Shown here: positions 1-64,000 of the stretch, piece after piece
Layout of the letters: every line of letters starts with the position of its first letter
Position numbering within the stretch: the stretch's first letter is position 1
Virus record (IMG/VR): IMGVR_UViG_3300028410_000746
Source of the DNA: a virus
Taxonomy: Duplodnaviria > Caudoviricetes
Direction: 5' to 3' (one strand)
Length of the DNA stretch: 64,000 nucleotides
The notes under the pieces: model-generated
Databases searched by the model: none
Seen by the model: only the letters and a program-made list of their open reading frames with translations
What the model was told of the DNA's origin: nothing
Made by a program: the position numbers and the translations under genes

Positions 1-1917
1 GTTCGTGATCGCCAGACCTCCAGCTCGAAGATCAAGCACGAGGTCTCCCGCGACGTTCGTATCCCCCACGCCCAAGGTGACGGAGTACCAACCGGGAAGC
101 GCCGCGTCGTCCAGCTCCGTCAACGTCGTGTTGACCGTGTTGACCGCCGAAGCCCCCGCCTTGAACAGAAGGCTCGTGAGGGCGGACCCGCTTACGCCCG
201 TGTTCGGCTCCCCGTCTCGGGAGAGGTAGAGCGTAGACACGTGCTCAGTCTCAATATCCAGGACGTACCCAGGACGCTGACGAGACAGCTCCGCTCGGAG
301 CGTGCCGATCACCGTATCAAGGGCGCTTGCCGGCTCCAGCTCCACCCACAACCTCGCCGCGTCGAAGTCTGCCGCCTGCTTACCCAGCTCCAGCCTGTCA
401 CCTGTGTTCGCTTGCGGCAAGAAGACCGCCGAGTCTGCCACGTACGTGTCCTGAATCGTCAGGCCAATCGCGGCCGCCTCAGGAGGTACGCTAAAGGTCG
501 CGCCCGCGTCATTGGTGTAAATGAGCGTACCCGACTCGCCCACCACATACGCCTCAGTCGCGCTGACCATGTGCACGCCGGTCAAGGCCTGAACCGTGCC
601 CGTGTTGGCCGTCACGTCCGTCCAGTTGTCTCCAGTATCGGTCGTGTAGATCACCGTTCCGTTGTCGCCCACCGCGAATCCCGAACCCGAACCCGGAAAC
701 AGATGCACGGCTCGAAGGCCGTCAACAGCCGGGAGGACTGAGGGTGCAACCAGAGCGAACCCTCCCGTAGCGCGCCGGACATACGCTGCGCCGCCGCCCG
801 TCTCCCCAACCAGCACGATCGAGTTGGAGGTAGGCACGTCCACGTCATAGACCTCAATACCCACGTGCGTCGAGCTGGCGGACAAGATCGGGGAGAAGAA
901 CGCCCCCTGATAGAGAATCCCATCGCCCCCGGCAGTCTGGCCGATCACGAAGAAGGCCGTACCTCCCGGCTGAACCGCACAACGCCGCGTCGTCGTGAGG
1001 GTCGCGGGAGCAAAGAAATCAACAGCCTCCGTCCAGGTCTCCCCGCCGTCTTCCGTGTAGTACGCAAATCCCAGGTCGCCGTTTGACTCCCACGCCGCGA
1101 CCACGATGCGGTCCGGATCTTCTACGTCACCAGCTACACCAGAAGGCCTCTTCGTGAAGCCGCCACCCGATCGAAACTCGATGTTGGTGAAGGTATCCCC
1201 ACGGTCCGACGAGAAGGCCACCTGATCCGTATCAAAGAAGTCCGTCACCCAGACGTCCACGGCATTGCGCGTACGGGAAGCCGCCCACACCGACGTTGCC
1301 GAGGTCAACGAGTAGCCAAGGTCCACCAGATCACGTGGGATCGGGTTCAGTGGCCGCACCTGCGTCACGACCGTTCCCGGCTCCTGCGTGAAGGCATCCC
1401 CCAGGGTCACCGTGTAGAGACCCTGACCCACCTCAGTGAGCGAGTCGAACACCGTGTTGACCGCCGACGTGCCGTTGATTACGACGTCCGTTGACACGGA
1501 GGCCCCCGTAAGGCCCGTCACAGCCGTCCCATCTCTTACCAGGGGTACGAGCAAGGTCAGCTCGCTGCCGACCGTCTCCGAGCGAGTATAGAGGCTCTCA
1601 CCCCCTGCGACGGATGCCCCGATCTGAAGCGTTTGCGTGTACTGCGCCACACCGGAAGCGCCAACCTCCGTGATCACAAAGGTGAACTCCCCTCGCGTGT
1701 CGAACTCCAGAGCGGTAAACGCCACCTCATACACGCCGGGCATGTTGGTCGCGTCCAGCTCCGCGAAGTTGTCGGAGGTGAGCGTCTTTTCAACGGGCGA
1801 GCCCGCGTCTTTGCGGTAATAGAGGGCAACGTCTGCGGCCACCAATCCCGTCAAGGGGGCGCCCGCCGCGTCGACGAGTAGCATGGACACCGTGTCAGCG
1901 GAGTTGAGCGCGCGCAT
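1..1917 (-). CDS. Virion structural protein, 3'-truncated at the window edge; Ig-like repeats plus BNR/Asp-box beta-propeller
   Basis: Hand translation gives an open frame from ATG 1917 (RBS GAGGA) to the edge. Asp-boxes FSSDRGDTF, YTEDGGETW, YTTDTGDNW, YTNDAGATF. Absent from the ORF track because it has no stop in the window. Confidence 0.75.
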   Translation of the reverse strand, partial: MRALNSADTVSMLLVDAAGAPLTGLVAADVALYYRKDAGSPVEKTLTSDNFAELDATNMPGVYEVAFTALEFDTRGEFTFVITEVGASGVAQYTQTLQIGASVAGGESLYTRSETVGSELTLLVPLVRDGTAVTGLTGASVSTDVVINGTSAVNTVFDSLTEVGQGLYTVTLGDAFTQEPGTVVTQVRPLNPIPRDLVDLGYSLTSATSVWAASRTRNAVDVWVTDFFDTDQVAFSSDRGDTFTNIEFRSGGGFTKRPSGVAGDVEDPDRIVVAAWESNGDLGFAYYTEDGGETWTEAVDFFAPATLTTTRRCAVQPGGTAFFVIGQTAGGDGILYQGAFFSPILSASSTHVGIEVYDVDVPTSNSIVLVGETGGGAAYVRRATGGFALVAPSVLPAVDGLRAVHLFPGSGSGFAVGDNGTVIYTTDTGDNWTDVTANTGTVQALTGVHMVSATEAYVVGESGTLIYTNDAGATFSVPPEAAAIGLTIQDTYVADSAVFLPQANTGDRLELGKQAADFDAARLWVELEPASALDTVIGTLRAELSRQRPGYVLDIETEHVSTLYLSRDGEPNTGVSGSALTSLLFKAGASAVNTVNTTLTELDDAALPGWYSVTLGVGDTNVAGDLVLDLRAGGLAITN

Positions 1918-1994
1918 AGATGCGTTCCTCGTGGGGGGTGCAGAAAGAGGACCCGGAGGTCCTCACTCGCTTTCCCCCCGCTATAAGTGGATTC

Positions 1995-2453
1995 TCACCC
2001 CCAGCACACCGACTCCCAACCCTCCTTCTGGGCGCGGGCCACGTAATCTCGAATCTCGGAGACTCGACCGTGGAGGTAGCCCGCAGGCCGGAGCTGGCGA
2101 AGGACCGAAGCACCCCGCACGATCTCGCTCACGCCGTCCGAGCGGACCTCTACGCGGCGAGGACCCATCTCAACCGAACCCTGTATGGCCGGGTCCTGCT
2201 CACGGCTCAGAAACCGCATGCACGCTCTCCGGACGCGGGGGTAATCCTCCGGGCCCCAGGACCCGCCGTACTCGCTCGGCTCTCCGAGGCACTGGAGCAA
2301 CTCCAGTGCGTTGGAGTTGGACATCTGGATGTCCTCCTGAAACTCGATGCGGTCGACGCCGCTGCCGTCGCAGTGGCGGCAGGAAGGCCTGTCGCAACAC
2401 TCGAACTCCTCAATCTTAACCGGCGCATCGTTGGAAAAAAAGCTGATGGACAT
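1995..2453 (-). CDS. Hypothetical protein (CxxCxGxG motif)
   Basis: ORF behind its own promoter/leader module. Confidence 0.6.
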   Translation of the reverse strand: MSISFFSNDAPVKIEEFECCDRPSCRHCDGSGVDRIEFQEDIQMSNSNALELLQCLGEPSEYGGSWGPEDYPRVRRACMRFLSREQDPAIQGSVEMGPRRVEVRSDGVSEIVRGASVLRQLRPAGYLHGRVSEIRDYVARAQKEGWESVCWG

Positions 2454-2551
2454 GAGGTGCCTCGTGATCTGGTGCGCCGTTTCGGCGCGGTGTGTCGTTG
2501 TCTGTCTCGTCTCTCACCTCTCATGTACCACAAGGGGTGGAGAGCGTAAAA
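2454..2551 (-). promoter_or_regulatory. Repeated early-type promoter plus leader, module 1
   Basis: TTTACG-N17(ends TGTGG)-TACATG, then GAGAGGTGAGA..GACAC..hairpin..RBS. Confidence 0.7.
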
Positions 2552-2647
2552 AGAATCTCAGAAAGGCCGCAAAAAAGATCACGCAAGAACGAAGCGACCC
2601 CCTCCCCGCAATGGGTGAGGGGGTCGGTGAGTCAGCTCAAGAGAGGC

Positions 2648-3064
2648 TCAGGAGAAGTGGGTTCCGAGGACCTCAGGGTTGATGCGGACCCCGTTCGAGC
2701 CCTTACCCTTCAGGCTCTCATCGGCTCGGCACTCGCGGCACCAGCTCTGGAGGTAGGTCTTGCCCCGAGCCTTGTAGAACCGGAGTCCGAAGGTCTCCTT
2801 GATCCCCTGGAGACCTTGAGCCTCCAGTCCACAGCAAGGGCAAGCGTGGACGATGTTCTCCCAGGGCTGGAGCCTTCCGACGAGACCCCTGTGGTCTCCG
2901 CGCGTCACCTCCGGCCAGCGGCTCACCAGGAGGTCGTAGAGGCTGCTCACCGCCTCCTCAGGGATCTCAGGGTTGGCGTGGGTCCAGCAGGCGATGAAAT
3001 CTTTGCGGAGGTTGAGGCTCTTGGCGTTCTTGAGGCTCTTGGCGGCGGCGTTCTGGACTTTCAT
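2648..3064 (-). CDS. Hypothetical protein, putative Zn finger (CPCC...CREC)
   Basis: ORF behind promoter module 2. Confidence 0.6.
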   Translation of the reverse strand: MKVQNAAAKSLKNAKSLNLRKDFIACWTHANPEIPEEAVSSLYDLLVSRWPEVTRGDHRGLVGRLQPWENIVHACPCCGLEAQGLQGIKETFGLRFYKARGKTYLQSWCRECRADESLKGKGSNGVRINPEVLGTHFS

Positions 3065-3155
3065 GACTTCCTCTCTTTCGTGTTGCGCCGTGATCCGGCG
3101 CCGTGTCTCTCTTGTCTCTCACCTCTCATGTACCACAAGGAGTGGGGAGCGTAAA
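3065..3155 (-). promoter_or_regulatory. Repeated promoter plus leader, module 2
   Basis: Near-identical to module 1. Confidence 0.7.
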
Positions 3156-3182
3156 AAGAATCTCAGAAAGGCCGCCGAAATC

Positions 3183-3770
3183 TCAAACGTGGGGGTCCTG
3201 CTTGATGACCGCGCCGCTGAAGCCCAGGCCCGAGTAACGGATAGCCTTGATGCTATCACCCTTGGTGGCCCATCCACGCTGGCCGTTGCCCCGCTTCTGA
3301 CGTCGGGTCCAGCACTGAGCGGGGATGTCCTCAAGAGCGACGCCCTCCTCCAGGGCCTGACGCGCCGATCGGAGGTCCGCAACCCAGATCTTCTTCTGCG
3401 AGTCTACCTTGGTGATGATCGCTCCGTAGGAGTCCCCCTGGACGTAGCGGGAAATCTCCCGACCCGCCTTCAGGATCGGGACGATCCTGATGTCCCTCAG
3501 CGCCAGGAAGTTGGAGCCGACCGCTTCTGCCAGCTCCTGGAAGCCAACGTGCTTCCAGGAGCTGCTCATCCAGTCGAAGAGGACCGAGAACTCCGCCGTT
3601 CGGTGGTCCATCCCCTCTTTCTCAGCCAGGATGCGGCCAAACTCTTCAACGGCTATCTTTTGAAGGTCTCGGCTCTCAAGTTTTACCAGGAGGCCTCTGA
3701 AGGCGAAGTTCTCCCGGTCACCGGACCGGACGTCTGCGAGGAAGCTGCGCATCTCACCGTAATTCGACAT
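3183..3770 (-). CDS. Hypothetical protein
   Basis: ORF behind promoter module 3. Confidence 0.6.
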   Translation of the reverse strand: MSNYGEMRSFLADVRSGDRENFAFRGLLVKLESRDLQKIAVEEFGRILAEKEGMDHRTAEFSVLFDWMSSSWKHVGFQELAEAVGSNFLALRDIRIVPILKAGREISRYVQGDSYGAIITKVDSQKKIWVADLRSARQALEEGVALEDIPAQCWTRRQKRGNGQRGWATKGDSIKAIRYSGLGFSGAVIKQDPHV

Positions 3771-3888
3771 TGTTCTCTCCTGTATCGTGGTGCGCCGTTG
3801 GGGCGTGGTGCGCCGTGATCCGGCGCCGTAGTGTGTTGCTCTCTCTTACACACTCTATATACCACAAGGGGTAGGGGTCGTAAAAACT
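3771..3888 (-). promoter_or_regulatory. Repeated promoter plus leader, module 3
   Basis: TTTACG-N17-TATATA; leader with repeated CGGCGC motifs. Confidence 0.7.
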
Positions 3889-3924
3889 ATCTCAGAATAG
3901 TTACAGAACCGGGAAAGCACCTAC

Positions 3925-3956
3925 AAAAAAACCTCCTCGCAGGTGAGCGAGGAGGT
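3925..3956 (-). terminator. Intrinsic terminator
   Basis: 10-bp stem ACCTCCTCGC/GCGAGGAGGT followed by a U-run on the minus strand. Confidence 0.75.
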
Positions 3957-3980
3957 CGGGAGTGTTGAAGGAGAGGGCCG

Positions 3981-4370
3981 TCAGCGTGCGTGGTTCACGT
4001 TGACGTAGAAGTTAACGTGGAAGTAGTCGCTCGCCATGTCCGAGCCGTCGAAGTTGTAGGCCTTGGCGATCGCCTCCAAGGCGGCATCCACCGCTTTGCG
4101 CTGGTCGGAGTAGACACTCTCGACCCGGTACATGGCCTTCTCCATATCGGACGCCTCGCGGCGCAGCTCGTAGGCGTACTCCTTGACCTCGATGCTGAGG
4201 CTCTGACCCCCTGAGTAGCGCTTGATGCGCACGCTCGCCTTGATCTTGGGGAGGTCCCCCGCCTTGACGGCGGCCTTGATGTCCTGGCGGACCTTCTTGG
4301 CGATCTCGGAAATGTCAAGGCCCTGCTCGTACTTGGAACCGTAAGCGACGGAGTAATCAGGAGCGTGCAT
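3981..4370 (-). CDS. LPD29-like (large polyvalent protein-associated domain 29) protein
   Basis: AKKVRQDIK..SVRIKRYSGGQSLSIEV..SDMASDYFHVNFY matches the LPD29 pattern as recalled. Confidence 0.65.
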   Translation of the reverse strand: MHAPDYSVAYGSKYEQGLDISEIAKKVRQDIKAAVKAGDLPKIKASVRIKRYSGGQSLSIEVKEYAYELRREASDMEKAMYRVESVYSDQRKAVDAALEAIAKAYNFDGSDMASDYFHVNFYVNVNHAR

Positions 4371-4463
4371 CGTATCCTCTCTTTTCGTGTTGCCCCGTAT
4401 CGGGGCGGTGTGTCGTTCTGTCTCTCACCTCTCATGTACCACAAGGGGTGGAGAGCGTAAAAA
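4371..4463 (-). promoter_or_regulatory. Repeated promoter plus leader, module 4
   Basis: Promoter core identical to module 1. Confidence 0.7.
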
Positions 4464-4502
4464 CTATCTGAGTTCGTCACGAAAAAAAAAAGACCCCAGA
4501 CG

Positions 4503-4544
4503 CACGAAACATCCACACTTCTCAACAAGTGTGGATGTTTCGTG
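4503..4544. terminator. 17-bp perfect inverted repeat next to an A-run; probable terminator
   Basis: CACGAAACATCCACACT / AGTGTGGATGTTTCGTG. Confidence 0.5.
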
Positions 4545-4558
4545 ATGTCGAAGGGGTA

Positions 4559-4882
4559 TCAGGAGCGGGGGGTCGGACGCGGCCGCGCGAGGAGCCTCTC
4601 CATCACAGCATCGTTCTGAGCGGCCCGACATTGCGCCTCAACGCCCTGGAGGCCCCAGACTCGACCCAGGACCATGAGAGCCTCACACCACTCCTGAGGC
4701 GTCTCAGGAGCGCGACCACGGCCCTTCTCGAAGGCCACCCGCACCTGACGGTTTAGCCGGGGAGAGCCGACCCACTCCAACCGGGCGAGTAGACCCGCCT
4801 GAACCTTGTAGTAGGCCCGAGCCTCCGCGTCGTCGGCGGGCGCGGTGTAGTCGAGCTTGGCGAGCTGTGCGTCGTAATCCAT
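4559..4882 (-). CDS. Hypothetical protein
   Basis: ORF downstream of a promoter copy at about 4920-4953. Confidence 0.55.
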   Translation of the reverse strand: MDYDAQLAKLDYTAPADDAEARAYYKVQAGLLARLEWVGSPRLNRQVRVAFEKGRGRAPETPQEWCEALMVLGRVWGLQGVEAQCRAAQNDAVMERLLARPRPTPRS

Positions 4883-4960
4883 GTCCTGAGCCTTGCCGTT
4901 AGGTAATGAAGGTGACTACCTTCCATATACCACAACGCTGGCTAGACGTAAAAAGAAAGA

Positions 4961-5266
4961 TCAGGTAGGCAGAAGCTCGCGGCGCACAAGATCCTCTTCC
5001 TCATCCAGCGTCATGACGAATGCAAGGTAATCCTTGTACTGGGCGTCTGTGATCTCATAGCTACGAGTAGACCCACCCACGCCGATCACGTGCAGATGGT
5101 GTGACGGACTCCCAGGGACGTAGGTGACCACCACCCCCTTGGGAATGAGCACGAGGGTGGAGTGCGTGTCGCTCTCGACGAGCGTGATCACGATCACCTC
5201 CTCTCCCACGTTCTCCCAGACAGGGTGATCAAAGTTGGGCACTTGCGCCCATTGCAACGTGTTCAA
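4961..5266 (-). CDS. Hypothetical protein
   Basis: Tiles the minus-strand operon. Confidence 0.5.
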   Translation of the reverse strand: MNTLQWAQVPNFDHPVWENVGEEVIVITLVESDTHSTLVLIPKGVVVTYVPGSPSHHLHVIGVGGSTRSYEITDAQYKDYLAFVMTLDEEEDLVRRELLPT

Positions 5267-5463
5267 AGCTCAACCTCCTTCCAACTGGCGGTACGGCGTG
5301 GAGGGGTCTCAGGCTCCTCACAGGGACGAGCCCAGATGAAGTACGGACCAAAGCCCGTGACTACGCTCTCACGATCATTCACAAGCACAAGATCCCCCAC
5401 TACAAGGTCTGTGTTCGTGACGCGCTTCCAGTTCTCGGGAGTGTCAAGGTGGTCGAAGAGCAT
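5263..5463 (-). CDS. Hypothetical protein (start MLFDHL)
   Basis: RBS GGAG; stop overlaps the next start. Confidence 0.5.
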   Translation of the reverse strand: MLFDHLDTPENWKRVTNTDLVVGDLVLVNDRESVVTGFGPYFIWARPCEEPETPPRRTASWKEVEL

Positions 5464-5495
5464 GGATTCTCCTTTCGGATTGGGTAAATTCACAC

Positions 5496-6086
5496 CTACT
5501 CTATACCACACGACGGGCTCCTCGTAAGAAGTTCGCCGTCTTTTATCCGAGACATGGCCCAACCGCCCTTCGGCGCGCGCACGACCTGGAAGCGGTACGG
5601 CGTGTCCGGGAACGCAAGCTCAACCCCCTCGTCGAGGTCCCGGATGTGGATGTACAGATCGCCTGCCGCGTTGAACCACCGGCGCGTCTGGTCCCACCTT
5701 GGGTGAATCCGATCGTACTCCTTGAGGTTGCCTTCTTCGAGGAGCTGCTCCGGCTCTTCCATGATCGCGTACCACGGCCGGGAGTAGCGCACAGGGGGCG
5801 GGTACGGAAAGGGCTCCTTGCCCGACCGTAGACGCCTCAAGAGTGCCGAGTGTTGTGCGTCGGTCACCAGACGTCCAACGGTGTTCGGATACTTGCCCTC
5901 AGGCCCACCGGGTCGGCAGGCCTCAAAACGGACCCGAAGCCACGTCAAGACGTGCTCGACCTCTTGCCCCTCGTAAGGGCTGAAGAGGTCGCGCAAGAAA
6001 GCCTCACGTCTCGCCGGCGTCTCGGGGATGGCCGTGTGGCTGCCGACCTCATCCCGTATCTGACTGTAGTTCAAAGGAACCTTCAT
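5496..6086 (-). CDS. Hypothetical protein
   Basis: ATG immediately follows the TAG of the upstream gene, in frame. Confidence 0.55.
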   Translation of the reverse strand: MKVPLNYSQIRDEVGSHTAIPETPARREAFLRDLFSPYEGQEVEHVLTWLRVRFEACRPGGPEGKYPNTVGRLVTDAQHSALLRRLRSGKEPFPYPPPVRYSRPWYAIMEEPEQLLEEGNLKEYDRIHPRWDQTRRWFNAAGDLYIHIRDLDEGVELAFPDTPYRFQVVRAPKGGWAMSRIKDGELLTRSPSCGIE

Positions 6087-7097
6087 CTAATCCTCCGGGA
6101 CGTCTAAAGACCTCAAGTGTTCCACAGCCTCCGCCCTCTTGGCAAGCAGGTACTCATCCTTGAGCTGCTGGGTTCTCTTCTCCTGGCGAGACCACGCGTC
6201 GACATACTCGAAGTCCTGATCACTTACAGCCGGAAGCGCCTCGAACCGAGGGGACGCCTCAAGACCGGCGAGACGTTCTCCAAATCGCGCTGAGAAGGTC
6301 TCGAACAACTCACGCGCTTCCTGGCGCATGACCGCCTTGTGGCCACACGTGGAAGCCAAATACAGCGCCTCATGGGCCAGAAGAAGCCAGTCGTCTTGTA
6401 TGTCTTCGGGGATCAACTGAATGCTCCCACGAAGACTGCGCAAGGGGAGCGGCTGCCCTTCTCCGAGAGACCCTCGATCTGCTTCCAAGCGCTCCGCTGC
6501 CCAACGCCCAGCCTCCCGACGGGCTCGGCTATGAGCTACGATCTCTTCGCCCACCATAAAAGGCTCCAGCTCCTCCCAGGTCCCAGGTAGAGCGTTCTGT
6601 TGATACAAGGCTTCGCATACGAGGTCGATCTCCTGAAGCAGAGCCTCAGCAGCAGAAGGCTCCGATTCCCCGCCTCCAACATCCGGAAGGTCCGACCAGT
6701 GCAAGTCAGGCCACGTCACGATCTGACCATCCAGCCACGCGTATCCCGTACCCGAGCTAAAGAAACAGTCAGACAGAACGCTCCAGCGGGTGTGGTACAG
6801 ATCACCATACTCGCGGTAGCACCACTCAAAGAGGCGCTCTACAGTGCTGTCGTACAACCCCTGCTGGTGTTCCCGGACGAAACGTCTCCCCTTGGCCAAG
6901 GCGACCTCTTTCGTGGGAGACATGCGACATGCTGCCTGGACATGGGAGCCCTGACGTGGGATCTGCTCGATATACGAGGACATCCAATTGACACCCTGAG
7001 GGTAATCAATACGAATGCAACACTGCCACGCCTCACCAAACATCCAGCACGCGACCTCATATCGGCCCTGCGTGAATTCTTCCCGCTCCTCACTCAT
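6087..7097 (-). CDS. Hypothetical protein (start MSEERE)
   Basis: Start overlaps the upstream stop; ends in TAG. Confidence 0.6.
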   Translation of the reverse strand: MSEEREEFTQGRYEVACWMFGEAWQCCIRIDYPQGVNWMSSYIEQIPRQGSHVQAACRMSPTKEVALAKGRRFVREHQQGLYDSTVERLFEWCYREYGDLYHTRWSVLSDCFFSSGTGYAWLDGQIVTWPDLHWSDLPDVGGGESEPSAAEALLQEIDLVCEALYQQNALPGTWEELEPFMVGEEIVAHSRARREAGRWAAERLEADRGSLGEGQPLPLRSLRGSIQLIPEDIQDDWLLLAHEALYLASTCGHKAVMRQEARELFETFSARFGERLAGLEASPRFEALPAVSDQDFEYVDAWSRQEKRTQQLKDEYLLAKRAEAVEHLRSLDVPED

Positions 7098-7351
7098 CTC
7101 ATTATCCCGAGCTTGGCATAGGCCTTGAGGGCGCGTTGAAGGCCGTCGGCTCGGTTGGCCGTGCCGGGCTTGGACGTGTGCACCTCCATACCCCTCATGC
7201 AAATTGCGTAGAACGGAAGGCCCGACCAGGGGCTCTTGGACTCCTGGAGCAACTCACACCTCCAGACCTCCGCGCCATCATCGAGATCTCGAATCTTGAC
7301 CGCTTTGAGGTCCTCGCGCTGGTCGATACGCGACTCTATCTTGTCTGCCAT
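7094..7351 (-). CDS. Hypothetical protein
   Basis: Tiles operon. Confidence 0.5.
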   Translation of the reverse strand: MADKIESRIDQREDLKAVKIRDLDDGAEVWRCELLQESKSPWSGLPFYAICMRGMEVHTSKPGTANRADGLQRALKAYAKLGIMR

Positions 7352-7353
7352 GT

Positions 7354-7776
7354 TCAGCTCTCCTCGGTAGGGTCTACCTCCCTCAAGGATACAGCGCGTT
7401 GGGCCCGGAGGTCAAGCACCCTGCGGTGCTCTGCCTGGAGCTGCTCGAACGCAGACCCCACCTCCTCTGACTTGGATTTGCGACGTTGGTATTCCCCCTC
7501 ACGACGCGCCTTTTCAACCTCCACGTCTTCTACGGCGCGGTCGATGGGCTTGAGCCGAGTGGCTTGGGCCGGATTACTGCACGCATGCAGCGCCACGCAA
7601 AGCTCCCCAAGGAGTCTTCGATGGTGCGGCGAGACCTCCAGCTCTTTGGTTCCCAGGACGTTCAAGAGCATGTGGACGTAGTTGAGCGCCTCGTCGCCCC
7701 GGATGTAGACACCCGACCAGTCCTCTCCAAAGCGAATCGCTCCCGTCTCCGCGCGCCACAGCGTGTCGTCACTCAT
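7354..7776 (-). CDS. Hypothetical protein
   Basis: Tiles operon. Confidence 0.5.
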   Translation of the reverse strand: MSDDTLWRAETGAIRFGEDWSGVYIRGDEALNYVHMLLNVLGTKELEVSPHHRRLLGELCVALHACSNPAQATRLKPIDRAVEDVEVEKARREGEYQRRKSKSEEVGSAFEQLQAEHRRVLDLRAQRAVSLREVDPTEES

Positions 7777-8122
7777 TGGACGGACTCGTAAGGAGGTCGA
7801 GCGAGGCCGCATCACGCTCTCGACGCTGCTGCTCCTGATAAGTCTTGGACAGCCTCATCCAAACCCAGGCCGGGGTGCGTGTGGCCACTTCGATACGACT
7901 GGCGACCTCTTGAGTAAAAGGCTGCGCATCCGCCAGAAGCTCGCGCAGATACGCCAGATCAATCTTGGTCAGATCGGCCAGTGTCTCTTCTGCGGTACCG
8001 GAGGACTCCAGCCATATCCGAAGAGCCTCTCCAGGGGAGGTGAAGCCTCCCGGCGTGTAACTCCGCGACTCGTCACGATCTTCGTGCTGTACGAACCCAT
8101 TGGAGCTAATCTTCTTGGTCAT
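7769..8122 (-). CDS. HigA-like Xre-HTH antitoxin-family protein
   Basis: SPGEALRIWL..ETLADLTKID..LL....FTQEVASRIEVATRTPAWVWMRLSKTY fits the HigA pattern. Confidence 0.6.
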   Translation of the reverse strand: MTKKISSNGFVQHEDRDESRSYTPGGFTSPGEALRIWLESSGTAEETLADLTKIDLAYLRELLADAQPFTQEVASRIEVATRTPAWVWMRLSKTYQEQQRRERDAASLDLLTSPSNE

Positions 8123-8822
8123 GTCCGTCTCCTGATTCGGCCACGTCTTCACGTGTCCACATCCACTGCAACTGATAGAACCCGCCGTCGCTTTCGCGGC
8201 GCTCCGCTTCTGGCTCAACCCACGCGTCGGCGTGCTCTCGAACCTCGATCTCCAGGCCGGGAGCGTTGCGGTAGAACCAGGAGAACATCTCATGGCGCGT
8301 TGTCGTATCCGCCATCTCCAGACGTACCCCGTAGAGGGTCTCTCGGAGGCTCCTCAAAGGAGTACCATCCGGCACCACGACCGTCAAGATGAGTTCAGGT
8401 TCTCCATCCTCCGGGCCCACCTGGAAGGTTCGACGTATACCGAGAGCCAGGGAGCCAAAGGCGGCGAAAATGCGACGCGCGGCTTCAAGGTCCAGGCCTC
8501 CAAACCCTTCCTCAGCCCATCTGAGGTGCGCGTGCGAGGTCTGTGCTTTGAGGACCGCGAGGGCTCCCAGATCTACCGCGTAGCTCTTGCCCCCAGACTC
8601 GATGATCCAGAACTGATTGGTCGCCTCATCGTAGGTCCACGTCAGCTCCGGATTCAACTCGACATCACGCACAGAAAACCTCCCTTCAAGCAGCTCCTGC
8701 CGTCGAGGCGGCCCCGTGAGGGCGTGAGCCCTGGCGACACGGCGGCGCTTATAGACGTCAGCACAGGACAACAAAAAGATGAGCCCCACCCACACGATAC
8801 CGAGTAGATAGAGGCCCATCAT
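8106..8822 (-). CDS. Hypothetical protein with N-terminal TM helix
   Basis: Hydrophobic N-terminus. Confidence 0.5.
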   Translation of the reverse strand: MMGLYLLGIVWVGLIFLLSCADVYKRRRVARAHALTGPPRRQELLEGRFSVRDVELNPELTWTYDEATNQFWIIESGGKSYAVDLGALAVLKAQTSHAHLRWAEEGFGGLDLEAARRIFAAFGSLALGIRRTFQVGPEDGEPELILTVVVPDGTPLRSLRETLYGVRLEMADTTTRHEMFSWFYRNAPGLEIEVREHADAWVEPEAERRESDGGFYQLQWMWTREDVAESGDGHDQED

Positions 8823-8838
8823 GACAACACCCTACGAA

Positions 8839-9108
8839 TCAGCGCTCCAGGGAGTCGTTGACCTGCGGAAGAAACTTCGTGTGCAGGTCGCGCTCCACAA
8901 GGAGCCGCAAGACGTCCGCCGCACAGGAGATCACGGCATAGATGTCCTTGGTTTCGAGCTGCGGCATCTCGTACAGGATCTGGTCGACAGTCCACCCGCT
9001 CGACAGCAAAGAGAGCAAGAACTCCACGCTTATGCGAGTTCCTCGAACCGTCGGTCGCCCTCCCATGACTGCTTCGTTTGATACAATACGTGTCCGCCAG
9101 TCTATCAC
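8839..9108 (-). CDS. DUF433 domain protein
   Basis: RIVSNEAVMGGRPTVRGTRISVEFLLSLLSSGWTVDQILYEMPQLETKDI; GTG start with GAGGT RBS. Confidence 0.85.
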   Translation of the reverse strand: MIDWRTRIVSNEAVMGGRPTVRGTRISVEFLLSLLSSGWTVDQILYEMPQLETKDIYAVISCAADVLRLLVERDLHTKFLPQVNDSLER

Positions 9109-9226
9109 GGTACACCTCGGAGGCAAGAGTGAGCACGGCTCCTCCAGGTCTCCCATAACCCCCAGCTTGTATCCTCACTCTGACCCGCCCGCACGCGTAC
9201 GCGCATCACCAGAACACGACGTACAG

Positions 9227-9466
9227 CTAGAATACCGTCGGCGGGTCTCCACTCGCACGAAATCCGACACGAGCAGCCCCAAGTTCAGGCTCCCAAAGAC
9301 CACGGTAGCTGCCTGCGAGACGAAGGCGTCCTTGGTGTACACGTAGCTGGCTGACGTCGTACGACGTCCAAGAACACGCCGACGCAAAGACGAGCGCTTG
9401 AGCGTGTACCTCAAACGCTGACGCATCCATGCCGAAAGCGTAACCCCCCCCTTGCGCTCTTCCCAC
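9227..9466 (-). CDS. Hypothetical protein
   Basis: In frame directly after the TAG of the upstream gene; ends in TAG. Confidence 0.35.
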   Translation of the reverse strand: MGRAQGGGYAFGMDASAFEVHAQALVFASACSWTSYDVSQLRVHQGRLRLAGSYRGLWEPELGAARVGFRASGDPPTVF

Positions 9467-9961
9467 CTACTCATCGTCAGTCTCCGAGGGGGCATGTTCG
9501 GCACACCGTCGACTGAACCAGCTACCCTCATAGACACCCTCGGCGCCCATCTTACCACAGACCTGACAGGTGACGTGACTCACACGCTCCGCAAGGTCCA
9601 CGTAGTGGTCTACCTTGTTAGGCCCATTCATGGTGTAGAACCGCAGCTCGCCCCACTTCTCCTTGACCTGCATGACCACGAAGCCCTCGAAGGGATCGGT
9701 GGGGTACTGCGCAAAGTAGCGCTCAATCCACTCGCAGTCTGCAAGCTCTCCCACGGTGGTGACCCCTTGTTTGACGAAGAGATCGTCGCGGATGTCACAC
9801 ACCTCCGGCCACCTCTTGGCAGCGTGCGAGATCTGATCCAGCAAGGCCTCCACGAGAGGCTCCCAGCCCTCGGGGACGCTGAAGTCAAACGCATCTTTGA
9901 GAAAGGCATGTTTTGCGAACATGCGCTCCCACCACTTCTTCTCTTCTGAACTGTCACTCAT
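9467..9961 (-). CDS. Conserved phage hypothetical protein (QVKEKWGELRFY...CQVCG family)
   Basis: Family motif as recalled; RBS GGAG; true start MSDSSE, the longer track ORF reads through CRISPR array 1. Confidence 0.65.
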   Translation of the reverse strand: MSDSSEEKKWWERMFAKHAFLKDAFDFSVPEGWEPLVEALLDQISHAAKRWPEVCDIRDDLFVKQGVTTVGELADCEWIERYFAQYPTDPFEGFVVMQVKEKWGELRFYTMNGPNKVDHYVDLAERVSHVTCQVCGKMGAEGVYEGSWFSRRCAEHAPSETDDE

Positions 9962-9978
9962 GGTCAAACTCCAGGGTG

Positions 9979-10068
9979 GGGGACATCCCCGCTCGCGCGG
10001 GGAACACCGCAGGTAGTGGGCCTCGTCGCAGATGATGACCGGAACATCCCCGCTCGCGCGGGGAACAC
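9979..10068 (-). CRISPR. Type I-E mini-array 1 (2 repeats, 1 spacer)
   Basis: 29-nt repeats GTGTTCCCCGCGCGAGCGGGGATGT(T/C)CC(G/C) at 10040-10068 and 9979-10007; 32-nt spacer; AT-richer leader to the right. Confidence 0.9.
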
Positions 10069-10345
10069 TCTTCAAATGTTCAGTATACCTAACTCCTTGA
10101 TTCATAAGAGGAATCCTGTTGGCATAGGGTGCGTCGGTTTACTTTACCAAATCGTACCCTGTGGTACAAGCTCCCAAGAGCGACTAAGCGGACCTTACTA
10201 CAAGCTCTCTCCGGCTGTCAAGAGGTTTGCAGCTCTTTCCACATGCGGTACATGTGGGCGCGGATGCGGTCATAAGAGTCCGTGTCGCCTTTTTGAGCGA
10301 TGCCGCGACCCTGGAGCGTGAGGAACACCTCTCCAAAAGCCTCAT

Positions 10346-10498
10346 GGGGACATCCCCGCGTACACGGGGAAGGGGTCCAGGTCAGGCACACGGGCCGTAC
10401 GGGAGTGGGGACATCCCCGCGTACACGGGGAAGGGTGCTACTAGACTCCGGGGTGCATGGCGGTGCGCAGGGGACATCCCCGCGTACACGGGGAAGGG
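10346..10498 (-). CRISPR. Type I-E-like array 2 (3 repeats, 2 spacers)
   Basis: Repeat CCCTTCCCCGTGTACGCGGGGATGTCCCC at 10346, 10407 and 10470; spacers 32 and 34 nt. The G-U in the stem supports minus-strand transcription. Confidence 0.92.
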
Positions 10499-10640
10499 TC
10501 TGTGCCAAGAAGTCACAGGGTAGGGAACACGTAAGTATTCGGTTTTCAAAGACTTTCAGGGTTCAGTGTCAAAGAGCGTCACCCTTGGGCGACCTCTCCG
10601 ACGTCCTTATGGTAACCACACCTAAGAGGGCCTGTCAAGC
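10499..10640 (-). promoter_or_regulatory. CRISPR leader with sigma70 promoter (leader copy 1)
   Basis: TTGACA-N18-TACCAT; highly similar to 39984-40125 and 44025-44165. Confidence 0.8.
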
Positions 10641-11171
10641 GCCGCGCAACGGTCGAAACGTCAAGTTGATGCGAGGCTCAGAGACACGGGCACGCTTGGG
10701 GAGGCTGTGCTCCCACTCGCGCTGAGTCCCCGCAGGCATGACGAGAAGGCTGCCGTCCGTGAGCGCGAAGGAGAGCTTCTCCTTGTGGTCCACCTTGCGG
10801 CGCATCTTGAAGTCTCGGGCAGCTCCAAACGACAGGGAGGCGATCACCGGGTCATCCCCGAACAGCGGCTCATCGTCCGCGTGCCAGCCAATGCGGTCCG
10901 AGCCGTCCCGGTAGAGGTTGGCCAGCATCGTGGGGAGCTTGCAACCCACATGAGCCTCGACCTTCTCCTGGAGCGACTTGAGGAGAGCAGAAGGAAGCTC
11001 CCGAGCCCCCCACTGTAGGTTGGAGTACGTGTAAGAGACCGGACCGTACCACGCAGTCAAGCGAGGCTGTGGGTGCTCTTTGCCGTAGACCACAATCATG
11101 CGCTGTTCAAAGGCGAGCAGACTGCGCAGCTCCTCGAAATCCATCTCCACGAACTGCTCTATCAATTCCAT
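10635..11171 (-). CDS. alkB: 2OG-Fe(II) dioxygenase, AlkB (ALKBH2/3-like) family
   Basis: QPRLTAWYG, LANLYRDGSDRIGWHADDE, IASLSFG, WEHSLPK, RINLTFR. Confidence 0.92.
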   Translation of the reverse strand: MELIEQFVEMDFEELRSLLAFEQRMIVVYGKEHPQPRLTAWYGPVSYTYSNLQWGARELPSALLKSLQEKVEAHVGCKLPTMLANLYRDGSDRIGWHADDEPLFGDDPVIASLSFGAARDFKMRRKVDHKEKLSFALTDGSLLVMPAGTQREWEHSLPKRARVSEPRINLTFRPLRGA

Positions 11172-11227
11172 CACGGTGCTCCAGGGCAAAGGGTGATGAG
11201 CTACCCTAGCCCGAAGAGAGCGTAAAG

Positions 11228-11602
11228 TCAACCGGCAGACAGCACCAAGCGCCAGATCGTCCACGCACACAGGAGGTGGTACGTGTTGTCGACGATGATC
11301 ACGGACCACGGCCCCATGTTGTCACGGAACCCCGTCTGACCTGCCTTACCCATCCAGGCGGCGGCGAGACGGTAGCGGTCGACCGGGTAGTGCGTGGCCC
11401 AAATGGCAGCGTAGGCCCACCACGGCCAGACATCCCCCATGACCCAGGTGAAGCAGACAAACATCAACGTATAGAGCGTCACATGCACCAGACACGCTGC
11501 CGTGCCCTCCCAGGTACGTGCGCTCTTGTTCTGCGCCATCCAGTCGTTCTGGTAGACGTAATCACCCACGAGGTGAACCAGAATAAGAGTACCCATATCC
11601 AT
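11228..11602 (-). CDS. DUF3307-like membrane protein
   Basis: HLVGDYVYQNDWMAQNK..H..THYPVD..DNTYH. Confidence 0.75.
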   Translation of the reverse strand: MDMGTLILVHLVGDYVYQNDWMAQNKSARTWEGTAACLVHVTLYTLMFVCFTWVMGDVWPWWAYAAIWATHYPVDRYRLAAAWMGKAGQTGFRDNMGPWSVIIVDNTYHLLCAWTIWRLVLSAG

Positions 11603-11880
11603 TACCGAACCTTCGCTTTGGAGGTCTCAAGCACGTACAGCGCCTGAAACAGTGATGTCCCGCCCGCTGTCTCTGGCCCACCCAGAGGACCGGGGTATAC
11701 CACGTCACCACTCTTCGCGTCCAACACAGCGAAGAAATTCTTCCACTGGATGGGAGATACGGGACCCGGCTTCTTGGGAGTTCCCCACTCGCAACGGTAA
11801 TACGGGGTTCCATCCTGGAGGGTGCCTGCACGCGAGGCTGTGAAGCCGTCGTCGCGATGGAAGGTAAAGGGGTAGACCAT
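11602..11880 (-). CDS. Hypothetical protein
   Basis: Tiles operon. Confidence 0.5.
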   Translation of the reverse strand: MVYPFTFHRDDGFTASRAGTLQDGTPYYRCEWGTPKKPGPVSPIQWKNFFAVLDAKSGDVVYPGPLGGPETAGGTSLFQALYVLETSKAKVR

Positions 11881-11982
11881 CTAACTCTCGCAAGGTATGA
11901 GGTATGGGCGCTCGGGAGGCTTACTTCCCGCTCTTGGGCATGGTCACCTTGATCGTCCACACCGGAGGCTTGCCGTTACGAT

Positions 11983-12011
11983 AGGGACATCCCCGCGCGT
12001 GCGGGGAAGGG
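11983..12011 (-). CRISPR. Solitary type I-E repeat
   Basis: CCCTTCCCCGCACGCGCGGGGATGTCCCT; no second repeat one spacer away on either side. Confidence 0.8.
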
Positions 12012-12016
12012 CCGGG

Positions 12017-12055
12017 CGCATCGACAATGCTACCACACCCTGAAAGGGGCGTCAA
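12017..12055 (-). promoter_or_regulatory. Sigma70 promoter directly upstream of the solitary repeat
   Basis: TTGACG-N17(ends TGTGG)-TAGCAT, about 16 nt before the repeat. Confidence 0.7.
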
Positions 12056-12060
12056 GTCCC

Positions 12061-13647
12061 TCACTCCACGGGTCCCAGGATCTCCTGGACGGTACCGAAG
12101 TTGGTGACGAGGAAGCGCACGGGGGCTCCTACCGTGTACCGTTGGAACTCCCCGTAGTCAACGGTGAGGGTCTGCGAGTACGGCGTATCACCCTCCTGGA
12201 ACCCCAGAGTAAGCTCATAACGCGCCGTGCGGCGTTCGCGCTCCAGCGGCCCCAGTGACCCCTTGGGCCAGCGAGCCGGTCTCTTGGTTCCTGCGGAGTT
12301 ATGACGGTCGGAGTCGATCCAGCGTTGCGTGGCGTAGCTGCACCACTGCTGCGGGATGGAGCGCTCGCAGATCTTGTCCACGGTATCGGAGCTGTGAATG
12401 GCCACCTGCTTCGAGCGCGTACACGTGTCAGGCACGCTGTCATAGACCGTACGCGAGCAGGTTGAAGAGACACTACGGGAGCAGTATCTGGGGGAGCAGG
12501 AGCGCGACGCGCTGCCCTTGCTCGTGCGGGACGTAGAGCACGTCTCGCCGCACTGATAGGACTCCGACTTGGAGCATGAATAGCTCTCCTGTCGAGACAC
12601 CTTCTTGGTGCACGAGTAGCTCTCCGTCTCCGTCCTCATGTGCGTACACGACACCTGCTTGGTCCCACACACGTAGTCCTGGTAATGGTGGTGCTTCATG
12701 CGACAGGACTGCACGCGAACTCCCGCGCGCGCGCCTGAGCCGTTGACGGGCTTGACCTCTCTCCGCTCGCTCAGACTCATCTGCCAGTCTTCGTCGACTA
12801 CAGGCGTCCACCGCTGCTCCTGGATCACCCTCTCCCAATGCAGCGACTCCACCTCTCCCGTGACCTCATGGGTCTGGAAGCCCCAAACGGTCGTACCCAG
12901 GACAAGCCCGAGGACACTGATCGCAGCCCCGCCGCCCTTCTGCTTCGGGCTCATGGATGAAAGGCGGGCCAGCTTGGGGACCTTTGGCGGGGAGTCCTCG
13001 GACGGCATACCCGACGTATCCTCGGAGGCCTTCTTGACAGGCTCTTCCTCCTCCAGGAACGCGTTCTCGGAGATCACCGAGCTGGGAAGGTCCTCGTCGC
13101 TCCATTTTGGGCGCGCGACATGACCCTGTGACTGCATCTCTTCTTTGAACGCCGAACGGCCCTTGTTGGCCGCTTCGAGCTGGTCCTCGTGCTTCGCGTC
13201 CGCGTCAAAGGAGAGGCCGTGTGCTGCACGCATACCCGCGAAGGCGCCGAACTGCTCCACGAGGTCCGCTGCGACACCCTGTTCGCCGTCCATGTAGGCC
13301 TGGAATGTACGGTAGTCGAGAGCCTCACGAAGCTGCTCATCCGAAGCACCGCGAGGCGCTGCGCAGTGGTGACACTCCGTCTCATCCCCGTAGTTGTCCC
13401 CCGTGCAGTTCGTACAGAACCAGCTCGCGCCAACGTCTGCGAACCGTGCCGTGTCTTCTTGGGTCCACGCGCGCTCTTCATGACCATGACTGGCCCACGA
13501 CTCGTCATCGCCAGGGAGATACGCCCCATCAAACTCTTCAAAGGTCCGGGCATGCGCGCACTCGGGGCATGTGCGATGGCGAGGACTACACGGGATACCC
13601 ACATGTCCGCAATCCGAACAGTCCCACATCAACCAGTAGTCACTCAT
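12061..13647 (-). CDS. Membrane-anchored protein with N-terminal Zn ribbons and a Cys-rich C-terminal domain
   Basis: WDCSDC/CPEC/WFCTNC..CHHC; one TM segment; Cys-rich tract. Confidence 0.7.
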   Translation of the reverse strand: MSDYWLMWDCSDCGHVGIPCSPRHRTCPECAHARTFEEFDGAYLPGDDESWASHGHEERAWTQEDTARFADVGASWFCTNCTGDNYGDETECHHCAAPRGASDEQLREALDYRTFQAYMDGEQGVAADLVEQFGAFAGMRAAHGLSFDADAKHEDQLEAANKGRSAFKEEMQSQGHVARPKWSDEDLPSSVISENAFLEEEEPVKKASEDTSGMPSEDSPPKVPKLARLSSMSPKQKGGGAAISVLGLVLGTTVWGFQTHEVTGEVESLHWERVIQEQRWTPVVDEDWQMSLSERREVKPVNGSGARAGVRVQSCRMKHHHYQDYVCGTKQVSCTHMRTETESYSCTKKVSRQESYSCSKSESYQCGETCSTSRTSKGSASRSCSPRYCSRSVSSTCSRTVYDSVPDTCTRSKQVAIHSSDTVDKICERSIPQQWCSYATQRWIDSDRHNSAGTKRPARWPKGSLGPLERERRTARYELTLGFQEGDTPYSQTLTVDYGEFQRYTVGAPVRFLVTNFGTVQEILGPVE

Positions 13648-13674
13648 AGCTCTACTCCTATTCTTCAAGGGGCC

Positions 13675-13968
13675 TCAGCTCTCCTCAACGATCTCCAGGA
13701 GCCGCGAGACCACCATGTCTTGGTTAGCCTGGAGCCACTCGACGACCGCCTCATGGTTACGGTCCAGGCTCGGCAGATCGTTACTCACACGGCGCGCGTT
13801 GACCGCGTACTCCATCTCATATGTGAGGTCAGTGAGAGCGGAACCCTCCAGAGTTCCGTCGAGCTTCGTGGCAGCGTTGAGATCCTCCAGGGTCTCCAAC
13901 GCCGTGTCCCAAAAGCAGTGGTAGAAGTGGTCCGTGTTCGAGAAAAGAGCCTGCATCGCGTCGTACAT
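13675..13968 (-). CDS. Hypothetical protein
   Basis: Behind a promoter copy at about 14010-14045. Confidence 0.55.
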   Translation of the reverse strand: MYDAMQALFSNTDHFYHCFWDTALETLEDLNAATKLDGTLEGSALTDLTYEMEYAVNARRVSNDLPSLDRNHEAVVEWLQANQDMVVSRLLEIVEES

Positions 13969-14049
13969 GTTTTATACCTCTGTTCGGTGTGTCTGTGTTG
14001 TCTTACACACATCATATAACACAAGGAGTAGGGGGTCGTAAAAAGAAAG

Positions 14050-14754
14050 TTACCACGCGGCTTCCTCATGTGAGAGGACGATCTCCCACACCACGGACAC
14101 ATCCACACACCCAGGTACGAGCCTCCAACCCCCTGTGATCTGCTCCACGATGCCTTCCTCCTCAAAGACCTCCAGACAACACACCTGACCGTACAGCTCC
14201 GTGACGTCGAAGCACCACGCCAAACGAAAGGCCGCCAAAGCGTAGGGGACCCACACGGCACAATCAACGATCCCAGCCGTCAAGAGGTCGCGTACGCCGG
14301 TCCCCACGAGGATATGCCCGTCGTCGGTCTCCCAGGGGCCGTGATCGAGGTAGTGATCTCGGATGTTCTGTTTGATTTGTGCGTCGACCTCCAGCCCCTC
14401 GCGAGGCTGGGGAGGCAAGCGCTCGTAGCTATGGGAGAGCACGAAGACCGGCAAGAGCTGGGCGATGGGGTCCTGACGCGTGTTCAGAGCGGGGGGTCGA
14501 CATCCCCTCGCCAGGATATGCTCGGTGAGGGTGGGAGCATTGAGCCTGTACCACTCCTTTCCGCCTTGAGCGCTCCACGGGTCCAGGAGCTTGTGCATGC
14601 GCTGCTCTTGCTCGAAGCTACCCGGCCAGCTCCCCACCAAGTGAAGACGCTCCACGTTCGAGCCTTGCATCTCAAGGCGCCGGTGCTCCCCCGAGCGACG
14701 CGTGTACCCGACCTTGTAGCCGTCGGTGGTCCCCGCTCTCAACAGATATATCAT
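14050..14754 (-). CDS. GIY-YIG (T5orf172/MUG113-like) domain protein
   Basis: IYLLRAG..YKVGYT..RRLEMQGSN..EQRMHKLL..KEWYRL. Confidence 0.75.
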   Translation of the reverse strand: MIYLLRAGTTDGYKVGYTRRSGEHRRLEMQGSNVERLHLVGSWPGSFEQEQRMHKLLDPWSAQGGKEWYRLNAPTLTEHILARGCRPPALNTRQDPIAQLLPVFVLSHSYERLPPQPREGLEVDAQIKQNIRDHYLDHGPWETDDGHILVGTGVRDLLTAGIVDCAVWVPYALAAFRLAWCFDVTELYGQVCCLEVFEEEGIVEQITGGWRLVPGCVDVSVVWEIVLSHEEAAW

Positions 14755-14823
14755 GACACCGTTCGCTGCGTGTGATCTGGTAACAGACCACGATAACCCC
14801 CGCACCGTACCGTGTCAAAGGTC

Positions 14824-15594
14824 TCAGCGGTAGAGCTTGAGCTTCCCGGTGATAGGGTCAAGGTCCTCCGCGTACTCCGGACCTATCGCCAAGGCCGTCG
14901 TCTGCGCGCCCGCAAAGATCGTCCGACCCTCATCGACCACGAGAGCGGTACGCAGGCCTGCCTCCTGTGCGGCAGCGTACAGCGCGAGCATCTCCGACTC
15001 GCTGTCAACTCCCAACACGATCTTGACGTGAGAGCCCTTGCTCCACGCGAGGTCGAGCGGTCTCATCTTCAGCGTCAGGTCTCCAGGTCCCGATGTGAGG
15101 GCCTCGCCCATGAACGCCTTGAGGCTGGCATGAGCAGCCTGCGCCGCTGCCTTGCCTGCGGGCATCTTGAGGTCGGTCCGTAGAATGATCACTTGCTTGG
15201 GCTCTCTCATCTCCATCACCTTGGTCTGTAGGGGGTTGAGCTGTAGGAGGTAGCGTTCTGCCTCCCGCGTATGCGTACACACGGTGGCTACGATCTTGGC
15301 CGGACGAAGCAGCGAAGCGTAAGCCATACCGTCAGCCGGATCAGTCGTCTCCTCCCAGGAGGACTCCAACTCCACCGCGTAGACGCCCGAGCCCACCCAG
15401 ACACCACTCTCCGTCAAGAGCACCGCCCCGCCTGAGCGAATATAGAAGGACAGCACATCATAGAGAGTCTTCCAGACGGTCCCCTCCACGTCCTTGTAGA
15501 TCGAGACGTCTCTCCACTTCTCGTAGGTCTGGAGGTTCCCGACCGTGTATGCGCGCGTGCCGGGGAGAGTCGGCACATCTTTGGACCAGCTCAT
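14824..15594 (-). CDS. pth2: Peptidyl-tRNA hydrolase Pth2 with an N-terminal extension (or an internal start)
   Basis: KQVIILRTDLKMPAGKAAAQAAHAS..VKIVL..VVDEGRT..TALAIGP..LDPITGKLKL. Confidence 0.88.
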   Translation of the reverse strand: MSWSKDVPTLPGTRAYTVGNLQTYEKWRDVSIYKDVEGTVWKTLYDVLSFYIRSGGAVLLTESGVWVGSGVYAVELESSWEETTDPADGMAYASLLRPAKIVATVCTHTREAERYLLQLNPLQTKVMEMREPKQVIILRTDLKMPAGKAAAQAAHASLKAFMGEALTSGPGDLTLKMRPLDLAWSKGSHVKIVLGVDSESEMLALYAAAQEAGLRTALVVDEGRTIFAGAQTTALAIGPEYAEDLDPITGKLKLYR

Positions 15595-16301
15595 GATTCA
15601 CCCTTCGTCGACGCCCAGACGCCCCGACCCACCTTGGAGGCCTCACCCTCTTTCTCCAGCTCTCGGAGGATTCGACTCACGGAGCTGGAGACGTTCTTGT
15701 AGAGGGTGGCGTAGTGGGGTGCCTCCTTGGCCAGCTTCAAGGGCTTGACCTCTCCAGCCTCCAGGCTCGCGCGCACCCACGCACGCGTGAGCTTGTAGTG
15801 GGTGCAGTACGTATGGGCCCCGCTTGGATAACCCGCGAGCTGGTCACGGTTCTGCTCACACAACAAGAGCTTGTGCCGGTTGCGATGCTTCTTGGCATCG
15901 TCCAGACGCTCCGCTGCAACATGCTCCACGAAGTCCTTCGTCTCCGTGTCAAAGCTCATGAGGCCGTGCTTACTCCAGCGTCCGCCCTTGAACGCCGCCA
16001 CCCACTTGGCCACGGTCGCTTCTCGCGGGGTAGCCATCGTGAACCCCCACACCTCATCGGCCACGTGGTAGATGTCGAGCTTCCACACCTGGCGTCTAAG
16101 CGTCTTATCTGACCCACGCTTCATCTCGATCGCCACCACGTACTCGGGAGCGTCACAGGGCCCCGTATGCCCCACGTGGTCCACGAAGATTGATTTGCCA
16201 AACATCGCAACCTCCCCGTGCACGCATAACCCGCGCGCACGCAGGTGCGCGACCACGTACGGGGACAGCTCCAGCTCTGTTTTGGGACTCTCTTTACTCA
16301 T
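15591..16301 (-). CDS. PD-(D/E)xK-like nuclease-fold protein
   Basis: ELEL..EV..VDHV..VAIEMK motif order. Confidence 0.5.
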   Translation of the reverse strand: MSKESPKTELELSPYVVAHLRARGLCVHGEVAMFGKSIFVDHVGHTGPCDAPEYVVAIEMKRGSDKTLRRQVWKLDIYHVADEVWGFTMATPREATVAKWVAAFKGGRWSKHGLMSFDTETKDFVEHVAAERLDDAKKHRNRHKLLLCEQNRDQLAGYPSGAHTYCTHYKLTRAWVRASLEAGEVKPLKLAKEAPHYATLYKNVSSSVSRILRELEKEGEASKVGRGVWASTKGES

Positions 16302-16367
16302 GGCGACCCTCCAAGGTACTTATATCACGTGTAAGGTGGACAGGGACAGCCTAAAGGAGACCCCACC

Positions 16368-16685
16368 ATGTACCGCCGCACTTACGCATTCGCCGCTCTC
16401 CTCCTCCTCACGCTCACAGGATCGACCGCAGCCTCCGTGATCCCTCGTACCTTCGACCCCTTCGGCTGGCTGCGTCTGCAACCCGTCCAGGTCATCGAGC
16501 TACCCGAAGAGTTCATCCCCGCGAACCTCACGCCACGCTACTCCGACGTCTACCTCGAATACTGCGCGCTGCCTGCCGACTCCGAAGCCTCTTATGTGCT
16601 CACGCACACAGGAGACCTCATCCAGGGTGATCCGGACTCGTGCCCGCATGAACTCACCCCTGAAGTCATCTTCGGACCTCAGTGA
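16368..16685 (+). CDS. Hypothetical secreted protein
   Basis: Signal-peptide-like N-terminus. Confidence 0.5.
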   Translation: MYRRTYAFAALLLLTLTGSTAASVIPRTFDPFGWLRLQPVQVIELPEEFIPANLTPRYSDVYLEYCALPADSEASYVLTHTGDLIQGDPDSCPHELTPEVIFGPQ

Positions 16686-17494
16686 CATACGACCGGATCA
16701 CTGCCTTTAGGGTTGGGGCAGAACGTCTGCGCGAGCACGGGCTCCGGAGAGTATGAATCAAACCGAACGTGAAGCATCGCGCGCTCCGCCGCCGAGCGTG
16801 ATCCGTACTCTCCAAAGGCCAGATGGAAGATCTCGCCGCGCTTGAAGACGCGTGCTCCCGAGAGCATCGTCAGGCCCTCGCGCGTGGGTGCGCGCATGAG
16901 AATGAGGATCCACCATGCCGTAGCATAGTCGTCAACGGCCCTGGATTGAGCTGCAAGCGTCTTGGGCTTCCCGGACGGAGCGGTAGCCGCGCGAGCCACT
17001 TGAACCGCTCTCGCGGAATATTCGGGGGCCTCCTCGCCTCGATCTGCTCCAGGGTCCTCAGCCCGGTCCCCGGATGGGAGAGGAGGAGCCGACATCATGG
17101 GAGCATACTCAAAGATCTCGTGATCCAGAACATCCCCGTAGCTGTCCGCCTCAAGCGCAGCCACCTCGCTTTGCTTGGCAGACTTCGCTCGTTCGATCAC
17201 CCAGGCGGCTTCGTCCGGGTAGAGGACCGTGAGCATGGTCACCGCATAGGTCACCCGCGCCGGGTCTTCATCGAGCAAGGGGGGGATGTAGGCCTTGAAG
17301 TCCGCGTTGCGGTCCGCCATGCGCGCGTTGTCGAACTCCTGTCTCTTCAGCTCGGCTTGCCGCTCCGCCTTGATCGTCTCCTGCTGCACCGCGTAAACGT
17401 GGGCCGCGTAGCTCGTGACCAAAGGTAGCAGCATGGACAGGACACCCACGAGAGCTGTCTTTGCCCGACTCCAGCCTGTTGTACTCTCCGCCAT
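16679..17494 (-). CDS. Membrane protein with a possible C-terminal SPOR-like domain
   Basis: TM helix, coiled coil, FHLAFGEYGSRSAAERAM. Confidence 0.5.
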   Translation of the reverse strand: MAESTTGWSRAKTALVGVLSMLLPLVTSYAAHVYAVQQETIKAERQAELKRQEFDNARMADRNADFKAYIPPLLDEDPARVTYAVTMLTVLYPDEAAWVIERAKSAKQSEVAALEADSYGDVLDHEIFEYAPMMSAPPLPSGDRAEDPGADRGEEAPEYSARAVQVARAATAPSGKPKTLAAQSRAVDDYATAWWILILMRAPTREGLTMLSGARVFKRGEIFHLAFGEYGSRSAAERAMLHVRFDSYSPEPVLAQTFCPNPKGSDPVVCH

Positions 17495-17542
17495 CGTGAT
17501 CCTCGTCTCGTATTGGTAGTACCCATACACGAGAACAAAACA

Positions 17543-18091
17543 TCATCGCGTCCACAACCGCTCAAGCAACGCCGCCATGTCCGCATCGTTCATACTCCCC
17601 TCACCTGGACCCCTCTCACCCGGTAGAGCCCAATCTCTTGTAGGGTCACCCGGCATAGAGCCGTACATCTGGGCCAGCGCGTCCGCCACGACATTCACAG
17701 AAGACGGTGTAAGTGAAGGATCACGACTCCTGCGTTGTGCAGGGGCATCCCGTCCGGTAGAGGCATCGTCATCTTGCAGGAGCCTTCGATCCAAGGCCTG
17801 GAAATGGGAAAGCCAATGTGCTGATACGACCGCCCCAAAGAGCGCCCAATCGGCCTGCTCCAGAGCCCACCTCATCTGACCACCGGAGCGACGTAGCCCG
17901 AGGATACCGTTGGCACGCTCAAGGGTGGTGCACATTCTGAGTAAGGGGTCTCGTAGGAGAGGGTTCAACCCCCTCAATGGCTCAAGCTCAATACACTCCA
18001 GGCCCCCCATCAACGCCATCACCTGTTGGGGCAGAGACGGGTGGCGTTGTACGAAGCGCATAGCCACCAAGGCATTAGACTGTTGCAGCAT
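17543..18091 (-). CDS. Hypothetical protein
   Basis: Tiles operon. Confidence 0.5.
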   Translation of the reverse strand: MLQQSNALVAMRFVQRHPSLPQQVMALMGGLECIELEPLRGLNPLLRDPLLRMCTTLERANGILGLRRSGGQMRWALEQADWALFGAVVSAHWLSHFQALDRRLLQDDDASTGRDAPAQRRSRDPSLTPSSVNVVADALAQMYGSMPGDPTRDWALPGERGPGEGSMNDADMAALLERLWTR

Positions 18092-18093
18092 GC

Positions 18094-18987
18094 TCAGCTC
18101 TCCAAAGACTCTTTGACGAAGGAGACGACCCTATTCACACCCAAGCTATGCAGCTCCTGGACCGAGACATCCGAAGACAGCTCCTCGATCTTCGGCATAC
18201 CCGACCAGCGCTCGGACGCCGCCGCTACTGCCGCGCGTCCGCTCTCCCACCAGCGAGCCTCCGACTCAGCCTCTCCTGTGGCCACGGTGACGCGTTCGTA
18301 GTCAGCCCGGAGGCCCAGCACCAGATCATACGAAGGAGGCACGCCGTTGTCGTAGCGGGTCATGCTTGCGTGCATATCATCGGAAGCCACGCTCAGCAGA
18401 AGCGGCAAGGGAGACGGGTAGAGCAGGACGCTTGGCCCCACTCGTAGATCCGCCGTCTCCCTGGCGATACGATCTAACATGGCCTGGAGCTTCCACGTAT
18501 GGACCGCCCGGATCTGGTCATCCTCCAGGATCGTGTCCTGGTCCCACAGGTCTCTCCCTCCATAGATACCCATATCACGCTGCGACAGCACGTGCAGCGC
18601 AGACGGGACCACCAAGGGGTTACAGCCAATGGAACGCAGATGCGATGCCAAGCCCTCCGTGAACTTGGGTATCCGAGACCCCGGAGCGCCCCACAAGGCA
18701 ATGGAGACCACTGACGGCTTCGTGGCGCGCGAATGCGCCTCATATTCGACCAGATTATCTCGCAGGATCGAGAACGTCTTCGCACCCGATACCCGCTCGC
18801 CGTCTACAAAGGGGGCGAGATCCCAGTAGGGTACGAGAGAATCGCAACCGCGTACATTCGTCTCACCTCTGTGGACGACTACATACAGGGAGCCCTCCTC
18901 GTACTTGCGAACAGGGTTCAAGAGGATGAACGACCGCAACAGCCGTAAGATTAGCCCTGGAGCCGGGTTCAAGAGTCGATGTGTCAT
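18094..18987 (-). CDS. Hypothetical protein
   Basis: Tiles operon. Confidence 0.55.
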   Translation of the reverse strand: MTHRLLNPAPGLILRLLRSFILLNPVRKYEEGSLYVVVHRGETNVRGCDSLVPYWDLAPFVDGERVSGAKTFSILRDNLVEYEAHSRATKPSVVSIALWGAPGSRIPKFTEGLASHLRSIGCNPLVVPSALHVLSQRDMGIYGGRDLWDQDTILEDDQIRAVHTWKLQAMLDRIARETADLRVGPSVLLYPSPLPLLLSVASDDMHASMTRYDNGVPPSYDLVLGLRADYERVTVATGEAESEARWWESGRAAVAAASERWSGMPKIEELSSDVSVQELHSLGVNRVVSFVKESLES

Positions 18988-19071
18988 TCGTCTTCCCGAG
19001 GTAATACGATGCCCAAGAGATGGGGAGGTGCGTTTAGCGCCCTGGCGATGCGCTCCGCCGTGTAGGCCACG

Positions 19072-19563
19072 TTAGACGAGGTGGCCCGCCTCCAGCCTTG
19101 AGTGTCGCGCAGCTCCCGCGTCTGTGTGCGTAGTTGAAGGTTCAGAGTAGCGCCCCAAAACAGGCCCCGCAGGGACGGGCTGTGGTCGCTGCTCAAGTGT
19201 GCTCATCACGCTCGGACTCACCACCAAGGTAGACGGTGCATAATCCCCACTCAAAGACCTACGCGCCTCAAATAGGGCGTCAAGGACAGACCCTCGCCGT
19301 GCCGGGGCCACCGGTGGGTACGTAGGTACGAACGTAGCGGGGGATATCTCCGCGCGCATGCGCGCGATCCTCCCCATTAGCGACGGGAGCGTCGGTGGAG
19401 TACCAAACTCCCCGGTAAAGGGAGAGCGGCCACTATACGAGGTGGAAGCATACACCTCCCACTCCCGAGGCATTGAGTTTGTGAGCAAAGAACCGTAGAA
19501 GGCCCAATCGGCACGTGAGCTTGGCCAAAACTCACGGCCCGTATCGTCAGAGCACCACGCCAT
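19072..19563 (-). CDS. Hypothetical protein
   Basis: ORF track; boundaries uncertain. Confidence 0.35.
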   Translation of the reverse strand: MAWCSDDTGREFWPSSRADWAFYGSLLTNSMPREWEVYASTSYSGRSPFTGEFGTPPTLPSLMGRIARMRAEISPATFVPTYPPVAPARRGSVLDALFEARRSLSGDYAPSTLVVSPSVMSTLEQRPQPVPAGPVLGRYSEPSTTHTDAGAARHSRLEAGHLV

Positions 19564-19720
19564 TTCGAGGGTACGCGTTGCCGTTAAACGGGAAGGAGGC
19601 TACCGTCCCGCTGACTTTGCGCCTCTTGCGACCTCGTACCTCCTTCAAGTAGGGCTCGATGAGGCGCTGATTCTCGTGCGCAAACTTCATAGCCTTGAGC
19701 GCTGGGTGTCGGATCAACAT
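19547..19720 (-). CDS. Small basic hypothetical protein (57 aa)
   Basis: RBS AAGGAG then ATG TTG ATC; below the track cutoff. Confidence 0.45.
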   Translation of the reverse strand: MLIRHPALKAMKFAHENQRLIEPYLKEVRGRKRRKVSGTVASFPFNGNAYPRNGVVL

Positions 19721-19741
19721 GAGAGGGCTCCTTGAGAGGTA

Positions 19742-19814
19742 TAGTCACGATGGGACTCGAACCCATACACGGGGATTTAGAATCCCCTGCTCTAACCCGT
19801 TGAGCTACACGACT
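19742..19814 (-). tRNA. tRNA-Sup(CUA), amber suppressor, copy 1
   Basis: Cloverleaf; anticodon arm GGGGA-TT CTA AA-TCCCC; A73; no encoded CCA. Confidence 0.9.
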
Positions 19815-19929
19815 GGAATGGAGAGGTAGGCACGTACTTGGTTTTTGCCGGACCAAAGCAGGCTCTTGGTTAGAAGACCCTGTACCCCCTCTCCATGCCG
19901 GGTACTATGCCACACCCCATGCGTAGGGG

Positions 19930-20880
19930 TCAAGACAAATAGGCACCCTCGGGACCACAAAGATCCAGGCGATCGCCAATGAGACCTCGCACGCGCGCAC
20001 GCTCGTCCGCATCCATGCGCGCCCACTGAGCCGCCACCTGCTCCCGGACCTCGGCAGGAACCTTATCCTTTGGAGAGGGTACCCACTCACGCAGGTACTG
20101 AATCATCTGGGCTGCGCGGTCCATGTCTGACGGCCGCCAGACGCACACACGCTCTCGCTCCTCCGTCACCGCCTTGACGGACTTGAAGGCCTCCTCAGAG
20201 TCGACGTCATTGTCCAGGTAGTCCTCCCAGCAGGCGCTGTTGAGGGCATTGAACGCAAGGTCCTGCTCTCCCTTCAGGTCGAGCACGAAGGCTTCGTACT
20301 CCTTGTGGTAGATCGCGTCTTCTTCTTTCCAGGTGAAGCTGCCGTCTTCCTGCCAGGACCCCTCAGTCGGGTCCAACCCTGACTCGAAGATCACGGGCCA
20401 CGGAACGTTGAGAGGCTCGCTGACGTCATACATCCGCACCTGATAGGGACACCCCCAGTAGCAGCCCTCCATGACCAGGAACTGCTTGCACGGCGACAGT
20501 TGCATCAACGCAATGCAGAACCCATGTCCGTCATTGGCCGCCTCGGAGAGGAAGTCGACCTGTTCGCCGTCGCTCAGGCGCACCACCGTATACCCCTGGT
20601 AGTCAAACCCACAGATCAAGTAGTCCTCGCCGTCCTCCGCGCCCACGAGGAACTCGTAAGGAAAAGACCCGAAGTTGCGGTCGACCCGCGCCACCTCGTC
20701 ATCTCCCCGATACACAATCCCACGAGAGTAGCCCCACGCCTCCTTTTCCGGATTATTCAGGTTGCCGATCACGAGTTGGTAGGTCTCGCAAGGGCTCATC
20801 CGGGGTGTGTCCCGCACCGTGAAATCCCAGTCGGACATGTCAGGGCGGTCGTAGGCTTCGGTCGTCGTCTCAGCACTCAT
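19930..20880 (-). CDS. Hypothetical acidic protein
   Basis: RBS GGAG; start MSAETT. Confidence 0.6.
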   Translation of the reverse strand: MSAETTTEAYDRPDMSDWDFTVRDTPRMSPCETYQLVIGNLNNPEKEAWGYSRGIVYRGDDEVARVDRNFGSFPYEFLVGAEDGEDYLICGFDYQGYTVVRLSDGEQVDFLSEAANDGHGFCIALMQLSPCKQFLVMEGCYWGCPYQVRMYDVSEPLNVPWPVIFESGLDPTEGSWQEDGSFTWKEEDAIYHKEYEAFVLDLKGEQDLAFNALNSACWEDYLDNDVDSEEAFKSVKAVTEERERVCVWRPSDMDRAAQMIQYLREWVPSPKDKVPAEVREQVAAQWARMDADERARVRGLIGDRLDLCGPEGAYLS

Positions 20881-20945
20881 TGTCTTCTCCAGTATTAAAG
20901 GCGAAGGGCCCACGCATCCAATGATGCGCGAGCCCTTCAGGTTGT

Positions 20946-21542
20946 TCACGTGTTGTACGTGTCTCGCCGCTGCCGGCTCTCCTCGGCGTACTCCTCCGTG
21001 GAGCGATACTGCCGGCGCGTCCGTCGCTTGGAGGCGCGCTGGCGCCTCTCCTCCTTACGAATCTCGAAGGTGGTCCGCTCGTAGGCTTTCGCCGTTGCCT
21101 CCCACTCCTCCCACGCCAGCTCGTAGCGCTCGCGCTCGGCCGCCATCACGCCCTTCGTCGTCGAGTACGGGAGACCCTGCACGTAGGAGACGACACGCGG
21201 GCCATGCTCCATCACGAGGGCCCTCACCTTGGAGAGGTCGCCCGAGAACCGATAGCGGGAGTTGCCCACCATCCTCTCGAAGCTCACGCCACGCATGAAG
21301 CCATACGCCAGCAACAGGTTTCTCAGCTTGCCCCCGTACGGACCCGCACCCGCACCGCACCGGCGACGGTACATCTTCTGGCACGCCTCCGTCTCCAGGA
21401 GGTTCCAACGCAAGGCGTCGATGGTGGTGTTGTAGTAGCGGCACTTGTGAGGACGCAGGCCCTTGGTGTTGGCGAAGGGGTTGACCTCCTCGATTGCGGG
21501 GATCTCAAGGCTCGGGGTCATTGGCTCGATAGTCATCGTCAT
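20946..21542 (-). CDS. Hypothetical basic protein
   Basis: Tiles the operon downstream of the Pth2-like gene. Confidence 0.55.
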   Translation of the reverse strand: MTMTIEPMTPSLEIPAIEEVNPFANTKGLRPHKCRYYNTTIDALRWNLLETEACQKMYRRRCGAGAGPYGGKLRNLLLAYGFMRGVSFERMVGNSRYRFSGDLSKVRALVMEHGPRVVSYVQGLPYSTTKGVMAAERERYELAWEEWEATAKAYERTTFEIRKEERRQRASKRRTRRQYRSTEEYAEESRQRRDTYNT

Positions 21543-21594
21543 CTCTCTTTGTTTGATCGGCCACAGCACAGCGAAGGGTGAGAGGTCACGTCCG

Positions 21595-21963
21595 CTATGG
21601 TGGAGGTCGAGAGGAGAGCGCCAAGGGCAAGCCACGGGTCACATGCAAGCACACGTAGTCATCCATCCCGTCGGGATCACCCAGGGGGCGGATCGCCACG
21701 GCGGTCACCGCGTCGCCGTAATACGGCTCACGGAAGACAGTGTGTGAGATGTGATGGGCTTGGAGCTTGGCGACGAGACTCACGAGGTGGTCTTCATCGC
21801 GGGCCGCCAGCATGACGATTCGGTTGGACACTGCGCGCCACGTAGCTACCCCATCCGAGGAGTCTAACGTGTGCTCAATGGCCGCATGAAGCGACTGAGC
21901 GGCCTGTTGCCCGGCAGATAGGTCTGCTCGGGTGACGACATAGAATTTAGCGTTCTACGACAT
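21595..21963 (-). CDS. Pth2-like protein with an in-frame amber codon at codon 3
   Basis: GGAG-N9-ATG TCG TAG AAC GCT AAA TTC TAT GTC = M-S-*-NAKFYVVTRADLSAGQQAAQSLHAA..RIVML..VFREP..TAVAIRP; 122 aa with readthrough. Confidence 0.8.
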
Positions 21964-22060
21964 GTCTTAAGGCTCCAGTAGATCGAGGCACCCAGTGCGC
22001 CTCGGGTTCGTTAGAAAGAGAATGGACACATCGCGACCTTGTGTCAAGGTCTTTTCGCAG

Positions 22061-22252
22061 TCAAGCGATACGCTCGACCTCGAACTCATCGGAAGCCCCA
22101 CCACCAACGGTCACTCGATCGCCCGGTTTTTCCAGGCTCTCCAAGCTCTTGACATCGAAGTCGTCGTTGCTGGTGACCAGCTCGTTGACCGAGCCGGTCC
22201 AGATCAGGGTTCCGCTGTCGTAGAGATTCACATCGTAGTCCAACATGGTCAC
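22061..22252 (-). CDS. Hypothetical protein
   Basis: RBS AAGGAG; behind a promoter copy at about 22280-22310. Confidence 0.55.
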   Translation of the reverse strand: MTMLDYDVNLYDSGTLIWTGSVNELVTSNDDFDVKSLESLEKPGDRVTVGGGASDEFEVERIA

Positions 22253-22322
22253 GCTCCTTGTGCGTTAGGTTGCACGAGGTATGTACCACAAGGAGATTAG
22301 GCTGTAAAAGAAAACTACGAAG

Positions 22323-22395
22323 TGGACGATGCGAGGATCGAACTCGCTACCTCCGCTGTGCAAAAGCGGCGCTCTCCCAGATGAGCTAATCGCCC
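22323..22395 (-). tRNA. tRNA-Ala(UGC)
   Basis: Cloverleaf, G3:U70, A73. Confidence 0.95.
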
Positions 22396-22459
22396 GGAAA
22401 CGGGAGGGGGGTTGCAAACGAGCCTCCGTAGAGGGCATCGCCTGCAACCCCGATATGAG

Positions 22460-22590
22460 CTGTACGAACAAGGGACTGGAAACGGAAGTTTAGCGTGCTA
22501 CCCATACACTACCCCCCGAAGGGGGCCGGGACTCGAACCCGGTCTGCCTCATTAACAGTGAGATAACCGTTTGCCATTCAGATCGTACAG
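22460..22590 (-). ncRNA. Circularly permuted tRNA-Asn(GUU)-like domain (core 22494-22563) in a conserved scaffold
   Basis: Order: anticodon arm (loop CT GTT AA), T arm, CCCCC-TTCG-GGGGG, D arm. Flanks pair. Confidence 0.75.
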
Positions 22591-22610
22591 AACATCACCC
22601 GTAAGGGTTG

Positions 22611-22740
22611 TGCGGTCAAGAGGTTAGAAGTGCTTATATATCAGATGCCTCTACCAGTTGGGCTACGTCGCTATAGGCGCGACGGCGGGGCTCGAACCCG
22701 CAACACTCCGATTCCGTTAAAGCTCTTCAAGCAGACCGCA
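22611..22740 (-). ncRNA. Circularly permuted tRNA-like domain opened in the anticodon loop (core 22641-22713)
   Basis: AA-TCGGA, variable loop, T arm, CGTCGC-GCCTATA-GCGACG, D arm, TCTGA. Flanks pair. Confidence 0.7.
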
Positions 22741-22742
22741 CA

Positions 22743-22882
22743 TACGGACCGAGGGAGTCGAACCCTCGCGTTTAGACCTCGCCAGGAGTTTTTTAGTACC
22801 TTGGGGTCGCCCGTATCTCGTCTTTCCGAGATGTCACCGCAAGAATTTTGGTCTGAGTACCTACCAACCTTGCGGAATCCGT
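22743..22882 (-). ncRNA. tRNA-like RNA with a large structured insert
   Basis: Acceptor ACGGATT/GGTCCGT plus A73; T arm GAGGG-TTCGACT-CCCTC; internal hairpins. Confidence 0.45.
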
Positions 22883-22899
22883 AGGTACCCCCCAGCGTC

Positions 22900-23717
22900 T
22901 GGTCTTGCTGGACCTCTCCAGGAGGTGCGAGGAACTCCCTGAGCATCCCGTCTCCCAACAACAATGGCAAGAGGGTTCCTCATCCTGGAGGGTGGTGTTT
23001 GAAGCTGGGTCAAGTTTGCGTAGCCAGGGTGCAAGCCACGTCTCTCAACGGGGCAAGTTTTGGATAACCCGAGCTACATCAGACCCAGCTTCAAGCTGGT
23101 CCGGCCGGAGCCGGTAGAAAGCTTCCCGGTCAAGGTAGCGTAGGAGGGTATCCCCCAGCCCAACCCAGACCCACTCTCGCAGGTAGGGCTCGACATGGGG
23201 GTTTCCAGTAACCCTGCCTACATCAGACCGGAAAGAGGTGTCGCAGATGCGGTGTGGTCGCGAAGGGAACGGAAGGGAAGGGACCATCCCCATGTGCGTG
23301 GGGAATCGATCGAGTTACCATCTCTCCCACCCGCTAGAAGCCCCCTCGGTGAAGCCCGAGACCTCCCTCCGGGTATGAACCGGAGGGTGTGCTGATTACA
23401 CCAGAGGCACCGTGTCACCTCAAGGGTAACTTCGGCAGGACCTCTCCACGCACTTTGCAGTGCCTACCTTTGCTGATATCCGCGACAGGTAGTAATCCAG
23501 TGCTCCGTTCTGGACTTGCACCAGACCTTCCCGCAGACCTCTCCACCAAAGAAGAGAGATGAGGGGCGTGCCTCTAAAGGTACTCGGCGCTTCATCGGAG
23601 GATCTAAAGACCCGTCCATTTCCGTCGCCTCGTACGCCAACACTTTCGGAACAGAACGTTCGATCAAGAGAGCGACGAGGAAGATTTTTGCGGTAATCCT
23701 CGTCAGCAGATCGAACG
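22900..23717 (-). ncRNA. Highly structured non-coding region in the tRNA operon (several scaffold copies)
   Basis: No credible ORF; many nested stems and repeated motifs. Confidence 0.55.
23280..23308 (-). repeat. Degenerate solitary type I-E-like repeat
   Basis: CGATTCCCCACGCACATGGGGATGGTCCC. Confidence 0.45.
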
Positions 23718-23720
23718 TAG

Positions 23721-23792
23721 TAGGGTCGGTGGGGATTGAACCCACGACCATCTCGGTGTAAACGAGGCGCTCTCCCACTGAGCTACGACCCT
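23721..23792 (-). tRNA. tRNA-Val(UAC)
   Basis: Cloverleaf, loop TT TAC AC, A73. Confidence 0.92.
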
Positions 23793-23877
23793 AAGAGTCT
23801 TTCGAGCAAAGAATGTGCAGTTGCCGGGGGGTATCGTTTGGGGATAACCCAGCGTTCGCGGGCAGCTCGGAAGACAG

Positions 23878-23950
23878 CAGGACGCCGGGGAATCGAACCC
23901 CGATACTCGGATTTGGAAACCAAGCGGATCAGCCATTACCTCAACGTCCC
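23878..23950 (-). tRNA. tRNA-Trp(CCA)
   Basis: Loop TT CCA AA closed by U-U; G73 and G2-C71 favour Trp over Gly. Confidence 0.75.
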
Positions 23951-23953
23951 ATC

Positions 23954-23995
23954 CGGAGTGGAGCTGGGTGCCCTGAGGGTCCCAGCTCCACTCCG
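23954..23995. repeat. 15-bp perfect inverted repeat
   Basis: CGGAGTGGAGCTGGG / CCCAGCTCCACTCCG just 5' of tRNA-Trp. Confidence 0.8.
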
Positions 23996-24164
23996 TATGC
24001 AGTGTGCCTCCTCCTGAGGGGGGAAGCCACACCGCGTGATGTGTTCATTCTCTTTACTTGTCAAAGACTCTGGGTCTGCGTCGGGCTTCCCCGTGCTGAC
24101 GTCTTCCTTTATAGGGGAGGCCCTGGGAGGCTGTCAAGCACATTCTGCAAGAGCGGACCAGAAA

Positions 24165-24237
24165 AGCGACTGGCGAGACTCGAACTCGCTATCTCCTCGT
24201 TGGAAGCGAGGTGCCCTGCCGGTTGAGCTACAGTCGC
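24165..24237 (-). tRNA. tRNA-Gly(UCC)
   Basis: Cloverleaf, C2-G71, U73. Confidence 0.95.
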
Positions 24238-24312
24238 GTTGTGTCCCGGCCTGGACGGGAAGCACAACTGAGGAAGAGGTTCGAGCTATTCCAGGAAGGA
24301 CCTCGAAGAAGG

Positions 24313-25542
24313 TCAGGAGACCCTTCGGAACGGCACGTGAGCGGTATTGCACGCCGCTTCAACGTTGGCAATGAAGTCCGACCGTTGCTTGTTCTCCGTT
24401 CCGTTTCCGCGTCTCGGATACTCCAGGGGGCCGTTCAAGAGATACTTCGCGTTCTTGCGGCACGCGTAGTGGTTGTACGCCGCCCACAGGCCCGCGTACT
24501 TCTTCGACCGGTCCGACGTGCGACGGGAGAGGAGAGCCAGACGGCCGGGGTTCGCAGGAGGATTCTGAAGCTCCAACCGGAGTGCGTACTTGAGAGCCTC
24601 AAACGAGAAGTTGTCGTGGCCGCGCACGTGCACGTACGCGTAGACGCCCCCGCGATTACAAAAGAAGGACTGCAAGATGTCCCGCCCCTCTTCCAGGATC
24701 TCCTCAATCTCGCTGAAGATGGTGAGGATCTCCTCCTCGCTGCGGCGAGGAGGTCCGAAACCGGTCTTCGCATGACTGGTCTCGTAGCCGGAGATGTCCA
24801 ACGCCGTCATGTACGTCACCCACGTAGGGGCCCCCTCGAAGTACCCCAGCTCTTCGCGAAGCTCCGGAGTGTAGAGGGCCAAGAGACGTTGCGCATTCTT
24901 ACGCCTCTCCGGATCGCCGCCCACCATCCCTGCCTCGTACGCAATGAAGTCCATAGTGGTCCAGACAGAGCCCGTCTCGTTGAGAATTCGCAGCGACTCG
25001 ACGGGGTTTTGACCCGTCTCCAGGAAGGAGACGTACGCGTCCAGAGGCTCTCCCCGCTCCTCCAGGACCTGGAGCCTCGCATGGATGCGATGCTGGCCGT
25101 CGATCACCACGAAGGGAGCGTCGGGGTTGGGGTCCCCCTTGTAGTCCACGAGGGTGTCCTCAGGGGACAAGCCCTGCGGGTAGGGCTTCACGCACACTGA
25201 CGCGGGGACCGACGCCGACAGATCACACGTCTTCATCTTGGCGGTCAGGTTGTTGACAAGCTTCTCGTCAAGGTCCCGATTGTGTGAGGAGAACCCAAGG
25301 AGCATCGGGTCGGTGATCCGATAAGAGACCTTGTAGGGCTCCAGATCCGGGTGAGCCACCTGTGCGGGCGACACCGTAGGCGTGATCACCGTCGAAGGAA
25401 TCACTCCAGACTTGACCTTGGCCGAAGGCTTGGCGTTTTGGGCGAGCTTGGCGGACTTGGCGAGCTTGGACTCCGGACCGAGTAGCGCATCAAGGGCGAG
25501 CTGCGTGCGGCTGCCCGAAGAGTCGGACGTAGAAGACGACAT
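24313..25542 (-). CDS. ParB/Srx-like (DGQHR) domain protein
   Basis: FVVIDGQHRIHARL. Confidence 0.6.
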   Translation of the reverse strand: MSSSTSDSSGSRTQLALDALLGPESKLAKSAKLAQNAKPSAKVKSGVIPSTVITPTVSPAQVAHPDLEPYKVSYRITDPMLLGFSSHNRDLDEKLVNNLTAKMKTCDLSASVPASVCVKPYPQGLSPEDTLVDYKGDPNPDAPFVVIDGQHRIHARLQVLEERGEPLDAYVSFLETGQNPVESLRILNETGSVWTTMDFIAYEAGMVGGDPERRKNAQRLLALYTPELREELGYFEGAPTWVTYMTALDISGYETSHAKTGFGPPRRSEEEILTIFSEIEEILEEGRDILQSFFCNRGGVYAYVHVRGHDNFSFEALKYALRLELQNPPANPGRLALLSRRTSDRSKKYAGLWAAYNHYACRKNAKYLLNGPLEYPRRGNGTENKQRSDFIANVEAACNTAHVPFRRVS

Positions 25543-25621
25543 AGGAACTCCTGTACTAGTTCACGTGAGCGACGACTCTACCACACACAGAGTGAACGGG
25601 TCAAGCATATCAGACCTCAGA

Positions 25622-26056
25622 TCACGTAAGGTGTGCCGACACTGCGAAGATGTCATTACCGAAGCGGTCGACGAGCTGACGGGTGAAGGCCTCCAGCTCC
25701 ATCCGAACACCTCGAAGGGTCGCCTGAGAAGGGGAGGGGAAAGGAACCTGGAGGTGGATGTGGATATGGGGCATGAGGAGAACATCATCCCACTCGAACT
25801 CCGTGACGTAGGGTAGCCCACGCTCCAGGAAGTCCGACACGTGACAGAACGCGCGCAGCGTCTGCTCCAGCTCCAACAGCGTGATCGTGGTCTCCCAGTA
25901 CACCGGAGTCGTCGAGTGCTCATCCAGGTGACAGGAGGCTCGACGATCCGAGACCGGAGCGACCGCTGCGGGGAGGTCCATGTACGGCGTGTAAAAGGGA
26001 ACCGGGAGGAGAGCTGTAACCGCTTCTGGGAGGTCTTCGTAATCATCGGAGGGCAT
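25622..26056 (-). CDS. Hypothetical protein
   Basis: Tiles operon. Confidence 0.5.
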   Translation of the reverse strand: MPSDDYEDLPEAVTALLPVPFYTPYMDLPAAVAPVSDRRASCHLDEHSTTPVYWETTITLLELEQTLRAFCHVSDFLERGLPYVTEFEWDDVLLMPHIHIHLQVPFPSPSQATLRGVRMELEAFTRQLVDRFGNDIFAVSAHLT

Positions 26057-26071
26057 ATCAAGGCCGGGGCT

Positions 26072-26398
26072 TTAAGGGAGCCCCTCGCCTCCGTCAGGAG
26101 CCTGGAGCACTTTGTCCGCGTGTTTAACGATGTCCTGCCGTACTGAAGAAGGAACTGCCACATTCTCACGCTGCCACAGGCGTAACCGCTGAGCAGGGGT
26201 CAAAGAGTCCTCGAAGCCTTGAGGGGTAGCCAACACCGACATCATGGCGTCGAGCTGACGCGCAAAGCGGCCGTGCTCTGCGCTAAGGTCTTCCAACGTC
26301 GCGGCGCCGAAGAGATCCTTGAGGGCCTCCTCGTGTGTCTGTGACATGCGCGCGCGCCATTGAAGGTACAGGGTCTCAAACTGCGTAGTCATCCTCAA
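26072..26398 (-). CDS. Hypothetical protein
   Basis: Tiles operon. Confidence 0.5.
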   Translation of the reverse strand: MRMTTQFETLYLQWRARMSQTHEEALKDLFGAATLEDLSAEHGRFARQLDAMMSVLATPQGFEDSLTPAQRLRLWQRENVAVPSSVRQDIVKHADKVLQAPDGGEGLP

Positions 26399-26417
26399 CT
26401 CCAGCTACTCAAGTACA

Positions 26418-27395
26418 TCAGGGCATCGAAGGGTCGCCCAGATTGGAGGCCCATGGTAGCAGAAGCCCCCGGTTGAGAAACACAAAGACTTCTCCGGGAT
26501 CTCCCAGGTACCGCTTCCCGTACCCCGCAGGCACATCCGGGAACTGTCGGAGCGTCCGACGGTCGTAGTTGATGTAAGTCCCATAGTCTTCAGAAGGCAA
26601 CAAGATCGAGCGCGGCACACGACGTGACAGGTACGTCCCGTCAATGGGGAACGGTTCCGACGTCGAAGGCGAGATGGAGTCGGAAAAGCCCGGATAGAGC
26701 GACTCGTAGTAGGGCGTAGGGTAATCATCCGAAAACAGCACCTGAAAATGCCGGTTCGAGTTGACCATACCCGAGGTGCTGCTTCCGGGGTCAAACCCAT
26801 ACACACCCTCGGTTGCCCATGTGAAGCGAGGATCAACCGGGACCCTGGAGCTGTCGAACATCTGAGAGGAGAAGCCCCACATCGCAGGGATCAGGTTGGT
26901 CAGTGACGTCACGTAGAAGAGCAGCTCAGGGTAGTCGTCATTCTCGATGAGGTAGAGCGAAAACGTCAAGCCTGCATTGGATGTGTTGTAGTTGTCGATC
27001 GTCTTGACGTGCGTGGAGAGCGTGGGCCAAAACGACGCGTCGCTGTATGGCAAGTCTCCCGTGACAAATGCCGCCGTGAAGCCTCCCCCACGCGCGTAGC
27101 TGAAGCCTAGCGCGCCATCCGCCACGTTATCATTGGTCGTACGTCGTGAGATCTCCACCTGCTCGGTGTAGCTGATGCTCTCCCCGTTCGGGCAGCTCAC
27201 GAGGACCTCATGCGTCCCATTCGTACACACGAAGTACGACCTCTCAGTCGTACCTGAACCATACGACTGGAGCGCGCCTACGGACCATGTAGTGAGGTTG
27301 GTGGCGAAGAAGTTCTGCATGAACGTCCCCTCGCCGTTGGTCGTACCCGAGGCACCATACGGATCACGAGCTATGGTGTAGCCAACGCGAGGCAT
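26418..27395 (-). CDS. Putative virion/tail protein
   Basis: S/T/G/aromatic-rich; lies in the structural cluster. Confidence 0.55.
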   Translation of the reverse strand: MPRVGYTIARDPYGASGTTNGEGTFMQNFFATNLTTWSVGALQSYGSGTTERSYFVCTNGTHEVLVSCPNGESISYTEQVEISRRTTNDNVADGALGFSYARGGGFTAAFVTGDLPYSDASFWPTLSTHVKTIDNYNTSNAGLTFSLYLIENDDYPELLFYVTSLTNLIPAMWGFSSQMFDSSRVPVDPRFTWATEGVYGFDPGSSTSGMVNSNRHFQVLFSDDYPTPYYESLYPGFSDSISPSTSEPFPIDGTYLSRRVPRSILLPSEDYGTYINYDRRTLRQFPDVPAGYGKRYLGDPGEVFVFLNRGLLLPWASNLGDPSMP

Positions 27396-28471
27396 CAGGG
27401 CATACCGGTAGGGTCAGGGTAGGGGAAGGAGGGGTTACCCGGCACGTAGGCCATGCACAGGTCTGCGTGGAACTTGATGAGGCTGCCTCCATCGAACTGC
27501 GTGAGCTGCTGACGCCCCGAGGCACCCATGACACGTACGACATCCGGGTCAATGTACCCCTTGTAAAAGGTGCCAGTGCTCAAGACACATACATCCCAGG
27601 GGTAGCGGCCATCCCCAAACGGAACGTTGTCCGGGTTGAACCCACCCGCCTCAAACTGATCCTCCAGCAAGACTTGAACGCCTCCATCATCAAAGACCCA
27701 GTGGGAATCCGCTACGATAGAGCCCCCACTAGCGCTGTCCAACATGTACACGAACGTTCCAGACGTTTGTGTATCCGTGCTGCGGTACGGGATCACTATT
27801 TCACCCAGGAACCAACACCCTCGAATCGTCATCGACGACGCAAAGCCGTGGTACAGGGCCACGAAGGGCTTATCCGGGTCGAACACGAACACTGCGCGTG
27901 TCCCTGTTGTCGAATACGCCGTCATCCCATCCGACGCACGAGAGGCGAGGCCATACAACGTGCCTGCGGGCATGAACGTCTCAATCGACGTGTACGGGCT
28001 AATCGCAGGGGCATCAAAGTCCCCGCCTACCAGAGCGCCGCTCGCATCCAGGCCCGTGCCGTAACCCCCCGAAGGTGCGTAGTGCATGGCAAACTGACCA
28101 TCATCGCCAAAGCTTACGCCGCCGCGAACGTCCTGGAAGAAGGTGCCGCGTTGCGCAGACGTAACCTGATCAAACTCGGCCGGGAAGAAGGAACCCTGAG
28201 AACCGCTCCAGAAGAAGATCCACTCGGGACCCAACTTGGCCGACGGCGCGCCGCCATCCATGAGGGCCACGACGAATGCGTAACCTTCAATAGTCGAGAG
28301 ACCGGGCCACTTGAAGATGTCCGAGACCTGCCACGTCGTCTGGAGGCTGTCAGGGTCCAGAGCCGCACGGAACGCATCACGGATGCGAGTGACCTCCGCA
28401 TCCGCGCGCACCTTGGTCTGGTAGCGAAGGTAGGGGTCCCAGATTCCGATGTCTACAAAGCTGCGTGCCAT
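27395..28471 (-). CDS. Putative virion/tail protein
   Basis: Similar composition and size to its neighbour; likely paralog. Confidence 0.55.
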   Translation of the reverse strand: MARSFVDIGIWDPYLRYQTKVRADAEVTRIRDAFRAALDPDSLQTTWQVSDIFKWPGLSTIEGYAFVVALMDGGAPSAKLGPEWIFFWSGSQGSFFPAEFDQVTSAQRGTFFQDVRGGVSFGDDGQFAMHYAPSGGYGTGLDASGALVGGDFDAPAISPYTSIETFMPAGTLYGLASRASDGMTAYSTTGTRAVFVFDPDKPFVALYHGFASSMTIRGCWFLGEIVIPYRSTDTQTSGTFVYMLDSASGGSIVADSHWVFDDGGVQVLLEDQFEAGGFNPDNVPFGDGRYPWDVCVLSTGTFYKGYIDPDVVRVMGASGRQQLTQFDGGSLIKFHADLCMAYVPGNPSFPYPDPTGMP

Positions 28472-28520
28472 GTCGCCTCCAAGCTAGTCCAATACACTTA
28501 GAAGCGCTACAAGCCGATTA

Positions 28521-29030
28521 TCAGACGATCTGCGTCACGCGCAGCTCATCCGTGAGTTCGGTCGGATTGGACGTCAGCGTCCCCTTTGGAGTCATCCGCA
28601 CCGGCTCATACCGTTCCAGTAGGTCGAGTGCGAGGGCCGATCGAGGATGTGCCGCGTAGGTCTCAGGAAGCACATCCAGCGCGATGGTAGCGGTCGTATT
28701 GAAGGAGGAAGCCAGGGTCACCGTGTTGGTGACCGTGATCGGACCCTCCGGGGAGTTGTCCGCCGTGAACGACAAGACCGGGTTGGCCGTATCCTGGACC
28801 AGGAACGTCGCCTCCCCATTGCTCAGCGTCTTGGAGTTGTCGAGCACGGTGAACGTGCCGTCCGAGTTCGCATCAAAGAGAATGCCGAGGTCGGTACTCG
28901 TTAGAGTGACCACGGTAGTGCTGTCATCGGAAATGAAGCTCCCTGAAGCATCAAGGGCGCGCACCAGGACCTCGAAGGTGCTACCCACCTGAATGGTCGA
29001 GGGGACCAGAATCTCAAAGCTGTCAATCAT
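28521..29030 (-). CDS. Ig-like domain virion protein
   Basis: FEVLVRALD..DSTTVVTLTS..FDANSDGTF..KTLSNGEATF. Confidence 0.6.
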   Translation of the reverse strand: MIDSFEILVPSTIQVGSTFEVLVRALDASGSFISDDSTTVVTLTSTDLGILFDANSDGTFTVLDNSKTLSNGEATFLVQDTANPVLSFTADNSPEGPITVTNTVTLASSFNTTATIALDVLPETYAAHPRSALALDLLERYEPVRMTPKGTLTSNPTELTDELRVTQIV

Positions 29031-29048
29031 GTGAGCTGCTCCTGTACA

Positions 29049-30041
29049 TCACGCCCCTACCGTAAGGAGGCTGCGAATCTCCGCCACGTCATCAAAGCCA
29101 TACTCCGCACCCGCGTTGTAGAACACCCCCTCCATCGCACCGATGTGGTAGAGGGCGCCGTTGGTCAGCTTGCCAAACTCTGCGATCTGGGCATGAACGC
29201 CTGCATCGGCTGCGATCGTGCCCGTGGTGCCTACTTGCACACCGTTGAGGTACATTCGCATGTCCACACCGTCGCCAATGACGACGACATCGAGAGCGTC
29301 TCCCAGGGTGTATGAGCCATTGAAGCTCACAAAGTCGCATCTGTGCGTGATCCCACCCCCCCCATTCCAGGTCACAAACGACATGCTGGAGCCACCCGCA
29401 TAGATGAACAGGTTGACCCCTCGACCGCTCGATGCGCGCGTGTGGAGGATGCTCATGTCGATAGTGAAGACGGGGCTGTCGTACGCATCAATGCGCCCCC
29501 TCCAACCAAACGCGAAGATGCCTGTTTGGGTCATCGCCTGGAAGGTGCTGGTGTCTCCCCCACGGAAGAAGTTGGTTTGAGTGGCGGCGTTGTCCATCTC
29601 GACGAGGTTGGCTAGATTTTGCGGCCGGTTAGCGCCCTGAGCCGTCAGCGTAAGACCCGAAGCCGTTTGCGTATCCCAGGTGTCGACATCCGTACCGGTC
29701 CCCGTGATCCCCACGTCGGAACGAACAAGCACGTCCGACGTGGGGAAGATGATGATAGGGGCATCACCGGACACCAAAACACCCTCGGAGGTAACAAAGA
29801 CGACTCCCTGGCGCAGCAGCTCATCGCGCGCGAGGCCCTCGAACTTCGGATGCACTGCCAGGGTCTCCGGCGTGCTGTCCAGATAGAGGATGTCTCCGCC
29901 TGAGACGCGCTGGATCACACGTGACTCGTTGGAGGGGACACCTCCCGGACCCTCTGCCACGAGCGTGAGGTCTCCGGAGGTCAGATCACGGACCCGAATC
30001 ACGAACTGACCGCCTGTCAATGTCTTGACGTCATCTGCCAT
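29049..30041 (-). CDS. LamG/ConA-like lectin domain virion protein
   Basis: C-terminal LamG pattern (MRMYLNGVQV..IGAMEGVFYN); start MADDVK. Confidence 0.65.
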   Translation of the reverse strand: MADDVKTLTGGQFVIRVRDLTSGDLTLVAEGPGGVPSNESRVIQRVSGGDILYLDSTPETLAVHPKFEGLARDELLRQGVVFVTSEGVLVSGDAPIIIFPTSDVLVRSDVGITGTGTDVDTWDTQTASGLTLTAQGANRPQNLANLVEMDNAATQTNFFRGGDTSTFQAMTQTGIFAFGWRGRIDAYDSPVFTIDMSILHTRASSGRGVNLFIYAGGSSMSFVTWNGGGGITHRCDFVSFNGSYTLGDALDVVVIGDGVDMRMYLNGVQVGTTGTIAADAGVHAQIAEFGKLTNGALYHIGAMEGVFYNAGAEYGFDDVAEIRSLLTVGA

Positions 30042-30042
30042 C

Positions 30043-33000
30043 TCAAACCTCTCCGAAGGTGCCGTCGCCGTCGCTGTCGAACTCAACATCCTGATCCGAC
30101 GACATCAGCACCTGCGTGGTCGAGTCCGTCGTGACCAGCTTCCCCGTCACATCGCGCGCGCGCACACGAAGGTCAAAGTCTCCGCCCGAAACGATCCCAT
30201 TGGGAGCCGTGATCTCGTACTCCGTGACCGGACCCAGAGCCTCCAGGTAATGGGCGAGAACGTCCGTGACCAGGAGAGCCCGATCGTAGACTGCAAAGTC
30301 CGAGACGATGCCTTGCATGCCCCTACCCAGATCCCACGTCGTAGGAAGCAACGCAGCTCCCCCCGAGTACGGCGTAGAAGCCTCCTGAGAGCCGTCAATG
30401 TAGATCCGCATCCAGCTACCGTCGTAAGTCAGGACGAGGTGGTAGGGCTCGCCTACCTCCCGGCCCGAGACCTGGAGCGACTTGGTGCCCCCCGTCGTGG
30501 TCAGGGTCCACGAGTACGTCCCATCCTCCAGGAGCTGTATCTCGTCTCCCAGAATGGCAGAAGCGCCCGGCGCTCGAACGTTGACCCACATCTCGATCGT
30601 CAGGGGGCCCGTGATGAGATTCCGGTACGCCAGCGTGGGAAGCGACACGTAACCCGAGTCCACGCGCGCAGCGTTCTCCAAATCCTTGGCGAGGTAGCCC
30701 AACGTATCCCTTGGGACTCCGTTGATGTAGCTGCCATGTGCCTGGAGTGGTCGGACGTCGTACGCGCGCGCGCCTGAGGCCTCATTGAGGGGGTAGTAGG
30801 CCAGCGGCTCATCCCCAAACACCAACGCAGGGTAGAACTGGCCGAAGATGCTCACGCTGGCCTGAGACGTATCCCGGTTGCCGAACGTATCCTCAATGGT
30901 GAAGTCGAACGTGGCGACTCCAAGGAACCCCGTGGCAGGTGTGAACAGGATCGTGTTGTTGATGCCGGTACCAATCAAGCTCGTGTTGCCCTCCACGCCC
31001 ACGCTGTCCACGCTCACGATCTTGAGCGGATCACCCTCAGGGTCTGAGGCCAATGCGATAGGGTTGAGGACCGCCGCCTGCTGGAAGATCACAGGCTGGA
31101 AGATCGGCAAGGCCACCGGAGCTTGGTTGGCCTCAATAGTCACCGTGATCGTCGCCGTATCCGTGAGCCCAAACTCGTCCGTGATCTCATAGTCGAACGA
31201 GTCCACGAACGGGGTCGCCAACAGGGGATGCACGTAGGAGATGAAGTCGTCGTACACACTCCCCACGTTACCGCCCACGTTGATCGACACGGTGCCGCCC
31301 TGAGCGCTTACAGGATCAGCGTTCGACACGAAGAACAGGTCGCCGTCCGGGTCGAAGTCGTTGGAGCGAGGGTCTACGTTGAGCACCTCACCCTCAGCTA
31401 CCGTGACGCTCAAGTCCGAGGCCACTGGTGCTTGGTTCGCGCCAACCTGGACCGTCACCTGAGCCGACTCAATCTGTCCGTAGGAGTCACGCGTCGTACA
31501 CGTCACGACATACGTACCCACCCCAGGGAACTGGAAGCTACCGGAGCGTGCCGTAGACGTCCCCGCCCCACCGAAATCCCAGAAGTAGGTGTAGCTCTTG
31601 TCAAAGCCCGTGGCTCCCGTCACCGACGCGCTGAAGGTGATCACCTCCGTAACAGGCAAGGACAGCGGAGAGACCGAGATGTTGAGCGTGTAGCTGATCA
31701 CCACCTGGACCGTACGGACCGTCGAGTTACCGAACGTGTCCGAGATCGTATAGGTGTAGCTGTCCAGACCCACGAAGCCGGGGTTTGGAGTGTAGAGAAG
31801 GCGATCGTCGCTCAGGTCTCCAGGGGTACCCCCCTCCACGCGCGTCACCACACCCGCTGAAGGCTGCGTGAAGCCCGTCAAGGTGATCACCTCACCCTCA
31901 GGGTCCGTGGCAGTCGCCAGGGGATCTACCTCACGCGGCGTGTCCAGAGGAGCCGATACGCGGAAGTTGACCGCTGACGGCGAGAAGTTGTTGACCCTCA
32001 CACTAACCGCACCCACATCCGTGCGGGTCCCATCATCCAACGTATAGGTGAAGCTGGTCGTACCTGCGAAGCCCGCAGGAGCCGTATACGTGATCGTGTC
32101 ATCCACGTTGAGCACCGCCGCGCCTTCCCCAACAGGGGGCTGCGTGATCGCGCTCACCGAGAGCGGGTCCGGGAACGGGGTCGTATCGTTCCCCAGGACG
32201 CCAAACGTCACTGAACCTTCAAATGGACACACGGCCGAGTCCGAGATCGCCTCGAACTGGATCACCTTGACCGTGATGATGATCGTCCCGTCTCCAAGCA
32301 GCCCATCCTCGTCCTGGACTTGGTAGACAAACGTATCGGTACCCAGGAAGCCCGGAGCCGGCGTGTACTGGACTTGATTGCCTACCACGACGGCTGACCC
32401 ACCTTCGGGCGTGGGCGTCTGCACATCGACCACAGTGAGCGTCTGAGAGGGCGGGTCCGGACGGTCATTGGACTGAGGGGAGAAGGTAACAGTCGTATCC
32501 GGCGAAATGGTCCTACGGTCCGTGGCAGTCTGGATTGGCTTCTTGGCCGCCACGGAGACCGTCACCACCGCTTGCGAGAGGGCGCCAGAGCCGTTGGTGA
32601 TCTCGTAGGTGAACGTGTCGTCCGCGTCCTGGAAAGTGTCATCAGGCGTATAGAGGAACGATGCCGACTCTCCGCTGCCTTGAAGCGCCACGGTACCATT
32701 GGCAGGCTGCGTGAATGAGTTGATGGACCCCAGGCCACCCGGAGGAAACGAATCGTTCGACAGGACGTTCAACGTCCTCGGCTGTCTGTAACCCGTGCCG
32801 AAGAAGTCACTGAAGGCGTTGAGGTCCGGGACCGGATCGACGTTGATCGTGGGGAACGCGCGCGAGCGGTTTGCCTGTCCATCGGTGACGAAACCCACCG
32901 GCGAATACACGCCCGTCTCCAGGTACTGGACGACCGTGGTGTTGGACGCCTGAGGTCCAACAGAGGGCGTGAACCCGTCCGGACTGAACGAGTACGTCAA

Positions 33001-33858
33001 GGGGTCCTCGTCCGGATCGGTCGCGGAGAGCACGAACGTCACCGACTCCCCCTCAAAAATGTTGACCGTCCCCGAGTTGAACCCATTCGCCGTGGAAGAC
33101 GAGATCACCGGAGCGGAGTTGGCGTCGTTGTTAAAATCGGTACGCTGGCCCGCGTCGATGTCGATCCCATCTCCGTAGAGTGCGACCTCATCAATCACCC
33201 CGTCGAAGCGCTGGCCGTTGTTGTAGGCACCGATCTGGACGTTCTCCGTCCCAAGAGCCGGCGCGGGCACGTTGGCCACCAAGTCTCCGCGTACGCCGTT
33301 GAGGAACACTGCGTTGGTCGTGCCGTCCCAGTTCGCCAAGATGTAGACGAACTCACCCGGCGAGATCACCGAAGGGCTCGTCGCGATCTTGGCCGACGCA
33401 GAGTCGTTGTACCAAAACTTGATCCGGCCGTCCGGGAGAAGAGAGAGCTGGAAATTGTTCGTGCCCACATTAGTGCCGCGAGACACGAGGACCTCCTCGG
33501 AGGCCGGCAAGGCGTCTACCTTGATCCAGCAGTCCACCGCAAACTGCGTGAACGCTTGGTTCAACGCTGCGTTGGAGGTCACCGTGATGAAGCCATCCAC
33601 CCCGTCCAGCTCGATGGCCGTATCACGCGCGTCGCGCGTCAGCGGGCTAGCCACCCCCCGAGTGATCCCGGTAGAAGTGAGCGTCCCATTGGTCCCATTG
33701 GTCGACGTATCAAACGCAGTCAGCCCTGCCGACTCCTGGAACCTCAGGTACATCAAAGGGTTCTGCCGCAACACAAACGAAGCGTAGTTGAGCCCACCCG
33801 GCACGAGCCGGTTGAAGTCAAAGATCAGGTTTGGGTTGAGGTTGTTGAAATCTGCCAT
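30043..33858 (-). CDS. Large tail/adhesin-like protein: LamG, tandem cadherin/Big_9-like repeats, PKD, LamG
   Basis: Two LamG domains (FDGVIDEVALY, SDFAVYDRAL); repeated DP(D/E)GD..FTY.I.D units; PKD motif YFWDFGG. Confidence 0.85.
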   Translation of the reverse strand: MADFNNLNPNLIFDFNRLVPGGLNYASFVLRQNPLMYLRFQESAGLTAFDTSTNGTNGTLTSTGITRGVASPLTRDARDTAIELDGVDGFITVTSNAALNQAFTQFAVDCWIKVDALPASEEVLVSRGTNVGTNNFQLSLLPDGRIKFWYNDSASAKIATSPSVISPGEFVYILANWDGTTNAVFLNGVRGDLVANVPAPALGTENVQIGAYNNGQRFDGVIDEVALYGDGIDIDAGQRTDFNNDANSAPVISSSTANGFNSGTVNIFEGESVTFVLSATDPDEDPLTYSFSPDGFTPSVGPQASNTTVVQYLETGVYSPVGFVTDGQANRSRAFPTINVDPVPDLNAFSDFFGTGYRQPRTLNVLSNDSFPPGGLGSINSFTQPANGTVALQGSGESASFLYTPDDTFQDADDTFTYEITNGSGALSQAVVTVSVAAKKPIQTATDRRTISPDTTVTFSPQSNDRPDPPSQTLTVVDVQTPTPEGGSAVVVGNQVQYTPAPGFLGTDTFVYQVQDEDGLLGDGTIIITVKVIQFEAISDSAVCPFEGSVTFGVLGNDTTPFPDPLSVSAITQPPVGEGAAVLNVDDTITYTAPAGFAGTTSFTYTLDDGTRTDVGAVSVRVNNFSPSAVNFRVSAPLDTPREVDPLATATDPEGEVITLTGFTQPSAGVVTRVEGGTPGDLSDDRLLYTPNPGFVGLDSYTYTISDTFGNSTVRTVQVVISYTLNISVSPLSLPVTEVITFSASVTGATGFDKSYTYFWDFGGAGTSTARSGSFQFPGVGTYVVTCTTRDSYGQIESAQVTVQVGANQAPVASDLSVTVAEGEVLNVDPRSNDFDPDGDLFFVSNADPVSAQGGTVSINVGGNVGSVYDDFISYVHPLLATPFVDSFDYEITDEFGLTDTATITVTIEANQAPVALPIFQPVIFQQAAVLNPIALASDPEGDPLKIVSVDSVGVEGNTSLIGTGINNTILFTPATGFLGVATFDFTIEDTFGNRDTSQASVSIFGQFYPALVFGDEPLAYYPLNEASGARAYDVRPLQAHGSYINGVPRDTLGYLAKDLENAARVDSGYVSLPTLAYRNLITGPLTIEMWVNVRAPGASAILGDEIQLLEDGTYSWTLTTTGGTKSLQVSGREVGEPYHLVLTYDGSWMRIYIDGSQEASTPYSGGAALLPTTWDLGRGMQGIVSDFAVYDRALLVTDVLAHYLEALGPVTEYEITAPNGIVSGGDFDLRVRARDVTGKLVTTDSTTQVLMSSDQDVEFDSDGDGTFGEV

Positions 33859-33902
33859 GAGACCCGCCGCGAGAGTGCTTGAACACTCCCGCTATAGACA
33901 GA

Positions 33903-34397
33903 CTACCAAAGGCCCGCGACCAGCGCACCAACAGAGGCCACCACGAAGGCCATGCCTCCGACACGGTAGATCCACGGGCTCGTCCCCGAAGCCTCCGCCG
34001 CCTTGCGCAGATCCGTCTTGGGGTGCAGGCCCAGCGAGTTGGTGAACATGTCCACGACGCCTCCCCCCCACAGCACCACCCACGCCAGAAGGACCCAGCC
34101 ACCCCAACCCCACCACGCAGCCAAAGGCATCAGCGTTAGGGCTACCAAGCTCGGAAGACGTGGTGCCATCGAGATCCAGAACTCCTCTCGGGGCTCCGGA
34201 GACCTCACCATGTAGTAGGAGACGCTCGCCCAACGGATGCCTCCCTCGTAGCGGCGAGGCCATGGGTTGATCGTGTAGCGCAGAACGCCGACCAGACGGT
34301 CCGCCATCCACACGTGGGAATGCTCATGAAGCTGCACCCAGATCACATGAGTCAGAGGGATGAGGTAGAGCAGGTGCAGGTAGGTCCAGGGGGACAT
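33903..34397 (-). CDS. Membrane protein with an HExxH motif (zincin-like)
   Basis: LHEHSH, SMAP, TM helices. Confidence 0.5.
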   Translation of the reverse strand: MSPWTYLHLLYLIPLTHVIWVQLHEHSHVWMADRLVGVLRYTINPWPRRYEGGIRWASVSYYMVRSPEPREEFWISMAPRLPSLVALTLMPLAAWWGWGGWVLLAWVVLWGGGVVDMFTNSLGLHPKTDLRKAAEASGTSPWIYRVGGMAFVVASVGALVAGLW

Positions 34398-34455
34398 GAG
34401 ACGCCTCGCGTGTCAGGTAGTGTGGACCACCTGACATACAAGGACGATATCCACA

Positions 34456-34956
34456 TCAGAGACGGCAGACCTGCCACTCCCGCGAGGAGGCCTCGAAGAT
34501 GTCCTGAACGAAACCGGAAGGCTTGACGCTCCAGTCAGGATCACTCTCGGACCAGCACAGGCCTCCCAGGCCACACCCCACCGGGACCGTAACGTAGTAG
34601 TCGTAAGCCACGTAACCCTCCAGCTCTCGCACCACCTTCTCCACCGCGTCGTAGTCGGCATAGGCGTGCCCTGGCATGGTCCGACGGCCGTAGTCGAGCT
34701 GCGTGATTGCGTTGACCACCGACAGCTCGGGCGACATGTGCACGATCTGGTGTGTCCCGAGAATGAGCGGCCGGGGTACCGTAGCACAGTGCCGGAGGTA
34801 CGCGTGAAACGCAGCCGGCCACCGCTGCTTAACCACGCGCGCGACGCCCGCGCCCATGACCCCCCGAGAGTTGCAGCCGTGTAGGAAGAGGACGCGCCCG
34901 TTGAGGCCTTCCAGGAAGGCGAAGGCGTCTGTCTTGTCGTGCATCGTGACGGACAT
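34456..34956 (-). CDS. Macrodomain (ADP-ribosyl hydrolase, TARG1/DarG-like)
   Basis: HGCNSRGVMGAGVA..VVNAITQ..VGCGLGGLCW. Confidence 0.85.
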   Translation of the reverse strand: MSVTMHDKTDAFAFLEGLNGRVLFLHGCNSRGVMGAGVARVVKQRWPAAFHAYLRHCATVPRPLILGTHQIVHMSPELSVVNAITQLDYGRRTMPGHAYADYDAVEKVVRELEGYVAYDYYVTVPVGCGLGGLCWSESDPDWSVKPSGFVQDIFEASSREWQVCRL

Positions 34957-34966
34957 CAGCCGTACC

Positions 34967-35476
34967 TCACTTGAGCTGCTTGAGGCGCTTCACCAGGGAC
35001 CCGTAAGACCCCCAAAGCTCCCTGGACGCGACGTAGAAATCGGTCTCGAAGCCCCGAACGTGGTCGTAGCGACGTTCCCGCTCCCACTTGGGTTGAGTGC
35101 CGGCCGGCAGCACCATCACACTGTGGGTGACCTGACTGACGCATATCACTCCCACGGGGCGAGGCTCCTTTGCATCCCACCCGCTGACCGTATCCACGAA
35201 CACGTCGTCGTAAGGGAAGTCTGCGGGAGACTTGAACTTGACACGACGAGACTTGACCTCAAAGACCAGCTCTCGTCCGGACCCCACCTCCACCACCACG
35301 TCCGAATCCTGGAGGTACTGGTGCGCCTGAGAGACGTGATCTCGAAGAGTCTGCTTGGGGCACGAGGCCTTGAGACCGTCTCGTGTGAGCAAGCCCACCA
35401 CGTAACGCTCCCACTTGTGGCCCTCAGCACACTCGCGCAAGAACAACGCGTCGTTCTGGAACCAGTCCGTGGTCAT
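34967..35476 (-). CDS. PD-(D/E)xK-fold nuclease-like protein
   Basis: GHKWE..DSDV..FEVKSR. Confidence 0.55.
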   Translation of the reverse strand: MTTDWFQNDALFLRECAEGHKWERYVVGLLTRDGLKASCPKQTLRDHVSQAHQYLQDSDVVVEVGSGRELVFEVKSRRVKFKSPADFPYDDVFVDTVSGWDAKEPRPVGVICVSQVTHSVMVLPAGTQPKWERERRYDHVRGFETDFYVASRELWGSYGSLVKRLKQLK

Positions 35477-35835
35477 GACGCCTCCGAAGGCTCCTCGATA
35501 CCCAGAAGTTCTCCTTCGCGAACAAGGAAGAACTCCTGACCTTCCGACTTCACCACGGTCGCGCTACGCGGACGGAAGAGGACGCGATCACCAACACGTA
35601 CGCGAAGGGGGATACACTCCATCTGACGAGGACCGCCCACCAAGTGACCGTTGTGTTCGATCGACGGACCGTCCACCGCGCGGTCGGTACGGTAGCCTTC
35701 CCCCACCGCGACCACATTCGAGTACCGAGCCTCGTTGGGGTCGTCTGTGGTGGAAAGGACGAGCCCCGAAGCGGTCGTCTTGGGGGCCTCTTCTTTACGG
35801 AGGAGGATCAGGTCATACAGAGGTCGAAAAGCCAT
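35473..35835 (-). CDS. groES: Co-chaperonin GroES with an internal insertion
   Basis: FRPLYDLILL..KTTASGLVL..VVAVGEG..VRVGDRVLF..LVREGELLGI. Confidence 0.92.
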   Translation of the reverse strand: MAFRPLYDLILLRKEEAPKTTASGLVLSTTDDPNEARYSNVVAVGEGYRTDRAVDGPSIEHNGHLVGGPRQMECIPLRVRVGDRVLFRPRSATVVKSEGQEFFLVREGELLGIEEPSEAS

Positions 35836-35896
35836 AGCGGTATCCTTTTGATGATTGCACCGGGATTGTAACACCAAGAAGCGCGAACAGTAAATC

Positions 35897-36196
35897 TCAA
35901 TTTAGCGACGCACTCCGAAGCTCAACCTCCGAGTCGCACAGCGTCGCCGTACCGCTGTGGTCAAACCTCACCGTCGGAAAGACGGCCCCATCCGCATACC
36001 GATCAACCGACACCACCCAGCCCTCATCGCCAGCGCGACAGTGAACCCACCCAGGCTCTCCGGGAACCGCCTCCAGGAGAGACTCTCGGTCCCCCTCTAC
36101 CAGGGTCTGCGTTGCCGCCACTCGCTGTCCTACTTTCCAACACATACTCTCTCCGCTATACGACCTCAACTCACGTCGAGTCCGGTTTGGTTTCAA
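35897..36196 (-). CDS. Hypothetical protein
   Basis: Tiles operon. Confidence 0.45.
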   Translation of the reverse strand: MKPNRTRRELRSYSGESMCWKVGQRVAATQTLVEGDRESLLEAVPGEPGWVHCRAGDEGWVVSVDRYADGAVFPTVRFDHSGTATLCDSEVELRSASLN

Positions 36197-36459
36197 TTGA
36201 ACTGAACGTGTAGGCCCGCACTACCCGAGACCCCATAGGCCTTGGCGAAGGGCTGCCACACCGTCTTTATCCAGGTCTCGACATTCGGGAAGTGAACCTG
36301 GGGATTGTACGGACTCACCTTGAAGGGCTTATGACCCAGGCAGAGATAGTTAACATTCTCCCTGTCATTCTGGAGTAGGACGAGATGTATCCCCGGATGG
36401 GCCTCGGGGTCAATCTCAGCATCGCTCCACTGAAGCTCTTGCCACACCTCCAATCTCAT
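36193..36459 (-). CDS. Hypothetical protein
   Basis: Tiles operon. Confidence 0.45.
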   Translation of the reverse strand: MRLEVWQELQWSDAEIDPEAHPGIHLVLLQNDRENVNYLCLGHKPFKVSPYNPQVHFPNVETWIKTVWQPFAKAYGVSGSAGLHVQFN

Positions 36460-36531
36460 GAGTCACTGAACGCAAGAAGCCTACCTCAATGGGGAGGCAG
36501 GCGTCAAGCGAAAGCGTGCTGAAACTGCAAG

Positions 36532-36999
36532 TCAGTCGATGTCGGCTTCTTTGAGCAAGGGGAGGAGGTCCGCGCGAAGTTCCGGCTTGGTGTACGCCAA
36601 CTTCACCAGGGCGGCCCGCAGATTGCTCTCAGAGGCACGCACGAAGCGTCGGTTGAGGTCACGCATCTGCGCAATCGAGGGGTCCTTGATGTAGTAAAGC
36701 TTGCCCTTGCCGTCCCTGAAGTACAGGTTCTCTTCACCCTGCTCCTGATAGCGAAAGGGGCCACGCATACGGTCCAGCTCCGAAGGGTCCTCAATGGCCT
36801 CAGGCCGCGCGTCTCGCTCCACGAAGAGCCTTCGCAGGATGCGCATCTGAGCATCCGAAGGCTCCTTGATGAAGTAACGCTGACCGCTGCGGTCGGTGAA
36901 GTAGGTGTTCTCTTCACCCTGACTCTCAATCCGGAAAGGCTTCCAGGACATGTCCAGCTCAGAGGGGTCTTCGATTTGGATCAGTTTGCTACGCGGCAT
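36532..36999 (-). CDS. Protein with two internal ~58-aa repeats
   Basis: IEDPSELD..PFR...QGEEN.YF.D..G..Y.IK.PS.AQMR.L.R.FV twice. Confidence 0.7.
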   Translation of the reverse strand: MPRSKLIQIEDPSELDMSWKPFRIESQGEENTYFTDRSGQRYFIKEPSDAQMRILRRLFVERDARPEAIEDPSELDRMRGPFRYQEQGEENLYFRDGKGKLYYIKDPSIAQMRDLNRRFVRASESNLRAALVKLAYTKPELRADLLPLLKEADID

Positions 37000-37112
37000 G
37001 AGAGCACCTCTATCTTGGATGTGTTGACGGGTTACATGGGGGGGCCCTATATCAACGTATTATCATCCCTCGAACGAAAGACGCCTACCCCAAAGATGAG
37101 GTAGGCGTCCAG

Positions 37113-37187
37113 GGCGACTGACGGGACTTGAACCCGCGACTTCCGGTGTCACAGACTGGCGCTCTAACCAACTGAGCTACAGCCGCC
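37113..37187 (-). tRNA. tRNA-His(GUG)
   Basis: G-1:C73; loop CT GTG AC. Confidence 0.93.
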
Positions 37188-37208
37188 ATGATCTCCCCCG
37201 AGGGAGAG

Positions 37209-37281
37209 AGGTAAGAGTGGGAGTCGAACCCACTGCGACTCGTGTTGCAGACGAGCGCCCCGCCACCAGGGCCTTCTTACC
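37209..37281 (-). tRNA. tRNA-Cys(GCA)
   Basis: Cloverleaf, U73. Confidence 0.9.
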
Positions 37282-37447
37282 GAACATCACCACCGGGACT
37301 CGAACTCGGATCTACACTGGAGGACGACGGCGACATCACGAACCCCAACCGCTGCCGGTTGAGAGGCTATTCCACGTCAGGAGTATTTACCCTCGTCAAC
37401 CTCTGTGGTACAAAGAAGCTTCAACCAAACTCTAAAGCAGAGCGGAC

Positions 37448-37948
37448 ATGGGCCAATATTACCGACCAGTCATCCTGAATGCTGACGATGAGGTTACCGC
37501 CTGGGTGCGGTGCTACGACTACCAGAACGGCGCCAAGCTCATGGAGCATAGCTACCTCGGCAACAACTTCGTGATGGCCGTGGACATGCTCCTGCTAGAG
37601 AACGCTCAACGTCTCGTCTGGGCGGGCGACTACGCCGAGGAAGACTACTACCTGCGGTGCACTGAAGAGTCTAAGAAGACACCTCTCGCAGGCGCGCGGC
37701 AGCCCCCTTACGTTATCAACCAGGACAAGAAGACGTACTTCAACCGCGATGAGGTCCGAAAAGACCTGGAAGGACACGTGCTGGACCCGCTCCCCCTGCT
37801 CACTGCTCTGGGGAACGGGAGAGGGGGCAGAGACTACCGAGGCGCCGATACCGAGGACGTGGGCATCTGGGCAGGTGACCGCATTCGAGTGAGCTTCACC
37901 AAGCCCTCCGAGGAGTACGCGCGGGATTATTTCTTCTTCGCTATGTGA
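37448..37948 (+). CDS. Conserved phage hypothetical protein (MGQYY...KLMEHSY)
   Basis: Plus-strand promoter copy TTTACC-N17-TACAAA at about 37387-37415. Confidence 0.65.
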   Translation: MGQYYRPVILNADDEVTAWVRCYDYQNGAKLMEHSYLGNNFVMAVDMLLLENAQRLVWAGDYAEEDYYLRCTEESKKTPLAGARQPPYVINQDKKTYFNRDEVRKDLEGHVLDPLPLLTALGNGRGGRDYRGADTEDVGIWAGDRIRVSFTKPSEEYARDYFFFAM

Positions 37949-38240
37949 GAAGCGCGCTCTTGAGCTTGAGCCGGTCCGCGTACCACAGGACACGGACGTC
38001 TCCGATCACGCTCTCCAGCCTATGAGACTTGCAGTGCTCAGGTAACCCTACCTGAGCCCGCGTGATCGAGTGACGCTCAGAGTCTGAAAGCCGATAGAGG
38101 CCTCCCGAAGTCTCACCCTGAGCTGCGAGGGCGTCCCGAACATACGAGAGCCTTGAGAGCACCAGATCCTCAAGAGAGGTAAACGCACATTCGAGCTGCG
38201 GCCCGTGCGGACCTTCCCTACGCAACACCCAGACCTTCAC
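37941..38240 (-). CDS. Hypothetical protein
   Basis: RBS GGAG. Confidence 0.45.
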   Translation of the reverse strand: MKVWVLRREGPHGPQLECAFTSLEDLVLSRLSYVRDALAAQGETSGGLYRLSDSERHSITRAQVGLPEHCKSHRLESVIGDVRVLWYADRLKLKSALLT

Positions 38241-38388
38241 TCCAGACCTCCGCCCTCATGCCACCGACCACACCGCACGCATATTTGATAGTACCGTACA
38301 GGGTGACGTGAGCCCGAACGTACAAGCGGCCTCATGCCAAAGGGCACCCACCAATGGAAGCCCAGACGACATCTCCAGGGTACCTTCG

Positions 38389-38769
38389 TCACGATGAATT
38401 TCCTCGCGCAGCCAAGTCCGCCTGCATTTGAGCGTGCTCAACGCGAACCTTCTGGACCGCTTCAGGCACATCGGTGGGGGGCACCTCACCGGGTGCATTC
38501 GGCAACAGGTACCACTGAGTGGCGTCATCCTGGGGAACCGAAGAGAACCCCCAAAACGATCCATGTCCGTCAGGCACGGCAGGGACATACCACCCCAAGC
38601 TTCCCCCTTCCTCCAGAGGAACACTCGAAGGCAAGAGATCACGCCCTACCTCATCATGCACGCACGCAACGCACCTGAGCATGTCATCTACCAAAAACAC
38701 GGCGGACTTTCGGTAGAGCTTACAGTCACATGCTCCACATAGACCGCACCGATACGGGTATTCACTCAC
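38389..38769 (-). CDS. Hypothetical Zn-binding protein
   Basis: CGLCGACDC..CVAC. Confidence 0.5.
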   Translation of the reverse strand: MSEYPYRCGLCGACDCKLYRKSAVFLVDDMLRCVACVHDEVGRDLLPSSVPLEEGGSLGWYVPAVPDGHGSFWGFSSVPQDDATQWYLLPNAPGEVPPTDVPEAVQKVRVEHAQMQADLAARGNSS

Positions 38770-38989
38770 TGTCAGTCTCCTCTAGATGCTTTTGAACTTC
38801 TGCCAACGTGGACGGAGCACGGCCCGTGTCCTCCATGTTGATCTCGTCAAGAGACGTCACCGTGCTCCCCAGGAGACGAGCGATCTCTTCCCACGTCACG
38901 GTGTGACCCTCGACCAGGAGGCGCCCGGTGTCGCCATCATAGACCGCCTCCCAATCGCCACTCTCCGCACACACGCGCACGAGGTTCAT
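38762..38989 (-). CDS. Hypothetical protein
   Basis: Tiles operon. Confidence 0.5.
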   Translation of the reverse strand: MNLVRVCAESGDWEAVYDGDTGRLLVEGHTVTWEEIARLLGSTVTSLDEINMEDTGRAPSTLAEVQKHLEETDSE

Positions 38990-39192
38990 AGGACCCCCTC
39001 TTGGTTACGGGTATAGGCCCCGTGTGCGAAGTACGAGGCCACCAGCAGCACGAGGCTACAAGGAATCAGCAGAATCAAACCTGCGGTGACCTCATCAATG
39101 AAGTAGTCAAGGCGGTGAAACGTTACAGCCTTGGATACCTCACCTGCACCCGAAAAGACCTGCTGGATATAGCCCACGGCGCGAACGCACAC
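38986..39192 (-). CDS. Small membrane protein
   Basis: One TM helix. Confidence 0.4.
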   Translation of the reverse strand: MCVRAVGYIQQVFSGAGEVSKAVTFHRLDYFIDEVTAGLILLIPCSLVLLVASYFAHGAYTRNQEGVL

Positions 39193-39466
39193 AGGTTATT
39201 GAGGAAAGGTTGCCCACGACGTGGGGGCTCAAAACCGCGAATCATACACCACCCTCGGACTGGACAGACTCCCACAGCGCCACACTTAGCACCGCAGGAG
39301 CTGCCATGCCCATGTAACATACCATAGACATCGCACCCCCGACAAGCGAGATGCCCATGGAGACGACATCTGAATACGGCCGAGGGAGGGGGCGCGATAC
39401 ACGCTCCGAGATGTGACCCGCCACCGTGCTTACGAGCTGACTCGGAAGGGGCGCCACGTGTGTCAA

Positions 39467-39983
39467 GGGGACATCCCCGCGTGTGCGGGGAGGGGTTGAC
39501 CGAGCACTGCTTCAGGTTGTCGATGTGGGGGACATCCCCGCGTACACGGGGAGGGGAAAACTTCTCCTGGGGGGTCTCTGCGGGCGCGGGGGACATCCCC
39601 GCGTGTGCGGGGAGGGGTTCCATCACTGCGCAGGAGCCGATGGCGGCGACGGGACATCCCCGCGTGTGCGGGGAGGGGTGCGCGACACAAGTCGTACATA
39701 AGCTCATTGCGGGGACATCCCCGCGTGTGCGGGGAGGGGTGACTCCGAGACCTCCGAGAGTGAGTCGCCGAGGGGACATCCCCGCGTGTGCGGGGAGGGG
39801 AAGCACGTCCGCGTCGGGCTGGTCAAAGCCAAGGGGACATCCCCGCGTGTGCGGGGAGGGGCCCGTCGTCTGGACCGCCGCTGACCTTATGGAGGGGACA
39901 TCCCCGCGTGTGCGGGGAGGGGAACTCATGGCGAGATGGTCTCCCAGGTCATACGGGGACATCCCCGCGTGTGCGGGGAGGGG
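39467..39983 (-). CRISPR. Type I-E-like array 3 (9 repeats, 8 spacers)
   Basis: 29-nt repeat CCCCTCCCCGCACACGCGGGGATGTCCCC every 61 nt (39467, 39528, 39589, 39650, 39711, 39772, 39833, 39894, 39955); all spacers 32 nt. Confidence 0.97.
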
Positions 39984-40125
39984 TCTGTGCCAAGAAGTCA
40001 CATGCGTTAGATCGCGTAAGTATTCGGTTTTCAAAGACTTTCAGGGTTCAGTGTCAAAGAGCGTCACTCTTGGGCGACCCTCTTGACGTCCTTACGGTAA
40101 CCTTGGTGAGGGAGACATGTCAAGC
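39984..40125 (-). promoter_or_regulatory. CRISPR leader with promoter (leader copy 2)
   Basis: TTGACA-N18-TACCGT; homologous to 10499-10640. Confidence 0.8.
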
Positions 40126-40190
40126 TGTATTTGACACGACGGTATCCAGTACGCTATTAACAGGGCACACCGTAACCAAGAGGCACCCCT

Positions 40191-40982
40191 ATGAGCACAC
40201 GTGAAGGTCTCCGAGCCAAGCTCTCCACACTCCCCCTGAAGCTCAAGCCCTACGCAGAGGTTGACCTCGAACGGGACTGCAAGCTCATGACGGGCTCCGG
40301 CTGGATGTTCGAGATGATGTCTCGCATGGAGAACGCGATGTGGGGGAGGTGGGGCTACTGGCTCAACGCATGGGCGACCATGCAGCCTCCGACCGAGGCC
40401 ATCCCTCAGATCGAATTCGAGAACGCGCCCAACCCCTTCGTGCTCAAGATGCTCGACCACACCCTTGAGTGCTGCACCCAGGGACGCATCCACCGCTACC
40501 GCGCCATGGAGTGGCTGGTGGACTGGATCAGGTGGTCACTGGGAGGGCTCAAGGACAAGCCCGAGAACCCGGTCCCGGAGATCCCGAGCGACGTGATCGC
40601 CTATCAGGTGTTCCAGCTCGACCCCATGGTCCTCTACCCCTACGACTACTTCGGGCACTGGTACGCGGAAGCCGGGCACGGGAAGAATGGAGCTGCGTTT
40701 TACCCTACCCCAATGGGCCTCACCAACCTCATGGAGCGTATCCTCTACGGAAATGACCCCCTCCCCACATCCTCCTCCGCATGTGACCCCGCCGTGGGCA
40801 CAGGAAGGACCCTCCTGGCGGCCAGCAACAGCTCCTTACGCCTCTACGGTCAGGACATCGACGCGCGCGTCCTCGCCTGTCTGGAGGTCAATTTCGCGCT
40901 CTACGCCCCGTGGGGCTATCGACCTCTGCCAGACGCCGTGTGGACCGCTCACTCCTCCTCGAAAATGACCTCCTCTCCATAG
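40191..40982 (+). CDS. N6-DNA-methylase-like SAM-binding protein
   Basis: FYPTP..CDPAVGTGRTLL..LYGQDID; no NPPY/DPPY motif seen; promoter TTGACA-N18-TATTAA. Confidence 0.7.
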   Translation: MSTREGLRAKLSTLPLKLKPYAEVDLERDCKLMTGSGWMFEMMSRMENAMWGRWGYWLNAWATMQPPTEAIPQIEFENAPNPFVLKMLDHTLECCTQGRIHRYRAMEWLVDWIRWSLGGLKDKPENPVPEIPSDVIAYQVFQLDPMVLYPYDYFGHWYAEAGHGKNGAAFYPTPMGLTNLMERILYGNDPLPTSSSACDPAVGTGRTLLAASNSSLRLYGQDIDARVLACLEVNFALYAPWGYRPLPDAVWTAHSSSKMTSSP

Positions 40983-41167
40983 AGCCGCACATTGGACACC
41001 GAGAGGCTCATGGAACCACGTGAGGGGTAGAGCGTTACCGGAGGACCCTCCAACGACGCGATGAGGGGGAGGTTGTCCGGGAACGGTACCTCCGGCGTCT
41101 CCAGCACACCCACCTCACGAGCGGCGAGCAGTCTCAAACCCTCCAACCTCTTCTGATCGTCGCTCAT
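40949..41167 (-). CDS. Hypothetical protein
   Basis: Tiles operon. Confidence 0.45.
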   Translation of the reverse strand: MSDDQKRLEGLRLLAAREVGVLETPEVPFPDNLPLIASLEGPPVTLYPSRGSMSLSVSNVRLYGEEVIFEEE

Positions 41168-41477
41168 ACCACTGCTCCAGGAAAGCGGGGACAGGCTCTT
41201 CGACCATCCCGAGTTCTACCAAGTATAGACGCAGGGCCTCGTGGGCCTCGTGCGTCCAAGGCGTAAACAAGAGGCCCTCGCCGCCGCCCTCTACCCAAGG
41301 CATGTCTACAAACGCATCCACACCGAACACGTCTTCAATGCGATCCAAGAGCTGGTCATCCCGGCACGTCTCGTCACCATCCCACAGCTCAGGAGCTACG
41401 AGCGTGAAGAGCGTCCCCGACGGGCGAAGCTCCAGCACCACGAATCGCCACGTTCCCGGACCGGTTTGATCACACAT
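41115..41477 (-). CDS. Hypothetical protein
   Basis: RBS GGAG. Confidence 0.5.
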   Translation of the reverse strand: MCDQTGPGTWRFVVLELRPSGTLFTLVAPELWDGDETCRDDQLLDRIEDVFGVDAFVDMPWVEGGGEGLLFTPWTHEAHEALRLYLVELGMVEEPVPAFLEQWYERRSEEVGGFETARRS

Positions 41478-41567
41478 ACACATCTCCAAAAAAGCGGAGG
41501 GGGAGTCGAACCCCCGGCGCCGCACTCCGCTAAGACACTACTCAAAGAGGGATGGACGCTGCCAGGA

Positions 41568-41747
41568 TCAAGCACCTTTATGTGCGTCTCCATACACTTC
41601 CTGGTAAAGCCCCAGGAGCTGCCGCGCCCCGTGGAGGACCACCGGATAGAAGAGCACGGCGAGGCTGATCACGACACCCGCACGCATGAACTGGAAAAGC
41701 TCCACATCCCTTACGGTGCCCGCCCACGTATACAGCCCGTGTGTCAT
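41568..41747 (-). CDS. Small membrane protein (59 aa)
   Basis: Hand translation MTHGLYTW..VVISLAVLFYPVVL; start overlaps the upstream stop. Confidence 0.45.
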   Translation of the reverse strand: MTHGLYTWAGTVRDVELFQFMRAGVVISLAVLFYPVVLHGARQLLGLYQEVYGDAHKGA

Positions 41748-42190
41748 CCAGTCGGCTCCGAGCTGTCGTGCAGGTTCTCGAAGATGAAGCCCGCCTCAAG
41801 GAAACGCGCCTTGACCTCCGACCACCCCGAGCCCGTCACCTCAAAGAGACTCTCCTGGCATTGCCCCTGGAGACCCAAACGCGCGTAACGCGCACCCAGC
41901 TCCTCTCGAATCTCCGCGTTCGTATCCCAATCAGGGTAGGGACCATCCGCACGATCTCGAAGAGCCTGTGAACAGATGTACACCAGAACCAAACCCTCCT
42001 CATCCTCATACCCGTCGTCAGAGAACGTGAAGTACCACGTCCCCTCAACAGTAGTCGGCAAGACCAGAAGGCTTTGAGCCTCTCTCAGAACCGCTTTGGC
42101 CTGCTTCAAGGTGAGTCCCGCCTTCTCCGGGTCCAGCTCGTGCGCTACGAGGAGCGTCAAGTCTCTCAGGACCTCTTCTCGCGTCTTCAT
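41744..42190 (-). CDS. Hypothetical protein
   Basis: Tiles operon. Confidence 0.5.
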   Translation of the reverse strand: MKTREEVLRDLTLLVAHELDPEKAGLTLKQAKAVLREAQSLLVLPTTVEGTWYFTFSDDGYEDEEGLVLVYICSQALRDRADGPYPDWDTNAEIREELGARYARLGLQGQCQESLFEVTGSGWSEVKARFLEAGFIFENLHDSSEPTG

Positions 42191-42375
42191 CAGGAGGTAT
42201 CTCGCTGCCGCACGTGAATGCTACATGCCACCAAGAAGATCGTGGCGTGAATCCAGCACCTCATGTTGAAGTCTTCGAGGGACTCCGCTTCCAGAGCCGC
42301 GAGCTGTTTCGCGAAGCTCTTTGACTTGAGTAGCACTGCACGGGAGACCCGCCGCTTTCCAATCACATAACTCAT
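42190..42375 (-). CDS. Hypothetical protein
   Basis: RBS GGAG. Confidence 0.45.
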   Translation of the reverse strand: MSYVIGKRRVSRAVLLKSKSFAKQLAALEAESLEDFNMRCWIHATIFLVACSIHVRQRDTS

Positions 42376-42396
42376 ACTCTACTCCCTCTTCTCGGC

Positions 42397-42696
42397 TCAC
42401 GAGAGCCAGTTATTAACGTCCGCCTCGAACTCCGGGTACTCCTTGAGCACCGCGTCAAGGGTGCGACCCGTCCCGGTGACCTCCACCAGGACGTCAGCCC
42501 CATGTTCGGTGAAGAGCACCTCCAGGATATCCCGACCCGTTGCCAGGGCGGTCTGGACAGGCTCCGCGTACACCTCGCGCATGGCTCCGAGGACCCACTC
42601 GCGGCACGAGTGTCGAAGCTCCTCTTCGCGTTCCGCACAGTCCTCAGAACTCGCGATCGCGTGGCGCTCATCGTACTCGCTGTAACCGTATCCCAT
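42397..42696 (-). CDS. Hypothetical protein
   Basis: Behind a promoter/leader copy at about 42700-42762. Confidence 0.55.
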   Translation of the reverse strand: MGYGYSEYDERHAIASSEDCAEREEELRHSCREWVLGAMREVYAEPVQTALATGRDILEVLFTEHGADVLVEVTGTGRTLDAVLKEYPEFEADVNNWLS

Positions 42697-42789
42697 GACC
42701 AGCTCCGTGTGTGTCTGTGTTGTCTTACACACCCTATATACCACAAGGGGGGGCCGTAAAAACTCATTCAGATTTTCGAGAGCAGTCCA

Positions 42790-42863
42790 TGCGCCGAGTG
42801 GGGCTCGAACCCACAACACGGGGATTTAGAATCCCCTGCTCTAACCCGTTGAGCTATCGGCGC
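42790..42863 (-). tRNA. tRNA-Sup(CUA), amber suppressor, copy 2
   Basis: Perfect 7-bp acceptor GCGCCGA/TCGGCGC; same D and anticodon arms as copy 1; A73. Confidence 0.92.
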
Positions 42864-42871
42864 TAAAACCT

Positions 42872-43127
42872 CGCAGAAGACTCCGGTTGTACGGCCGGAG
42901 TCCTCCTGTAGCCCTTATTAGGAGCGTCGTGTCAGGCAGCGGTATCACCCGCGTTCCGTCACCGAGGTGCTTGCCTTGAGTCAGTGTTTCCAGAAGCTGT
43001 GTGCTCCGCAGAACTGTCCGGTTATACGGCCGGAGTTCTTTGTAACCCTTACTAGGGGCGTCGTGCTAGACAGCGGTTTCATCCGCGTTCCGGCACCGGA
43101 GCTGCTCTGTCCTCACTGACTGAAGAC
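42872..43127 (-). ncRNA. Tandem pair of a ~125-nt structured RNA motif
   Basis: Two diverged copies with compensatory stem changes, between a promoter (about 43132-43163) and the CUA tRNA. Confidence 0.6.
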
Positions 43128-43170
43128 ACCCCCTATATACCACAAGAAAGAGACCCTGTAAAACTACTTC

Positions 43171-43422
43171 TCACTCTTCTTCCGAGGAGTCGTGTTCGGG
43201 ACGGGCGGCGGAAAACGCGTTCAGGAAACGCTCCCGTCGCGCCGCACCCTCGGAGGGCTTCCCGAGCTGAGCTTGGAGGTACGGGATAATAGCCGAAGAG
43301 GCGGCGGGACGGCCTGACCCCCTTGAGAGTGCCTCCAGGATTTGATTGCTGCGCGAGGTACGCCCCACGGAGCCGTTATCTTCATTCGACACGGGGACCT
43401 CCACGTTCATCCAAGGCATCAC
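43171..43422 (-). CDS. Hypothetical protein
   Basis: Tiles operon. Confidence 0.4.
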   Translation of the reverse strand: MMPWMNVEVPVSNEDNGSVGRTSRSNQILEALSRGSGRPAASSAIIPYLQAQLGKPSEGAARRERFLNAFSAARPEHDSSEEE

Positions 43423-43930
43423 GGCCCTTCTGAGTAAGGGTCATCGTCGGGCCGCTCAACTTCACCTGCTCCCAGGTCGCCAACTCGCCTATGGCATAGC
43501 TCAAGGGCTTGAGATCCGGGGCGGCCACGCGAGCCTGAGCCGAATCCATCACAAGCACGTGCCAACGCTCCCCCGTCTTGTCTACGAGACGACACAAGCT
43601 CTTCGCATCCAGGGCTCCGTGTATCCACAGGAGCGACAAGATCGTGAGATGCACATCTTCCAGGGGATAGGTCACCACACTCAGATCACCCTCTCCCGCA
43701 GGGTCACTTGGATCACGAGGGGGAGGCGGCTCAAACTCCGTGAGAGCGCCCTCCTGGGATGTAAGACCCCATTTACGACGCAACGACACCCGCGTGTCCC
43801 GTATCAGGCGGCCTATTCGCACCGTCTTGACGTACTTCCAGCAGGTGATGCTCCAGATGAGCACAAGCAACACGAACACGCTCACGAGAGCATACGATAC
43901 CCACAGAGCGGACGATTCCCACCCCATCAC
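43382..43930 (-). CDS. Membrane protein with a possible C-terminal winged helix
   Basis: N-terminal TM helix; RBS GGAGG. Confidence 0.55.
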   Translation of the reverse strand: MMGWESSALWVSYALVSVFVLLVLIWSITCWKYVKTVRIGRLIRDTRVSLRRKWGLTSQEGALTEFEPPPPRDPSDPAGEGDLSVVTYPLEDVHLTILSLLWIHGALDAKSLCRLVDKTGERWHVLVMDSAQARVAAPDLKPLSYAIGELATWEQVKLSGPTMTLTQKGRDALDERGGPRVE

Positions 43931-43995
43931 AAACCTCCAGTCACGTCAAAGGAGCGTGCCCGTTGTACGAACTGCGCGGCATCAAAGTGCATCCA

Positions 43996-44024
43996 CGGAA
44001 CATCCCCGCGTGTGCGGGGAAGGG
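43996..44024 (-). CRISPR. Solitary type I-E repeat with a full leader
   Basis: CCCTTCCCCGCACACGCGGGGATGTTCCG; no neighbouring repeat. Confidence 0.85.
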
Positions 44025-44165
44025 TCTGTGCCAAGAAGTCACATGAGCGGAATCACGTAAGTACTCAGTTTTCAAAGACTTCTCAGGTTCAGCGCCGTTC
44101 GGTGTCACCCTTGGGCGACCCTCTTGACGTCCGTATGGTAACCCTGAGGAGGGAAACCTGTCAAC
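44025..44165 (-). promoter_or_regulatory. CRISPR leader with promoter (leader copy 3)
   Basis: TTGACA-N18-TACCAT; homologous to the other two leaders. Confidence 0.8.
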
Positions 44166-44279
44166 ATGAGCAAGCTTCGCTTCCGCCAATTGCTTCAAAT
44201 GCGCATCCCTCAACCCGAACCTCCTGTCACAGTGTGAGTCCGAAGAGAGAGGATACCTCGAAGTCACACACCTGTCAAG

Positions 44280-44350
44280 CTCTGGGACCGGGACTTGAAC
44301 CCGGAAAGATTGGTTAACAGCCAATTATGATACCATTTCATCATCCCAGA
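44280..44350 (-). tRNA. tRNA-Asn(GUU)
   Basis: Cloverleaf, G73. Confidence 0.9.
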
Positions 44351-44377
44351 AGACGATCACGTTACCGCGACCGACAG

Positions 44378-44462
44378 GGTGTCGGGAAGGAGTCGAACCT
44401 TCATACCTCCGAAGAGGAACTGGGCCACACGGAGGCGAGCCTGCCAATGCTCAACCGGACGC
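44378..44462 (-). ncRNA. Tyr-like tRNA paralog C (loop GT GTG GC); its own acceptor and anticodon stems do not pair
   Basis: D arm, long variable arm and T arm intact; halves complement paralog B. Confidence 0.6.
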
Positions 44463-44467
44463 CCAAA

Positions 44468-44551
44468 TGCGCCGGGTAGGAGTCGAACCTACAGGTCTCC
44501 GAAGAGAACCCTCGCTACAACCAGCCGAGCTTACCAATGCTCAACCGACAC
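44468..44551 (-). ncRNA. Tyr-like tRNA paralog B (loop TT GTA GC); its own anticodon stem does not pair
   Basis: D arm, long variable arm and T arm intact; halves complement paralog C. Confidence 0.65.
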
Positions 44552-44555
44552 GCAA

Positions 44556-44636
44556 TGCGTTGGGCAGGACTCGAACCTGCACGCCCGAAGGACCGGGGCT
44601 ACAACCCGGCGAGCCAGCCAATTGCTCAACCAACGC
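44556..44636 (-). tRNA. tRNA-Tyr(GUA)
   Basis: Complete type II cloverleaf, A73. Confidence 0.9.
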
Positions 44637-44662
44637 AGATCACGAGCCTCACACGCTCGCGA

Positions 44663-44749
44663 CAATGACCTCTCACGGAATCGAACCGTGACCCGCAGGG
44701 GGAGACACCCCCACGTAGGTGAGGAAAAGTCTGCGACAAGAAGTCATTG
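44663..44749 (-). ncRNA. tRNA-like element with an 11-bp acceptor-like stem and T arm, no D arm
   Basis: CAATGACTTCT/AGAGGTCATTG; CACGG-TTCGATT-CCGTG. Confidence 0.45.
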
Positions 44750-44792
44750 CACGTGTGTAATCGAGAGACGTAGTGCTCTCATTCCCAAAAGA

Positions 44793-45362
44793 TTACTCCT
44801 CTCCGTCGTCCATATACACATCATCAGGCCCGCGAGCATTCAACAGGAGCAACTGAGCACCCAGGACGTCCAGCGCGCCGTAGAGCGACGACGCGGCGCC
44901 GTGAGCGTCCTCCAGACATGCTTGGTAGCACGGCTCACCATCTCGCATCTCGACAGACAACAAAACGTCCTCTCTCGCCGTACGTAGTACCGAAGGGGGG
45001 AGCACCGTCGAGGAGGGGCCCTTGAAGCCCATGAGCAGGACCCCAGCGCTCTTTGCGTGGCGCTTGAAGCCGTTGTAGCGCTGAATCAGTTCCCGATGCG
45101 AGGATTCGCGTTCAGGGTACTCGACCGCGTGGGTACGAGTAGGGCCGACGTAGCTGAAGCGAGGGCCTTCATAGCCGTACTCCGGCTTGTCCACGTGCTC
45201 CAGGAACATCTCAACAGGACGTGCCCACAACTCCCCAGAACGATCAGGCCGATGGTACACGGCTACAGGAGAGTCGCCTTCCGAATGCCTAGCGACCCCT
45301 ACCAGAAAGTAGAGGTCACCCTTGAAGTGGCGGTAGTAACCGGGCACCGGTTCAGTAGTCAT
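44793..45362 (-). CDS. DUF1653 domain protein
   Basis: GYYRHFKGDLY..VARHSE..VYH..LWARPVEMFLE..PRF. Confidence 0.85.
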   Translation of the reverse strand: MTTEPVPGYYRHFKGDLYFLVGVARHSEGDSPVAVYHRPDRSGELWARPVEMFLEHVDKPEYGYEGPRFSYVGPTRTHAVEYPERESSHRELIQRYNGFKRHAKSAGVLLMGFKGPSSTVLPPSVLRTAREDVLLSVEMRDGEPCYQACLEDAHGAASSLYGALDVLGAQLLLLNARGPDDVYMDDGEE

Positions 45363-45943
45363 CTAGATGCCTTGGTCAGGTACGCCATGATATCAGTCAG
45401 CGTGCCGAAGTTGTCCAACGTGTCCGACTCCAGGATCTCCCCCTCTTGGGTGACCTTCATCTCCACGCACCCCCAAGGGTTCTTTGCCGTGGGTGGGTAC
45501 GACCTCAACACGATGGCGAGGTTGCCCCGCACCAGAAGCTCCTCACGAGGCTTACCGGGAGCGTTAAGGTCTCGCCACATCTTCAAAGGCTCCGAGACTC
45601 CCCACTCTGCGAAGTCCACCGACTTGGCCTTCGAGGTGACGTACCGATCACTGTCGTTCTCGTGACCCCAGGGTCCCAGATTCGGCATCGCCATGATCTG
45701 GAACATAGAAGCGAGTGCTGCCACGACCTCATCCAGGGAGACCATGAACAGGCCTTCGCTCTCCGCGTACTCAGCATCCTCGCTCAATGCGAAGACGTTG
45801 TAGTCCCCGTAAGGGACGCAGGGTGAGACCAGAACAGGACACTCCATGTCCCGAAGGACGGCCTGAAGGTTCTCGGAGGGGATGTCCTCCGAAATGGCGA
45901 CGTGGCCGAGGAGCTTCGCGTTGGGGGCCCAGTTGTTCATCAT
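45359..45943 (-). CDS. Hypothetical protein
   Basis: Behind a promoter/leader copy at about 45945-46020. Confidence 0.55.
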   Translation of the reverse strand: MMNNWAPNAKLLGHVAISEDIPSENLQAVLRDMECPVLVSPCVPYGDYNVFALSEDAEYAESEGLFMVSLDEVVAALASMFQIMAMPNLGPWGHENDSDRYVTSKAKSVDFAEWGVSEPLKMWRDLNAPGKPREELLVRGNLAIVLRSYPPTAKNPWGCVEMKVTQEGEILESDTLDNFGTLTDIMAYLTKASR

Positions 45944-46025
45944 GATCGCGCTCCGTCAGAAGGGGTGTGTCGTTTCGTCTCTCACCTCTCATATACCACA
46001 ACAGGTATGGGGCGTAAAAAAAGAC

Positions 46026-46457
46026 TTACCAGCGCACGTCCTGGATGATGTACGTGATCCACACCTGACGCTCTCCGTTACGAGCATCAAGACCCACAAC
46101 GGTATGACACCACGGGTTCTCCTTCGGATCTGCCGAGATACCCTCCCAGGTGACCACGGGGTTGGCGAAGCTGCCCCCAAACCCAGGCGCTGCTATGATT
46201 TGGTTGAGCATTGTACGGACCTCAACCGGATCGTGAGCGGCAACCACACCCTCCCACACGTCCCCAGACAACTGACACTCTGCGAATCGACGCAGGGGGT
46301 CACTGTGCGGAGTGTACTCGGCCTCCCAAACCTCCGCCGTAATGGCCTCGAAAGCGTCATGCGAGAAGATGTAGAGGTGGAAGATCTCCACACCATCCTC
46401 ATGATACAGGTACTCGACCGGCTCAACTGAATTCGTTGGTGCAGAACTCATATCCAT
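46026..46457 (-). CDS. Hypothetical protein
   Basis: Tiles operon. Confidence 0.45.
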   Translation of the reverse strand: MDMSSAPTNSVEPVEYLYHEDGVEIFHLYIFSHDAFEAITAEVWEAEYTPHSDPLRRFAECQLSGDVWEGVVAAHDPVEVRTMLNQIIAAPGFGGSFANPVVTWEGISADPKENPWCHTVVGLDARNGERQVWITYIIQDVRW

Positions 46458-46731
46458 CCTCAGTGAGGTATCCGTACGTGCGCAGAACGGCTAGGTGAGG
46501 TCGAAGCTCTTGCTTCATCTCCACCAGGGCCCAGAAGCGTTCCAGGGACACCTCGCGTCCGTACTCGTCGACTACCCTCTCATGTCGATTGAGGAGGGCG
46601 CGAACGCTGTCCACGGTCTCAAGCCCAGTGTGGCTCCGGAACAGAAATCTCCAGCCAATCGACGACTTGCCGACGTGGAGACCCTCTTCCGGGTCCTCCG
46701 CGTCCGTGGGTAGGTAGTAATTGGTGCTCAT
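46423..46731 (-). CDS. Conserved phage hypothetical protein (MSTNYY..HVGKSSIGWRF)
   Basis: Family pattern as recalled. Confidence 0.55.
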   Translation of the reverse strand: MSTNYYLPTDAEDPEEGLHVGKSSIGWRFLFRSHTGLETVDSVRALLNRHERVVDEYGREVSLERFWALVEMKQELRPHLAVLRTYGYLTEDGYEFCTNEFS

Positions 46732-46742
46732 GAGACAGCCTC

Positions 46743-47039
46743 TCAAAGGTAGAACGCGACTTGACGAAGCCCGGAGATGAGGTCCTTGAACCCCTTGAAG
46801 GTGCGAACCGGGAACTGGATCTCCGAGACGACGCGTGCCCTCTCCAGATCCTGAACCTCGAAGCTGAGGCCGTAGAGGACGTGCACGACGGTCTTCGAGC
46901 CCGACTCGAAGACGTCTTCAGGAGCCGAGAACAACCGTCCGTCCTCGCTCATGTAGTAGTCCGCCTCTCCTGCGTACGCTCCCGTGAGACCGTAAAGAGC
47001 CTCATCACTGTACCTGCTCATGTCAACCTTGGTGAACAT
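46743..47039 (-). CDS. Hypothetical protein
   Basis: RBS GAGGA; promoter copy at about 47077-47104. Confidence 0.5.
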   Translation of the reverse strand: MFTKVDMSRYSDEALYGLTGAYAGEADYYMSEDGRLFSAPEDVFESGSKTVVHVLYGLSFEVQDLERARVVSEIQFPVRTFKGFKDLISGLRQVAFYL

Positions 47040-47163
47040 CTTGTCCTCTCCTCAGTGGGTTGGTGTATGACTCGTTTGTACCACTGCGACACTGCTCCGT
47101 AAAACAAAACCTCCCGGAACCTCAAGAAAGGTGCCGGGAGGCGAGTGATCGCGAAAGCGGAGG

Positions 47164-47514
47164 TCAGTCCCCCATCAAGCTCAAGTCAAAGATCTCGTCG
47201 TCCTCCACGGGACCGATTCGGCGCCATCCGAGACCAGGAACCGACGTCTCCGGCAAGCTGGCGTCTCCAGGCCACATGACGACGTGACGGTAGGGAGAAG
47301 CGGCGAATCCGATCTCATCTACCTCCACGTACACACCTGGAAGCTTGGGAACCATCCCAGGCTGGAGGACGAGCCAGTGGTTCTCTTCGGTAAGGACCGA
47401 CTGGTAAGAGGCGTTCCTACGGTAAGACAGCCACGCGCGGATCGCCACGGTTACCAGGAACACGCTCAGGGCAAGGATCGCGAAGAGGTGAAGGGAAGTC
47501 ATGGGAGGGTTCAC
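47164..47514 (-). CDS. Membrane protein
   Basis: N-terminal TM helix. Confidence 0.5.
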   Translation of the reverse strand: MNPPMTSLHLFAILALSVFLVTVAIRAWLSYRRNASYQSVLTEENHWLVLQPGMVPKLPGVYVEVDEIGFAASPYRHVVMWPGDASLPETSVPGLGWRRIGPVEDDEIFDLSLMGD

Positions 47515-47581
47515 AGCAGCACCTCGGGGGTAGCAGGATCACGGACAGTCGCAAGTACCAAGCACCCCTTGAACCTCCAGA

Positions 47582-47923
47582 TCACTCCTGCTCATCCTCG
47601 GAAGCGGCCGGTTGAGGGGCCGCAGAGAGGACACAGCGAAGAACCGCCGCCCAGTCAAACGTGATCTCCAGGCCCTTATCGGTCTCCTCGGCTGCCGTCA
47701 CGATCTCCGGGAAGTAGGGGACCATGCTCATGGCCATCTCCCATTGCCACGACGAGTCAGCACCTCCGCGAAACTCTCCGTCTTTGGTGAGCTGGTAGCG
47801 AGACAAGCGCGTCTGGTCAAAGCCCTCCGTGATCATGCTCAGGAGCCAGTCCGTGCCCGTTCGGCCGCCATCCTCTCGGCATAGCAGCCATCCTTGAACG
47901 TCTCTCTCCGGATCTTGCGACAT
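47582..47923 (-). CDS. Hypothetical protein
   Basis: RBS GGAGG; start overlaps the upstream stop. Confidence 0.5.
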   Translation of the reverse strand: MSQDPERDVQGWLLCREDGGRTGTDWLLSMITEGFDQTRLSRYQLTKDGEFRGGADSSWQWEMAMSMVPYFPEIVTAAEETDKGLEITFDWAAVLRCVLSAAPQPAASEDEQE

Positions 47924-48255
47924 CACATACCTCCAGCTCGATTGAGCAGCGCTATGGCCGCAGCAGCGGCCTCTTTCCATCGGACCTTGGGGTCCTGATG
48001 AGTCGCCAGAAGCGTCTCATCCTCGTCCTCGAATCTCCAGGCCCAGACTGACAGGCCCTTGCTGCGGAGCTGGTACCCCTGATTGGACAGGAGCGTGCCC
48101 AGTTCGAGCTGCATGCGCCACACCCAGGTAGAGACCTCAGGCCACGCAAGATCCTTGACTCCAGCTCGCCACGCACGCACACCCAACCAGGAGAGCGGGC
48201 ACGCGAGCACGTAATAAACCAACCGCCACTTCCACACTGCCAGTCGGTACGCCAT
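47923..48255 (-). CDS. Hypothetical protein
   Basis: Tiles operon. Confidence 0.5.
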   Translation of the reverse strand: MAYRLAVWKWRLVYYVLACPLSWLGVRAWRAGVKDLAWPEVSTWVWRMQLELGTLLSNQGYQLRSKGLSVWAWRFEDEDETLLATHQDPKVRWKEAAAAAIALLNRAGGM

Positions 48256-48314
48256 GGCATCCTCCAGGGTGTGTGTAACACTTACCCCGAAGTATCGACA
48301 GAGTATTCACCCCG

Positions 48315-48578
48315 TCAGAGCCCCTTGGTGTCACCGTCTTGCGGCATCTCGGACAAGAGAAGGTACTCCTCGCCCACCCTCATCTCCTCGCCGATCTCGT
48401 AGACCTTGGCAGGCTCTCCGTCCTGCTCGACCCGTCGTGAGTGTGCTCCCAGGAGCGCCTTCGCCATCCGGATCTTGAATCGTCGCAGCGCCTGATCTTC
48501 ATCGTGTGTCATCGTATGCCTCATGGTGTTCGTAGGAATCGTAGACCTACGATAGCCGGGCACACGAAAGAGCGTCAA
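48315..48578 (-). CDS. Hypothetical protein
   Basis: Tiles operon; start uncertain. Confidence 0.4.
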   Translation of the reverse strand: MTLFRVPGYRRSTIPTNTMRHTMTHDEDQALRRFKIRMAKALLGAHSRRVEQDGEPAKVYEIGEEMRVGEEYLLLSEMPQDGDTKGL

Positions 48579-49147
48579 GGGTCGGTGATGTGGCTTTCGC
48601 GGTAAAAGGCCAACTCATTGATCGTACTACGAAGGTCTCCCAAAACCCTGTGATCTGCGGAGACCTCGCGGGGCAGCATCTCGTGGCCCCAGACCTCGAA
48701 TGCGCCGCGAAAGCTGGACACGTCAATGTTCCGGTAGTGGAACAGGGCGTTGAAGTCGGGCATCTGCGTCTGGACGAACTCACGGTCGAAGTGCACGGAG
48801 GACCCGCACATGGGCAAGGTGCCGTAGCGACCGTTCTTGCCCTCGCGCGTGATCTCTTCCGGGAGCATGATCGGGCGGTAGTAGGCGAGCATCTCCTGCT
48901 CCACCTCCGCGAGCGTCTTGGTAGCCTCCAGGGACTCCTGAGTCAGACCGCTCTCGCCGTGTACGCGTACGCACCACGGATCCATCGCATCCAGAACCTC
49001 TTGCGAGTGGTGGACCACCCAGGCGTGGGCATCCAGCTCGACGAGGTTCGCATCGGTGATGATCACGCCCACCTCCAGGATGGGGATCTCGGCGCATGGG
49101 CGGTTCGTGGGAAGGTCTCCCGTCTCCAGGTCAAGAAAAACAAACAT
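48575..49147 (-). CDS. orn: Oligoribonuclease (DEDDh)
   Basis: FLDLETG..ILEVGVIITD..MDPWC..HGESGL..CGSSVHFDREF..HYRNIDVSS..HRVLGDL. Confidence 0.92.
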   Translation of the reverse strand: MFVFLDLETGDLPTNRPCAEIPILEVGVIITDANLVELDAHAWVVHHSQEVLDAMDPWCVRVHGESGLTQESLEATKTLAEVEQEMLAYYRPIMLPEEITREGKNGRYGTLPMCGSSVHFDREFVQTQMPDFNALFHYRNIDVSSFRGAFEVWGHEMLPREVSADHRVLGDLRSTINELAFYRESHITDP

Positions 49148-49779
49148 CACTCCTCCTCCATAAGCTGTGAAAACTCCGCCAAAGACTTGAGCGCCTCCCA
49201 ACGCTTCCGCTCTCGCAGGGACCCGTAAAGGCCCTGGAGCTGCATGAAGGTCGGAGTGAGCTGGTCGTTCACCAGGACGGTCTCAAAGTCGCCCCAGTCC
49301 TCGTACATCTCTCCAACAGCAGACCCAAGCCTCTTTCGGGCATCGGCTTCTCCGCGTCCATCCGACTTCAACCGGTGCACCAGAGCGTCCACTGACGGTG
49401 GGAGAAGAAGCACTGCGAAGATCTCGACCTCATCGTCCTCCGCGAAGTGCTCCCGGAGCTGCTCCAGGCCATGCCTCTCGATCACGACGAGGACGTTCTT
49501 GCCGCGCCCAAAGGGATCTCGAAACGCATCCTCACGGTAACCGTAGTAGTGATCATGGTACTTGACGTGCTCGATGTACTCCCCCCGCTCGATCTCCTCC
49601 AGAACCTGCTCCCGGCCCCTGAAGTCGTAGTCGACCCCCTGCACCTCTACAGGACGTGGAGGCCGTGTGGTGACCGATACGGCGACCTGAGCCGTATCCT
49701 CGCACGAGGCCGCCAACAGCCGGCATAGGGTGGTCTTTCCGACCCCTGAGGGGCCTACCAGAGCTAAGATGGTATTCAT
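49147..49779 (-). CDS. gmk: Guanylate kinase
   Basis: GPSGVGKTT, SVTTRPPRPVEVQGVDYDF, HYYG. Confidence 0.92.
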   Translation of the reverse strand: MNTILALVGPSGVGKTTLCRLLAASCEDTAQVAVSVTTRPPRPVEVQGVDYDFRGREQVLEEIERGEYIEHVKYHDHYYGYREDAFRDPFGRGKNVLVVIERHGLEQLREHFAEDDEVEIFAVLLLPPSVDALVHRLKSDGRGEADARKRLGSAVGEMYEDWGDFETVLVNDQLTPTFMQLQGLYGSLRERKRWEALKSLAEFSQLMEEE

Positions 49780-49862
49780 TTGCGTTCTCACAGGGGGTAA
49801 TCAAGTGCTCGTAGCCCAAAGTAAGAGAGGACGTCTGATCTGTCAAGTCAGACGCCCTCAGA

Positions 49863-49944
49863 TGCGCGAGGAGGGGATCGAACCCTCACGGCCATTGCCA
49901 CCGAATTCTTAGCCCGGCCTGTCTACCAGTTCCAGCACCCGCGC
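49863..49944 (-). tRNA. tRNA-Leu(AAG)
   Basis: Type II Leu body (GGAACTGGTAGAC), loop CT AAG AA, A73. Confidence 0.88.
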
Positions 49945-50004
49945 TCACGAAAGGTACTACCCTGAGAGACCACTCAACATTCCGAGAGGCCCCACTCGCG
50001 ATCA

Positions 50005-50092
50005 CGGAGGGTAGGGGGCTCGAACCCCTGTACCGGAAGACCCGATGTCTCAGATTAGCAATCTGGCCGCTTACCAACTCGCGCAACCCTCC
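50005..50092 (-). tRNA. tRNA-Ser(GCU)
   Basis: Type II, G73. Confidence 0.92.
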
Positions 50093-50132
50093 AGCTCTCC
50101 GAACCTCAAACCCAGGCCCTCGTATTTCAAGC

Positions 50133-50492
50133 TCAGAGCACCAGACGGTGCAGGAGGTCATTGAGCACCGTGCTGAAGGCTTGCGAGTTCATGGGGACGT
50201 AGAGAGGCTCCGTACAACGCAGCAGACCTTTGGGCTTGAGGCAGAAGTCCGTCAGATCGTCCAGGCAGTCGAACTGCTCGGCCATCACCCTGTTGTAGAA
50301 CCGCACGTGCGCCGGCACGATGTCCACAACGCTCATCTGTCTGAACAGGCATTGAATGCGGCGGATGGGCCGAGTCAAGATGAAGTTGAACTGACGCGTG
50401 GAGGGCTCCAGCAGCATGACTCCCACGTTCACGCCCTCCTGCCGGTCAGGGTCAGGCACGAACTGGATAATCGAATAGAAGGCGCTGCTCAT
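50133..50492 (-). CDS. DUF3037 domain protein
   Basis: YSIIQFVPDPDRQEGVNVGVML. Confidence 0.75.
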   Translation of the reverse strand: MSSAFYSIIQFVPDPDRQEGVNVGVMLLEPSTRQFNFILTRPIRRIQCLFRQMSVVDIVPAHVRFYNRVMAEQFDCLDDLTDFCLKPKGLLRCTEPLYVPMNSQAFSTVLNDLLHRLVL

Positions 50493-50504
50493 CCTAGCCT
50501 CTCG

Positions 50505-50786
50505 TTAGTGAGGGCTCCAGGAAGCCTCCCCGGAGTCCTTGTCCTGTGACCTCAACCTCCACGCCAGACAAATCATGACCACGACCGCTACCGCGCCGTA
50601 CACCCAGGAGAACTCCAGGATCTGATCCAGGAACGAAACGTCCGGATCAATCGAACCCCACATCACCGCCAGGGTTACTACGAACAGGAGCCCAAACGCA
50701 TCCTTGAACGTCGCCATCACTGCATGCCACATCTCTCCAACCTCTTGCTTCATACCCTGGAACGCAAAAAAACGCCACCCCGACAT
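50505..50786 (-). CDS. Small membrane protein
   Basis: Two TM helices. Confidence 0.45.
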   Translation of the reverse strand: MSGWRFFAFQGMKQEVGEMWHAVMATFKDAFGLLFVVTLAVMWGSIDPDVSFLDQILEFSWVYGAVAVVVMICLAWRLRSQDKDSGEASWSPH

Positions 50787-50891
50787 GACCCCCTGGAGGG
50801 CGCAAGCCGCTGACGTTACAGGACATAGACGGATTACAGAGAAACCCCCGAGACTGACTCGTGATCACGAGCCCGCCTCGGGGGTCAAGAG

Positions 50892-50975
50892 AAGAGCGGG
50901 GGAGAGTCGAACTCCCAGGCCCCGAAGGACTACACCGGGTTCAAACCGGGCTGGCGTGCCCATGCCTACCACTCC
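50892..50975 (-). tRNA. tRNA-Ser(UGA)
   Basis: Type II, loop TT TGA AC; atypical U73. Confidence 0.8.
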
Positions 50976-51020
50976 ATAGCACTTGAAGTACCAACCCTGA
51001 GTGGTCAAACATTCCCGCGC

Positions 51021-51578
51021 TCAGTAGTAACCGCGACGCTGCAACCTATAACGCAGCGCCAACGCGAGCGCATCCGGGCTTGCGTTCATATCAAGGCACC
51101 ACACAGACTCCGCCCACTCCTCGAAACCTGCTCCATCTCCCGGCGCCTCATCAGGGATCAGGTCGGTGACGTCCACCGCGAAGAGATGCGTGCGGCTCTC
51201 CAGCACCTTGGAAAGATGCACAGTACCCAAGGACAGCATATCATCGGAGGTCACGCGATAGCCGGACTCCTCGTACACCTCGCGAACAGCGGTATCAACC
51301 GGGTTCTCACCCTCGTGATCCATCATGCCCGTCAACGACGACAAGATACGCTCCTCCGGGTCTCCCGAGTCGACGAGCCACGGCGGGACAATCTCCCGAC
51401 GCAAGAGCACCTCGATCACAGGATCACGCAGGCTACGCTTCACGTAGCGAAAGGGCATCACGGCGACAGACGCGCCCGTCCCGTCCTTGACCGACGTGTA
51501 CGGGTTGACCGAACCATCAGGCATCACATGCGACAGCTCATGCACCTCAACCCACCGGTTCTTGTACAGCACCTTCAT
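51021..51578 (-). CDS. NUDIX hydrolase
   Basis: GMMDHEGENPVDTAVREVYEESGY Nudix box. Confidence 0.9.
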   Translation of the reverse strand: MKVLYKNRWVEVHELSHVMPDGSVNPYTSVKDGTGASVAVMPFRYVKRSLRDPVIEVLLRREIVPPWLVDSGDPEERILSSLTGMMDHEGENPVDTAVREVYEESGYRVTSDDMLSLGTVHLSKVLESRTHLFAVDVTDLIPDEAPGDGAGFEEWAESVWCLDMNASPDALALALRYRLQRRGYY

Positions 51579-51579
51579 C

Positions 51580-51813
51580 TCAAACCTCCGTTCTCATCCA
51601 AGCAAAAGGAACATGCAACACATAGCGATCACAGTAGACTCGATGCAAGCGACGGTCAAGGAGGCCACAGCGACGCCTTCGACGCTCCACAAACAAAAAC
51701 CCCGGCTGATTGAGCCGGGGGGCGTGGTGCGTAATGTGCCACAGGTGCCAAGCTCCCCACAGGAAGATCACGGAGCACAGGAACGCGAGCAGGCCGTGCA
51801 GGAAACGGGTCAT
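51580..51813 (-). CDS. Small membrane protein
   Basis: N-terminal TM helix. Confidence 0.4.
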   Translation of the reverse strand: MTRFLHGLLAFLCSVIFLWGAWHLWHITHHAPRLNQPGFLFVERRRRRCGLLDRRLHRVYCDRYVLHVPFAWMRTEV

Positions 51814-51869
51814 GTGTCGAGGGGGGCAAGGGGGTTAGCCGACGCCCACCTCCTCCATAAGCGAATCAC

Positions 51870-53060
51870 TCAAAAGAGCAGGGACTCGCCCTTGGAGCCG
51901 GTGAGACGGAGGGTGTACCACGTGTAGCCCTCGAACGACTCTTGCGCCTCCCACAGCTCGCGGATCTTGGGCCTGAGATAAGGCACACTCGATTGGTAGC
52001 CACTATAGTAACTGTGGTAGTGGGACCTCGGACGTGGATTGGCGACATGCTTGAAGGGCAGCTCACTGTAGGTGGCTTCAGGGTCTATGGTCATGTCCAG
52101 TGTGTAGAGTTCCGGATCGTGCCCGTGGTACGAAACCAGAAGCCACTCTCCCTTGGGAGTCTTGACCACAAAAAAACGACCCCCCTCCATCCACCCACGC
52201 CACCGGCCATACGACTCAACGTCTTCCGGGAACGGCACCGTGGTTGGCTCCAGCGTGAGCTGGGCATCTTCCGGCGCCATCTTGGCCTTCAAGAACATGT
52301 TCGGCTTGTAGTACAACCTCAGCCCCCCGTCGTCGTCGATCAACGTACGAACGTCCTCCCACGTCAAGGCTTCATCCGACTCCTCGATAAGGCTGCTCAC
52401 CTTCAAGGACGCGCGCGAGTCCAGATCAAAGCTCGTGTTATCCGACTTCTTGGGGTCCGAGAGGACCTGCACGTAATGGCGACGCTTGAGCGCAGACAGG
52501 ATCAGGGAGTGCCTCGCCTCCAGCTCCAACTCGTAATGCCCCCCCAGGTAGATCACCTCACGGTTGTCCTTGAGACGCACCCGGTCTCCCGGTTTGATGT
52601 CGCGCAGGCTCACCTTGGAGAGACGGGTCTGCGTGTACAGCTCCGCCGCCGCATAGGCCTCAGTACCCTCAACCAGGAGCCAGTTCTGACCGTCCGAACC
52701 TCGCGCCCACCGACACGCAGCTTGTATGACGCCACAGTCAATGAGGCTGTGGCGTAGGATAAGCTCCAGGTTGGCGCTGGGGACTTCGAGATCGAACCCT
52801 CTTGGGTCGGAGATTCGCCACACCTTGTTCGACGTGCGATAGCGCGAAATCACGTCCCCGATCTCAAAGCCCGTCACCCCCGTGTTCTCAAGGACGAACC
52901 CGGTTCCCGACCCCCAGGACTCCACAGACGCCTGCGACTGCGCGAAGGACGTAGCCTCCTTGTGCTCGCTCTCCTGGTAGGGAGTCGCGTACCCAAGAAG
53001 CGTATCTCCACGCTCCTGGAACTGGAGGTAGTAGGAGAGCGGGAAGTAGTGCTGTGTCAT
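51870..53060 (-). CDS. Hypothetical protein
   Basis: Long ORF, no family recognised. Confidence 0.6.
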   Translation of the reverse strand: MTQHYFPLSYYLQFQERGDTLLGYATPYQESEHKEATSFAQSQASVESWGSGTGFVLENTGVTGFEIGDVISRYRTSNKVWRISDPRGFDLEVPSANLELILRHSLIDCGVIQAACRWARGSDGQNWLLVEGTEAYAAAELYTQTRLSKVSLRDIKPGDRVRLKDNREVIYLGGHYELELEARHSLILSALKRRHYVQVLSDPKKSDNTSFDLDSRASLKVSSLIEESDEALTWEDVRTLIDDDGGLRLYYKPNMFLKAKMAPEDAQLTLEPTTVPFPEDVESYGRWRGWMEGGRFFVVKTPKGEWLLVSYHGHDPELYTLDMTIDPEATYSELPFKHVANPRPRSHYHSYYSGYQSSVPYLRPKIRELWEAQESFEGYTWYTLRLTGSKGESLLF

Positions 53061-53069
53061 GACGAACCC

Positions 53070-53291
53070 TTAGAGGTAACGAAGGCCTTGCCACTGCCGT
53101 GACGCATCCTTTTCGACGTAGAGAATCAAGGCGTTTAGAGACGACCCATGAACCTTTTCATAGGCCCTCAAGCTCGGATACACCTCGGCCAACTGGAGCC
53201 CGGCTGTCCAGCCAGAACCATCCCAGTACCGAGGACCCTCCGCGCCTTGAGACACCCGCACGAAGCCGTGGTCAAGCATCGAATCGCTCAT
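53070..53291 (-). CDS. Hypothetical protein
   Basis: Tiles operon. Confidence 0.45.
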   Translation of the reverse strand: MSDSMLDHGFVRVSQGAEGPRYWDGSGWTAGLQLAEVYPSLRAYEKVHGSSLNALILYVEKDASRQWQGLRYL

Positions 53292-54247
53292 GACGTGAAG
53301 AGCTGGTTGCCCTGGCGTACCTTGTTCGCTTCCACAATCGTAGCGAAGGCCTCCGCCTCTTCCTCGTAGGGAATGAACGCCTCATGCCGACGAGTCGGTC
53401 GAGATTGCGTCGAGAGCAGGAACGACAGCTTTGCATCCTCGAACTTCTTCCGGTCGTAGCTCCGGTTAGTCGCCAGAAGGTCCATCTCCTCCATATGCTT
53501 CTCGACCTCACGCCAGCGCCTGGACCACACGTTCGCCCACTGAACGTTCTGCTGGGCGTAGTAGTGGATCTGGAGCGCGCAGAGGTCGAAGGGAGACGGG
53601 TTACGCATCGTCTGCACACGCTCGTGCATGAGACGATGCAGGAGGTTACTAAGATCCGTCTCAACCGCGAACGTTCCAAGCGCCTCGGGACACATGGGAG
53701 GCTGATTGTCGTCGTACAACCCCGAAGCGCGAGCCGTCACCGTCGCCTCCGTGACCGAATCCATCATTTCCAGGGTGGGCATGTATTTGAACTCGCGCTG
53801 CTTCTCCTGGAAACGATCCACCCACAGCTCGAACTCAAACGACTGCTCTCGCAAGCCGTCAAGCATGAAGTACACGAACGCTTCCGAGTGAAGGCTCGCA
53901 TACATCTCGTTCTCGGTCATCTTGCGAAACCACTTCGCGAAGCTCAAGGTCGAGTCGTACGTCATGGTCCCCATGTGTACGAACTCGTGGAGGTAGTAGA
54001 GGTCGTGGACCACATCCGACTCGTACTCACGAAGCGCGATGCACCCCATCCAGGTCGTGAAGTGGGACCACTCCAGCTTCGAGTCCGTCATCTCAAACGC
54101 CACCAGGGGCTTCTTGGCGGGCGCATCCACCACCCCCGCGATGTAGCCGCCCTCTTGCTCATGCGAGGCTTTGAACAGCTCGAAGCGCCACAGGCTCCCC
54201 ACCCACTCTCGAACATCTTCCGAATGTACAAACTTCAACTTCTTCAT
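53288..54247 (-). CDS. Hypothetical protein with an HExxH motif
   Basis: YLHEFVHMG; promoter copy at about 54280-54308. Confidence 0.55.
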   Translation of the reverse strand: MKKLKFVHSEDVREWVGSLWRFELFKASHEQEGGYIAGVVDAPAKKPLVAFEMTDSKLEWSHFTTWMGCIALREYESDVVHDLYYLHEFVHMGTMTYDSTLSFAKWFRKMTENEMYASLHSEAFVYFMLDGLREQSFEFELWVDRFQEKQREFKYMPTLEMMDSVTEATVTARASGLYDDNQPPMCPEALGTFAVETDLSNLLHRLMHERVQTMRNPSPFDLCALQIHYYAQQNVQWANVWSRRWREVEKHMEEMDLLATNRSYDRKKFEDAKLSFLLSTQSRPTRRHEAFIPYEEEAEAFATIVEANKVRQGNQLFTS

Positions 54248-54309
54248 GCACTACCTCTCTGTGTCGATGTACGGACCGTGTATACCACACAGAATCGTAA
54301 GCGTAAAGC

Positions 54310-54540
54310 TCAATCAGCACCGAACGGCCAAGGGGGCCACGACGAGTTTACCCAGGAGTCGTAGTCGCTGGCCACATCATCGCAAGCCTGCTGCTGGGCC
54401 TGGACGCACTTGGCCTCCAGGTCCACCTCGGAATCCGACACGTCGGGAACCTCTCCAGACCCTCCACAGGTACAGCAAGGGTCCTCGTAGCTCACGAAGA
54501 GGGGGATACGTCCTTTGCCTTTGCAGTCAGGGCACCTCAT
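54310..54540 (-). CDS. Small CxxCxGxG Zn-finger protein
   Basis: CPDCKGKG..CCTCGGSG. Confidence 0.55.
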   Translation of the reverse strand: MRCPDCKGKGRIPLFVSYEDPCCTCGGSGEVPDVSDSEVDLEAKCVQAQQQACDDVASDYDSWVNSSWPPWPFGAD

Positions 54541-54904
54541 AGAGCCCACGCGCCTGAGCCTCTTCGTAGAGAAGCTGAGTCAGGCAGTAGCGGTAACGAC
54601 CCGCACGATTGTAGGCAGGGAGGCCCCCTAGTGACGACGTTGCCAGAAGTGTCACATGCGACGTTTGACATGCCACATACGAGTCAGAGAGATCCAGTGA
54701 TAAGGCCTTCACCACATCGCGCTGAAGCTCCCGGTAACGCAACGGCAGCTCGGCCATCTCCGCCAGCATGGCCTCCGTCTCAGGCATCACCCACGAGTAG
54801 ACGGTCGTGCTCAGTTTGGTATCCAACGTATCCTCCATACAAGCCTCACCGAGAGGCGGGGTCTTTTCCCCGAGAAGGTACCTTGACATACCATGAATCG
54901 TCAA
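54527..54904 (-). CDS. Hypothetical protein
   Basis: Tiles operon; start uncertain. Confidence 0.4.
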   Translation of the reverse strand: MTIHGMSRYLLGEKTPPLGEACMEDTLDTKLSTTVYSWVMPETEAMLAEMAELPLRYRELQRDVVKALSLDLSDSYVACQTSHVTLLATSSLGGLPAYNRAGRYRYCLTQLLYEEAQARGLYEVP

Positions 54905-54969
54905 CCCCCAAGGTCAATACTTCTTTTGTGCTCCGAGTAGTCGTATGCTTTCGCCCCCTCGGAGACTCG

Positions 54970-55584
54970 ATGAACCTGGACAGCTTGAAATACGGCGCGT
55001 TGAACCGTCAACAGGTCCTCTCCCTGTCCAGGCCGACCCCATTCTTCGCGTGCGACGTCGGTGATCTGCCTCTGGTCGCCCCCATGAAGAACAGCGACCC
55101 TCGCGTACGGCGAGAGATCGAGTTCGTGAACCACGTCATGAAGCGTAAGCCCCTCCCAGACGACTTCATGAAGCTGTGTGATCGGGACCTCCTCGCACCC
55201 TTCCACATGAGGCTTGCCAAGATCGGCGCGCCTCCGCCCCTCTGGTTGGAGCCTCTTGCCGGCCAAGTCGAGAGCTTCGTCGTCTACCTCAAGGAGCACT
55301 ACCAACGGGCCCGACCCTCACAGCTTGCCCCCTACATTGAGATGAACTTCATGCCTGAGGCGACCCTGAGCGGACACTCGCCAGCCTACCCCTCCGGCCA
55401 CTCCGCGCAAGCCATCGTGGTCGCGCTCGCGCTGCAAAAGGCCTACGGCAAGCACGGCTTCCTGGAGCTGGCCAAGGCGATCTCGCTTTCCCGGCTCCAG
55501 CTAGGCGTACACTACCCATCCGACAAGAAGTACGGGGAGTACCTCGGGTACTGGCTCTTCAAGCGCTGCACCTTTCGGCTCTAA
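54970..55584 (+). CDS. PAP2/vanadium-haloperoxidase-type phosphatase
   Basis: KEHYQRARP, AYPSGHS, SRLQLGVHYPSD; RBS GGAG. Confidence 0.88.
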   Translation: MNLDSLKYGALNRQQVLSLSRPTPFFACDVGDLPLVAPMKNSDPRVRREIEFVNHVMKRKPLPDDFMKLCDRDLLAPFHMRLAKIGAPPPLWLEPLAGQVESFVVYLKEHYQRARPSQLAPYIEMNFMPEATLSGHSPAYPSGHSAQAIVVALALQKAYGKHGFLELAKAISLSRLQLGVHYPSDKKYGEYLGYWLFKRCTFRL

Positions 55585-55787
55585 GGCCGACAGCCTCCCA
55601 CCTCGGATACCGAACCATCACAGCCTGAAACAAGACGACCCCGGCGAGGAGGAAGCGGCGCGTTCATCGCGCGCTGCAACCGACCCATGCCGGGGCGTCC
55701 GTGTACCCAGGACCATCCCACTGCCGCAAGGCTGAGGCCTCCGTAGAAACAGGCGCTCATCCAAATCAGGGCAACCAGGGCAGTCAT
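55581..55787 (-). CDS. Small membrane protein
   Basis: Hydrophobic N-terminus. Confidence 0.35.
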   Translation of the reverse strand: MTALVALIWMSACFYGGLSLAAVGWSWVHGRPGMGRLQRAMNAPLPPRRGRLVSGCDGSVSEVGGCRP

Positions 55788-55807
55788 GGGAAGCTCTCAG
55801 GTGCGGT

Positions 55808-57403
55808 TCAGCTCACCTCATCGGGGCTGAACGTGTAGGTAACCGTGCGGGTGCCGTCAGCGCTCACCTGCATGGAGATGAGGCCCTCCTGCGTCGTCTG
55901 CTGAATCAGCGCGGCGAGCGCGGGGTCCACCTCGCGGGAGACCTGGAGGTTGTGTGCCGTTGTACCCTCACTGGCAGTCGTTGACAAGGACTTATTGAAC
56001 TCCGACGGCTTCCTGCGGCGCATCGCCTTGGGACCCGAAACGCCCATGGCAACCTCCGCCCACTTCGCGCTGGTGTCGTCCAACGGGAGGCTGTTGGGAG
56101 TGTTGGATACGTTCGGAGCAGCGGACGAGGCGCGCTTCGTAGTCACGACCTCCTCCGTATCCAAGATCGAAGCCTGCTCCAGAAGCCAGGACGGCTCAGG
56201 CATCGAGCAGCTCCCCTCGCGGGTGAGCACCTGACGCAGCAAAGGCCTCGCATCCTCGGAGACATCCTCGAACAGCGCCGTCAGGTCCGGGGCTCCCAGG
56301 ATCTGGTACTGATAGGGACGGACATCGCGAGCCACCGTCACGAGGCCCTCCTTCTCCAGACGGCGAAGGGGGAGATCCACGAGCGCACCCGACGTATCGC
56401 TGTAGATACCGCGAAAGGCCGACACCACGAACTCAGACTGACGCACCGGGACCGCAGCCTCAGACGCTCCGAGATCGTTCAGGACCGCCAGAATCAACCT
56501 GGACTGGGCCTCGACCTCACCTCCATCTGATTCTCCCGAGAGGTTCGCCTGGACGTACGCCTTGGCCATCGCCGGAGTCACATGCTCGAAGGCCGGAGTC
56601 ACCGAAGAGTAGCTGGTGTTCTGACGGCTCAGGAACCCCAGGTTCACCAGATCCTGAACGCGGCGGCTGATCTGAGCGAAGGGCTGACCCGTGAGCTGGT
56701 GGATAAGACGTGAAGACACGTCACCACCGATCGCCACGTAGTGCGTGAAGAGGTTCACGAGGTCCTTGCTCGGGGTCGGGAGGTCCTCGTAGAACTGAGC
56801 CTCCTTGAGCGCCTTGACCTTCTTGTACGTACGGTAGGACTTCCAGTCCTGTTGCAAGCGCTCCTGCAACAGGGAGTTGAAGGCAAAACGGAAGGTCTCC
56901 ACGTCGAAGCGGTCCGACACGTGGCGAGTGCCGAAGCTCGACAGGATGTCCGTCAAGCGAAGGAAGGTCTCCTGCATGGCCGCCAGCTCATCGCTGCGAA
57001 CGGTCTGCCTGCGAATCTTGAGCGTCTCATCCTGGAGAATCCCATACAGGTCGCTCATCTGGAAGACGCCCGGTGCAACCTCCAGGGGGATCACGTACTG
57101 AAGGTCCGCCTCCGACGACTGGTTGCGGTCGTGGTCCCACCCAAAGATGCGGGCTCCCAGGACCGGAACCTTGGTCCGAGAGAAATACATCATCTCGAAG
57201 TGGTGCAGGAGCAGCGCGGCGTAACCGATCAGGGACGATACATTGCCGATGTAAATCGACTCGTCGAGAAGGTCCAGAGCGGCCTTGCCATAGCGCGCCT
57301 CAAACGCGCTCTGGTTCGTGTGTGGGGTGACCTTGAACATCTGGCTCAGGTCGTGGGTCGGGACGTATCCCTCTTCGGGAGAGGGGGTCGTTTGCGTGTC
57401 CAT
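55808..57403 (-). CDS. Hypothetical protein, possible winged-helix repeats
   Basis: RBS GGAGG; HTH-like ISRRVQDLVNLGFL and LRRLEKEGLV. Confidence 0.6.
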   Translation of the reverse strand: MDTQTTPSPEEGYVPTHDLSQMFKVTPHTNQSAFEARYGKAALDLLDESIYIGNVSSLIGYAALLLHHFEMMYFSRTKVPVLGARIFGWDHDRNQSSEADLQYVIPLEVAPGVFQMSDLYGILQDETLKIRRQTVRSDELAAMQETFLRLTDILSSFGTRHVSDRFDVETFRFAFNSLLQERLQQDWKSYRTYKKVKALKEAQFYEDLPTPSKDLVNLFTHYVAIGGDVSSRLIHQLTGQPFAQISRRVQDLVNLGFLSRQNTSYSSVTPAFEHVTPAMAKAYVQANLSGESDGGEVEAQSRLILAVLNDLGASEAAVPVRQSEFVVSAFRGIYSDTSGALVDLPLRRLEKEGLVTVARDVRPYQYQILGAPDLTALFEDVSEDARPLLRQVLTREGSCSMPEPSWLLEQASILDTEEVVTTKRASSAAPNVSNTPNSLPLDDTSAKWAEVAMGVSGPKAMRRRKPSEFNKSLSTTASEGTTAHNLQVSREVDPALAALIQQTTQEGLISMQVSADGTRTVTYTFSPDEVS

Positions 57404-57509
57404 TCTATCCTCCAATGGTTGAAGCAATCATCACCAGGAGAATGACACAAGAAACCCGCTCTCGTCAAATGAAAGCGGGTTTCTGAGTGGTCGTATGACG
57501 AGCGTTAAG

Positions 57510-57591
57510 TACGGGGGGAGGGGATCGAACCCTCACGGCCGAAGCCACAGAATTTTGAATCCTGCGTGTCTACCAGTTCCACCACACCCGC
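57510..57591 (-). tRNA. tRNA-Leu(CAA)
   Basis: Type II Leu body, loop TT CAA AA. Confidence 0.9.
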
Positions 57592-57594
57592 ATA

Positions 57595-57667
57595 TGCCGC
57601 TGAGAGGACTCGAACCCCTTTCTCCTCCATACCACAGAGGTATCCTAGCCGGTTGGACTACAGCGGC
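57595..57667 (-). tRNA. tRNA-Thr(GGU)
   Basis: C2-G71, A73; atypical G32. Confidence 0.8.
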
Positions 57668-57670
57668 GAG

Positions 57671-57742
57671 AGCCTCACGAGGGACTTGAACCCTCCTCTC
57701 GGCATTACAAAAGCCGCGCGGCGCCGTCTCCGCTTGGGTGGC
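57671..57742 (-). tRNA. tRNA-Thr(UGU), degenerate acceptor stem
   Basis: Loop TT TGT AA; two acceptor mismatches. Confidence 0.6.
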
Positions 57743-57779
57743 ATGGTGATAAGTGCCACCCAAGCGAAGGCTATTCCAC

Positions 57780-58322
57780 TCACAGGTGCCTCAACCGCGC
57801 GGTAAAGACCAGGACCCGCTCGGCCCCCACGCGAGTGAGTCGGATCAGATCACGGTGCCCCATACGAGACAGGCACGCCGAGAACGCAGACGTGTTCACA
57901 CCCTCCAACTGATCGCTCAGAGCTGTCAGGAGGTCGGAGTTGGAGCCCTGAAGAGTCAAAACTCGGCACGTGCGCGGCTTGGAAGTCCCCGACTCTCGCA
58001 GACGCCTCTCCGCCTCTCCTTGAAGCGCACGCAGGAGCAAAAGCTCTCGGGCGGGGAGACTACTCGGGTCGACCCAGGAGATGCCTCCTGACTCCTCGAC
58101 GTCTGGCATGGTGTACCGGGTAGACGTGTCAGCTCGCAGCATGTCAGCCTTGAGCAAACGAAGCTCGGAGAAGAACGCTTGGGCCTCCTTCTCACGTTGT
58201 GTGACCCGAGCTTCCCGGACATCCAACTCGTGGGCGCGCTCGCGTAGGAGCGTGATCAGGGGCGCGAGCGCGCCCGCGAGGACAGAACGGGCCAGATCAT
58301 CAAAGGTATCAGACGTCTTCAT
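57780..58322 (-). CDS. Hypothetical coiled-coil/winged-helix protein
   Basis: Start overlaps the upstream stop. Confidence 0.5.
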   Translation of the reverse strand: MKTSDTFDDLARSVLAGALAPLITLLRERAHELDVREARVTQREKEAQAFFSELRLLKADMLRADTSTRYTMPDVEESGGISWVDPSSLPARELLLLRALQGEAERRLRESGTSKPRTCRVLTLQGSNSDLLTALSDQLEGVNTSAFSACLSRMGHRDLIRLTRVGAERVLVFTARLRHL

Positions 58323-58633
58323 TGCGCAAACCATGGGTGTGCCGTGACTCCCCGACCGCCGCAGTCGTCACATGGAGGATGAGAATAGAGAACCCCCTCG
58401 CCGCCACACGCGCCACACTCAAGGTCGTAGAGGACCCCTTGGTAGTCACACCTCGCGCAGCCGTCCGGATCTTCCCCGTCTCCTTCCCCTCCGCAGGCCG
58501 GACACGGAATCTCTTCCAGGAAGCCATCCCCCCGACAGACCTCGCACTCGGTCTCCAGGAGGAGATCCTTTCGGACCCCCTCCATCATACAGACCTCGCA
58601 CTCGACGAGCATTGTGGGAGGCATGGGACTCAT
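58319..58633 (-). CDS. DnaJ-type CxxCxGxG Zn-finger protein
   Basis: Multiple CxxCxGxG repeats. Confidence 0.7.
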   Translation of the reverse strand: MSPMPPTMLVECEVCMMEGVRKDLLLETECEVCRGDGFLEEIPCPACGGEGDGEDPDGCARCDYQGVLYDLECGACGGEGVLYSHPPCDDCGGRGVTAHPWFAQ

Positions 58634-61600
58634 ACAGACGGCTCCTGGACGAAGGGCTCGGTCACCGGGAGAGCCTTGGTCCAGTCACGAAGAACGTCTC
58701 GGAACACCAGCGGCGGAATCTGCTCCACGCGGTCCACCGGGTAGAACGTCATTTCGCTGAGCACCAGGGCGTCCACGTCACGCAGGTCCTTGGTACACTG
58801 CGAGGGCATGATGACCTCACGGATGCCCGCGCGATGCGCGGCGATGACCTTCTCCTTGATGCCGCCGACCGGGAGCACCTGACCCGTGAGCGTAATCTCA
58901 CCGGTCATGGCCACCTCTCGGCGCAGCTTGAGCCCCGCGAAGCGAGAGAGCAAGGCGCTGAACATCGTGATGCCTGCGGAGGGACCATCCTTGGGGATGG
59001 CGCCAGCCGGCACGTGGATGTGAAGGTCGTGCGACTTGATCATGTTGGTGTCTACTCCATACAGATCGCCATGCGCACGCAGGTAGCTCAGGGCAGCCCG
59101 GACAGACTCCTTCATGACGTCTCCGAGCTGGCCCGTCAGCGTCACCTCACCCTTACCCCCTTTCATCGCCTGCACCTCAATGAAGAGGATGTCTCCACCT
59201 ACCGCCGTCCAGGCCAAGCCCGTTGCCACGCCCTCCTGATCCTCACGCTGCGACACCTCCGAGATGTACCGAACGGGACCCAGCGCCTTCTCGACCCGCC
59301 CCATGTCCAGGGGGAACACCGCACCGAGACGCTCAGCCTCCGGAAGCTTGACGACATCCACAGCGATAGAGCGGCACAGGTCTCCCAGCCTACGGTTCAG
59401 GCTACGGACGCCCGCCTCACGGGTGTACTTGTCCACCACGTGGTGGACCACCCCATCCGCGACCTCGATCTGGTCGGGCCCCAGACCGTGGGCGGCTACC
59501 TGCTTGGGGAAGAGATAGCGAGTCGCGATCTCATTCTTCTCGAACATCGTGTAGCTGGGGACCTCCAGGATCTCCATACGGTCACGCAGCGGAGCCGAGA
59601 TCGTATCCAACCGGTTGGCCGTGGCGATGAAGAGGACCTTGGACAGGTCAAGGTCTATCTCCAGGTAGTGGTCGTTGAACGTCGAGTTCTGAGCCGGATC
59701 AAGAACCTCCAGGAACGCGGCGGCGGGGTCGCCTCGGAAGTCCGAGCCCACCTTGTCGATCTCGTCCAGGAGGATGACCGGGTTCATCGTGCCGGCCTTC
59801 TGAAGCGCTCGAACGATGCGGCCCGGCATGGCGCCCACATAGGTACGACGGTGACCACGGATCTCGGACTCGTCGTGCATACCTCCAAGGGAGATGCGCG
59901 CGAACTTGCGGCCCATCGTCCGGGCAATGGACTTGGCGATGGACGTGTTATGCGTCACAATCACGTCATCAGTGATGTAAAGAGAATCAGGAGCAGAGAC
60001 CTTGATGCACTGAGTCTCCTTGACACCTACCGCTACGATATCAGAGATGAACCTCTTGGGAGCGTACTTACTCTTGGAGACCCACCGCTGAGCTTTGGCG
60101 TCACACCAGAAGGGACACTGACCCGCCGACATTGAGACCGTCACGTTGTACGCCAGACGACCCGAACGCCTCTCCCCATCAACCGTATATGACGGCTTTT
60201 TCATCGTCACCCGTGTCACCCCCCCAAGCGACCGGACCAACCACTGCACGTCATCACACAATCGCGTCGACGTCGTACAAAAAGAAACCCTACAACCCGT
60301 CGCGTCTACAGTACCGCCAGTGTCCATCAAGCCCTGCAAAAGAGCGAGCCTCTGCTCTACCGAGCCGTAAAGGTACACATAAGGTACATGCTTTTCGTAC
60401 GAGTAGAGCCCCGTAAGTTCCAGAGCATCCAGCTCCACCTGCAACGCGTCCCGTACAGACCCCTTTCGCCCTGCGGTCAAACGATAGTCACAGGTCTCCG
60501 ACGCTTGCTTGCGCATCCGAACCTCCCCCGGCAAGGCGGCAGCTACGCGTGCGCAAATATCACCCTCTGGGTTTGAAAAACCAACGGAAGCTCCCGTAAG
60601 GCCTCCATCTCCCAAGAGCGCCCCCAAGAGGTACGGGTCAAGGGGTACGGACTTTTCCGCAAACTCCAAGGGCTGGGTCAGAGGGATAGAATGGTTGCGG
60701 CGAGCGTCCGAGCCGTACCGAAGCGTCTCTCGGATTTGCTCCAGAGACTTCACCGACCCCTCACGGGAAGCCTTCCGATCGAGGTCGGTATGCGTGTACC
60801 ACAAGTGCTCGTCGCAACACTCTGTTGATGAGCCGTCTTGAAACTCCACACGATACACCGGCCGCGTGCCTTGAGGGAACGCGCCCTCCACGTGATGAAC
60901 GCCCCCGTCCGCACCCATGACCGCATCACCTACCGCAAGCGTACCCATCGCAACCCAACCCTTCGGGGTCAACACCCGCGCATCCAAAGGCTGCGCCTTG
61001 CCCACACCGGGAGGGCCCACGAAGCACAGGATCGGGCCGTTCATGTCCTGCTTGAGCGCCTGAACAGCCAGATGCTCGACCACCCTTCGCTTCACCTTCT
61101 CCAGGCCGTAGTGGTCCGCGTCGAGCACATCCTCCGCGCGGACGACATCCAGGTTGTCCTCGCTCTCGACGCCCCACGGCACATCGAGCATCTGCTGGAT
61201 GTAGTTGAGCGTCACCGAATACTCGGAGCTGGCCGGCTGCATCGCGTCGAGTCGACGATGCTGCTTCAGGACCGCAGCCTCCACCTCCTCAGGCATGTCT
61301 GCCTCCTGAATACGCTCAAGCAGCTCCTCCGTCTCGGAGATGTCCTCACCGAGCTGGTCCTTGATGACCTTGAGCTGCTGGCGAAGGATGTACTCACGCT
61401 GAATAGACTTGCTGCGCTCCTGGAGCGACTGGTTGATCTCACCCGCCAGCTCCTGGCGCGCGATACGCTCCCCCAGGATGCGCAGACACCGAGACGCGCG
61501 CTCCGTGATGTTCGGCTCCAGGTAGAGAGCCAACAGGTCCTCATCCTCGAAGCGGGGCGCGAGCATGTCTGTAAGGTCTGAGAGGGAGCCCACAGCACGC

Positions 61601-62079
61601 ACGCGCTCGAACTCCTGCTCGGGAGCGTCCGGATCGTCTCCCAGGACCTGAAGCGTCTTCTCCTGAAGCGCCTCGAACAGCGCTTCATTGTACTCCGCCT
61701 CCTTGTCGAACTCCGGTCCAATGACCTCGAAGTGACCCATCAACGGCGCGGAGGCATCCTCCGGAATCTCAAGATCCAGGAGCCTCAGCCTCACCTCCCC
61801 GGAAGAAATGACCGTATAGTCGTTCGCGTTCGGGTTCGGGATGATCTTGATGCAGGACACCAGGGTCGCGATCTCGTGGACCTCATCCATCGAGGACAGC
61901 GTGAGCACGTCCGGAGACTTCTGAAGCACGACCGCGATCTTGAAAGGCGCCGGCGAGTCTGCACCCTCAATGACCGCCAGGGAGCGTGCTCGACCGACCC
62001 GAACAGGGATCATCTGTAGCGGGAAAAGAGGGTTCTCGCGCATGGCGATCACGGGAAGGTACAGGGTGTCAGCGCTCAT
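58630..62079 (-). CDS. lon: ATP-dependent Lon protease containing an intein
   Basis: LON N-domain, GPPGVGK|T, LLDEIDK, DGPSAG catalytic Ser, IGGIKEK-type VGGIKEK. Confidence 0.97.
59947..60996 (-). mobile_element. Class-3 intein (350 aa) with a LAGLIDADG domain in the Lon P-loop
   Basis: Starts AQPLD, ends VTHN before Thr+1; WCT signature (HLW, TQC, VTHN). Confidence 0.92.
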
Positions 62080-62128
62080 CGTGGTCCTCGGTAGTGCATT
62101 TGTGTAGTATCATGTTGTCCCCCACCGT

Positions 62129-62674
62129 GTGAGGTGCCTCGTGGCTTTGATCGTTCTCGACCTTGAGTACAACCAACCCTCACGACGTATCATCCAGATT
62201 GGGGCAGTCGAAGTGCGAGCCCATGAGGGTGAGATTGAACCAGTTTTCTGTGAGCACGTCAACCCCGGAGAGCCGCTTGACGCCTACATCCAGAAGCTGA
62301 CGGGGATCACTCAAGAGCAGGCTTCGCGCGCGCAAACCCTGGATCACGTCGCCGCTCGCTTCTGGCGTACCATCGGCCACCACGAGCACATAGTCCTCGG
62401 AGGTTGGGGCGACGACGCGAGAAAGCTCGTGCGAGACTCCCACCGCGCGAAGGTACTCACACCTGAAGCACACGCGCTCGACCTGACGACGCTGTGGAAG
62501 CTCTTGCAGACGCTTGGAGAAGCTCCCACGCCCAAGAATCACGGCCTCAAGAGGCTCATGCGCTACTACGGCGTCCGCTTCGAGGGTCAACAGCACGACG
62601 CCCTCACGGACGCGCGCGCTACGGGTGAGGTCCTCATGAAGATGGCTCAAGCGGCTCGGGATATTCTTGGCTGA
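62129..62674 (+). CDS. DEDDh 3'-5' exonuclease
   Basis: VLDLEY..IIQIGAV..LTGIT..WGDD..QHDALTDA. Confidence 0.85.
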   Translation: MRCLVALIVLDLEYNQPSRRIIQIGAVEVRAHEGEIEPVFCEHVNPGEPLDAYIQKLTGITQEQASRAQTLDHVAARFWRTIGHHEHIVLGGWGDDARKLVRDSHRAKVLTPEAHALDLTTLWKLLQTLGEAPTPKNHGLKRLMRYYGVRFEGQQHDALTDARATGEVLMKMAQAARDILG

Positions 62675-63146
62675 CCGCGAGCTGCGAGTTGAAGTAGCGA
62701 GTATCGTCCGAGACCTCCACACCAACCCAGTCCGGCAAGACCAACTCCTGAGCCTCACTCTCCAGCTCGACCTCGGCCACGACCAACGGGCTAAACGGCT
62801 CCTCGAACGTGTCGATCTCCCAAAGCACACCTGAGTGGTCCACGGTATGCCTCGTCTTACAAACGAGGTTCCCACAGTCCTTCAACAGACGCGTGGCCTC
62901 AGGGTACTTGATGCCCACCTCATGCTCCACCCTCGTGATACCCGTCGTGGGCCCCTTGATGGTCAGAAAGGCAAGGGGCCGCGACATCGGACGCCGACAT
63001 ACACGCACCCGAACCGTGGTCTCCGGGCCGATGCCCCGCAAGTAACCCTGTTCGATCTCCACCACGTCCTTGAGAATACCAGAAGCGACGGCCGCAGCCC
63101 TTCGTCCCGGAAGCACCAGGAACTTTCGCTCGATCTCAACACCCAC
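62634..63146 (-). CDS. CYTH-domain triphosphatase/adenylate cyclase-like protein
   Basis: EIERKFLV, IEQGYL, VRVR, LTIKG, KTRH, WEID, AEVEL. Confidence 0.92.
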   Translation of the reverse strand: MGVEIERKFLVLPGRRAAAVASGILKDVVEIEQGYLRGIGPETTVRVRVCRRPMSRPLAFLTIKGPTTGITRVEHEVGIKYPEATRLLKDCGNLVCKTRHTVDHSGVLWEIDTFEEPFSPLVVAEVELESEAQELVLPDWVGVEVSDDTRYFNSQLAVSQEYPEPLEPSS

Positions 63147-64000
63147 TCACTCCTCTCCTGCCCTCATGAGGGCCATGTAGTTCACGATCATCTCCTTGCG
63201 CACCTCGGCAGACTTGCCCATCACGTCCGAGAGCACCGTATCCAGCTCACCCTCATCTGGCACGGTCACCGGGAGAAGCGTTCGGGAAGAGGGCGACAGC
63301 GCCGTGTAGCGCAGCTCCTCCTTCATCATCTCACCCAACCCCTTGAAGCGGGCGATCTCGGGAGGACGACTCAAGGTCTTGAGGTACACCGCCAGGGCCC
63401 GGTCGTCTTCGATCCACCGAGACGTTGAACCCACGGTGACCTTGTAGAGAGGAGGCTTGGCCAAGTAAACGTGGCCTCCCCTCACCAAGTCAGGCATGTA
63501 CCGCCACAGGAAGGTCAGCAACAGCGTCGCGATGTGCGAACCGTCCGAATCCGCATCCATGAGCAGGATGACCTTATGGTAGCGCAAGGAGTCCGCATCG
63601 TAAAGCTCCTTTACGCCACAGCCCAACGCCTCTACCAAGTCTCCCAGCTCTCGGTTCTTGAGCACCTGAGAGGTGGTAGCGGATTCCGCGTTGAGGACCT
63701 TCCCCCTCAAAGGGAGGATCGCCTGTGTGCGACGCTCGCGAGCCTGCTTGGCGTTGCCACCAGCGGAGTCTCCCTCCACCACGAACAGCTCACACTCCGA
63801 CGGGTTCTTGGAGGTACAGTCTGCCAGCTTGCCCGGAAGAGCGAGGGCCCGGTTGGCGGGCTTCTTTCGCTTGACCAGCTTCGTAGCGGATCGCGAGGCC
63901 TTGCGTGCTCGCGCTGCCTGTATGATGCGCTGGGAGATGTCGGAGGCGGTCTCGGGGTTTCCCAGCAGGAAGCTCTCCAGCTCCGTACGCACGAGCTGCG
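63147..64000 (-). CDS. gyrB: Type IIA topoisomerase subunit B (GyrB/ParE), 5'-truncated at the window edge
   Basis: EGDSAGG, PLRGKVLN, MDADSDGSHI, RFKGLGEM. Confidence 0.93.
   Translation of the reverse strand, partial: QLVRTELESFLLGNPETASDISQRIIQAARARKASRSATKLVKRKKPANRALALPGKLADCTSKNPSECELFVVEGDSAGGNAKQARERRTQAILPLRGKVLNAESATTSQVLKNRELGDLVEALGCGVKELYDADSLRYHKVILLMDADSDGSHIATLLLTFLWRYMPDLVRGGHVYLAKPPLYKVTVGSTSRWIEDDRALAVYLKTLSRPPEIARFKGLGEMMKEELRYTALSPSSRTLLPVTVPDEGELDTVLSDVMGKSAEVRKEMIVNYMALMRAGEE

Follow-up and report, generated by a model that had tools for sequence, protein, structure and literature searches.

A probable YrlA-type Y RNA lacking the V hairpin, in a putative tRNA-bearing RNA operon of a 373-kb freshwater phage

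The YrlA-type Y RNAs have been known as a class since 2014 (Chen et al. 2014, PMC4201824). Members of the class carry a Ro60-site motif near the 5′ end together with T, closed acceptor-like (AS) and D stem-loops in that order; they also display a Levitt covariation of the 15:48 pair and lie within 4 kb of a Ro60 gene on the same strand (PMC4201824). The 5′ motif, GNCGAAN0-1G, is the presumed Ro60 contact and is related to GGUCCGA (PMC4201824), the sequence contacted by the Xenopus (vertebrate) Ro60 protein (cited in PMC4201824). In the YrlA structure (Wang et al. 2018, bioRxiv 10.1101/312249), the anticodon loop is missing and the acceptor loop is closed (10.1101/312249), and the anticodon stem extends into the Ro60 module (10.1101/312249, PMC4201824). 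A machine composed of Rsr, Y RNA and PNPase is described for Deinococcus and Salmonella (PMC4201824), and a complex of Ro60, Yrl and host PNPase has been shown for the Thermus phage phiLo (PMC12135203). Binding by Ro60/Rsr and modification by TruB and Dus are further hallmarks of the family (PMC4201824). Adjacency to a Ro60 gene is also the criterion by which the family was discovered.

An RNA of this general layout is encoded on the minus strand of the 64-kb window (the whole stretch of phage DNA analysed, 64,000 nucleotides). The sequence, read directly and folded, delimits a 134-nt element at 22609-22742 that codes, in order, for a T arm, a capped 6-bp acceptor-like hairpin, a D arm and a 5-bp anticodon-like stem, the last of which runs on into two outer helices at the position of the anticodon loop (Table 1). 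The initial annotation had proposed the order 3′ half, GCCTATA, 5′ half, and all the segments that it named were found on this strand; it had bounded the element at 22611-22740, where it indeed lies, although its extent is slightly larger given the 9-bp lower helix. Pairing of TCTGA with TCGGA was likewise borne out (five pairs, one of them G-U), as was the replacement of the anticodon loop by flanking stems, the extents of which had to be corrected to 8 pairs plus one A.A mismatch in the upper helix (GAAGAGCUU/AAGCACUUC) and to 9 bp in the lower one. The 5′ strand of the lower helix has GGUC as its last nucleotides, which the adjoining UG extends to a GGUCUG motif, and UAACGGAA together with the preceding UU forms a UUUAAC motif that is common to the V-less YrlA RNAs Gilson 1 and L031 and is the counterpart of the conserved YUAY / GGUUAUC motif (PMC4201824). 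The AS hairpin consists of six Watson-Crick pairs and a possible G.A (1:72 would be A.G), and pairing of the D stem requires one bulged A.

Table 1. Parts of the element, from its 5′ to its 3′ end, and the RNAs that surround it.
Feature	Position	Strand	Remarks
Lower (outer) helix, 5′ strand UGUGCGGUC	22734..22742	-	9 bp with GACCGCACA
Outer internal loop, 5′ side UGCUU	22729..22733	-	Between lower and upper helices
Upper helix, 5′ strand GAAGAGCUU	22720..22728	-	8 of 9 positions pair with 22627-22635
Inner internal loop UAACGGAA	22712..22719	-	8 nt
Anticodon-like stem strand UCGGA	22707..22711	-	tRNA positions 39-43
Variable loop GUGUU	22702..22706	-	5 nt; U48 partners A15 (Levitt pair)
T arm GCGGG-UUCGAGC-CCCGC	22685..22701	-	Rfam YrlA and R1 matches
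Capped acceptor-like (AS) hairpin CGUCGC-GCCUAUA-GCGACG	22666..22684	-	7-nt loop
U8 A9 linker	22664..22665	-	
D arm GCCC-AACUGGUAG(A)-GGC	22647..22663	-	Holds A14, A15, G18, G19
A26 and anticodon-like stem strand UCUGA	22646 and 22641..22645	-	UCUGA: tRNA positions 27-31
Inner internal loop, 3′ side UAUAU	22636..22640	-	
Upper helix, 3′ strand AAGCACUUC	22627..22635	-	
Outer internal loop, 3′ side UAACCUCUU	22618..22626	-	Ends in CUU
Lower helix, 3′ strand GACCGCACA	22609..22617	-	Part of CUUGACC
Sister YrlA-type Y RNA	22460..22590	-	V hairpin with Asn-like loop; 18 nt downstream of the element
Upstream tRNA-like RNA	22743..22882	-	7-bp acceptor ACGGAUU/GGUCCGU, A73, T arm
Two Y-like RNAs	22999-23094, 23122-23235	-	GGUCUGAUGUAG...CUUGACC stems, no tRNA-like domain
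Two short Y-like scaffolds	23656-23718, 23797-23875	-	Interleaved with tRNA-Trp and tRNA-Val

The full proposed fold, in which the two halves assemble, has a computed free energy of -45.9 kcal/mol, 1.6 kcal/mol from the unconstrained optimum (-47.5 kcal/mol). Much of it is present even in the centroid fold: the T arm, the capped hairpin, the anticodon-like stem and the lower helix, together with a portion of the upper one. In tRNA numbering, U8, A9, A14, A15:U48, G18, G19, A21, A26, G53:C61, U54-U55-C56 and A58 are all present, and nothing is missing from the tRNA body except the free acceptor end and the anticodon loop. The UA linker from AS to D, the T-loop UUCRA and the pyrimidine that closes the variable loop, all conserved in the family (PMC4201824), are likewise found here. 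The RNA is thus predicted to fold as a class-I tRNA body with a 7-nt loop closing off its acceptor stem.

Searches with family models place this fold among the YrlA RNAs. The Rfam YrlA model (RF02553) matches 22621-22731 over its whole length (1-114) with 33.2 bits (E 6e-5 in a permissive scan, the search space being 1.7 kb x 4227 families), and the sister element scores 27.1 bits. Both values fall below the RF02553 gathering score of 69, and the scores were therefore calibrated against RNAs of phages that encode Ro (Phabba, Magritte, Sparky, QBert, Mareelih, Gilson, Pumpernickel and Rabbitrun). The 13 YrlA-like RNAs that were scored, from phages with Ro or related to them, yielded 25-52 bits, without exception under 69, so that the sub-threshold score of the element is normal for the phage branch. 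A covariance model designated R1, built on nine RNAs from Ro-encoding phages only and with compensatory change at 8 of its 13 pairs in the training set, matched the element at full length with 45.8 bits (E 1e-10 for the 64-kb window) and with all 13 pairs standard. The sister scored 53.2 bits (E 1e-12), and the two were the top matches in the window, where tandem-tRNA junctions did not exceed 28.7 bits; a Ro-adjacent Phabba copy outside the training set scored 43.4 bits. The two E values and the energy of the fold set the element apart from a chance match. The R1 score alone is nonetheless not decisive, because some tandem-tRNA junctions in other phages reach ~40-43 bits.

Other families were considered and set aside. 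The canonical tRNA model (RF00005) gave no match at E <= 10 on 22609-22742, where ARAGORN at default settings also called nothing, and the Rfam scan of the element region gave no match to Y_RNA. A D-armless 'tRNA-Ser' called by ARAGORN on the 5′ half of the element at a relaxed threshold was rejected as not credible, the tLRNA or skipping-rope tRNA mimics were rejected for their different topology, and tmRNA and mascRNA for want of matches at the element. The exact GNCGAAN0-1G motif is absent from the element; GGUCUG(C) agrees with GGUCCGA at 5 of 7 positions, and the GGUCUG strand pairs with CUUGACC; GGUCUG...CUUGACC resembles, at the level of sequence, the Ro60 site typified by the GGUCCGA contact. 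On structural identity alone, the element is very probably a YrlA-type Y RNA.

Most actinophage YrlAs, and the sister element, bear a hairpin designated 'V' between a CGGUUAUC motif and the T arm. The element has no V hairpin; its anticodon-like stem stands immediately next to the D arm and the 5-nt variable loop, an arrangement also seen in the Salmonella-type consensus. Among all collected cores, eight are V-less (the element, Magritte A, Gilson 1, L031, L047, L059, L121 and L135), and the RNAs of Magritte, Gilson and L047 are among those linked to Ro. A perfect 5-bp anticodon-like stem is found in all eight, in eight different sequences (40 of 40 cells paired). Over 37 cores, the 15:48 pair is G:C in 22, A:U in 10, the element included, and something else in the other 5, and the A15:U48 pair of the element fits the Levitt covariation that the family description predicts (PMC4201824). 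Of the 19 positions of its AS hairpin, 4 differ from the counterpart in Mycobacterium phage Phabba, and AS-hairpin probes, both exact and degenerate, retrieved nothing or Phabba only from viral contigs. No sequence-variant orthologue of the element was found, the three assemblies that contain the region being 100% identical; comparative support for the upper and lower helices accordingly comes exclusively from paralogues, since the orthologous assemblies are identical. The element is a further, V-less member of an RNA class known in bacteria and phages since 2014.

Tandem-tRNA junctions are a known class of false positives for YrlA models, and the element could in principle be the decayed, functionless remnant of such a junction, with the T arm of one tRNA and the D arm of the next. 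Its position in a tRNA cluster agrees with this scenario, as do the 28-43 bits that tandem-tRNA junctions attain with R1 and the proposal that YrlA arose from dimeric tRNAs (10.1101/312249). What separates the two is complementarity across the segment that lies between the T and D arms. A pattern scan of viral contigs returned at least 142 matches at at least 120 loci, and complementarity was bimodal among the matches listed, with 0-4 pairs in 122, which are tandem tRNAs, and 5-8 pairs in 20, which are capped cores. With its 6 bp, inside the 5-8 range, the AS hairpin of the element belongs to the capped class. The artefact is excluded because this hairpin is capped, because at default thresholds neither side gives a cloverleaf, and because long helices (5, 8 and 9 pairs) close the flanks. 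Nor has the 15:48 pair or any elbow or tertiary nucleotide been lost, and the sequence is the same in three independent assemblies. A decayed remnant is therefore a very slim prospect, ranking third among the four rival explanations weighed here.

Circularly permuted tRNA genes are known from Cyanidioschyzon merolae, other algae and Thermofilum pendens. The gene type, which Soma and colleagues are said to have described in 2007, reportedly has a bulge-helix-bulge at the splice junction. If the element were a genuine gene of this kind, its transcript would be joined into a circle at the flanking helices and cut open at the acceptor end to yield a decoding tRNA, for which C. merolae supplies the precedent. 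Several features look the part: the 3′ half comes first, a short linker connects the acceptor ends, and the flanks pair with each other. The flanks, however, do not form a 3-4-3 bulge-helix-bulge; beyond the 5-bp stem come an asymmetric internal loop (8/5 nt) and a helix of nine positions (8 pairs and the A.A). Joining of the flanks does not restore a 7-nt anticodon loop with U33 and purine 37 either, since neither UAUAU nor UAACGGAA yields one. The CGG that had been put forward as a possible anticodon sits within the 8-nt internal loop, and no anticodon can or should be assigned to the element. An acceptor of 6 bp with A.G at 1:72, in place of 7 bp and a discriminator, is a further departure from permuted tRNA genes, as is the presence in four neighbouring RNAs of non-tRNA payloads on the same scaffold. 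The authors of the YrlA structure did remark on a likeness to permuted tRNAs and left such processing open as a possibility, but they also noted that splicing endonucleases of the required type are not on record from bacteria (10.1101/312249), and the element lies in a bacterial virus without such an enzyme. This is the least probable of the rival explanations, with barely any weight in our ranking. The domain is thus permuted in order, as the initial annotation held, yet it does not represent a novel type of permuted tRNA; because the two descriptions of YrlA (PMC4201824, 10.1101/312249) set out the same layout, that structural reading corresponds to the published YrlA architecture.

A different fate is suggested by YrlA of M. 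smegmatis, which is released together with YrlB from one shared precursor and whose 7-bp AS stem is cut by RNase P and acquires a CCA in vivo (PMC4201824). By analogy, RNase P would open the AS loop of the element, and after 3′ trimming and CCA addition the halves would stay paired as a two-piece, split tRNA mimic that might in principle be aminoacylated. The stacking of the AS hairpin on the 5-bp T stem, a loop that starts with G-C-C, and the 7-8 pairs in the homologous AS of Phabba are in keeping with such processing. The cleavage in M. smegmatis, however, was ascribed to the 7-bp stem, shorter stems being left uncleaved (PMC4201824), and the two-piece form is disfavoured because the AS of the element has only six Watson-Crick pairs, with A.G at 1:72. 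It appears improbable, second in rank among the rivals, and the preferred reading remains that of a YrlA-type Y RNA with a sealed acceptor stem.

The surroundings of the element add to this reading. The minus strand holds every one of the 15 tRNAs of the window, and six RNAs within 22460-23875, the element and five neighbours, are built on one scaffold. In its 5′ part, this comprises a lower helix ending in (G/A)(U/G)C, then UG(A/C), an upper helix and a GGUUAUC-like motif ahead of the payload; in its 3′ part, the payload is followed by the return strand of the upper helix, a segment ending in CUU, and the return strand of the lower helix. Over the first ten positions of the six lower helices, 56 of 60 cells are paired, and 7 of the 10 positions carry 2-4 pair types; the junction C:G, the UG after the lower helix and the CUU before the return strand are invariant. 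The composite motif GGUCUG...CUUGACC occurs three times in the window against ~0.25 expected, each time in the cluster and on the minus strand. The two longer Y-like RNAs give weak matches to the model of the nematode sbRNAs, a Y RNA homologue.

With the downstream sister, previously labelled an Asn element, the element does share the outer scaffold, as had been supposed. The suggestion that the break points of the two differ was mistaken, as each RNA ends at the equivalent of the anticodon stem; the Asn-like hairpin of the sister is its additional variable-arm (V) hairpin, a part absent from the 22609-22742 element. On the other side, the discriminator at the 3′ end of the upstream tRNA-like RNA, which ARAGORN calls at 22744-22828 with a relaxed threshold, abuts the 5′ end of the element, and tRNA-type processing of this upstream RNA probably sets that end. 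The two short scaffolds lie 1-4 nt from tRNA-Trp or tRNA-Val. Because the scaffolds abut tRNA or tRNA-like units in this way, a single precursor whose units are parted by tRNA-processing enzymes is suggested. A scan of the cluster for sigma-70 promoters and terminators detected nothing above shuffled sequences. The element is best explained as one of six Y-like RNAs in an RNA-only operon of roughly 1.9 kb that also holds tRNAs.

The source genome is the phage contig ena:ERZ27315555:k141_181878 of 373,477 bp, circularly permuted relative to the window, and the public runs that contain the region are exclusively DNA metagenomes of lake water. Encoded in the window are an intein-bearing Lon protease, GyrB and many ORFans, and a walk along the contig met structural genes in both directions. 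A megablast search of a phage collection with 8 kb of the window gave no match, and no relatives were recovered by synteny from viral contigs with the upstream 409-aa ORF, the downstream Pth2-like ORF or the Magritte Ro protein as queries. Near the element are tRNAs, two with a CUA anticodon, and genes for PTH2, an AlkB-like oxygenase and RNase T-like exonucleases, a gene set consistent with an RNA-maintenance role.

A Ro60 gene was sought from window coordinate -17,941 to +90,485, a span of 108,427 bp or 29% of the 373-kb genome. Across this span, no TROVE/Ro60 domain was found among the Pfam-scanned ORFs and the Pfam flags of the walked loci. A profile of eight phage Ro proteins, run over all six frames, reached a best E of 1.4, compared with 7e-184 and 1e-212 for positive controls, and the best probability in an hhalign TROVE search was 2.1%, compared with 98.5% and 99.9% for divergent controls. 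Since the 108,427 bp around the element hold no TROVE-like frame, the locus departs from the adjacency to Ro60 seen in the Ro-positive control phages and published cases, where Ro lies at most 4 kb from the RNA on the same strand. The tRNA-cluster copy of Phabba is found ~37 kb from the Ro gene. Xanthomonas phage RTH11 (312 kb, complete) carries a YrlA-type core scoring 44 bits and no TROVE gene. Among the matches listed, 7 of the 20 viral contigs with capped cores encode TROVE, the start of Ro lying ~60-350 nt from the RNA, and one of the three estimated-complete records does; it is absent from the other two, of 178 kb and 145 kb, whose RNAs nevertheless have closing helices of 9 bp. Complete phage genomes with YrlA-type RNAs but without any TROVE gene thus number at least three.

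These genomes, with their YrlA-type cores and closing helices, the 108 kb devoid of a Ro gene around the cluster, and a neighbourhood rich in tRNA-maintenance genes all speak for the highest-ranked rival, an RNA that has kept a Y-RNA/tRNA-like fold and functions as a tRNA mimic without any Ro60. It might serve as a decoy or sponge for host factors that bind the tRNA elbow or for tRNA-targeting defence nucleases, as a titrator of tRNA-modifying or -processing enzymes, or as a scaffold for a different phage protein. Against this, Rsr may be supplied by the host or by the remaining 71% of the genome, and the conservation of a Ro-site-like GGUCUG...CUUGACC in six scaffolds is hard to explain without a protein that binds the stem. 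Nor do RTH11 and the phage of the element have any neighbouring protein in common beside the RNAs that might act as an alternative partner. A Ro-independent mimic is, on balance, unlikely, although it ranks first among the four rivals.

We therefore favour, as the probable overall reading, a YrlA-type Y RNA of a tRNA-bearing operon that combines a Ro60-docking stem with an effector-recruiting tRNA-like module; dependence of the element on Ro60, taken by itself, is favoured by only a little. By this reading, the element would be co-transcribed with the neighbouring tRNAs, and its ends would be generated by the enzymes that process the adjoining tRNA and tRNA-like units. A docking site for a Ro60/Rsr ring protein, supplied by the host or by another part of the phage genome, would be offered by the lower helix and internal loop, while the tRNA-like module would recruit an effector that binds the tRNA elbow or a 3′-5′ exoribonuclease such as PNPase. 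Such a complex may act in infection by remodelling structured RNAs (tRNA, rRNA) or controlling their quality, after the model of bacterial Rsr-YrlA and of the Ro60-Yrl-PNPase complex of phiLo.

It is conceivable, if rather speculative, that the six-member battery and the YrlA-type RNAs of the Ro-less genomes work without a phage Ro60, either by capturing host Rsr/PNPase by means of guide scaffolds made by the phage or as Ro-independent decoys. We consider this doubtful; if true, it would define a class of 'orphan' phage Y RNAs invisible to the published searches anchored on Ro, and in the decoy variant these RNAs would present tRNA-elbow decoys to host defences directed against tRNA. With the element, the YrlA-type Y RNAs now extend to a 373-kb freshwater phage and to a tRNA-punctuated operon with five other Y-like scaffolds. 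The element and the three complete Ro-less genomes show that such RNAs are not always located beside a Ro60 gene, and they raise the question of whether phages use them with a host Ro60 or without Ro60. Portions of such RNAs are misannotated as tRNA genes by current pipelines. As a further example of a known RNA class, the element leaves knowledge of permuted tRNAs unchanged.

Among the systems with which the element can be compared, the YrlA of Salmonella Typhimurium and many Ro60-encoding bacteria (RF02553; PDB 6CU1) has the same order of T, closed AS and D, the same short variable loop without a V hairpin, the same tertiary nucleotides of tRNA, and an equivalent of the anticodon stem that leads into a stem-loop-stem module, all in line with a full-length match to the model. 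The element differs in its score (33 bits, the gathering score being 69), in the missing GNCGAAN0-1G, and in its setting, a tRNA operon of a very large phage with no adjacent Ro60 or rtcBA. Its GGUCUG...CUUGACC is closer to the two-strand site of the metazoan and Deinococcus RNAs than to the YrlA motif of RF02553. Metazoan Y RNAs, nematode sbRNAs and Deinococcus Yrn1 likewise have a lower helix ending in GGUC and a short internal loop, and also resemble the element in their upper helix, UUAUC-like motif and 3′-strand CUUGAC, a resemblance of motifs only; unlike the element, they are without the full tRNA-like body.

Comparable, too, are the RNAs of RTH11, IMGVR_UViG_3300029928_000001 and IMGVR_UViG_3300045988_168870, which have a capped T-AS-D core, long helices and, like the element, no nearby Ro. 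These genomes are complete and Ro-less over their 145-312 kb, whereas that of the element was searched over 29%. The RNA of IMGVR_UViG_3300029928_000001 (L031) is of the same V-less subtype as the element and has a CUUUAAC motif. The stems of all three lack GGUC...UUGAC, unlike the element, and the RTH11 core, again unlike it, is nested within a second tRNA-like frame.

Other counterparts are in actinophages. The RNAs of Gilson, Magritte (L003:3826-3923) and Phabba (L001:4973-5073) lie in or beside tRNA clusters, as the element does. They differ in their outer stems, with motifs of the GGGUCG(A/G)...CAUAUCC type, in the size of their genomes (60-190 kb, compared with 373 kb), and in encoding Ro, as a rule on the same strand and at a distance of a few hundred to ~2,000 nt downstream. 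Gilson and Magritte, like the phage of the element, each have a tandem pair of YrlA-type RNAs. The V-less copy of Streptomyces phage Gilson (L016:1973-2086) shares the layout of the element, with UUUAAC, T, AS, UA and D, a 4-5-bp anticodon-like stem and a GUGU(C/U) variable loop, and in this Ro-positive phage one V-less and one V-bearing RNA stand upstream of Ro, the same pair that the element forms with its sister.

YrlA-type RNAs (T arm, capped acceptor-like hairpin and D arm, in that order) occur in phage genomes devoid of a gene for TROVE, the domain of the Y RNA-binding protein Ro60/Ro. In the 312-kb genome of Xanthomonas phage RTH11, which lacks a TROVE gene, a second tRNA-like frame with an acceptor (GCGAAUG...CCUUCGC-G-CCA) and D and T arms of its own encloses the capped core, which replaces that frame's anticodon arm. 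Two further YrlA-type RNAs, each with a 9-bp closing helix and scored with model R1, a covariance model trained on nine RNAs from Ro-encoding phages, lie in genomes of 178 kb (L031) and 145 kb (L059, with terminal repeats); both genomes are estimated complete, and neither carries a TROVE gene anywhere along its length. Mycobacterium phage Phabba encodes Ro and two YrlA-like RNAs, one of them in a tRNA cluster 37 kb from the Ro gene; therefore, Y RNAs distant from Ro occur even in Ro-positive phages. YrlA-like RNAs also overlap annotated tRNA genes of Microbacterium phage Magritte and Gordonia phage Mareelih; these tRNA annotations are probably wrong, the V hairpin (an extra variable-arm hairpin) having been taken for an anticodon arm.

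The Y RNA of the window (22609-22742, minus strand) is adjoined directly by the 3' end of a tRNA-like RNA whose anticodon-arm position is occupied by a large structured insert, and which ARAGORN called only at a relaxed threshold, with an 'anticodon' of 4 nt. On its other side, an 18-nt spacer forming a small hairpin separates it from the sister Y RNA; this hairpin may be a processing signal. Two amber-suppressor tRNAs (anticodon CUA) are encoded in the surrounding genome, whose long ORFs are open under the standard code and end in TGA in 45 of 58 cases. Dispersed about the tRNA/Y RNA region are genes for PTH2, an AlkB-type oxygenase and three RNase T-like exonucleases, suggestive of a tRNA-maintenance gene set. 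In the Lon protease that the window also encodes, an intein-like insert separates the N-terminal domain from the AAA+ module.

Locations of the RNAs and genes discussed (L031, L059 and other L-prefixed loci are from other phage genomes, except L019, from the window's own genome)
Feature	Location	Strand	Details
Nested YrlA-type core, RTH11	L002:5960-6115		OQ790161.1
YrlA-type RNA	L031		IMGVR_UViG_3300029928_000001; 58.5 bits with model R1
YrlA-type RNA	L059		IMGVR_UViG_3300045988_168870; 51.8 bits with model R1
Phabba YrlA-like RNA 1	L004:1235-1335		directly upstream of Ro gene
Phabba YrlA-like RNA 2	L001:4973-5073		in tRNA cluster
Magritte gene 117, 'tRNA-Arg(tct)'	L003:3955-4031		YrlA-like RNA, 36.6 bits
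Mareelih gene 157, 'tRNA-Leu(gag)'	L014:6637-6725		YrlA-like RNA, 52.1 bits
tRNA-like RNA	window 22743-22882	minus	7-bp acceptor (ACGGAUU/GGUCCGU), A73, T arm
Spacer hairpin	window 22592-22608	minus	ACCC-UUAC-GGGU
Y-like scaffolds	window 22999-23094, 23122-23235	minus	GGUCUGAUGUAG...CUUGACC stems
Short Y-like scaffolds	window 23656-23718, 23797-23875	minus	interleaved with tRNA-Trp, tRNA-Val
CUA tRNAs	window 19742-19814, 42790-42863	minus	
PTH2 peptidyl-tRNA hydrolase, AlkB-type 2OG-Fe(II) oxygenase, RNase T-like exonucleases (three)	window 14824-15597, 10635-11321, 48575-49282 (minus); L019:9406-9939, L019:22933-23450		
Lon protease	window 58630-62079	minus	1149 aa; LAGLIDADG/homing-endonuclease signatures in the insert

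Four more Y-like scaffolds, all without a tRNA-like domain, lie on the minus strand. The two short ones are set off from tRNA-Trp and tRNA-Val by spacers of just 1-4 nt, and the stems of the other two bear a striking resemblance, at the level of motif, to those of metazoan Y RNAs/sbRNAs.

What the first reader, a model, noticed from the sequence alone, without database searches (positions are those of the whole stretch)
39467..39983. Uniform 8-spacer phage array without cas genes
Repeats are nearly invariant and all spacers are 32 nt, which suggests recent activity. Several spacers read as coding sequence (HIDNLKQCSV, YDLGDHLAMS, PVVWTAADLM). I noticed no target in this window but could not search exhaustively. 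Likely use is inter-phage competition through host Cascade-Cas3; host-gene targeting is the alternative.
Basis: partly seen in the sequence, partly recalled or inferred. Interest (0 to 1): 0.62.

Follow-up and report, generated by a model that had tools for sequence, protein, structure and literature searches.

The report
Huge-phage type I-E CRISPR array
This is a real eight-spacer type I-E CRISPR array in a roughly 373-kb lake-water phage genome, one of several copies of the same promoter-leader-array unit, which is a known kind of feature in huge phages; what it targets is still unknown.

Summary
There are nine 29-nt repeats at 39467-39983 with a 61-nt period and eight 32-nt spacers.

The repeat has the type I-E shape when read on the minus strand: a 7-bp stem, a 4-nt loop and an AUGUCCCC handle. 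The guide RNAs are therefore minus-strand, and the leader lies at 39984-40124.

The window is part of a circular genome of about 373.36 kb (ENA ERZ27315555, contig k141_181878). It looks like a phage: a baseplate J protein, giant fibre-like proteins, replication genes, many tRNAs and many genes without relatives.

The array is not alone. In the 132.7 kb I could read, the same ~140-nt leader occurs four times. It starts exactly at a TTGACA-N18-TACCRT promoter-like site. It heads arrays of 6, 2 and 8 spacers and one single repeat. A further mini-array and a further single repeat are also present.

I found no core cas gene in those 132.7 kb. Earlier follow-ups in this scan report the phage's own type I-E Cascade-Cas3 about 64-74 kb upstream.

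I found no spacer target and no sign of recent spacer gain. This is a new member of a known kind, and this scan has already noted it on the same genome.

The parts
39467..39983 (-). Array D, the finding: 9 repeats of 29 nt and 8 spacers of 32 nt. The minus-strand repeat is CCCCTCCCCGCACACGCGGGGATGTCCCC. The leader-proximal repeat is at 39955-39983.
   Evidence: The hairpin is shown.
39984..40124 (-). Leader of array D. Candidate -35 TTGACA at 40123-40118, an 18-nt spacer, candidate -10 TACCGT at 40099-40094, and an invariant junction TGTGACTTCTTGGCACAGA next to the first repeat.
   Evidence: Four copies are 81-89% identical, and similarity starts exactly at TTGACA. The stricter sigma-70 scan did not call a promoter here.
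10346..10498 (-). Array B: 3 repeats of the GTACAC loop variant and 2 spacers (32 and 34 nt).
10499..10640 (-). Leader copy heading array B.
9979..10068 (-). Mini-array A: 2 repeats and 1 spacer. Its minus-strand repeat GTGTTCCCCGCGCGAGCGGGGATGTCCCC has the canonical type I-E look. It has a different, AT-rich flank and lies just upstream of a gene that probably starts at 9961.
11983..12011 (-). Single repeat without a leader, in the 180-nt gap between two minus-strand genes and in the sense orientation.
   Evidence: and the gene table.
43996..44024 (-). Single repeat directly behind a leader copy, about 65 nt upstream of the minus-strand gene 43382-43930.
44025..44164 (-). Leader copy heading the single repeat at 43996.

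Best explanation
Array D is a genuine type I-E CRISPR array carried by a circular huge-phage genome of about 373 kb. It is one of at least four copies of a unit made of a promoter, a ~140-nt leader and repeats.

Inferred mechanism: the array is transcribed on the minus strand from the conserved TTGACA-N18-TACCRT site about 100 nt upstream of the first repeat. A Cas6e-type nuclease then cuts the transcript at the base of each repeat hairpin. This yields 61-nt guides with an AUGUCCCC 5' handle.

The guides would load into a type I-E Cascade that recruits Cas3 to destroy matching DNA, most likely rival phages or other mobile elements in the same cell. Earlier follow-ups in this scan report that the phage encodes this Cascade-Cas3 itself, about 64-74 kb upstream, and lacks cas1 and cas2. 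I take that as the more likely supplier, but I did not see those genes. New spacers would then need a host Cas1-Cas2 or recombination between arrays.

Shown here: the array, its type, its strand, the copies of the unit, the phage context, and the absence of cas genes nearby. Inferred: transcription, processing, which Cascade is used, and the kind of target.
For: Array geometry and statistics.

Type and strand: every repeat variant folds to the same 7-bp stem and 4-nt loop at positions 5-22, followed by an 8-nt tail. The repeats align array-to-array with type I-E arrays on Streptomyces plasmids. Array A aligns with Salmonella and E. coli arrays. Five genomes carrying near-identical repeats all encode Cse2.

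Leader: four copies are conserved from the -35 site to the repeat and unrelated upstream of it.

Further arrays: all lie on the same strand.

Phage context: the ENA contig of 373,477 bp has ends that overlap by about 118 nt, and the window runs across that junction. Baseplate_J hit, E = 1.2e-16. Proteins of 1,157-1,474 aa, DnaB with an intein, a primase and PolA. Fifteen tRNAs in the window.

Size: huge-phage arrays are reported as compact, with a median of six repeats, and almost all phage systems lack Cas1, Cas2 and Cas4 (PMC7162821).
Against: I did not see any cas gene. There is none among 94 window ORFs or among 72 called genes in the flanks. The reported cas locus lies beyond the last stretch I could fetch.

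No protospacer was found for any spacer.

The promoter is only a consensus-like match. Its -10 element agrees with TATAAT at 3 of 6 positions, and the scan tool did not call it.

There are no RNA data. Rfam has no matching repeat family.
Confidence: 0.6

Rival explanations
1. One reading: the phage has no effector of its own, and the arrays are processed and used by the host's type I-E Cas6e, Cascade and Cas3 to exclude rival phages, as virus-borne mini-arrays do.
For: There is no cas gene in 132.7 kb around the array. The repeats are very close to cellular type I-E repeats: 27 of 29 to Streptomyces sedi, and one repeat of array A is identical to that of a Pseudoclavibacter MAG. Al-Shayeb et al. 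state that phage arrays may use host Cas proteins (PMC7162821). Mini-arrays that exploit host CRISPR are established (PMC6858448 and PMC11656645).
Against: Several earlier follow-ups in this scan report a full Cascade-Cas3 operon in this genome. I have not checked that. The host is unknown, so repeat identity with its arrays cannot be tested. Eight spacers and many arrays are more than the one or two spacers typical of cas-less viral mini-arrays. No spacer matched a related phage.
Confidence: 0.2
2. The repeats act mainly as RNA elements rather than as immunity guides. They could be Cas6e cutting sites that shape phage mRNAs, or decoy repeat RNAs that tie up a host type I-E complex in the manner of single-repeat RNA anti-CRISPRs. 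Array D would be the largest example.
For: Single repeats lie in the sense orientation in an intergenic gap (11983) and in what would be a 5' UTR behind a leader promoter (43996). Mini-array A abuts the ribosome-binding site of a gene. [quoted passage not shown]
Against: Array D has eight different 32-nt spacers of exact type I-E length, which a decoy or a cutting site does not need. Spacer GC of 0.60 matches the genome-like GC expected of captured DNA. There are no RNA data either way.
Confidence: 0.08
3. The array is an inert relic captured from a host or another phage and no longer used.
For: No adaptation genes were seen and no targets were found. Arrays A and B are unchanged in a second sample. 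One internal repeat has three changes.
Against: Seven of nine repeats are identical, and the variant keeps the hairpin. The leader is conserved in four copies exactly from the -35 site to the repeat, while the flanks are unrelated. This points to selection on a working unit.
Confidence: 0.07

Closest known systems
CRISPR arrays and CRISPR-Cas systems of huge phages (Al-Shayeb et al. 2020, PMC7162821)
   Same: A phage genome over 200 kb. Compact arrays: 9, 7, 3 and 2 repeats here, against a reported median of six. No Cas1, Cas2 or Cas4 seen. The proposed use is against competing phages, with host Cas or the phage's own Cas as supplier.
   Different: The text I read names type II and V systems and a type I-C variant in phages, and the search term 'type I-E' has no occurrence in it. 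Here one conserved promoter-leader unit is copied to at least four places, including one copy that carries only a single repeat.
Canonical type I-E arrays of bacteria (E. coli K-12; Streptomyces and other Actinomycetota)
   Same: A 29-nt repeat, 32-nt spacers, a 61-nt period, a 7-bp GC stem with a 4-nt loop, an 8-nt 5' handle, and a leader with a promoter on one side. The repeat matches the Streptomyces sedi repeat at 27 of 29 positions.
   Different: There are no adjacent cas genes. The first four repeat bases are CCCC or CCCT rather than GTGT or CTGC in most copies. Several short arrays are scattered through a phage genome instead of one or two long arrays beside the cas operon.
Virus-borne cas-less mini-CRISPR arrays (Medvedeva et al. 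2019, PMC6858448; review PMC11656645)
   Same: An array in a viral genome with no cas gene nearby. The expected role is exclusion of related viruses.
   Different: Those arrays hold one or two spacers, their repeats are identical to the host's, and their spacers demonstrably hit related viruses. Here there are eight spacers, the host is unknown and no target was found.
Vibrio phage ICP1 type I-F CRISPR-Cas (Seed et al. 2013, as cited in PMC7162821 and PMC11656645)
   Same: A phage that uses CRISPR guides of its own against another genetic element in the infected cell.
   Different: ICP1 carries a complete system, with adaptation genes, next to its arrays. It is type I-F and its target (PLE) is known.
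Saccharomonospora phage PIS 136 (JX006077.1), four-repeat array
   Same: A cultured actinophage with a type I-E-shaped repeat (61-nt period, a CCCCGCG...CGGGG stem). It was the only phage record in INPHARED that aligned with array D.
   Different: It is a 95-kb phage with one 3-spacer array, repeats about 76% identical to array D, and no shared leader. I did not look for cas genes in that record.

Membership tests
CRISPR array, type I-E repeat class | Direct repeats of about 29 nt separated by unique spacers of constant length of about 32 nt | tested here: met
   Nine repeats and eight 32-nt spacers with a 61-nt period. Shuffles gave 0 matches.
CRISPR array, type I-E repeat class | The repeat folds to a GC-rich 7-bp stem with a tetraloop, followed by an 8-nt tail that becomes the 5' handle | tested here: met
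   All six variants tested fold as ....(((((((....)))))))....... at -12 to -15 kcal/mol. The comparison with the E. coli repeat rests on my own knowledge.
CRISPR array, type I-E repeat class | Repeat sequence shared with arrays that sit in genomes carrying type I-E cas genes | tested here: met
   Repeats with 0-2 differences occur in Pseudoclavibacter, Streptomyces sedi and Corynebacterium vitaeruminis. Those genomes encode Cse2 above the Pfam cut-off.
CRISPR array, type I-E repeat class | A leader with a promoter at one end of the array | tested here: inconclusive
   A ~140-nt leader is conserved in four copies and starts at TTGACA-N18-TACCRT. The sigma-70 scan called nothing, and there are no RNA data.
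CRISPR array, type I-E repeat class | Type I-E cas genes in the same genome | tested here: inconclusive
   None in the 132.7 kb I read. Earlier notes place them at about record 296-306 kb. My walk ended at 309,442. Indirect searches for the fused Cas8e-Cas11 failed.
CRISPR array, type I-E repeat class | Spacers match foreign DNA next to a consistent PAM | tested here: not met
   No protospacer in the 132.7 kb of this genome, in INPHARED phages, in PLSDB plasmids, in IMG/VR (3 spacers only) or in 401 genomes of the order of G001 (the Pseudoclavibacter MAG). The searches were partial.
Huge-phage CRISPR systems without an adaptation module (Al-Shayeb 2020) | A phage genome over 200 kb | tested here: met
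   A 373,477-bp contig with overlapping ends. Baseplate_J hit, replication genes and 15 tRNAs.
Huge-phage CRISPR systems without an adaptation module (Al-Shayeb 2020) | Compact arrays and no cas1, cas2 or cas4 | tested here: met
   Arrays of 9, 7, 3 and 2 repeats. No Cas1, Cas2 or Cas4 hit in the parts scanned. About 240 kb of the genome was not seen.
Cas-less virus-borne mini-array that exploits host Cas (Medvedeva 2019) | Repeats identical to those of the host's own arrays | not testable with these tools
   The host is unknown. No exact match to the main repeat was found in one genome per species.
Cas-less virus-borne mini-array that exploits host Cas (Medvedeva 2019) | One or two spacers that target related viruses | tested here: not met
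   There are eight spacers. None matches the one 72%-related contig I obtained or any phage record searched.

The most novel reading that the evidence does not exclude
The phage has turned a type I-E promoter-leader-repeat unit into a general-purpose module. Some copies carry guides for immunity. Others carry a single repeat or sit in front of genes, so that a Cas6e-type nuclease would cut phage mRNAs and tie phage gene expression to the CRISPR machinery. The single-repeat copies might also serve as empty landing sites that borrow a host Cas1-Cas2 for spacer capture.
Probability: 0.12. Interest if true: 0.65.

Novelty: new member of a known kind. Interest (0 to 1): 0.35.

Why it matters
Phage-borne CRISPR arrays show how viruses fight each other and their hosts inside a cell. 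This example adds a type I-E case from a lake-water huge phage.

More usefully, it shows that the unit being copied around the genome runs exactly from a promoter to the first repeat. That boundary gives a clean handle for testing how arrays without nearby cas genes are expressed and how they gain spacers.

By itself the eight-spacer array is ordinary for huge phages. Its value depends on two open points: confirming the cas locus, and finding what the spacers hit.

Tried and rejected
1. Exact repeat scans gave 0 hits in viral contigs and genome contigs. The leader junction gave 0 hits in viral contigs.

2. My one metagenome scan used too loose a pattern and returned only chance matches in coding DNA.

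3. A search for relatives with the Lon protease hit only its intein. PolA gave nothing. The neighbouring gene 40191-40982 found one 72% relative with no array and no shared gene order.

4. I walked upstream with all 12 encoding-contig look-ups and reached record 309,442. Three look-ups were lost to wrong gene starts or genes cut at the contig end. That is about 1 kb short of the stretch where earlier notes place arrays and cas genes.

5. Indirect hunts for the phage's reported Cas8e-Cas11 fusion failed.
   - A Cse2 profile against longer proteins found nothing.
   - An exhaustive Cse2 profile search found one 773-aa fused protein. It lies on a 3.9-kb Logan contig, and its relatives are actinobacterial Cse1 proteins, some fused with Cse2, none on a 373-kb contig.
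   - A search restricted to its Cse2 part returned only the query itself.

6. A tblastn of an actinobacterial Cas7e against phage records hit only bacterial contaminants.

8. Rfam has no match to the repeat.

9. I looked for degenerate older repeats to the left of 39467 and found none: at most 12 of 29 positions agree.

10. I considered and rejected a host-chromosome origin and a chance tandem repeat.

Full report
**Observation.** The region 39467-39983 holds nine 29-nt direct repeats at a strict 61-nt period and eight 32-nt spacers.
- Seven repeats are identical.
- The repeat at 39650 differs at one terminal base.
- The repeat at 39528 has three changes.
- With up to three mismatches allowed, the repeat occurs 11 times in the window, against none in 100 shuffles.

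This is uninformative in a 60% GC genome. The phage's spacers have on average 4.4 of 6 frames open, against 4.65 for random 32-mers of the same genome. The long ORFs across the array lack the GC3 bias of real genes here.

**Type and strand.** The reverse complement of the repeat is CCCCTCCCCGCACACGCGGGGATGTCCCC.
- Every variant in the window folds to the same 7-bp stem and 4-nt loop at positions 5-22, with an 8-nt tail.
- The three-change variant keeps the stem through a G-U pair.
- From my own knowledge, this is the geometry of type I-E repeats.
- Independent support: array D aligns repeat-for-repeat with arrays on 76 plasmids, 52 of them from Streptomyces. Array A aligns with Salmonella and E. 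coli arrays.
The closest repeats are 27 of 29 (Streptomyces sedi) and 29 of 29 for one repeat of array A (a Pseudoclavibacter MAG).
- The five such genomes that I tested all encode Cse2.

The guide RNAs are therefore minus-strand, and the leader lies to the right of 39983.

**A repeated unit, not a lone array.** A looser search found more repeats, all on the same strand:
- a two-repeat mini-array at 9979-10068;
- a three-repeat array at 10346-10498;
- single repeats at 11983 and 43996;
- a seven-repeat array about 8.7-9.0 kb before the window start.

The ~140 nt to the right of array D recur at 81-89% identity next to the arrays at 10346 and -9029 and next to the single repeat at 43996.

Aligned in guide orientation, the four copies become similar exactly at a TTGACA. 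They stay similar through an 18-nt spacer, then TACCAT (TACCGT in array D), then an invariant block, and end in TGTGACTTCTTGGCACAGA abutting the first repeat. Upstream of TTGACA they are unrelated.

This looks like a duplicated promoter-leader-repeat module. However, the promoter is only consensus-like, and the scan tool did not call it.

**Genome context.**
- The window is identical, apart from one base, to ENA ERZ27315555 contig k141_181878 (373,477 bp).
- The window runs across that contig's two ends, which overlap by about 118 nt. The genome is therefore circular or terminally redundant, at about 373.36 kb.
- The window has 15 tRNA genes, including two with a CUA anticodon, and mostly genes without relatives.
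- Upstream I found a Baseplate_J protein, proteins of 1,157-1,474 aa, a two-component system, DnaB with an intein, a primase, PolA and PhoH.

This is a huge phage, not a host chromosome.

**Cas genes.** No core Cas family was hit among 94 window ORFs (PADLOC and Pfam). None was hit among 72 called genes covering 60.6 kb upstream and 8 kb downstream (plus the Pfam columns).

Earlier follow-ups of this scan state that the same genome encodes a rearranged type I-E Cascade plus Cas3, without cas1 or cas2. Their distances place it at about record 296.1-305.9 kb, with arrays reaching to about 308.4 kb. Three indirect routes failed.

I therefore treat the phage's own effector as a well-attested lead that I did not verify. 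In passing, those searches showed that Cse1-Cse2 fusions of 743-787 aa exist in Actinokineospora, Nocardia and Streptomyces.

**Targets and activity.** None of 11 spacers matches anything else in the 132.7 kb I hold. No spacer hit appeared in:
- INPHARED phages;
- PLSDB plasmids, at least among the rows shown;
- IMG/VR, for the three leader-proximal spacers with every sixth base left free;
- 401 genomes of the order of the Pseudoclavibacter MAG.

Spacer GC (0.60 for array D) equals the genome GC.

A JGI contig from another sample is 99.94% identical over 6.8 kb and carries arrays A and B with the same spacers. I have no evidence of recent spacer gain. The claim of 'recent activity' is unsupported, because uniform length is simply what type I-E integration produces.

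**Comparison with what is known.** Al-Shayeb et al. (PMC7162821) report the following for huge phages. [quoted passage not shown] Many lack effectors and may use host Cas proteins. Arrays are compact, with a median of six repeats. Some spacers target other phages.

Array D fits the huge-phage category and is a new member of it. The copied promoter-leader module and the single-repeat copies are the less ordinary part. This scan had already noted them on the same genome.

**Verdict.** The array is real, and it is type I-E. It is phage-borne and part of a dispersed set. Its mechanism is inferred by homology, its targets are unknown, and the supplier of Cascade was not verified here.

Noticed in passing
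window 43996-44164 and 43382-43930: A full leader copy with its promoter-like site heads only one repeat. About 65 nt further on, a minus-strand gene for a 182-aa membrane-like protein begins. The repeat would therefore sit in that gene's 5' UTR.
   Followed up: partly
window 11983-12011: A single repeat without a leader lies in the sense orientation in the 180-nt gap between two minus-strand genes (12061-13647 and 11602-11880). It could be a Cas6e cutting site inside an operon transcript.
   Followed up: no
window 9467-10105: The public gene call of 212 aa swallows mini-array A (9979-10068). A start at ATG 9961, with GGAG upstream, gives 164 aa and puts the array directly against the ribosome-binding site.
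   Followed up: partly
L198 11120-11560 (about 8.6-9.0 kb before the window start): A seven-repeat array with the same leader mixes at least three repeat variants out of order. This suggests exchange between arrays rather than simple growth at the leader end.
   Followed up: partly
window 58630-62079: A Lon protease of 1,149 aa is interrupted by an intein with a LAGLIDADG domain (about residues 350-720). The upstream DnaB-like helicase also carries an intein.
   Followed up: no
window 19742-19814 and 42790-42863: Two tRNA genes with a CUA anticodon (amber suppressor type), among 15 tRNAs in the window.
   Followed up: no
window 44383-44631: A tandem repeat of 2.8 copies with a 90-nt period overlaps tRNA-like sequence next to tRNA-Asn and tRNA-Tyr.
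   Followed up: no
L204 1430-1650 (JX006077.1, about 15,675-15,895): Saccharomonospora phage PIS 136, a cultured 95-kb actinophage, carries an unannotated four-repeat array of type I-E shape with a 61-nt period, partly under a gene annotated 'hypothetical protein'.
   Followed up: partly
window 38000-40190: About 2.2 kb around the array shows no clear coding signal by GC3. The gene 40191-40982, with a weak N6 methylase-like hit, diverges from the leader.
   Followed up: partly
P0181, P0255, P0265: Cse1 and Cse2 fused in one protein of 743-787 aa occur in Actinokineospora, Nocardia brasiliensis and Streptomyces genomes. A Cas8e-Cas11 fusion is therefore not peculiar to this phage.
   Followed up: no

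Follow-up and report, generated by a model that had tools for sequence, protein, structure and literature searches.

Two paralogous RNA domains (units 1 and 2) lie in tandem in the leader of an amber suppressor tRNA gene (tRNA-CUA) of an uncultured phage of approximately 373 kb from lake water. Within the stretch of DNA that was analyzed (64,000 nt, approximately 60% GC, referred to as the window), the feature is a real, well-delimited orphan for whose conserved fold the internal evidence is good. The units are small structured RNAs of the kind found in phage tRNA clusters, without known relatives. Comparison of the two copies indicates that they are structured RNA under selection, the helices having been kept while the copies diverged. 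We favor the reading that they are stable small RNAs, specific to this lineage, that mature from a tRNA precursor, with a probability of roughly 0.4; their transcription, processing, stability and function in trans are predicted from the sequence.

All features of the locus were on the minus strand, which is the coding strand here and the strand of all neighboring genes. In that direction, the stop codon of an 82-aa ORF was followed by a promoter, a leader of approximately 265 nt, tRNA-CUA and a second copy of the promoter (Table 1). The flanking ORFs were ORFans, for which searches of 5.8 billion protein clusters and of IMG/VR yielded no relatives. The locus was present in three data sets, and its copies were 100% identical, with zero variation. 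The promoter TTTACA-N17-TATATA reported in a first-pass annotation of this DNA was recovered (-35 TTTACA, 43162-43157; 17-nt spacer; -10 TATATA, 43139-43134; TGTGG plus TATATA, 43144-43134) and proved to be one member of a family. Seven copies of the design TTTACR-N17-TATAYR were found in the 64-kb window, all on the minus strand; six had the 17-nt spacing, and TGTGG stood just before the -10 element in five. Besides the two at this locus, copies were located at 3884, 4952, 14042, 46018 and 54307 (minus strand), and one similar site was carried by the closest relative of the phage (L104:17358). Judging from the promoter spacing, the transcript is predicted to start near 43127. Promoter, units and tRNA adjoined one another on one strand without an intervening terminator, a layout from which we infer that the promoter, both units and tRNA-CUA very probably belong to one primary transcript.

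Table 1. Features of the tRNA-CUA locus in order of transcription, with positions in the window.
Feature	Position	Strand	Basis or remark
Stop codon of the 82-aa ORF	43173-43171	-	Read from the sequence
Sigma-70-type phage promoter, extended -10	43134..43162	-	Read from the sequence; activity predicted
5′ leader strand of the long helix	43114..43128	-	Inverted repeat; pairs with linker 42986-42972
Unit 1, 109 nt	43003..43111	-	Covariance model R1, 133.7 bits
Inter-unit linker	42977..43002	-	3′ part and first bases of unit 2 (42986-42972) pair with the 5′ leader
Unit 2, 109 nt	42868..42976	-	Covariance model R1, 130.5 bits
Spacer UUUA, 4 bases, from the 3′ strand of unit 2 P1 to tRNA +1	42864..42867	-	Read from the sequence
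tRNA, anticodon CUA (amber suppressor), CCA not encoded	42790..42863	-	ARAGORN and RF00005 (68.1 bits)
Second promoter copy	42735..42760	-	TTTACG, only a 14-nt spacer, TGTGG plus TATATA

The second promoter copy starts 29 nt past the tRNA and is predicted to drive the next ORF via a conserved 5′ UTR. A consensus scan for intrinsic terminators on the minus strand from 41500 to 45000 found none, neither in the leader nor after the tRNA. The transcript had been called dedicated, and it does have its own promoter; however, with no terminator after the tRNA and a second promoter so close behind, read-through into the next ORFs is likely. Promoter copies 43126-43146 and 42727-42747 were 21-nt direct repeats (20/21 identical, 95%) that bracket a 399-bp cassette of RNA and tRNA, an arrangement reminiscent of the mobile cassettes bounded by promoters (PeSL) in T4-type phages. 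A near-identical 5′ UTR, starting with GUGUGUAAGA, was found after three promoter copies (42745, 14042 and 3866). The tRNA (42863-42790) was confirmed by ARAGORN and RF00005 to lie directly downstream of the units, as annotated earlier. It was canonical, its cloverleaf formed inside the fold of the full transcript, and it looks functional as an amber suppressor. The 5′ ends of tRNAs are generally cut by RNase P, and cleavage is expected here at tRNA +1, after the UUUA spacer. A complementarity of 18 nt was also seen between the 5′ part of unit 1 and the 3′ acceptor strand and trailer of the tRNA (43108-43091 with 42796-42779; 13 Watson-Crick and two G-U pairs, including a perfect AGAGCAG/CUGCUCU match); this pairing was absent from the minimum free energy (MFE) fold of the full transcript.

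The units form a direct repeat with a period of 134-135 nt, and their cores showed a mean column identity of 87% when aligned with MAFFT and 82% identity over 101 nt in blastn. When each unit was folded alone, the same multi-helix junction architecture was obtained at MFE. P1 is a 6-bp closing helix; the P2 arm ends in GCGG-hexaloop-CCGC, reached via GUG/CAC and GG/CU pairs; P3 is a 4-bp hairpin with a tetraloop (CCCU/UCCU...AGGG); and P4 is a long hairpin with an 8-nt loop, CCGUAYAA. In unit 1, P1 pairs 43102-43097 with 43008-43003, P2 pairs 43086-43083 with 43076-43073 (loop AUGAAA), P3 pairs 43057-43054 with 43049-43046 (loop AGUA), and P4 pairs 43034-43030 with 43021-43017 (loop CCGUAUAA) above a lower stem GAAC/GUUC. 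In unit 2, P1 pairs 42968-42963 with 42873-42868, the P2 loop is GUGAUA, the P3 loop AAUA is closed by a U-G pair, and P4, which has 12 bp, carries the loop CCGUACAA. Folding z-scores were -2.8 to -3.3 for unit 1, -2.8 to -3.9 for unit 2 and -4.8 for the whole leader. The earlier claim of two paralogous structured units was borne out, in the form of 109-nt cores with structure-keeping divergence. The GCGG-hexaloop-CCGC and CCU-tetraloop-AGG hairpins that it listed were real in both units, and its conserved loops (GGAAC, CACGACG and CCGUAYAA) were identical in the two. Its compensatory change from GACAG/CUGUC to AGGCA/UGCCU stood in part: the pairing exists, but with a one-base register shift between the units, and it crosses P1. 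This pairing would be a pseudoknot, overlaps P2 in unit 1 and rivals nested alternative pairings; a 5-bp match of the same type was found in shuffled flanks at a rate of 7-10% per unit and 0.8% for both units. The GACAG/CUGUC versus AGGCA/UGCCU pseudoknot is a candidate pairing and only suggestive.

The best-supported helix was P1, which was absent from the earlier helix list. Its sequence is GCUCCG/CGGAGC in unit 1 but ACCUCG/CGAGGU in unit 2: both sides had changed in three of the six pairs, all pairs were still standard and none was broken. One C-G pair was changed to U-G in P3, while P2 and the top of P4 were invariant and the loops of both arms differed. Altogether, 21 substitutions in 100 aligned core columns broke none of the 24 pairs, the covariation coming from two paralogs only and essentially from one helix (P1). 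When 21 substitutions were placed at random 1e6 times, all 24 pairs were left intact in a fraction of 4e-5, at least three double compensations occurred in 0.7%, and the two outcomes coincided in 2e-6. Pairing dropped from 100% to 34-50% when the 3′ partners were slid by 1-3 columns. A two-sequence shuffle control of pair counts was uninformative (72/500). The alignment points to an origin of the two units by tandem duplication, followed by divergence under selection to keep the helices. Folding energies were alike on both strands. G-U pairs that exist only on the minus strand were present at the P3 closing pair of unit 2, at pair 21-44 of both units and in the lower P4 stem of unit 2; together with the promoter and the orientation of the tRNA they favor the minus strand for the structure, and a plus-strand structure was rejected on these grounds. 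Retention of the helices through divergence suggests that both units probably function as minus-strand RNA.

The 5′ leader (43128-43114) paired with the linker (42986-42972) at 14 of 15 positions, G-U pairs counted, and this inverted repeat was 87% complementary by Watson-Crick pairs alone; pairing at 14/15 was reached by 10 of 20,000 shuffles. The leader-linker helix was present in both the MFE and the centroid fold. With a further 6-bp helix and P1, it makes up an interrupted rod of 14-26 bp that encloses unit 1. The full-length fold (z -4.1) consisted of three independent modules, namely the rod with unit 1, unit 2 and the tRNA cloverleaf, and it contained no competing structure and nothing that sequesters the tRNA. 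Stable RNAs and processing stalks typically have paired ends.

No relatives of the units were detected. With cmscan and Rfam 15, only tRNAs were matched in the whole window at gathering thresholds, and at E ≤ 10 only the tRNA and a spurious antisense match on it were returned for 42650-43250, the units matching no Rfam family even at this threshold. A covariance model built from the two units (R1), which remote homologs could escape, matched only units 1 and 2 in the window. Searches with blastn in distant mode against 50,697 GenBank phage records matched only the tRNA. Scans of IMG/VR with four to five IUPAC or gapped patterns, which demand exact matches, gave chance matches, none of them confirmed by R1; a three-segment pattern hit 16 loci in JGI metagenomes and 12 in GTDB genomes, again with none confirmed. 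The phage of the window was itself not returned by the JGI metagenome or IMG/VR scans and is apparently absent from both. R1 gave 0 matches over 74 whole IMG/VR huge-phage records sharing a 396-aa anchor protein, 18 of which were at least 90% complete, and blastn at word size 7 found no similarity to the units in any of the 189 fetched loci. The motif, for which homologs and covariation had been looked for, was accordingly without homologs in GenBank phages, IMG/VR, JGI metagenomes and GTDB, and its covariation is between two paralogs only.

The closest relative (437,490 bp, approximately 50% amino-acid identity in the anchor protein) carries a syntenic tRNA island, consisting of Lon, Thr/Leu tRNAs, the anchor, Ser/Ser/Leu-AAG tRNAs, DUF1653, and Tyr and Asn tRNAs. 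Its equivalent slot held a plain promoter, a leader of approximately 12 nt and tRNA-Lys(CUU), with no unit, indicating that the motif is a lineage-specific addition. This tRNA-Lys(CUU) (L104:15892-15966) and tRNA-CUA occupy the same island position, after tRNA-Tyr and tRNA-Asn, and are 80% identical over positions 8-66. From this resemblance, the origin of the suppressor may lie in a Lys tRNA rather than in a Phe scaffold; the step from CUU to CUA is one base. Elsewhere in the relative, tRNA-Phe(GAA) lies 3 nt after a strong terminator, a GC-rich hairpin followed by a U6 tail (L104:14170-14263), which is the opposite of the structured leader before tRNA-CUA.

If the units are stable small RNAs, the locus would be a small non-coding RNA cassette in which the phage promoter drives one precursor, made up of the 5′ rod, the two multi-helix domains of approximately 109 nt and then tRNA-CUA. 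RNase P, in cutting at the 5′ end of the tRNA, would generate the 3′ end of the small RNA, and cleavage by RNase III or RNase E in the leader-linker rod would help to separate the units. The tRNA would serve as a built-in processing signal and not as a regulated target. The products would be stable trans-acting small RNAs, or one bipartite RNA of approximately 265 nt; a protein-binding scaffold or decoy is an example of a candidate function in trans. Several observations favor this reading: the doubly changed pairs of P1 and the intact set of 24 pairs, the like and independent folding of both units within a modular full-length fold free of competing structure, the predicted 5′ end of the transcript locked into the 14/15 helix with the linker, the strand of the G-U pairs, and the lack of an expression platform that would make the units cis-regulators. 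Its genomic context also fits, with Y-RNA-like genes between tRNAs and end-paired spacers abutting tRNAs, and RNAC and RNAD from the tRNA region of phage T4 provide a precedent. On the other side, no homolog was found for the two paralogs with their essentially single covarying helix, the rod is interrupted and at 14-26 bp departs from a textbook RNase III site, neither a partner protein nor a target was identified, and a purely cis role in precursor stabilization or folding fits the same facts.

RNAC and RNAD of T4 are matured from tRNA precursor transcripts. They are small RNAs of a phage tRNA gene cluster, co-transcribed with it and of unknown role (PMC3014915, PMC9697503). The units likewise adjoin a tRNA gene on the same strand with no terminator between, a likeness of description and not of compared sequence or structure. 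They differ from RNAC and RNAD in being two tandem paralogs before a single suppressor tRNA in an unrelated huge phage, and in being known here from sequence alone. Y RNAs of the YrlA type (RF02553) are similar in their paired 5′ and 3′ ends and are interspersed with tRNA genes in the same phage; however, the units lack the tRNA-like T-arm and the GGUC/GACC stem motif. The YrlA model gave weak, sub-threshold matches at 22476-22731 (27-33 bits) and none in 42650-43250 at E ≤ 10, and blastn found no similarity between the units and the Y-RNA-like copies of the window (22460-23874). A Y RNA identity of the units was rejected for want of an RF02553 match at E ≤ 10 and of a T-arm.

The non-tRNA content of the tRNA islands of huge phages is almost unexplored. 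The cassette, clean and compact, is a candidate new folded RNA that shares its precursor with a tRNA reading a stop codon, and stable trans-acting RNAs from it would add to the few small RNAs of phage tRNA regions (T4 RNAC/RNAD and phage Y RNAs), none of which, to our knowledge, has an established function. Although the phage is uncultured, the cassette is small enough to be synthesized and tested in a laboratory host.

A leader that acts in cis and senses nothing is possible but unlikely. It would stabilize the precursor by shielding its 5′ end, insulate the folding of the tRNA against upstream transcripts or tune processing by RNase P/RNase E, and the units would have no independent function after release. 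The sequestration of the 5′ end in a helix, the end of unit 2 only 4 nt from the RNase P site, and the structured, end-paired spacers upstream of other tRNAs of the phage are all compatible with such a role, as is the failure to find a homolog or to identify a trans target. However, a 5′ hairpin would suffice for simple stabilization, which would not require two multi-helix domains of approximately 109 nt that have stayed intact while diverging by 13-18% and whose junction sequences are identical; the positional counterpart in the relative and the tRNA-CUA genes of other huge phages make do with short plain leaders. A role at the level of DNA, as tandem protein-binding sites, iterons or a decaying duplicated insertion without RNA function, is improbable. 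The P4 dyad (7-bp/N8/7-bp) is operator-like and conserved in both units, the cassette is lineage-specific, and the 21-nt promoter repeats that bracket it suggest acquisition by recombination. No operator model, however, explains compensation in P1 between positions approximately 90 nt apart; the G-U pairs are strand-specific, the substitutions avoid or compensate the stems, which argues against neutral decay, and only two adjacent copies were found in the window, with no sign of mobility.

The first-pass annotation had read the units as riboswitch- or T-box-like and the suppressor as signal-gated. According to this proposal, a tandem sensor gates the amber suppressor by a ligand or a tRNA and makes TAG read-through conditional, an example of a target being an amber-gated Pth2-like gene. 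Two homologous domains with a leader-linker helix are also the layout of the tandem glycine riboswitch (PMC4201829). The resemblance to that riboswitch (RF00504) lies in two homologous junction domains of approximately 100 nt and the leader-linker helix, and it is one of layout only: the units gave no covariance model match, their helix layout and conserved nucleotides are different, no expression platform is present, and the downstream gene is a tRNA and not an mRNA. The likeness to a T-box leader (RF00230) is superficial, namely a structured leader associated with a tRNA. The string GGGUGAUACCGC in unit 2 resembles the T-box sequence; however, a covariance model match, a Stem I with specifier loop and K-turn, an antiterminator bulge and a terminator were all absent, and the locus regulates no aminoacyl-tRNA synthetase or amino-acid gene. 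Also favorable to a sensor are the junction sequences GGAAC, CACGACG and CCGUAYAA shared by both units, the competition of the candidate pseudoknot with nested pairings, and the UUUU that follows P1 of unit 2 and abuts the RNase P site, where the stability of P1 could affect termination or cleavage.

The proposal of signal gating was not supported by the searches and folds. No Rfam riboswitch or T-box was matched at E ≤ 10. Neither a terminator/antiterminator nor any other expression platform was found, only UUUA standing between unit 2 and the tRNA, and unit 1 is enclosed in the rod with no platform of any kind. The tRNA cloverleaf forms independently, and no alternative fold involves it. The generic riboswitch platforms, a terminator or sequestration of an RBS, have no counterpart at this locus, where the downstream tRNA has no RBS. 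The motif was also absent from the second tRNA-CUA gene beside the Pth2-like gene and from the tRNA-CUA genes of other huge phages. We regard a riboswitch- or T-box-like sensor as improbable, and we know of no riboswitch that controls a tRNA. It is very improbable that the units form a new tandem sensor RNA class, responding to a metabolite, a tRNA or a phage or host protein and controlling termination at the P1-UUUU of unit 2 or access of RNase P 4 nt downstream, with the suppressor made conditional. Were this so, TAG-interrupted phage genes would be read through conditionally, linking cell state to stop-codon read-through, and it would be the first case of a tRNA, and of genetic-code usage, being controlled in a riboswitch-like way.

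Other identities were considered and rejected. A protein-coding origin was set aside since, in the only shared frame, all seven substitutions before the indel fall at codon positions 1 or 2, and the 1-nt indel at alignment column 72 breaks that frame. The phage has a type I-E CRISPR system, whose repeat (39467-39983) is 29 nt long with a 6-bp hairpin, CCCCGC/GCGGGG, plus a handle, and a period of approximately 61 nt. The units are neither a repeat nor an RNA anti-CRISPR of this system, from which they differ in hairpin (4-bp GCGG/CCGC), flanks and period (134 nt). A tRNA-like element was likewise discarded: ARAGORN and RF00005 detected only 42790-42863, and the units, with a 6-bp closing helix and three arms, have dimensions and loops that are not those of a tRNA.

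A second tRNA-CUA gene of the phage (19814-19742) was identical to the first in the D and anticodon arms and differed from it in the acceptor and T stems; the two are paralogs that might be charged differently. It adjoins the Pth2-like gene and has a different leader, a hairpin of approximately 90 nt without the unit motif. The tRNA-CUA genes of three other huge phages (L142, L171 and L191) were plain upstream with no unit motif, and no leader motif was present in an IMG/VR phage whose anticodon arm was nearly identical. A general link of the motif to suppressor tRNAs was not upheld, as the motif was missing from the second tRNA-CUA of the phage and from these three huge phages. In L171 (IMG/VR UViG_3300010430_000547), a fragment of a distant huge phage with low GC content, tRNA-Leu and tRNA-CUA are separated by a non-coding spacer of 307 nt (2880-3186) that has no similarity to the units. 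Two further structured spacers were found on the minus strand of the window, the leader of the second tRNA-CUA (19815-19905; z -2.7) and the Trp-Val spacer (23793-23877; z -3.5); both have ends that pair with each other and reach to within 0-4 nt of the tRNA. The tRNA island of the phage is dense in structured RNAs other than tRNAs, namely Y-RNA-like genes and end-paired spacers. The Trp-Val spacer starts with CUGUCUUC; the same UGUCUUC occurs in the leader that holds units 1 and 2.

Stop triplets were found in the same alignment columns of the two units. Unit 1 has UAG in the junction (43067-43065) and UAGUAA across the P3 loop (43054-43049), and unit 2 has UGA (42932-42930) and UAAUAA (42919-42914) at those columns. 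All three stop triplets are displayed in this way beside a stop-codon-reading tRNA, which may be a coincidence, since the triplets interconvert by transitions.

Follow-up and report, generated by a model that had tools for sequence, protein, structure and literature searches.

Scattered CRISPR arrays without Cas1 and Cas2 are frequent in huge phages, and to our knowledge the birth of new arrays in these phages is largely undescribed. The available part of Al-Shayeb et al. 2020 (PMC7162821) describes huge-phage CRISPR-Cas systems that are phage-borne, lack Cas1/Cas2 and have short arrays with spacers against other phages. In E. coli, a plasmid carrying a leader and a repeat acquires spacers, so that a leader with one repeat suffices as a type I-E adaptation substrate (PMC5039180). 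SRU/Racr elements (Faure 2019; Camara-Wilpert 2023, PMC10651486) have one repeat behind a promoter and no partial repeat in the next 100 nt; no cas genes lie in the same element, and the repeat mimics that of the host. Virus-borne mini-arrays (Medvedeva 2019, PMC6858448) bear leaders, are loaded in trans and are aimed at competing viruses. CreA/CreR-type crRNA-like regulators of cas loci (10.1101/2023.03.03.530964) have a stand-alone repeat in a genome with a cognate system, and their seed partly matches a promoter next to a PAM. Recombination between a spacer and its protospacer (Varble 2019 and Watson 2018, cited in PMC8616872) is described, in the available part of that source, for host arrays with phages and transducing particles, and not for the spread of arrays within one phage genome.

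The locus analysed here lies in a stretch of phage DNA of 64,000 nt, here called the window. On its minus strand our analysis confirmed a full leader and a single repeat, as the original prediction had it: a promoter, a 140-nt leader and one 29-nt type I-E repeat form a solitary unit, which is followed by 68 nt and then by the ATG of a 181-aa gene. The locus shares with the huge-phage systems the features named above, but type I-E (0 occurrences), spacer-less leader-repeat units and repeats joined inside genes are not mentioned in the same part of that paper. Leader, single repeat and both intact inverted-repeat ruler motifs are common to the unit and the E. coli substrate; however, the phage unit is natural, has no cas1/cas2 in cis, carries a family-specific dyad and is known from sequence alone. 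Mini-arrays have 1–2 spacers between repeats, with a full or degenerate distal repeat, and no viral cas genes, whereas the unit has one repeat, no demonstrable spacer and no such distal repeat. Compared with the CreA/CreR type, it lies 114 kb from the cas genes, has a full leader and shows no seed match longer than 9 nt in about 102 of the 373 kb of its phage, made up of the window, the preceding 18 kb (L023) and the cas locus (L052). An intact repeat that stands flush with phage sequence, as at the sister array A3, is what spacer-protospacer recombination would be expected to leave.

The unit also has the SRU layout, with a single repeat behind a promoter and no partial repeat nearby (by offsets on the 3′ side; the 5′ side is the leader). 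It differs in having a full array leader, and the phage encodes matching Cas proteins in its own cas operon and uses the same repeat in active arrays. In the Racr that has been tested, inhibition comes from the RNA segment upstream of the cut (PMC10651486), which here would be the same product as any array leader yields. We consider a Racr-like sponge very unlikely, in which the leader and hairpin RNA would bind Cas6e and Cas7 after the cut without a 5′ handle and damp the I-E system of the host or of the phage itself. Although a strong promoter with a solitary repeat is found and RacrIF1 acts via such an upstream product of 70–76 nt (PMC10651486), a sponge of this kind would hit the phage's own system first, and stand-alone viral repeats described to date are without recognisable leaders (PMC6858448). 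No host with the same leader-repeat junction was found in the species genomes searched, and the leader end with the repeat had no match in viral contigs. The repeat core is present in nine Actinomycetota genomes, mostly as single variant copies, which is too weak to name a host.

Leader, repeat and assemblies

Coordinates of the features of the solitary unit and related elements in the window
Feature	Position	Strand	Remarks
Leader promoter TTGACA-18-TACCAT	44135..44164	-	TTGACA at 44164-44159, 18 nt, TACCAT at 44140-44135
Second, upstream promoter TTGACA-17-TATCCT	44193..44278	-	directly after tRNA-Asn
Leader hairpin, GUCGCC/GGUGAC stem	44101..44121	-	kept in 5 of 6 leader copies, little covariation
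BoxA-like antitermination motif, TCTTTGAAA core	44068..44080	-	invariant in six leaders; putative function
Leader-end dyad TGTGAC-N5-G(G/T)CACA	44027..44043	-	17 nt, 2 nt ahead of the repeat, invariant in six leaders
Single type I-E repeat	43996..44024	-	base 29 is G; 28 nt identical to repeats 3-5 of the cas-proximal array (outside the window)
32 nt after the repeat	43964..43995	-	no target found; first half of a coding-like open frame
22-codon open frame	43927..43995	-	begins at the first base after the repeat; TGA overlaps the next ATG; ribosome-binding site 43938-43934
181-aa gene	43382..43927	-	N-terminal hydrophobic segment; orthologue in the relative
tRNA-shaped RNA	44666..44745	-	520 nt upstream of the solitary unit; T arm canonical at 44690-44674
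Sister array A3	39467..40123	-	same leader, 9 repeats, 8 spacers, two of which match the rival phage; intact terminal repeat
Native gene truncated by A3	39242..39466	-	residues 17-84 of the relative's 84-aa gene align from the first base after the terminal repeat
Sister array A2	10218..10638	-	same leader, 3 repeats; intact terminal repeat, then a 41-codon coding-like tail

Analysis of the leader revealed 73–84% identity along its 140 nt with five further leaders in the phage. These belong to A2 (10.5 kb), A3 (40 kb), an array located 9 kb ahead of the window, and two cas-locus arrays. The homology begins at the −35 box, which is invariant across the six leader copies, the −10 box being nearly so. 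The leader is a mosaic, whose middle follows the cas-proximal leader and whose 3′ part follows the leader 9 kb before the window; five of its 140 positions are private. The 18-nt leader end occurs four times in the window, against 0.06 expected. Nine of 11 nt of the boxA-like motif agree with the Myxococcus CRISPR-leader and rRNA boxA quoted in 10.64898/2026.07.09.737519. Behind the second promoter stands a boxA-like motif, CATTTGAAG, which is likewise seen in the phage family's other leader class, to which array A1 and most arrays of a 437-kb relative (G001) belong.

The leader-end dyad closes one leader class of the relative as well, and a dimeric factor with a role in adaptation or regulation may bind there. 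Dyads like TGTGAC-N5-GTCACA are family-wide, being found in the relative at G001:13617, 17019, 23280 and 110731; one further copy there (G001:274367) has no repeat after it.

The repeat has a 7-bp hairpin (z −3.7) and an 8-nt handle. It had been read as a hybrid, with a 5′ end like arrays 2/3 and a 3′ end (GTTCCG) like array 1. This does not hold, as its first 28 nt show no mismatch (0/28) to repeats of the cas-proximal array, which heads the cas operon; the final G, which recalls array 1, sits at the PAM-derived position 29. No second repeat was found at offsets +28 to +39, where at least 14 of 28 positions differ from every repeat. Since no spacer lies between two repeats, the unit is an array seed or remnant and not a working array.

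Assembly collapse of a longer array, which the original prediction had named as the way in which it could fail, is extremely improbable and is refuted for the dominant allele. It is a general risk for repeats and nothing more speaks for it, whereas the assemblies of three pipelines (ENA, JGI and Logan) agree base for base (100% identical) across leader, repeat and downstream sequence, and the 29-nt repeat is shorter than their k-mers. One Logan contig runs continuously from the leader end via the repeat into the gene; a Logan break at 44034/44029 is explained by other loci with the same leader end and repeat start. In none of the three assemblies had spacers been added at the leader-repeat junction.

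Own type I-E genes, sister arrays and a join inside a gene

The phage contig (ENA k141_181878, also present in the JGI and Logan assemblies) is 373,477 bp long and looks circular. It has 60% GC, at least 16 tRNAs on the minus strand, and genes for Lon protease and topoisomerase II. A cas3-cas7-cas6e-cas5-cse1 operon was identified about 70 kb before the window and about 114 kb from the solitary unit, and the Cascade and Cas3 genes cognate to the solitary repeat are thus present in the same genome. The phage Cas6e was found with the Cas6e of the relative as a query (39% identical). No separate cse2 was among the matches listed at the cas locus, where the Cse1 gene encodes 735 aa, and no cas1 or cas2 was called within 10 kb of cas6e. 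We infer that spacer addition to the arrays of this phage must occur in trans.

Five of the 37 true spacers of the phage match a rival phage (42.9 kb, 70% GC) with 0–3 mismatches, beside AAG, AAC or AAT. This indicates that the arrays are real. The other 32 were without a match in the rival DNA examined. In four of the five spacers with known targets, base 29 of the repeat ahead of the spacer is the same nucleotide as the last base of the PAM.

One and the same cassette is found in this genome with 0, 2, 6 and 8 spacers. At A3, the terminal repeat is joined at codon 17 to a native gene, with an alignment score of 93 against a shuffle maximum of 54 and a tblastn alignment that begins at 39466. 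The first 16 codons and the ribosome-binding site of this gene are gone, while the gene is whole in the relative (G001:144619-144816). No close uninterrupted allele from which the PAM could be read was found for the A3 join, and a flush join into a gene was demonstrated for A3 only. The open tails behind the arrays are coding-like, with p values against shuffles of 0.004 for A3, 0.0007 for A2 (41 codons) and 0.05 for the array 9 kb before the window (23 codons). Compared with internal repeats, the terminal repeat has no mismatch in the solitary unit, A3 or A2 and one in the array 9 kb before the window; in two of the three cas-locus arrays it is degenerate (5 and 6 mismatches).

Further repeats stand alone in this phage. 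One at 11983-12055 of the window (minus strand) lies directly behind a promoter, without a leader, and is followed by a 19-codon coding-like tail. A variant at 23280-23312 (minus strand), in a tRNA-rich region, has a 3′ end like the repeats of the relative. At the cas locus, a solitary repeat with a diverged leader lies 31 nt ahead of the cas-proximal array promoter (L052:4586), and degenerate repeat hairpins are found between cas7 and cas6e (L052:9930).

The relative (IMGVR_UViG_3300021978_000001), reached via a neighbouring gene, is a complete genome of 437,490 bp. It has Cas6e and 65 repeat matches, and no Cas1 was found anywhere in it. None of its spacers matches the examined phage DNA and none is self-targeting. 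Its arrays (L026, L027, L030) are intergenic, also among the cas genes. They often close with a degenerate repeat, and the 3′ end of this repeat adjoins, or itself provides, the ribosome-binding site that follows. Other solitary repeats are present too. At G001:405031 (minus strand), a promoter and a short leader are followed by one repeat, about 32 nt and a terminator, which makes this site a cleaner candidate for a one-repeat guide RNA than the solitary unit of the phage.

From the repeat to the 181-aa gene

The original prediction also considered that the 32 nt after the repeat make a crRNA mimic, and proposed a search for their targets. Our search, in which every sixth base was left free, found nothing in viral or metagenome contigs, in contrast to the A1 spacer, which was matched in the metagenome set. 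Across the whole relative the best match had 11 mismatches, and across about 27 kb of the rival phage's 43 kb it had 13; nothing was found among annotated phages. Taken alone, this blank is weak evidence, because most true spacers are also without a match. With no target, no distal repeat and a stretch that reads as native coding DNA, the mimic finds no support.

The same results bear on a mini-array with one guide, in which the 32 nt would be a real foreign spacer that has lost its distal repeat, with a 5′ handle made by Cas6e, a nuclease-trimmed 3′ end, and Cascade-Cas3 directed against another element. We regard this as unlikely. Base 29, a G, would suit an AAG PAM, and the blank search counts for little when only five of 37 true spacers match the rival DNA examined. 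In E. coli, crRNAs of unit size work even if Cas6e is missing (PMC4499155). Some units with a single repeat may be mini-arrays whose distal repeat has decayed (10.1101/2023.03.03.530964), and G001:405031 has a comparable layout. However, besides the many mismatches of the best matches and the contrast with the A1 spacer, neither a repeat remnant nor a terminator was found after the 32 nt, and the open frame continues beyond nt 32 to the next start codon.

This 22-codon frame is coding-like, with a p value of 0.036 against mononucleotide shuffles, which flatter real DNA. Its coding signal is 0.36 in codons 1–10 versus 0.01 in codons 12–21, the latter with the ribosome-binding site. It is probably the 3′ end of a truncated native gene. 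As neither a homologue nor an uninterrupted allele of the tail was found, we infer its native origin by analogy with A3 and from the modest p value, and the 32 nt would then be native phage sequence and not a foreign spacer. Against this native origin, a spacer captured from some foreign gene would likewise appear coding along its 32 nt, and it is in codons 1–10 that the coding signal is the stronger. One source considered for the tail, the 143-aa gene that lies before the 181-aa gene's orthologue in the relative, was rejected, as it shows no similarity.

The gene that had been placed at 43382–43930 stands, but its start is the ATG at 43927 and not at 43930. The 181-aa protein had no match in Pfam and no homologue by word search; its C-terminal part is possibly a winged helix, which is a weak structural lead. 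The orthologue in the relative (37%, E 1.9e-10) lies mid-operon without leader or repeat, which indicates that the 181-aa gene does not need the cassette. In the slot after tRNA-Tyr and tRNA-Asn, the relative has an opposite-strand gene and no leader or repeat.

Trimming of the 181-aa gene's mRNA by Cas6e, as predicted, is plausible because the phage encodes Cas6e. The repeat might even be kept for this, as an exapted element by which Cas6e removes the leader and sets the stability of the mRNA or ties its level to Cas6e. Cas6-made 5′-OH ends are more stable than 5′-triphosphate ends (PMC10651486), and repeat-like hairpins lie ahead of genes elsewhere, both between cas7 and cas6e and where terminal repeats of the relative abut ribosome-binding sites. 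We nevertheless hold such exaptation to be quite unlikely, considering the mid-operon orthologue. Moreover, the unit retains the whole adaptation-side dyad, which processing alone would not need, and with only five private changes in 140 nt, recent copying accounts for the conservation of the leader.

Origin of the unit and its tRNA-shaped neighbour

The solitary unit is probably a copy of leader and repeat that was joined to native phage DNA and at present holds no spacers. It has the look of a seed from which a new array could grow, and less that of an RNA acting as guide or decoy. The nascent array of the original prediction fits these data: the leader, the dyad and the repeat have all stayed intact, and other copies of this leader are followed by real spacers. 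A unit that was never filled and one that was emptied by repeat-repeat recombination look the same.

In the preferred reading, the cassette would have been copied to its present site and joined to native DNA at the repeat edge. Transcription would start from 44164 and from the second promoter at 44278, and the boxA-like motif may allow Nus antitermination. The phage Cas6e would cut the transcript at the base of the hairpin and stay bound to the leader RNA, and the released mRNA would begin with a 5′-OH 77 nt before the ATG of the 181-aa gene. The unit could thus be a substrate for spacer integration by host Cas1-Cas2 in trans, and meanwhile may serve as promoter and boxA leader of the 181-aa gene.

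The join itself may come from a crossover between a spacer and its protospacer in the phage's own DNA, a plausible source and the likeliest of those considered, which we put forward tentatively. Such a crossover would delete the PAM and leave an intact repeat flush with native sequence. It would also predict the 32-mer as a spacer in a donor array, and this was absent from the arrays in the examined 27% of the genome. Capture of a long DNA end by Cas1-Cas2, or a deletion, are the alternatives as a source of the join. Self-protospacer hotspots and self-spacers are enriched around arrays (PMC5737086). It is possible, if doubtful, that leader-repeat units spread within this phage via self-targeting, so that a self-spacer recombines with its protospacer, the resulting seeds grow into arrays, and the solitary unit is a seed before growth. 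The crossover would then copy promoter, leader and repeat into a gene and remove the PAM, and the first 32 nt of the seed could still guide Cascade against sibling phages with the intact gene.

The cassette series and the cut of A3 into a gene at the repeat edge offer a concrete and testable route for the birth of arrays, and the solitary unit is a natural substrate of a leader plus one repeat with which acquisition in trans can be probed. As a functional RNA the unit is probably unremarkable; the most worthwhile parts are the join inside a gene at A3 and a chimera of tRNA and repeat.

This chimera, the tRNA-shaped RNA, is likely more interesting than the solitary unit. A 7-bp acceptor stem and a canonical T arm are present, and the D and anticodon arms are missing. 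The leader end recurs as the 5′ strand of the acceptor, and a diverged I-E repeat fills the middle (44729-44701) in exact register. Over 47 nt the chimera is 83% identical to the leader end and repeat of L052:2670-2625 (E 5e-8). In our literature search, no paper on tRNA-like CRISPR-repeat RNAs was found. The possibility that arrays grow inside a tRNA shell, with the tails as decayed T arms, was rejected, as the alignment scores are background (p 0.15, 0.70 and 0.32 for the solitary unit, A2 and A3). This, and the presence of the leader-end dyad throughout the family, make it more likely that the leader end was borrowed by the chimera.

At G001:148800-148900 (minus strand), 1.1 kb away from the 181-aa gene's orthologue, the relative has a tRNA-Lys(UUU)-like shell whose D loop contains an I-E repeat (G001:148859). 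In the window, two tRNA-Tyr-like genes with broken anticodon arms lie beside tRNA-Tyr (44378-44551, minus strand). Two tRNAs with a CUA anticodon, of the amber suppressor type, were found at 19742-19814 and 42790-42863 (minus strand); a tRNA-Lys(CUU) of similar sequence is present at the comparable site of the relative. Two tandem structured elements of 100 nt, 82% alike, lie ahead of a CUA tRNA (42872-43106). The Lon protease gene (58630-62079, minus strand) has a LAGLIDADG-like insertion, which is probably an intein; the Lon of the relative has 806 aa.
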